DNA of 16,920 nt, taken from contig JANPJS010000170.1 of the NCBI GenBank assembly GCA_031425655.1, positions 1-16,920 of the forward strand. The letters are read 5' to 3'. The stretch's first letter is position 1. Every line of letters starts with the position of its first letter. This document shows, piece after piece, positions 1-16,920 of this stretch. The stretch is from Abditibacteriaceae bacterium (lineage in GTDB: Bacteria; Armatimonadota; Abditibacteriia; Abditibacteriales; Abditibacteriaceae). The notes under the pieces are model-generated. The model made no database searches and was not told where the DNA came from. It saw only the letters and a program-made list of their open reading frames with translations. A program made the position numbers and the translations under genes.

Positions 1-105
1 GTGAGACCAGTGGAACAAGTGATCTCTGGGAGGCTGTCAGTTTTGAAAAGGCCAAGACCGCAGCAAGGGCACCCAGACTTTATCCTCAGCTTACGCTTCA
101 CCACC

Positions 106-205
106 GACATTCTCAACCATACAAGGGCACCCGGAAGAATCCATTACGATTTTCAATCGAGAGTAGATTCTTCCGGGTGACCTCTGGGCAGGACTCAGAA
201 TGACA
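106..205. repeat. REP-like palindrome (…CATTCT…GAAGAATC / GATTCTTC…CTCAGAATGACA class) carrying the CCGGGTGCCCTCTGGGCAGG motif
   Basis: Perfect 14-bp inverted repeat CACCCGGAAGAATC (128-141) / GATTCTTCCGGGTG (166-179). Inner CGATT/AATCG hairpin at 147-159. Degenerate outer arms GACATTCTCA (106-115) and CTCAGAATGACA (194-205). Confidence 0.7.
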
Positions 206-373
206 AAAACGTCGAGGATTTGAACTCACTGCCGAGTTTCAAGACTGATTCTTAGAAGGTTGCCGGTCGCCGAGTGAAGTAAAAAATCGCGGCCCGACGG
301 CGCCTTATCGGTTAAAATGCGAGCGAGACTGCCGCATTGAAAAGGCAGATTGAAAGCAAAAAGGGAACGACAT

Positions 374-1318
374 ATGAAGACTCGAAACATTGTGATTTTG
401 GCCGCCGCTTTATTGATGGCGGCGCCGGCGATAACGACGCTGACCGGCTGCGGCGGCGGCAACGGCGTGTCAATCGGCAATCGAAGCATTAACAACCTGC
501 CGATTGCTTTTGGCAACGGACAAAACGGCCAACTCGACTTGGGCATTGCCAACGGCGCGGTTAACGCCGTTCTGCGCGTCTTCCCGCCACCACCGCCCCT
601 GCTTGGCAAAGCCGGCAAGATTTCGGCTCAGGCTCTCCCGTTCATTCCCGCCGGAACTTACACCGGAACCGGCACGATTAACAGTTCGGGCGCTTTCACC
701 ATCAGCTTCGATTTGGTCGCTCCGGTGCCGGATATTACCATCACCGGCACCGTGCCGACGCTGAGTTCGACCGGCGGTTACACCATTACGGTGGGCGGCC
801 AAAGCGTGAGCGGCACCTTCCCTTCGCTGGGCCAGAACACGCCAACGCCAACGCCGACTTCCACCACCGACCGCATCACGGGAACAATTTCCGGGCAGTC
901 CGGCGCCAACGTGACGGGCGCCACGTTTGATATGCCGCTTAAAAGCAGCACCGTCAGAAATACGCCCAGCCCGCGCATTTTTTCGGCGATTTACGAAGAT
1001 CGCTCCGGCACTCTGTTTCGCAGCATCTCGCTGGAAGTGCTGCCAACTGTAGATTTGGCGGCGGGCCAAAACTTCTCGCTGGCCGCTGGCAACGGCTCAT
1101 TTTCTTATTTTGAGGCGCAGAACAGCAATCCGGGAACAACTGCGAAGAATTGGGATTCGATCAGCGGCACGCTGCACATTGATTCGGTGCAAGGCGACAT
1201 CGTGCGCTTTTCCATCCAAACCGCGCGATTGCAAGCGCGCACCGGCGATCAATCAAGCGGCTCGTTTACCATCAGCGGCAGCGGACAGGCGCGCACTTCG
1301 TTCGGCGGCGCCGGATAA
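374..1318 (+). CDS. Secreted lipoprotein of unknown function, Gly/Ser/Thr-rich, probably two beta-rich domains joined by a TPTPTPT linker
   Basis: ATG at 374 follows AAGGGA. Signal MKTRNIVILAAALLMAAPAITT leads to lipobox LTG-C, then GGG. A terminator hairpin follows the gene. Confidence 0.85.
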   Translation: MKTRNIVILAAALLMAAPAITTLTGCGGGNGVSIGNRSINNLPIAFGNGQNGQLDLGIANGAVNAVLRVFPPPPPLLGKAGKISAQALPFIPAGTYTGTGTINSSGAFTISFDLVAPVPDITITGTVPTLSSTGGYTITVGGQSVSGTFPSLGQNTPTPTPTSTTDRITGTISGQSGANVTGATFDMPLKSSTVRNTPSPRIFSAIYEDRSGTLFRSISLEVLPTVDLAAGQNFSLAAGNGSFSYFEAQNSNPGTTAKNWDSISGTLHIDSVQGDIVRFSIQTARLQARTGDQSSGSFTISGSGQARTSFGGAG

Positions 1319-1336
1319 ATTCACGATGCGTTTTCC

Positions 1337-1377
1337 ACAGCCGCGTTGCTTTCGAGCAGCGCGGCTGTTTTTGTTTT
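1337..1377 (+). terminator. Rho-independent terminator of the lipoprotein gene
   Basis: Stem ACAGCCGCGTTGCT / AGCAGCGCGGCTGT (one G-U), TTCG loop and T-rich tail, starting 19 nt after the TAA stop. Confidence 0.85.
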
Positions 1378-1399
1378 GGTGGCTTAGAATGAGTTTTGA

Positions 1400-1484
1400 G
1401 ATGCGGGGCCGGGTGCCCTCAGGGCGGATCCTCTTCCAAACCAACAAGGCTATTTTGTTTGGAAGAGGGCGTTAGCCCCGCATC
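1400..1484. repeat. REP-like palindrome (GATGCGGGGCTAACGCCCTCTTCCAAAC class) with the left arm interrupted by the 20-nt motif
   Basis: GATGCGGGGC (1400-1409) pairs with 1475-1484, and CCTCTTCCAAAC (1430-1441) pairs with 1457-1468. The 6-nt GCGTTA of the right arm faces 20 nt (1410-1429) in the left arm. Confidence 0.8.
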
Positions 1485-3905
1485 CCCGGATTGAGCCATC
1501 ACCGCTTTTGTCTTGGTGAGCAAAAGCAAAACTGCTGCGACGGCGTAAATGGCGGCGCCAAAAATCAGCATTTGCTGCAAGCCGTAGCTGCGAGCGCCAA
1601 AAGCCGACAAAAACGAGCCGAACACCGACGCCACGCCGTTCAAACCCCAGACCAGAGGCACCAAACCCGCCCGTTCGCGCGCGAAAAGTCGCACGCCGGT
1701 CGGAAACGGAGTGCCCAACGCCACGCCCAAAGGGAAAAGCAATAACGCGACGGTCGCGCAGCGCAGCGGCAGATTCATGCCGAGTAATACGGCGTCCAAC
1801 TGCGACAAAAACGCCGTCAAAACCAGCGTGGCAAGCGCCACGGCTGCGGCACAAAGCGCGCCGTAAAACGCCAAAGCTTTGCCGTCGAATCGCTGCGAAA
1901 TCGCCGCGCCCGCGCCGCCGCCGAGCAAAAGGGAAAACAAAATCACGGTCAGCGCGAGCGTCGGATAACCGAGCGGCAAAACCAATTTTTGGATCAGCGG
2001 GATTTCAATCAGCATGAAACCGACGCCCAAAGCCAAAAAATAGACCGCGAAAAGCCCGTCCGAGCGGCGCAGCGGCGAAGTCAGGTCTTGTTTCAAGCCC
2101 CAGCCAAGAAAAACCAGCGCCACAACCAACAAAGCGCCTAAAGCGAGGCCGAGATTCTTCAAAATCGGCGGCGTTCCGGCGGCTAAATCGAGAACGAAAG
2201 GCCGGTCGTCGGGGCGCGGCGTGATGTCAAGAGGCGGCTTCAGCTTGCCGAACTCCGCCGCGAACGCATCGGGCGTCATCGTGCCGTCGGCGATTTGTGT
2301 ATACGGGCCGTAGGCGGCCTGATCGGGAATCCAAATTGGCTGCAAACCGCGCTGAAAACGCGCGGCTGCGAACATCGCCTCGCACTGCGATTTTGATAGC
2401 GCCGACTTTTGAATCACGATGGCGAATTGATAAGGGCCGGGATTCGCATCGTTGACGATGGCGATATGGCGGCAGGCTTCGCGCGCCGAAATGCCGTGCT
2501 TTTGCATCACTTCGAGCGCCGTCGTGAAAAAGCGCGCCAGCAAAATCGGGCTGTCGAGCACAATCGTAATTTGCCCGTCGTCTTCCAGCGCCTGCCAGTA
2601 ATCTTCAAAAGCATCGGAGGTGTAAATAAACGATTCGAGCAGAGCCATGCCCTGCGCCGCCGTCGCAGTTTTGGTCAGGGCGGAAAAAACCAGACCAAAC
2701 TTTTCGCCTTGCCGCACGCGCTCGCGCACGAAAGCGCGGCCTTCGGCGGTTTGCACATGAACTTCCGGGCGGCGATAAATACCGCCGTTGAAAGCACGAT
2801 ACTTTTCCTCATCCATCAAGCCGACAATTGAAGGATTGATTTCAGCGCCGTGAAATGCTTTGGCGCCGTGACGAAGCGAAAGCAGCGCGTCCAAACCGCC
2901 GCCGGGGCCGATTGATAGCACTTTTCCCGCAGGCTTTTTGCTCGATCCCAGCGGCGCGACCGCAAAGGCCCAATCGCTGAGCGGAAAATAGCGCGCGATT
3001 TGTCCGATGCTGGCGACTTTGCCGTCCCATTTCATCATGTTGGTGGGCACGTTGCCGTTGGTGTAGACCAGCAGCGTATCGGCGGCGTCCAGCTCGCTTT
3101 GCCCCGCCTTTAGCGGTGCTTCGCTCACAACATCGGTGCGCGCAAAAGCATTCCAGCGCGTGTCAAGAATGCGCGCTTCGTGACCGGGCGTGCCCATTTC
3201 GGTGAAAAGCGGCTGCGTGGTGCCTTTATCGGCCAGCGAAGCGCCTTGAGCGTCGGTTTTGGGCGGCAAAGGCGGCACGTCTATGAAGCGCAAAGGAATG
3301 TTGGCGAAGCACACGCCGACCACGAGCGCAGTCCACAACGGCAAGCGCGGCGTGCGCTCGCAGCACCACGCGGCGCAGGCCGCCAAAATGGCCATGAGCA
3401 GGCAGGCGTCCATCGCGCTGAGGTGATTCATGATCGGCACGATGGCCGCCGCCGCCAAAGCCGCGCCCGCTAAATCCCACGCATAAAGACGCCCGCTCCA
3501 CGGCGCGTGGCGCGCGAACGCTTCGGCCAAAAACGCGCCCGCGATGGAAAACGGCACCAGCATCACGATGACCGACAAAAGCGAAACTTCAGGAAAATAC
3601 GCGAAGACGCCGCGCATTAAAACCAGCAGGGCGACGTCCACGGACAACGCAAACGCGATAGCCAAAGCGCCCAACGAGAGCGCGCGTTTGCGCCGCGCCA
3701 AATGCGCCGCGTAGCCGCCGACGCCCAGCCCGCACAGCGCCATGCTGATCACCAAAAACGCGAAGTGATAGCGAAGCACGGTGGCGAAGACGCGCGTCAA
3801 GGCCACTTCGAGGCCCAGCACGGCAGCCGCAATAAGCGCGACCGCCAACAGAAAACTCTGCGGCGGTCGCGTGGAAAGGTCGGGTTGAATTTTAGGAGCG
3901 GACAC
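1419..3905 (-). CDS. Multi-pass membrane protein with a central spermidine-synthase-like class I SAM-dependent transferase domain
   Basis: 828-aa ORF. N-terminal TM block (LEVALTRVF, LYAWDLAGAA); soluble domain with VLSIGPGGGLD, AEINP and EGRAFV; PRPDDRPF; C-terminal TM block (LGVGFMLIEI, GTPFPTG, WGLNGVASVFG). Confidence 0.88.
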   Translation of the reverse strand: MSAPKIQPDLSTRPPQSFLLAVALIAAAVLGLEVALTRVFATVLRYHFAFLVISMALCGLGVGGYAAHLARRKRALSLGALAIAFALSVDVALLVLMRGVFAYFPEVSLLSVIVMLVPFSIAGAFLAEAFARHAPWSGRLYAWDLAGAALAAAAIVPIMNHLSAMDACLLMAILAACAAWCCERTPRLPLWTALVVGVCFANIPLRFIDVPPLPPKTDAQGASLADKGTTQPLFTEMGTPGHEARILDTRWNAFARTDVVSEAPLKAGQSELDAADTLLVYTNGNVPTNMMKWDGKVASIGQIARYFPLSDWAFAVAPLGSSKKPAGKVLSIGPGGGLDALLSLRHGAKAFHGAEINPSIVGLMDEEKYRAFNGGIYRRPEVHVQTAEGRAFVRERVRQGEKFGLVFSALTKTATAAQGMALLESFIYTSDAFEDYWQALEDDGQITIVLDSPILLARFFTTALEVMQKHGISAREACRHIAIVNDANPGPYQFAIVIQKSALSKSQCEAMFAAARFQRGLQPIWIPDQAAYGPYTQIADGTMTPDAFAAEFGKLKPPLDITPRPDDRPFVLDLAAGTPPILKNLGLALGALLVVALVFLGWGLKQDLTSPLRRSDGLFAVYFLALGVGFMLIEIPLIQKLVLPLGYPTLALTVILFSLLLGGGAGAAISQRFDGKALAFYGALCAAAVALATLVLTAFLSQLDAVLLGMNLPLRCATVALLLFPLGVALGTPFPTGVRLFARERAGLVPLVWGLNGVASVFGSFLSAFGARSYGLQQMLIFGAAIYAVAAVLLLLTKTKAVMAQSGDAGLTPSSKQNSLVGLEEDPP

Positions 3906-3911
3906 GGCTTG

Positions 3912-3920
3912 ATTTTAGCA
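3912..3920 (-). promoter_or_regulatory. Extended -10 promoter (TGcTAAAAT), probably leaderless
   Basis: The minus strand reads TGCTAAAAT-caagcc-GTG (start at 3905), with no Shine-Dalgarno. Confidence 0.6.
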
Positions 3921-3927
3921 AAACTCG

Positions 3928-4066
3928 GTGAGGAATTAATGTCTCACGCAAAGACGCCAAGGCGCCAAGATTTTAAAGACAATCAGAATACCTTTCTCTC
4001 CAATCCGGGTGCTTCAAATTTTCTCTTGGCGCCTTGGCGTCTTTGCGTGAGACATTAATTCCTCAC
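3928..4066. repeat. Long palindromic element with perfect 43-bp arms and a 9-nt periodic core (CGCAAAGA/CGCCAAGG)
   Basis: GTGAGGAATTAATGTCTCACGCAAAGACGCCAAGGCGCCAAGA (3928-3970) is the exact reverse complement of 4024-4066. The loop is 53 nt. Confidence 0.92.
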
Positions 4067-5235
4067 GGCATCGGCATTTTGCCGCCTTTTATGGCTTCTT
4101 CCATTTGCTCGAACTGCTTGTTGATGTCGGGAATCGGTTTGCGTTTGTAGCCGGTCGGCGCCTCGAAAATCGTGGCGGGAAGTTCGTCCAGACTGCGGCG
4201 CACGAGATTCATTTCGGCGCGCATTTCTCCCCATTGCGCTTTGAATTCGTCGGGCGGCGTGACCGTCATGAACATCGCCAGCGGCGTGGCGACGTGCTTG
4301 AATTCGGGAGAATCGGCTTCGGCGTCGGGGCGCGGCACTATCGTATACATCGAGCGCAGAATTTCTTCGGGCATCATTTCCAGCATCACGCGCGGCGATT
4401 CGTTCATCCACATCGAAGTGCTGCCTTTGCGCTCTCGGCCCACTACTTTCAGAGCCGCTTCGCGCAACTGCACTATGGCTTCGTCGCCGGGCAAGTTGGC
4501 GGCAAGCCACCATTCCATCGCCACGCGCATCCAACGCCCGCCGCCCTGCATCGGATTCGCGGTGTTGATCAGCATCGTCAAACGGTAGCCGCGCCCTTCC
4601 AAGCCGTTAATCGTGCGCGTGTTGTCAATTTCACGAAGATAGGTTTTGAAAACGCGATTGGTAAACGGCGAAAGCGCGGCGCGCACTTCGGCGCCCAAGC
4701 GCGTTCGCTGTTCGCGCGTCAGTGCCGGCGGCTCGTCCTTCGAGAGTTTTGGAGCCAGTTTGCGCCACGGGTCGAAGCGCGTTTTTTCAAGAAGCTCTTT
4801 GATGGATTCGCCGATATAAGTCTTGTCTATCGAAGAAAACATGATGATTTGGTCGTCATCGAAGCGCTGAACAATCGAGACGTTGCCCTCGAAGGGGTTT
4901 GCCGTCATCGTGTCGCCGATTTGGGCAAAAACCAAGCGCGAAAGTGCCGACGGCGCGGCAAACGTCGTCATAGCCGGCTTGGCCATGCCGCCCATATCAC
5001 CCATTCCGCCCATGTTTCCCATGCCGCCCATGCCTTCGGGGTTGAGCCTATATTTCATCATCACGCGGTGGCGCGCCGGCGTGATATTGTTGAACACCTT
5101 GAACTTCAAAACCGGCTGCTTCGATTTAGTCAGGCGCACCTGACCGCTGTGTTCCCACGTTAAATCGGCGTGCGAAGTCGCGGCGGTGACGGCCAAAATT
5201 CCCAGTGCGGCGGTTAAAAAACGCTGTATTTTCAT
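4063..5235 (-). CDS. Secreted protein of unknown function, DUF4412-like
   Basis: ATG at 5235 with an AAGGA SD and upstream TATAAT (5269-5274). Signal peptide MKIQRFLTAALGILAVTAATSHA. The 'TRTINGLEGRGY' and C-terminal 'LPATIFEAPTGYKRK' patterns resemble DUF4412 proteins. The ORF-track extension to 5499 overlaps the GNAT gene and is unlikely to be real. Confidence 0.8.
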   Translation of the reverse strand: MKIQRFLTAALGILAVTAATSHADLTWEHSGQVRLTKSKQPVLKFKVFNNITPARHRVMMKYRLNPEGMGGMGNMGGMGDMGGMAKPAMTTFAAPSALSRLVFAQIGDTMTANPFEGNVSIVQRFDDDQIIMFSSIDKTYIGESIKELLEKTRFDPWRKLAPKLSKDEPPALTREQRTRLGAEVRAALSPFTNRVFKTYLREIDNTRTINGLEGRGYRLTMLINTANPMQGGGRWMRVAMEWWLAANLPGDEAIVQLREAALKVVGRERKGSTSMWMNESPRVMLEMMPEEILRSMYTIVPRPDAEADSPEFKHVATPLAMFMTVTPPDEFKAQWGEMRAEMNLVRRSLDELPATIFEAPTGYKRKPIPDINKQFEQMEEAIKGGKMPMP

Positions 5236-5286
5236 CGGATTTCCTTTTTTCAGCGGCAGTCGCAAAAGATTATACACGCGGGCACT

Positions 5287-5315
5287 TTGACGCGACGGGA
5301 ATCGCCCTTCATACT
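5287..5315 (+). promoter_or_regulatory. Sigma70-type promoter of the GNAT gene, probably leaderless
   Basis: TTGACG (5287-5292), 17-nt spacer, CATACT (5310-5315), 7 nt, then ATG at 5323. Confidence 0.6.
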
Positions 5316-5322
5316 GTGTGCC

Positions 5323-5886
5323 ATGCTCGCTTCTCAGGCACCTTCGCCTTCTTTGTCCGACGCGCAGGACGTTGAAGACACGGTTCTCTCCTTCGATTTG
5401 CCTCGTTCCATTGTGCGCGTGCGCGCGTTGCGCGAAAGCGATAATGTTCCGCTGGAATGGCACGGCGGCGAAGATTTGCGTTCGTTTTATGAGCGTCAAT
5501 TATGGGCGCACCAAAGCGGCGAGGCCTTCGTGCTGATCGCCGATTTCAACGGTTTTCCCATTGGCCAAGCCGCGATTTACTGGACGGGCAAGCCCACGCA
5601 TCCGCATTGGCCGGACTTGCAATCGCTGCGCGTGCATCCGGTTTTTCAAGGACAAGGCATCGGCACGCGTTTGCTCGACGCCGCTTCGATAATAGTGAAA
5701 GCACGCGGCCTGCCGCACCTGAGTTTGTCGGTCAGCGTCGTCAATCACGGCGCGCATCGGCTTTACGAACGCTGCGGATTTCGCGTGTCCAGCCAGCCTT
5801 ATGAAGATTCGTGGGAATATCTCAACGCGGCGGGCGAACCCGTGCGCCTGACCGAAACCGTGCTCGATTTACTAAAGGAATTGTAA
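5323..5886 (+). CDS. GNAT family N-acetyltransferase
   Basis: Acetyl-CoA motif A (LRVHPVFQGQGIGTRLL) and motif B (NHGAHRLYERCGF). The start was chosen from promoter geometry. Confidence 0.9.
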   Translation: MLASQAPSPSLSDAQDVEDTVLSFDLPRSIVRVRALRESDNVPLEWHGGEDLRSFYERQLWAHQSGEAFVLIADFNGFPIGQAAIYWTGKPTHPHWPDLQSLRVHPVFQGQGIGTRLLDAASIIVKARGLPHLSLSVSVVNHGAHRLYERCGFRVSSQPYEDSWEYLNAAGEPVRLTETVLDLLKEL

Positions 5887-5888
5887 AA

Positions 5889-6002
5889 CGTTGAATGGAA
5901 CACGGAGCTTCGCTACGCGGATTTCATACGCGGATTCTCCACGGATTGATCTGTGCCTTCCGTGTCGTTTCCGTGAAGCGAAGCTCCGTGTTCCATTCAA
6001 CG
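5889..6002. repeat. Palindromic element (GGAACACGGAGCTTCGCT / CACGGA class), copy 1
   Basis: Perfect 26-bp arms CGTTGAATGGAACACGGAGCTTCGCT (5889-5914) / 5977-6002. Internal (A/G)CGGATT and TCCGTG units. 22 nt are identical to 16821-16842. Confidence 0.92.
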
Positions 6003-6020
6003 CTTGACGAAAGGATTCTC

Positions 6021-7289
6021 ATGCCTACTGCAAAGGAAATCGCCCGTCTTGAAAGCCTTTCCACCTATCAAACGGTCAACCACCAATTCGACCGCGCCGC
6101 CGATCTTCTCGACCTGCCGGCTGCCGAGCGCACGATTCTTAAAAGTCCTTTCCGCGAATTGAAAGTGGAAATTCCTCTCAAAATGGACAGCGGCGATTGG
6201 CGCGTTTTCAACGGCTATCGCATTCAGCACGACAATTCGCGCGGGCCGTGCAAAGGCGGACTGCGCTACCATCCTTCGGTGGACGACGACGAAGTGCGCG
6301 CCCTCGCTTCGCTGATGACGTGGAAAACCGCGCTTGTGGACGTGCCTTTTGGCGGCGCCAAAGGCGGCATCGCCTGCGAGCCGCAAAAGATGAGCAACGA
6401 CGAGCGCCAGCGTTTGACGCGCGCTTTCGTGCGCGCCATTGACGACATCATCGGCCCGCACACCGATATTCCGGCGCCCGACGTGAACACCTCGGCGCAA
6501 ACGATGGCGTGGGTCATGGATGAATACTCGGCGCGTCACGGCTACACGCCCGCCGTCGTGACCGGCAAGCCGGTGCATTTAGGCGGAAGTTTCGGACGCG
6601 AAGACGCCACCGGTCGCGGCGTGACCATCATCACCAAAGCGGCGGCGCGGGCTTTTGGCTTGAATTTGCGCGAGGCGCGCGTGGTGTTGCAGGGCTTCGG
6701 CAACGTGGGCAGCCACGCCGCGCGATTGCTGCACGAATCCGGCGCCAAAATCGTCGCCGTTGGGGACGCGCACGGCGCGGTTTTCAACGCCGACGGCCTC
6801 GATATTACCGCATTGGCGGCGCACAGCGCCATCAACGGCAAAGTCGGCGGATTTCCCGGCACGACGCCGCTTTCGCCGCAGCAGCTTTTTGAAACCGAGT
6901 GCGAAATTCTCATTCCCGCCGCGCTGGGCGGCGTAATTGATGCCGACCTGGCCGCAAAAGTAAAAACCAAGCTTGTGATCGAAGGCGCCAACGCGCCGGT
7001 CACGGCGGGCGGCGAGGCGATTTTGCGCGAACGCGGCATCATTTCGGTGCCGGACATTTTAGCCAACGCCGGCGGTGTGGTCGTCTCGTATTTCGAGTGG
7101 GTGCAAAACCTCACGGAGTTCCGCTGGAAAGAAGAGCGCGTGCAAGTCGAACTCGAAGAAACCATGCTGCGCGCCTTCGGCGAAGTCGCGCACGTCGCCG
7201 ATAAACGCGACACCGATTTGCGAACTGCCGCCTTTGTGCTTTCCATCGGCCACGTCGCCGCCGCCTCGCGCCTGCGGTGGATGAATTGA
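6021..7289 (+). CDS. gdhA: Glutamate dehydrogenase (Glu/Leu/Phe/Val dehydrogenase family)
   Basis: Motifs GPCKGGLRYHP, PFGGAKGG, DIPAPDVNT, QGFGNVG, EGANAP and PDILANAGGVVVSYFEWVQN. ATG at 6021 follows AAAGGA. The ORF-track extension from 5895 just translates the repeat. Confidence 0.95.
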   Translation: MPTAKEIARLESLSTYQTVNHQFDRAADLLDLPAAERTILKSPFRELKVEIPLKMDSGDWRVFNGYRIQHDNSRGPCKGGLRYHPSVDDDEVRALASLMTWKTALVDVPFGGAKGGIACEPQKMSNDERQRLTRAFVRAIDDIIGPHTDIPAPDVNTSAQTMAWVMDEYSARHGYTPAVVTGKPVHLGGSFGREDATGRGVTIITKAAARAFGLNLREARVVLQGFGNVGSHAARLLHESGAKIVAVGDAHGAVFNADGLDITALAAHSAINGKVGGFPGTTPLSPQQLFETECEILIPAALGGVIDADLAAKVKTKLVIEGANAPVTAGGEAILRERGIISVPDILANAGGVVVSYFEWVQNLTEFRWKEERVQVELEETMLRAFGEVAHVADKRDTDLRTAAFVLSIGHVAAASRLRWMN

Positions 7290-9157
7290 AGCGAAACAAG
7301 AAGAAAATCCAGCCTCCGCGCGGCGTTTTTCCTTCTTTCCTCAAGAAATTGCTGTTTCCGGCCTTACTTGTTGCCATCGTGACGCTGGTTTTTCACGAAG
7401 TCTGGCAGCATCCGTTTGTGCCTTACGACGATCAGATTCTGGTCTACGAAAACCCTCATTACTTGCAGAAAAACGGGCCGGACATCGCCTATTTTTGGGA
7501 TCATCCGCACGAGAAACTTTATATGCCCCTGACTTATTCAGTCTGGGGAATTTTAGCCGGAGTTTCTCACTTGGAAACGCCGATTGAGTTGGGAAACGAC
7601 AAGCGAATTCCGTTTTCGGCGCAGCCTTTTCATCTCCTAAACTTGTTTCTTCACCTCATAAATACCGTGTTGGTCTTCGGCATCGTGCGGCGTTTTATAG
7701 CCGCCGACTGGCCTGCGTTCGTCGGCGCCTTAATTTTCGGCATTCATCCTTTGCAAGTCGAATCCGTCGCTTGGATTTCAGAACTCAAAGGCGTGATGAG
7801 CGGCTTTTTCGCCCTTCTCTGCCTGTATTCCTATACGCATCATGCCGACGCCGAGCGTTGGCCTTCGCGGAGACGACAGTTCCTCTTTTTGCTGCTCTCG
7901 TTGTTGTTTTTTGGCCTCGCCTTATTGTGCAAACCATCGGCGGCGGCGCTGCCCTTTGTGTTATCGGCGTTGGAATTGGGCTTGTTCCGGCGCGAACGCC
8001 TCCGCGTCGTGCTTTCCCTCGTGCCGTTTTTCTTAATCGCCGGTTTTTGGGCCATCCTTACGCGCTGGGCACAGCCGTGGCAGCCGGAAATTCCACTTGT
8101 GCCGCTCTGGACGCGCCCGTTTATCGCCGCCGACGCGATTGCTTTTTACATGGGCCATTTTGCGTGGCCTTTGCAGCTTGGCATCAATTACGGACGCCGG
8201 CCCGATTTGGTATTACAGCACTGGTGGGCGTTCGTCGCGTGGATTCCCATTGCCGGCGTCGTCTGGCTTTGTCATCGAAGTCGAAAGAGCGAGCCGAAGA
8301 CGGCCTTGTGGTTATTTATCGCGCCGCTGATTCCGGTGCTGGGATTTCTGCCCTTCGTTTTTCAAACCCATTCCACGGTCGCAGATCGCTACGTTTATTT
8401 ATCTTTGTTAGGCGCCGCCTTAGCGACCGCCTGGCTGTTGACGCGTTTTCCAACGCGAATTTTAACGATTGGCGTTGTCGCATGGCTGATGTGGCTCGGT
8501 TTTCTCAGCGGACGGCAAATTTCGACTTGGAACTCGCCTAAAAATTTATTTACGCAGGCTCTTACCGTAAATCCCAATGATGCCCAATCGCACGCTGGTT
8601 TAGCCGAAGTTTTGGTTCGAGACGGCCAGTTGACATCAGCGATTTACCATTTGGAACAAGCCGTGCTTTTGAAGCCCGACGATTATACGATGTATGCCAA
8701 CTTGGGCGATGCCTACTTGCAAGACGGGCAAATGACTGAAGCGCTCGCCACTTTTCGCAAAGCGATTCACTTGAAACCGGATTCCGCGAAATCGCACTAC
8801 AACCTGGCTAACGTGCTGGCTCGAATGGGGCGATTGCCTGAATCTTCGCAACATTACACGATTTGCCTGCGCCTCAATCCCCAATTAGTCGAAGCTTATA
8901 ATAATGCGGCGATTACTTTAGCGCGGCAGGGAAAGTTGAGCGAAGCCATCGCGCTGTGGTATCGAGGTTTGAATCTGTGCCCAAATAATCCCGAAGCGCA
9001 TTTCAATTTGGCCAACACCCTGATGAAAGCGGCACGATCCCAAGAAGCGATTCCTCATTACCAGGAAGTCTTGCGCTTAGCTCCGAATTTCCCGCCCGCG
9101 CGTCCGGCTCTCGAAAAAGCAATGAATCAGGCCGCGAGCAAAGCTTCACTGCGTTAA
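7286..9157 (+). CDS. TMTC-like (GT-C fold) membrane glycosyltransferase with C-terminal TPR repeats
   Basis: About 10 TM segments with PYDD, YMPLT, HPLQVESVAWISE, LLCKPSA and ADRYVYL, followed by about 6 TPRs (e.g. YANLGDAY, HYNLANVL, YNNAAITL, HFNLANTL). Start is either TTG 7286 (TTGA overlap with the gdhA stop) or GTG 7277. Confidence 0.85.
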   Translation: MKRNKKKIQPPRGVFPSFLKKLLFPALLVAIVTLVFHEVWQHPFVPYDDQILVYENPHYLQKNGPDIAYFWDHPHEKLYMPLTYSVWGILAGVSHLETPIELGNDKRIPFSAQPFHLLNLFLHLINTVLVFGIVRRFIAADWPAFVGALIFGIHPLQVESVAWISELKGVMSGFFALLCLYSYTHHADAERWPSRRRQFLFLLLSLLFFGLALLCKPSAAALPFVLSALELGLFRRERLRVVLSLVPFFLIAGFWAILTRWAQPWQPEIPLVPLWTRPFIAADAIAFYMGHFAWPLQLGINYGRRPDLVLQHWWAFVAWIPIAGVVWLCHRSRKSEPKTALWLFIAPLIPVLGFLPFVFQTHSTVADRYVYLSLLGAALATAWLLTRFPTRILTIGVVAWLMWLGFLSGRQISTWNSPKNLFTQALTVNPNDAQSHAGLAEVLVRDGQLTSAIYHLEQAVLLKPDDYTMYANLGDAYLQDGQMTEALATFRKAIHLKPDSAKSHYNLANVLARMGRLPESSQHYTICLRLNPQLVEAYNNAAITLARQGKLSEAIALWYRGLNLCPNNPEAHFNLANTLMKAARSQEAIPHYQEVLRLAPNFPPARPALEKAMNQAASKASLR

Positions 9158-9160
9158 ACG

Positions 9161-9203
9161 AAGAAAAGCGGCCCGACGGATTATCCGCCAAGCCGCTTTT
9201 CTT
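9161..9203. terminator. Bidirectional terminator between the convergent TPR and hsp20 genes
   Basis: AAGAAAAGCGGC (9161-9172) / GCCGCTTTTCTT (9192-9203), with an imperfect inner stem and T-rich tails on both strands. Confidence 0.8.
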
Positions 9204-9218
9204 GCCTGAGCCTTACGA

Positions 9219-9710
9219 CTACGCTTTTTCGCCGGGTTGCGTGCCGGCGCCGGCTTCGATCATTTTCGGCTGGCTTTTGCCAACTGTTAACTCGATGCGG
9301 CGTGGCTGTGCCGAAGCCGCTTTCGGGACGATGATCTCAAGAACGCCGTTGTTATAATGCGCTTCGATTTTCTCAGTGTCCGCCGTTTGCGGCAAGGTCA
9401 CGGTGCGGCTGAAGCTGCCATATTGCTGCTCGATCCACACATAATTGTCCTTCTCAACCTTTTCTTCAAAGCGCCGCTGCGCCGAAACCGTAATTGTGTG
9501 ATCTTCGACATGGACATTGACATCATCAGGATTCACACCCGGCAGCGAGGCGCGCAGTTTCAACGCATCCGCCGTTTCGATGACATCCATGGGCAATAGC
9601 CACGTTTGCCGCTCCCCGCTCAAACCATTTTCCGACCGCGCAAAAAGGCGGTTCATATCCTCCTGCAACGATTGCAGTTCCCGGAAGGGATTCCAACGCA
9701 CAACAGACAT
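9219..9710 (-). CDS. Small heat-shock protein (Hsp20/alpha-crystallin family)
   Basis: Motifs RWNPFREL, PMDVIET, LPGV, YGSFSRTVTLP and AHYNNGVLEIIVPK. ATG at 9710 is preceded by a GAGGTG SD. Confidence 0.95.
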   Translation of the reverse strand: MSVVRWNPFRELQSLQEDMNRLFARSENGLSGERQTWLLPMDVIETADALKLRASLPGVNPDDVNVHVEDHTITVSAQRRFEEKVEKDNYVWIEQQYGSFSRTVTLPQTADTEKIEAHYNNGVLEIIVPKAASAQPRRIELTVGKSQPKMIEAGAGTQPGEKA

Positions 9711-9814
9711 GATATTCACCTCTTCAAAGATTTGTTTTGAAACGATATTTCATCGCCTCAATCAAAACGAAAAACGCAAATCTAATTTCGTGGTTCCAAA
9801 AAATTTTAATGTTT

Positions 9815-9835
9815 CTTGAGCGCAATACTATCAAG
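9815..9835. promoter_or_regulatory. HAIR-like (HspR) operator upstream of hsp20
   Basis: CTTGAGC-N7-TATCAAG versus consensus CTTGAGT-N7-ACTCAAG (11/14 matches, correct spacing), about 105 nt upstream of a heat-shock gene. Confidence 0.55.
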
Positions 9836-10646
9836 GCAAAAGCCGCCGCTGACGCACCGCTTCATAAAGCAAAACTCCGGCGGCGACGGTGACATTCAAC
9901 GATGAGGCGCCGTTTGGAGCCATCGGTAGCGCGACAAAGTCGCTGGCTGCTTCGCGCGCCGATTCGCTTAATCCTTCCGTTTCGTTGCCGACCAAAATCA
10001 TCAGCGGACGCCTTTGCAAATCAGCATCATAAGCCAGATTAGCGGCTTTAGCGGAGGTGGCCACGGTGTAAATATCGGCCAAAGCAAGACGTTTTAGCAG
10101 CGACGAGAAATCTTCGGAGATGCCAATCGGCAAGCGCAAAATTGAGCCGGTCGTCGAGCGCACAGCGGCGCGCTGCCACGGCTCGGCGCTATCGGATGAG
10201 AACAGAATCGCCGTGCATCCGGCAGCTTCGGCGGTGCGAATCAGAACGCCGACGTTGCGCGGGTCTTGAATGCGTTCGCACGCTAAAATCAACGCGTTTT
10301 GTTGCGGCGTCCACTCGTGCAGATTCAAAACGGTTTGCTCGACAATCGCCAACGCGGTGACGGCGGTTTCATAGCCTGTGCCAACTAATTTCGGCATCAA
10401 ACCGCCGCCCGCGACATAAAGCGGAATTTCGCGCGCGGCGCACTCATCACGAAAAACGGGCGCCGCGTCGGGTGTGGCGTAAAGCGCATGAACCGGCGAC
10501 GGCGAAGCCAGCGCCTGTCGCACCAGATTTTCGCCTTCGACCAAGTATTTGCCGCTTGCGGCGCGTCCGGCGGGTTTCAACAGCTCGGCGGCGGCTTTAT
10601 AAGCTTCGTCTTTGATGCCGTTTAAAAGTTGCATGGTGGTTTTCAA
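9831..10646 (-). CDS. TrmH/SpoU family RNA 2'-O-methyltransferase
   Basis: SPOUT motifs IQDPRNVGVLIRTAEAAG, LVGNETEGLS and SSLNVTVAAGVLLYE, plus N-terminal YLVEG. Start is TTG 10646 or ATG 10634. Confidence 0.93.
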   Translation of the reverse strand: MKTTMQLLNGIKDEAYKAAAELLKPAGRAASGKYLVEGENLVRQALASPSPVHALYATPDAAPVFRDECAAREIPLYVAGGGLMPKLVGTGYETAVTALAIVEQTVLNLHEWTPQQNALILACERIQDPRNVGVLIRTAEAAGCTAILFSSDSAEPWQRAAVRSTTGSILRLPIGISEDFSSLLKRLALADIYTVATSAKAANLAYDADLQRRPLMILVGNETEGLSESAREAASDFVALPMAPNGASSLNVTVAAGVLLYEAVRQRRLLP

Positions 10647-10655
10647 AAGGCGATT

Positions 10656-10758
10656 TTAAACACAAAGACGCAAAGACACAAAGATTTTCAAGGTTCTTCA
10701 AGAAAAAATGCCTTGAAGTCCCTTGTTTTTATTTGTGTCTTTGCGTCTTTGTGTTTAA
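10656..10758. repeat. Palindromic element with perfect 27-bp arms and a 9-nt periodic core, related to 3928-4066
   Basis: TTAAACACAAAGACGCAAAGACACAAA (10656-10682) is the exact reverse complement of 10732-10758. Confidence 0.9.
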
Positions 10759-10760
10759 TG

Positions 10761-10797
10761 ACAAAAGCCCCGACTCCTGCGAGTCGGGGCTTTTTGT
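10761..10797. terminator. Rho-independent terminator downstream of cysN, potentially bidirectional
   Basis: AAAAGCCCCGACTC-ctgc-GAGTCGGGGCTTTTT, 12 nt beyond the cysN stop. Confidence 0.88.
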
Positions 10798-10808
10798 TGG
10801 CGAGCATT

Positions 10809-12092
<1,284 letters not shown>

Positions 12093-12106
12093 AACGATGA
12101 GGAAAA

Positions 12107-12222
12107 GGATGAGGGATGAAGGATGAGGGATGAACGAAGCGCCTGCGGCGCGCAATCCGAGGCGCGAAGCGCCCATTCATCTCCTGCCCAGAGGGCGCCC
12201 GGCCTTCATCCCTCATCCCTCA
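12107..12222. repeat. Inverted heptamer-repeat element (GGATGAG/GGATGAA) between cysD and cysN, interrupted by the 20-nt motif
   Basis: Four heptamers at 12107-12134 and inverted TTCATCT/TTCATCC/CTCATCC/CTCA units at 12176-12222. CCTGCCCAGAGGGCGCCCGG lies at 12183-12202. A GGCGC-GAA-GCGCC hairpin lies at 12161-12173. Confidence 0.85.
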
Positions 12223-13116
12223 AAAGTATCCGGCTTTTTTGCGGTCTTCCATCGCGGCTTCGGAGCGCTTGTCGTCGGCGCGTGTGCCGCGCTCCGTTGT
12301 GCGCGAGGCTGCGACTTCGGAAATGATGTCTTCGAGCGAATTGGCCGGCGATTCGACGGCGCCGGTGCAAGTCGCGTCGCCGATAGTGCGAAAACGAACC
12401 CAGCGATCCGTCAGCTTTTCGTGGGCGCGTGGCACAAGAAATTCGGTTTGTGCGAGCAGCATTCCGTCGCGCTCGAACACCGAACGCTCGTGCGTGAAAT
12501 ACAAACTCGGCAGGTGAATGTTTTCCTGCATGATGTATTGCCACACGTCCATTTCCGTCCAGTTGGAAATCGGAAACACGCGAAAATGCTCGCCGACGGC
12601 TTTGCGGCCATTGAACAAATTCCACAGTTCGGGGCGCTGATTTTTTGGATCCCACTGCGAAAATTCGTCGCGGTGCGAGAAAAAGCGCTCTTTGGCGCGG
12701 GCTTTTTCCTCGTCGCGCCGCGCGCCGCCGATGGCGCAGTCGAATTTTAGTTCTTCGAGAGCATCTACAAGCGTCACGGTTTGCAGCGCGTTGCGGCTGG
12801 CGTTCGGGCCTTTTTCTTCAGCTACGCGGCCTTGATTGATCGAATCCTGCACCGAGCGCACAATCAGCTTGGCATCGAGGTGAGTAATCCATTCATCGCG
12901 GTAGGAAATCGTTTCGTGGAAGTTGTGCCCGGTGTCAATGTGCATCAACGGAAACGGGATTTTCGCCGGCCAAAAGGCCTTGCGCGCCAGATGCGAGACC
13001 AAGATCGAATCTTTGCCGCCCGAAAACAGCAAAACGGGCCGCTCAAATTGCGCGGCGACCTCGCGCAGGACGAAAATGCTTTCGCTTTCAAGTTCTTTTA
13101 AATGAGAGAGTTTCAT
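12220..13116 (-). CDS. cysD: Sulfate adenylyltransferase subunit 2
   Basis: Motifs LESESIFVLREV, LLFSGGKDS, GGARRDEEKARAKERFFS, WDPKNQRPELW, RFRTIGD and MEDRKKAGYF. Confidence 0.97.
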   Translation of the reverse strand: MKLSHLKELESESIFVLREVAAQFERPVLLFSGGKDSILVSHLARKAFWPAKIPFPLMHIDTGHNFHETISYRDEWITHLDAKLIVRSVQDSINQGRVAEEKGPNASRNALQTVTLVDALEELKFDCAIGGARRDEEKARAKERFFSHRDEFSQWDPKNQRPELWNLFNGRKAVGEHFRVFPISNWTEMDVWQYIMQENIHLPSLYFTHERSVFERDGMLLAQTEFLVPRAHEKLTDRWVRFRTIGDATCTGAVESPANSLEDIISEVAASRTTERGTRADDKRSEAAMEDRKKAGYF

Positions 13117-13237
13117 GCAACAAAAGGCCGCACAAGCCGTTATTTGGGCCTGCGGCGAGGTTATTCCACCTGCGAGGTAGAATTAAGGAACTCCATAGTT
13201 TTTACAATAAGGCCGGGCTGTGAACAAGACTGGGCAC

Positions 13238-13385
13238 ACCACCCCATCCCCGGCCCTTCCCCTTGAAACGGCGAAGGGGAAGGGAGTTCTGGCCCTTCTG
13301 CTTTGGGAAAACCATCGCTTTTCTCAAAGCAAAATCGGTCGTCCTCCCTTCCCCTTCACCGTTCGGGCGCCCTCTGGGCAGGGGG
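13238..13385. repeat. REP-like nested palindrome (CCCCGGCCCTTCCCC…GGGGAAGGGAG class) whose right arm ends in the 20-nt motif
   Basis: CCCTTCCCCTT/AAGGGGAAGGG hairpin at 13254-13284. Arms of 19/20 identity at 13267-13286 / 13344-13363. Inner 12/13 stem at 13299-13331. CGGGCGCCCTCTGGGCAGG lies at 13364-13382. Confidence 0.85.
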
Positions 13386-13393
13386 TTCGCCGT

Positions 13394-13399
13394 TATACT
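13394..13399 (+). promoter_or_regulatory. -10 box TATACT of the ABC transporter genes, probably leaderless
   Basis: TATACT, 7 nt, then in-frame GTG 13407, which begins a lipoprotein signal peptide. No SD is present. Confidence 0.55.
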
Positions 13400-13406
13400 C
13401 TGGCGC

Positions 13407-15098
13407 GTGCAACGCTTCAAATTGCCTCGAATTTTGCTTTGTGTCGGCCTGTTTTGGCTCGCTGGCTGTGCCCGTCAAGGTCACGAAGCCGGCGTTCTGC
13501 ACGTCGCGGTCGAAGCTGATCCTCCGACTCTCGATCCCGCCAAATCTTACGACTCATCTTCGATTCCCTTCGTGCGCGTGCTTTATCGCGGTTTGGTGGA
13601 TTACGACGACAATGCCGGCATCGTGGATGCCGTGGCGCACAGCCACATGGTCTCGTCGGACGGCAAAACTTACTGGTTTAAATTGCGCCGTGATGCACGG
13701 TTTCACCACGACGAGAAAACCGGCACCGCGCCGGGCCGTCGCGTGACCTCCAACGATTTTCGCTTCGCTTTAGAGCGCGTTCTCGACCCTGAAACCGCGT
13801 CCGACGGCCTCGCCCTGCCCGGCTATTTGGCGATTCGCGGCGCGAAAGAATTTTCCGAAGCGTGCGGAAAATTCGCGGAGCAATTGGCGAATCAGAAGCT
13901 GCTTCCCGCGCAACAGGCCGATTTGCGACGACAGCGTGCGGCGCTTCACGTTGAAGGCATCGAAGTGCGCGGCGATGACGAAATCATCTTTCATCTTGAG
14001 GACGCCGACGCCACTTTTCTCAACTATCTGACGCTGCCGTTCGCTTACGCCGTTCCGCCCGAAAGTGTGGCGCGTTGGGGCAAAAGTTTCAGCGAGCATC
14101 CCAATGGCTGCGGGCCGTTTATCTTGGAGGAATGGGTGCATGACGGCTGGCTGCGCTTGAAAAAAAATCCGCATTATTACGACCGGAATCTGCCGCGCTG
14201 TGAGCGCGTGAACGTGCAAATGGGCAACAAGACCACGCTGCAAATCATGCGCTTCGAGCGCGGCGAAATTGACCTTTTGGACATGACTTCGGCCTTCCCG
14301 CCCGATTTCCTGCGCTTGCGCGACGAACCTCAATGGAAACCTTACGTTCAACACGGGCCGATGATGGATATTCGCTACGTTGCGCTTAATTGCGAATTGC
14401 CGCCGTTTAACGATGTGCGTGTGCGCCGCGCCGTCAATTATGCCGTCAATCGGCAGCGCATTACCTCGTTTCTCGCGGGGCGCGCGACGGTCGCGCGCGG
14501 CGCTTTGCCGCCGGGAATGCCGAGCTACAATCCGAAACTGTTTCAATATGCTCACGACCCGGCCAAAGCGCGCGAATTGCTCAAACAGGCCGGTTACAAA
14601 GATAAGCCGATGACGTTTTGGTATTCGACGCGCGAAGGCTGGTATGAAAAAGCGGCGCAGAGCATCAAGCAGGATTTGGCCGCAGTCGGCATGACGATCA
14701 ATCTCAAAGCCGTGAGTTACGGCGATTTGAAGGCGCAGGCTGGCAAGCGCAAAAACGTGCAATTGGCCATGATGGGCTGGTATCAAGACTTCCCTGACCC
14801 GTCGAATTTCTTAGACGTGCTGTTCAACACTAAAGCGATTACCGAAGTCGCCAGTCAGAACCGCGCTTTTTACTCGAATCGTCGCAACGATGCGCTGCTC
14901 GACAAAGCGCGCGTCGAAATCAACCGCGAAAAGCGCCTGCAAATGTATCGTGATGCCGAAAAAATCATCGTAGACGACGCGCCGTGGCTTTTTTTGCACC
15001 ACACCGAGCGCTATTTAGTCTCGCAGCCGTGGATTAAGGGCTACAAAATTCATCCGATGTGGTCGGAGCGTTACGAATTCGTCGAGGTGAAACGGTGA
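13407..15098 (+). CDS. ABC transporter substrate-binding lipoprotein, family 5 (OppA/DppA-like)
   Basis: Signal ending in lipobox LAG-C. Motifs DPPTLDPA, SDGKTYWFKLR, PNGCGPF, PFNDVRVRRAVNYAVNR and GWYQDFPDP. The ORF-track start at 13263 lies inside the repeat. Confidence 0.93.
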   Translation: MQRFKLPRILLCVGLFWLAGCARQGHEAGVLHVAVEADPPTLDPAKSYDSSSIPFVRVLYRGLVDYDDNAGIVDAVAHSHMVSSDGKTYWFKLRRDARFHHDEKTGTAPGRRVTSNDFRFALERVLDPETASDGLALPGYLAIRGAKEFSEACGKFAEQLANQKLLPAQQADLRRQRAALHVEGIEVRGDDEIIFHLEDADATFLNYLTLPFAYAVPPESVARWGKSFSEHPNGCGPFILEEWVHDGWLRLKKNPHYYDRNLPRCERVNVQMGNKTTLQIMRFERGEIDLLDMTSAFPPDFLRLRDEPQWKPYVQHGPMMDIRYVALNCELPPFNDVRVRRAVNYAVNRQRITSFLAGRATVARGALPPGMPSYNPKLFQYAHDPAKARELLKQAGYKDKPMTFWYSTREGWYEKAAQSIKQDLAAVGMTINLKAVSYGDLKAQAGKRKNVQLAMMGWYQDFPDPSNFLDVLFNTKAITEVASQNRAFYSNRRNDALLDKARVEINREKRLQMYRDAEKIIVDDAPWLFLHHTERYLVSQPWIKGYKIHPMWSERYEFVEVKR

Positions 15099-16126
15099 AA
15101 GGGTTGGCTAAACGCGCCGCGTGGGGCGTCGTCACTTTGTGGCTGGTGAGCCTGATAACTTTCGGCTTGCTCTTCGTGATTCCCCTTGTGCCCACGCTTT
15201 TTGCGCCCACAAAAACGCAAACCAGTTGGCCGGCGCGCGTGTCACTGGCTTTCCAGCGCAGCACGCAACTGATGTGGACGGAGCCGCCGCGCGAAGCCAC
15301 CGATGCGATGGCGATGACCATCGCCGGCGCGCATCATGACGAAAAAACCTTAGCCAACATCAAGCGCGACCGAGGACTCGACCAGCCTTTGCCGCGTCAA
15401 TACGCGCTTTTCGTGCGCGATGCGCTGACCAATAATTTGACTTCGTATCGCAACGGCGACATGGTGATGGCGGCCATCTGGCGGCGCTTCGGCAACACTT
15501 TTTTACTGGCCGCGACGGCCCTCAGCCTTTATCTCATCGTGGCGATTCCGCTCGGTCTGGCCACAGCGCGGCGTGCCGGCAGCGGCTTCGACCGCTCCAT
15601 GCTGCTGCTGAGCTTAATCGCGGTCAGCATTCCCACATTTTGGTTGGGACGATTGCTGCAATATTATCTGGGCTACAAAATGGGCGCCTTCAGCGTCGGA
15701 GGCGATGCGAATCTGGCGAATCTGCCGCTCCCGGCCCTGACGCTTGCGGTCGGCGGCGCGGCTTACTATTCGCGTCTGCTGCACGCCAATTTGCGCGGCG
15801 TGCTTTCGCAGGATTACATCCGCGCGGCGCGGGCACGCGGCATCGGCGAAGGCAAAGTGATGTGGCGTCACGCCCTGAAAAACGCACTAATCCCTCTCAT
15901 CGCCGTGCTGGGCATGGACTTCGCCTCGCTGCTCAGCGGCCTGATCTTTACGGAAAAAATCTTCGCGTGGCCCGGCATCGGCAGTCTCGCCATTGACTCA
16001 GTGCAGAATCAGGACACGCCGATGATAATGGGCACAGTTCTCTTCTCCGCACTTATGGTTGTTTTGGCCAACATTGCCGTTGACATCGCTTATCGCATCA
16101 TTGACCCGCGCGTGCGGGTTGACTGA
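15095..16126 (+). CDS. ABC transporter permease (OppB/DppB-like)
   Basis: GTGA overlap with the binding-protein stop. Motifs GLDQPLPRQY, SIPTFWLG, EAA loop DYIRAARARG…HALKNAL, FAWPGIG and IDPRVR. Confidence 0.93.
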   Translation: MKGLAKRAAWGVVTLWLVSLITFGLLFVIPLVPTLFAPTKTQTSWPARVSLAFQRSTQLMWTEPPREATDAMAMTIAGAHHDEKTLANIKRDRGLDQPLPRQYALFVRDALTNNLTSYRNGDMVMAAIWRRFGNTFLLAATALSLYLIVAIPLGLATARRAGSGFDRSMLLLSLIAVSIPTFWLGRLLQYYLGYKMGAFSVGGDANLANLPLPALTLAVGGAAYYSRLLHANLRGVLSQDYIRAARARGIGEGKVMWRHALKNALIPLIAVLGMDFASLLSGLIFTEKIFAWPGIGSLAIDSVQNQDTPMIMGTVLFSALMVVLANIAVDIAYRIIDPRVRVD

Positions 16127-16250
16127 TATATTTCCAAGCTGCTTGCTGCTGAACTTTAGGCTCCAATTAACGTAATATTTTGGGGTTAGCGACAAGTTAA
16201 ACCTGCCGCGTTGCGCCGCCTGATAGCCGACTTTGATTTACTAACAACGT

Positions 16251-16820
16251 ATGATTTTGATGATAGATAACTTCGATTCCTTCACTTACAATCTCGTGCA
16301 GTATTTGGGCGAGATGGGCGAGGAACTCGTCGTCAAGCGCAATGATGAGATTACGCTCGACGAAATCGCCGCGTTAAAACCCGATAAAATCATCATTTCG
16401 CCGGGGCCGTGTTCGCCGAACGAAGCCGGCGTTTCCGTTGCGACGATTCAACGATTCGCGGGCGAGATTCCGATTTTAGGCGTGTGTCTGGGCCATCAGG
16501 CCATCGGACAAGCGTTTGGCGGGCACATTGTGCGCGCCGACCGCTTGATGCACGGCAAAACCTCGCCGGTTGAGCACGATGGACGCGGCGTGTTTTCGGA
16601 TCTGCCCTCGCCCTTCGATGCCACGCGCTATCACTCGCTGCTCATCGAGCGCGCCACTTGCCCCGATTGTCTCGAAATTTCCGCCCAAACCGCCGAAGGC
16701 GAAATCATGGGCGTGCGCCACAAAGAATTGCCACTTGAAGGCGTGCAGTTTCATCCCGAAAGCATTCTGACCGGCGACAACGGCAAGCAGCTTCTTCGCA
16801 ATTTCGTGGAGCGATTTTAG
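16251..16820 (+). CDS. trpG: Anthranilate/aminodeoxychorismate synthase component II (glutamine amidotransferase)
   Basis: Motifs [36 protein letters not shown] and GVQFHPES. trpG and pabA cannot be distinguished from this sequence. Confidence 0.95.
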
Positions 16821-16920
16821 GAATGGAACACGGAGCTTCGCTCCACGGAAACGGCACGGATTTTCACGGATTTTTCTTTTGCATTTTGAACCCTCAAAAA
16901 TCCGTGCCGTTTCCGTGGAG
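16821..16920. repeat. Palindromic element (GGAACACGGAGCTTCGCT / CACGGA class), copy 2, truncated by the window edge
   Basis: GAATGGAACACGGAGCTTCGCT (16821-16842) is identical to 5893-5914. Perfect 24-bp arms at 16841-16864 / 16897-16920. Confidence 0.9.

Follow-up and report, generated by a model that had tools for sequence, protein, structure and literature searches.

A 20-nt hairpin micro-element that replaces five host nucleotides in Armatimonadota and Chloroflexota, and an IS110-family element predicted to target it

How elements of about 20 nt move has been an open question ever since the small dispersed repeats (SDRs) of cyanobacteria were described, and the 16,920-nt stretch of an Abditibacteriaceae genome that we have analysed (the window; the genome is referred to as G000) raises this question again: one short hairpin motif occurs here inside several dissimilar repeats. 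A preliminary description of the window had regarded the motif as a very small independent unit, written by an enzyme encoded elsewhere; the following features of the window bear on this proposal:

174..193, + strand: micro-element, 20 nt, one stem mismatch; replaces GCAAG of a REP-like host
1410..1428, + strand: micro-element, 19-nt form with a TCA loop; replaces TAACG; five empty alleles
12182..12201, − strand: micro-element, 20 nt, consensus; replaces GGAGG; 14 empty alleles
13364..13383, + strand: micro-element, 20 nt, consensus; lies at one end of a host built as an inverted repeat, with arms at 13267-13311 and 13319-13363
124..133, − strand: fifth micro-element, left half; an IS110 element interrupts it at the CT core (124-125)
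1..123, − strand: non-coding left end, predicted to specify the bridge RNA, of a multi-copy IS110-family element; the remainder is collapsed out of the assembly
66..74, − strand: predicted guide for the left side of the target, 9 nt with the CT core counted in; matches the left half of the micro-element
24..30, − strand: predicted guide for the right side of the target, 7 nt; sequence complementary to the micro-element's core plus right half

The four near-full copies had already been noted, and they are present with the refined limits listed above, each in a different host family; three of them have natural empty alleles, i.e. motif-free versions of the same host. At the site of the first copy, 83 empty and 20 consensus-filled alleles occur across the genome. 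The loop of the second copy provides the TGA stop codon of the minus-strand open reading frame 1419-3905, and the partner arm of its host (1457-1484) still has the empty 5-mer (1470-1474); a partner stretch of six nucleotides had been placed opposite this copy, and the number that is replaced is five. The third copy lies between cysD and cysN-like genes, where it is seated in a run of GGGATGA-type heptamers. The fourth has no empty allele in the genome, and its left flank belongs to one insertion site of a host, its right flank to another site of that host; judging from these flanks, it is likely to be a recombinant of two neighbouring copies. Contigs of the probable source run span all four copies with 0 differences, a check that is not independent of the assembly, and Rfam has no match anywhere in the window. 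Of the stretches previously recorded as partial or decayed copies, 124-134 contains the left half of a genuine element that was split by IS110, while 66-74 is, and 19-33 contains, a predicted guide of that IS110; 4005-4012 is an 8-nt match, where no element is found at up to five mismatches.

In G000, the unit is CGGGYGCCCTYTGGGCAGG followed by a variable last base, X. Its 16-nt core occurs 261 times exactly and 318 times with at most one mismatch, against an expectation of 0.117 exact cores (four exact words, order-6 Markov model). The information content is 1.0-2.0 bits at each of the element positions 1-19 and at most 0.33 bits outside; position 0 has 0.19 bits, and the extra C that had been placed at the start of the motif is host sequence. 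The element is composed of a C-GGG leader (variants CGGGY, CGGGGC, CCGGGT and CCGGGA), a 4-bp stem, a pyrimidine loop, a short tail and X; the 5′ C end is exact, the tails vary (AGG, AG, GG, AGC, AGT or AGA, with 0-2 extra bases), and the two ends are not complementary. The usual length is 20 nt, a 19-nt form is also present, and with the sister forms the range is 19-24 nt: one 24-nt sister form shares the CCGCG site and likewise loses 5 nt, and a sister form has A at the base preceding the stem, where the other forms have a pyrimidine. The outer stem pair is G-C in 232 copies, A-T in 26 and otherwise in 7 in G000, and G-C in 133, A-T in 31 and otherwise in 4 at loci outside it; the long-loop form has a second compensated stem pair. 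This covariation indicates that the hairpin fold matters, and of the two folds previously considered, a triloop or a GGG(T/C)GCCC palindrome, it is the triloop that is conserved; the stability of the 11-nt hairpin is not exceptional (z about 0).

The copies fall into 42 site clusters with unrelated flanks, a finding that rules out a fixed segment of a larger repeat, and an adaptor or sequencing artefact is ruled out by the covariation, by orthologous empty sites and by many independent assemblies; with 318 copies, the motif is not rare in the genome either, and each of these doubts, raised in the preliminary description, is contradicted. The view of a very small independent unit is supported, and we consider it almost certain that the micro-element is independently mobile. 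Rare interior variants recur across unrelated hosts (a 5-nt loop three times, in three hosts; a 6-nt loop three times; a CCT loop seven times, in four contexts), which indicates that existing copies act as donors. The element is found in two phyla, Armatimonadota and Chloroflexota: 23 of the 26 genomes of the family of G000 are carriers, as are 11 of 12 in a family of the other phylum and 3 of 201 across the class of that family; an identical 19-mer is multi-copy in Chloroflexota and also occurs in phage contigs.

The comparison of filled sites with natural empty alleles in G000 has revealed that 20 nt (or 19 nt) replace 5 host nucleotides without target duplication, i.e. a replacement, as had been suspected. 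A gap of 5 nt fits 223 of the 318 copies, and gaps of 3, 4, 6 and 7 nt fit 4, 20, 62 and 19, respectively. The fifth lost base is G in 222 of these 223 copies and in 41 of the 42 site clusters; the share of G at the other four lost positions is 34%. Comparison with orthologues, which had been proposed as a check, has given a clean gain of 15 nt at two sites in tyrS, in dxs and in tRNA-Arg, and these orthologous empty sites confirm the rule of exchange; at the dxs site, G is present in at most two of the four orthologues. The net gain of 15 nt, along with the lack of stop codons in all six frames (0 of 96 frame/variant combinations), means that the element can survive inside genes: essential enzymes have gained five-residue insertions, two in TyrRS and one in DXS. 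The G rule is not universal across lineages. In other genomes, the 5-nt gap fits 41 of 100 contexts and the fifth base is G in 35 of these 41; in G063, 5 of 13 five-base empty sequences end in G; and copies with AGA or AGT tails come mostly from Chloroflexota, and here 13 of 19 have C as the fifth base, the net gain being 13-16 nt. The pyrimidine ahead of the stem, as a possible guide for the G, is weakened by the sister form that has A there.

The last base of the element follows a rule of its own. Among the 223 copies, X is A in 143, T in 43, G in 35 and C in 2; it differs from genome to genome at one host site, and the host base that follows has an influence on it (p = 1.5e-4, for contexts that are not independent), observations which together indicate that X is made locally. 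Copying of X from the partner arm and slippage on the next base both fit poorly in the contexts that we inspected by eye.

With respect to the choice of target, 182 of 285 copies lie in inverted repeats, compared with 531 of 2922 control positions in intergenic and 569 of 16465 in coding sequence of G000, so that the suggested enrichment in palindromes is confirmed. Copies are also found directly in the tyrS, dxs, Calx-beta and PA14 genes, in IS1, ISAs1 and IS256 transposases and in a tRNA; the earlier statement that ordinary coding sequence is free of copies is correct for the window, but not for the whole genome. The insertions in tyrS, dxs and tRNA-Arg show that palindromes are preferred and not required, and relative to the host stems the target G occupies no constant position; a restriction to hairpin or cruciform DNA is not upheld. 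Orientation has no bias, either with gene direction (59 vs 63) or with GC skew (30 vs 29), which argues that DNA is targeted and not a transcript. The same ISAs1 codon bears an insertion in three genomes from two phyla, some insertions are specific to G000, and single-copy genes carry insertions in one species only. Truncated copies point to recombination between copies, and in G009 and G018 the copies viewed, among the matches listed, share one common host site.

The micro-element is in turn the landing site of the IS110-family element whose left end opens the window. In G000, all 9 left ends and all 10 right ends of this element abut micro-element halves, in G016 it occupies the CT core of the micro-element in 10 of 10 copies, and the CT core is found at both junctions. 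Of the 16 most conserved micro-element positions, 14 are matched by the predicted guides, which are identical, as is the target, in G000, G003, G016 and G018, where those of G018 were taken from a comparison separate from the guide alignment. On the evidence of junctions and guide matches, an IS110 element with a matching predicted guide RNA inserts specifically into the micro-element, and the result is a nest of three levels: IS110 within a hairpin within a REP-like repeat. The C-terminal recombinase fragment of G000, where the middle of the element is unassembled, matches PF02371 (Transposase_20), and the full homologue from G005 (81% identity over 113 aa) has both DEDD (PF01548) and Transposase_20 (PF02371) domains; a TTGAC box lies at the right end. 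The homologue in G005 has other predicted guides, with a host repeat as target, and the homologues in G005, G611 and G065 lie in host repeats, not in the micro-element; relatives with differing guides and targets would represent natural retargeting of the bridge RNA. The A-T-stem and long-loop forms of the micro-element have no match to the IS110 guides. The left end is present in 4 of 27 genomes of the family, and close homologues in 6 of 41 carriers.

An enzyme encoded elsewhere probably writes the element. In the reading that we favour, at roughly even odds, the micro-element is a non-autonomous hairpin whose genomic copies serve as the source, and a strand-transfer enzyme that acts in trans and recognises hairpins patches it into one of the DNA strands; for the single-strand DNA patch chemistry as such, our confidence falls slightly short of even. 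The putative enzyme would bind a single strand in its folded form, much as REP hairpins are bound by HUH enzymes; the target would be opened just 3′ of the G and five bases upstream, the patch would be joined at both ends, and X would arise at the 3′ junction without a fixed template. Replication would then fix the 15-nt loop, and filled host repeats would multiply through the spread of the hosts themselves. Cleavage of a single strand by a hairpin-bound enzyme, with strand transfer at sites of 1-2 nt, has a precedent in the available part of PMC8266576; according to the same text, TnpA-REP cuts at C|T or C|A, and a loss of 5 nt is not part of HUH strand transfer as known. This missing loss in the precedent, and the lack of a candidate enzyme among the profiled families, count against a single-strand patch.

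The search for the mover, by genes that co-occur with the element as had been suggested, has found no profile that follows its presence. In this comparison, non-carriers are genomes with 0-1 pattern matches, the Chloroflexia were judged by a strict 18-mer alone and most genomes are incomplete; with these definitions, carriers and non-carriers have RVT_1 in 25/30 and 20/29, Y1_Tnp in 26/30 and 23/30, PDDEXK_3 in 23/36 and 18/32, Topoisom_I in 24/36 and 20/32 and DEDD_Tnp_IS110 in 20/36 and 13/32 genomes, and none of these (RT, Y1-HUH, GxxExxY, TopIB and IS110) follows the element. Y1_Tnp was not found in four of six element-rich Chloroflexota MAGs, and none of nine dense element clusters adjoins any of six Y1 genes. 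The proteins shared by G000 and G063, compared by eye for 3379 of 4406 G000 proteins and 1.94 of 5.2 Mb of G063, include no candidate, and no master locus beside an enzyme is present among 95 copies without an empty allele, in low-copy genomes or in phage contigs.

Four other explanations have been weighed against the DNA patch. The element could be written from RNA: a minus-sense transcript with a fixed 3′ end would be used for target-primed reverse transcription from a nick, the last base would be added without a template, and the five bases would be lost through a second nick. The exact 5′ C end opposite a ragged end and the A-biased X agree with this, and a U-A or U-G pair on the minus strand would lengthen the stem for both position-5 alleles; this extra pair is, however, lost in the sister forms, no master locus with conserved flanks was seen, and RVT_1, which does not track the element among carriers, has no match in G000 (97% complete), G001, G002, G065, G266 and G196, nor does the family's single conserved reverse transcriptase have a tblastn match in G000. 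Insertions specific to G000 exist in spite of the lack of RVT_1 in G000, G001 and G002, a point that we have counted for the DNA patch, and we regard RNA-templated writing as unlikely. A marginally lower probability is given to a hijack of base-lesion repair, in which the C opposite the target G would be deaminated or abasic while the DNA is transiently single-stranded; a donor hairpin would supply the sequence that fills a short gap, and whichever base is placed across from the lesion would become X. The invariance of the G and its replacement in the order A>T>G>>C would then follow from one step, and it would be understandable that palindromes, IS genes and a tRNA array are favoured with no fixed register in the stems; the accessible part of PMC4167244 treats the A-rule and how it varies with context, but insertion of dTMP and dGMP in E. 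coli is below 1% there, compared with 19% and 16% here, and the exact donor boundary (without a dedicated protein) and the C-ending lineage are left unexplained.

That no dedicated mover exists, and that a few ancient insertions have spread through gene conversion and microhomology between repeats and through the horizontal transfer of repeats already filled, is improbable: filled hosts do amplify clonally (in G009 and G018, among the matches listed), and the copy at 13364 and the truncated copies speak for recombination between copies, but 42 site clusters with unrelated flanks obey one exact rule, the same ISAs1 codon has been hit in three genomes of two phyla, and unique genes hit in one species only, without flank homology, already contradict this explanation. 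Least probable of all is the IS110 bridge recombinase itself as the mover, seeding its own landing sites with hairpin-matching guides; the coverage of 14 of 16 positions would suit it, as would the single-strand and half-match products of IS621 reported in the available text of bioRxiv 10.64898/2026.08.31.748434. Against it, IS110 chemistry retains a 2-nt core and loses no bases, the guides leave the A-T-stem and long-loop forms unmatched, homologues in three genomes sit in host repeats, and the element is far more widespread (23/26 family genomes) than the IS110 left end or its homologues.

Among known systems, the closest likeness is with SDR1-8 of the Nostocaceae, units of about 21-27 nt which Elhai et al. 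2008 (Genome Res 18:1484) are said to have described, reportedly with compensatory stems in some families and with seats in heptamer runs and mini-transposons. The mentions of SDRs in PMC5861425, PMC4390886 and PMC3116915, as far as these partial texts extend, refer to dispersed mobile units of about 20 nt with precise insertion, and one mention states that they were not found outside the Nostocaceae among HIP1-rich cyanobacteria. The micro-element shares with SDRs the short multi-copy unit with sharp ends (318 copies, 19-24 nt), the filled and empty sites and the compensated stem, and by this analogy it appears to work like the cyanobacterial elements; it differs in its occurrence in Armatimonadota and Chloroflexota, with an identical 19-mer in the two phyla and no confinement to Nostocaceae, and it may also differ in the fixed five-base loss ending in G, the variable junction base and the dedicated IS110 parasite.

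GTAG/CGTC-tagged REPs, REPINs and TnpA-REP (RAYT), as presented in the available parts of PMC3733652, PMC8266576 and PMC3116915, resemble it in a conserved leader 5′ of a small hairpin, in intergenic abundance, in occasional in-frame genic copies and in being targeted by IS110; the micro-element differs in its C-GGG leader, in being single and not a doublet, in having no flanked Y1 gene, in a junction 3′ of G with a 5-nt loss in place of C|T, and in that it parasitises REP-like repeats itself. SMR-A of Haloquadratum likewise has no transposase and no target duplication and prefers palindromes of other mobile elements, but is about 110 bp long with terminal inverted repeats, and the portion of PMC3119063 available has no mention of a replacement rule; from MITEs, the element differs in that five bases are lost and none duplicated, and in its non-complementary ends. 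The IS110 element of window 1-123 resembles IS621 and the bridge recombinases of its group, as given in the accessible text of PMC11208160: it has DEDD and Transposase_20 domains, both of its junctions carry the CT core, its target is a repeated sequence, and its left end contains a left guide of 9 nt and a right guide, both predicted and both matching that target. It differs in the nature of the target, a mobile 20-nt unit that itself sits inside REP-like hosts, and in that close relatives with other guides target the hosts. Searches of main texts with 15-nt motif strings and by topic have found no description of the hairpin family; the supplements of PMC3733652 list further repeat families, which might include a relative.

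The reaction has an exact signature: five bases are lost, 20 are gained, the cut is at G and one base is free. With this signature and the clear pattern of carriers, the mover should be findable by whole-genome profiling and testable in vitro. We put forward, tentatively, that an undescribed enzyme class, shared by distant phyla, writes a 20-nt hairpin cassette with single-base specificity, by a five-base swap that keeps the reading frame, that it may be the missing mover of SDR-type elements, and that the abundance of its cargo let IS110 reprogram its bridge RNA. If this is true, an enzyme that writes short patches in nature would add a new chemistry to DNA editing, and the same enzyme class may move SDR-type elements generally.

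A scan of the genome under study (5.98 Mb, 97% complete), in which the window is contig C170, has found the 16-nt core of the micro-element, CGGGYGCCCTYTGGGC, 261 times exactly and 318 times at up to one mismatch; the expected count of the four exact core words together, under an order-6 Markov model, is 0.117. All four near-full copies that the preliminary description placed in the window have been recovered:

174-193, plus strand: micro-element
1410-1428, plus strand: micro-element
12182-12201, minus strand: micro-element
13364-13383, plus strand: micro-element

These four copies show no differences in contigs assembled from the probable source run, but such contigs are not independent of the assembly; independent support comes from orthologous sites and from covariation. 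Conservation starts at the first C and extends over 19 positions, with background level on either side; free variation, between C and T, is confined to positions 5 and 11, while the last base, X (position 20), is A, T or G, and rarely C. No consensus variant contains a stop codon in any frame. Of the two folds initially proposed, the triloop is the conserved one, as its outer stem pair covaries: G-C in 232 and A-T in 26 copies of this genome (7 exceptions), and G-C in 133 and A-T in 31 loci of other genomes (4 exceptions). In stability, the hairpin taken alone does not exceed shuffled sequences. The genome also has sister forms (18 and 17 copies) in which the leader is 6 nt long and the stem A-T, the loop being 6 nt in some, and a 24-nt sister form shares a host site with the main form, with the same five bases lost. 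The recurrence of rare interior variants in three or four unrelated hosts suggests that ordinary copies serve as donors. A TCA-loop variant (window 1419-1421) provides the TGA stop of an 828-aa minus-strand ORF, which has no Pfam match and whose last residues are encoded by the host repeat.

Empty alleles have been searched across the genome with the 12+12-nt flanks of each copy, at up to two mismatches, around a gap. A gap of 5 nt fits 223 of 318 copies, while gaps of 3, 4, 6 and 7 nt fit 4, 20, 62 and 19. At the fifth lost position, G stands in 222/223 copies and in 41/42 clusters of related sites, with 34% G at the other four lost positions; thus, NNNNG is swapped for the micro-element, either for the 20-nt form (201 copies, net +15) or for the 19-nt form (22 copies, net +14), X taking the place of the lost G (A 143, T 43, G 35, C 2). 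Target duplication is absent, so that the early impression of a replacement, rather than an insertion with target duplication, is borne out. Of the 95 copies that lack a 5-nt empty allele, most occupy rarer hosts, or lie at a contig end or beside a second copy. In contexts that are related and not independent, A is depleted 3' of the target G (3% vs 24%) and X is T almost exclusively before G. Filled hosts also multiply clonally; therefore, copy number overstates events, and the 42 site clusters are the safer count.

Among loci of other genomes, the 5-nt gap fits 41/100 contexts, with G in 35. In AGA- or AGT-tailed copies, mostly from Chloroflexota, the fifth lost base is C in 13/19, with a gain of 13-16, and one Chloroflexota carrier (G063) contains both G-ending and C-ending replacements; this is evidence against a universal G rule. 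The 5-mers replaced by this tail sub-lineage (G063 loci L312, L316-L318, L271, L292 and L308; G196 loci L093-L099) mostly start with G and end with C, and look like positions 4-8 of the micro-element itself.

The proposed enrichment in palindromes holds: with the element removed, an inverted-repeat arm is present at 182/285 copies, whereas such an arm is found at 18% of intergenic control positions chosen at random and at 3.5% of coding ones. We have found no fixed place of the target G in host stems, nor any preference of copies for one gene direction or one sense of GC skew. The window contains more host palindromes that are empty, and the arms of one are perfect over 43 nt:

3928-3970 / 4024-4066: empty host palindrome
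5883-6008: empty host palindrome
10656-10758: empty host palindrome
16821-16920: empty host palindrome

Filled and empty orthologous sites confirm the swap outside repeats. In tyrS, two in-frame insertions are absent from three congeners, and the lost base is G in 3/3 at the second site and 2/3 at the first. The tRNA-Arg(TCG) gene, filled here, is empty in G001, where the G stands at the place expected from tRNA pairing; for dxs, this genome and G002 have the filled allele and four relatives the empty one, the lost base being G in at most 2/4. The tRNA gene belongs to an array (seven genes at C61:85-845; 11 on C668 of G001, loci L177 and L178), and is interrupted at the D-stem/anticodon-stem junction. 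Of 348 matches to a wider pattern, 22 fall within predicted genes. Inspection by eye assigns seven of these to direct in-frame insertion and about five to chance; several are carried inside host repeats within genes, and one frameshifts an ISAs1 transposase. The initial statement that ordinary coding sequence away from palindromes has no copy is right for the window but does not extend to the genome. IS1, IS256 and ISAs1 genes are targeted; in ISAs1, three genomes from two phyla have the insertion at the identical codon. Host repeats with the micro-element seem whole and in frame in predicted protein genes at C13:7314, C51:751, C109:8204, C114:5741, C114:6608, C128:17693, C150:9387, C202:1428 and C267:5873, recalling intragenic REPs. 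By eye, the surroundings at C62:11540 and C101:1518 resemble IS605-type ends or their RNA.

The 19-mer, with one mismatch allowed, occurs in 14/26 Abditibacteriaceae genomes (three congeners have 156, 52 and 66 copies) and in 1/34 other genomes of the phylum; the wider pattern reaches 23/26, and several genomes from other families of Armatimonadota have tens of copies of it. In the species collection, an exact scan has returned at least 87 loci, among the matches listed mostly from Abditibacteriaceae and Chloroflexota (Thermomicrobiales, Herpetosiphonaceae and others); chance accounts for some of the single matches. Five Chloroflexota genomes contain 43-89 exact 18-mers each; multi-copy genomes are 3/201 drawn from one Chloroflexota class, and 11/12 genomes of one family carry 36-123 copies of the wider pattern (two of these carriers, G609 and G610, are unpublished). 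The 19-mer is also present in five viral contigs, in one of them in frame within a gene that, judged by eye, is portal-like.

Three of the supposed partial copies, at 19-33, 66-74 and 124-134, belong instead to an IS110 that parasitises the micro-element; the fourth, at 4005-4012, amounts to 8 matching nt, with no hit there at up to five mismatches. Window 1-135, which has eight further occurrences in the genome, seven at contig ends, is an IS110 left end. The corresponding right ends code for a fragment with Transposase_20 similarity; over 113 aa, it shares 81% identity with a G005 protein that is intact and has both DEDD and Transposase_20 domains. All left (9/9) and right (10/10) ends adjoin micro-element halves, with the loop CT at both junctions, as do 10/10 full copies in G016, both in G018 and one in G003. 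The bridge-RNA model, as given in PMC11208160, has a 9-nt left guide including the CT core and a right guide of 4 or more, and predicts:

66-74: left target guide of the IS110
24-30: right target guide of the IS110

In the G005 homologue, both predicted guides differ, and they agree with the host repeat that contains the insertion; host repeats are likewise the seat of the G611 and G065 homologues. The lineage was thus retargeted between host repeat and micro-element, its direction being inferred. In G017 (C3:10889-11844; loci L113, L361), the nesting is reversed, an A-T-stem micro-element lying inside a broken gene of this lineage. A 36-nt left-end remnant (C64:20259-20294), joined to a host repeat via short shared sequence, suggests that the IS110 was deleted there.

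The ends, swap, target G, fold and spread of the micro-element are matters of direct observation. For the mechanism, we tentatively favour, at slightly less than an even chance for the whole reading, single-strand patching: a trans-acting enzyme would bind the folded micro-element strand and patch it into a single strand of the target, the patch reaching from a cut on the 3' side of G to five bases upstream of that cut; X would form at the joint, and replication would fix the result. RNA-templated writing appears unlikely; RVT_1 has no match in this genome, G001 or G002, and the conserved reverse transcriptase of Abditibacteriaceae has none here. In most of the family, this protein (about 500 aa) lies behind a partner gene (loci L210, L208); at C156:61-2059, the partner gene is followed by a repeat, with no reverse transcriptase match.

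A hijack of lesion repair seems rather unlikely as well, passive spread without a dedicated mover is improbable, and seeding by the IS110 is the least credible, its distribution being too patchy for a mover. Among the families and proteins compared, we have found no mover: Y1_Tnp, PDDEXK_3, Topoisom_I and IS110 are about equally common in non-carriers (the unpublished G101 being one in the RVT_1 and Y1_Tnp comparisons), and a shared-protein comparison with 37% of one Chloroflexota carrier genome has yielded no candidate. The GxxExxY (PDDEXK_3) family does not track the micro-element and is rejected; its protein at C45:32813 is 63% identical to L315 across two phyla, which is high for a non-housekeeping gene.

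The features tested rule out a GTAG/CGTC REP or a MITE, and searches with motif strings and descriptions have found no literature account of the micro-element. In its mode of operation it resembles the SDR elements of Nostocaceae, as papers that mention these describe them, and may share a junction rule with them. The micro-element is real and of a kind already known, of which its replacement rule would be a new feature.
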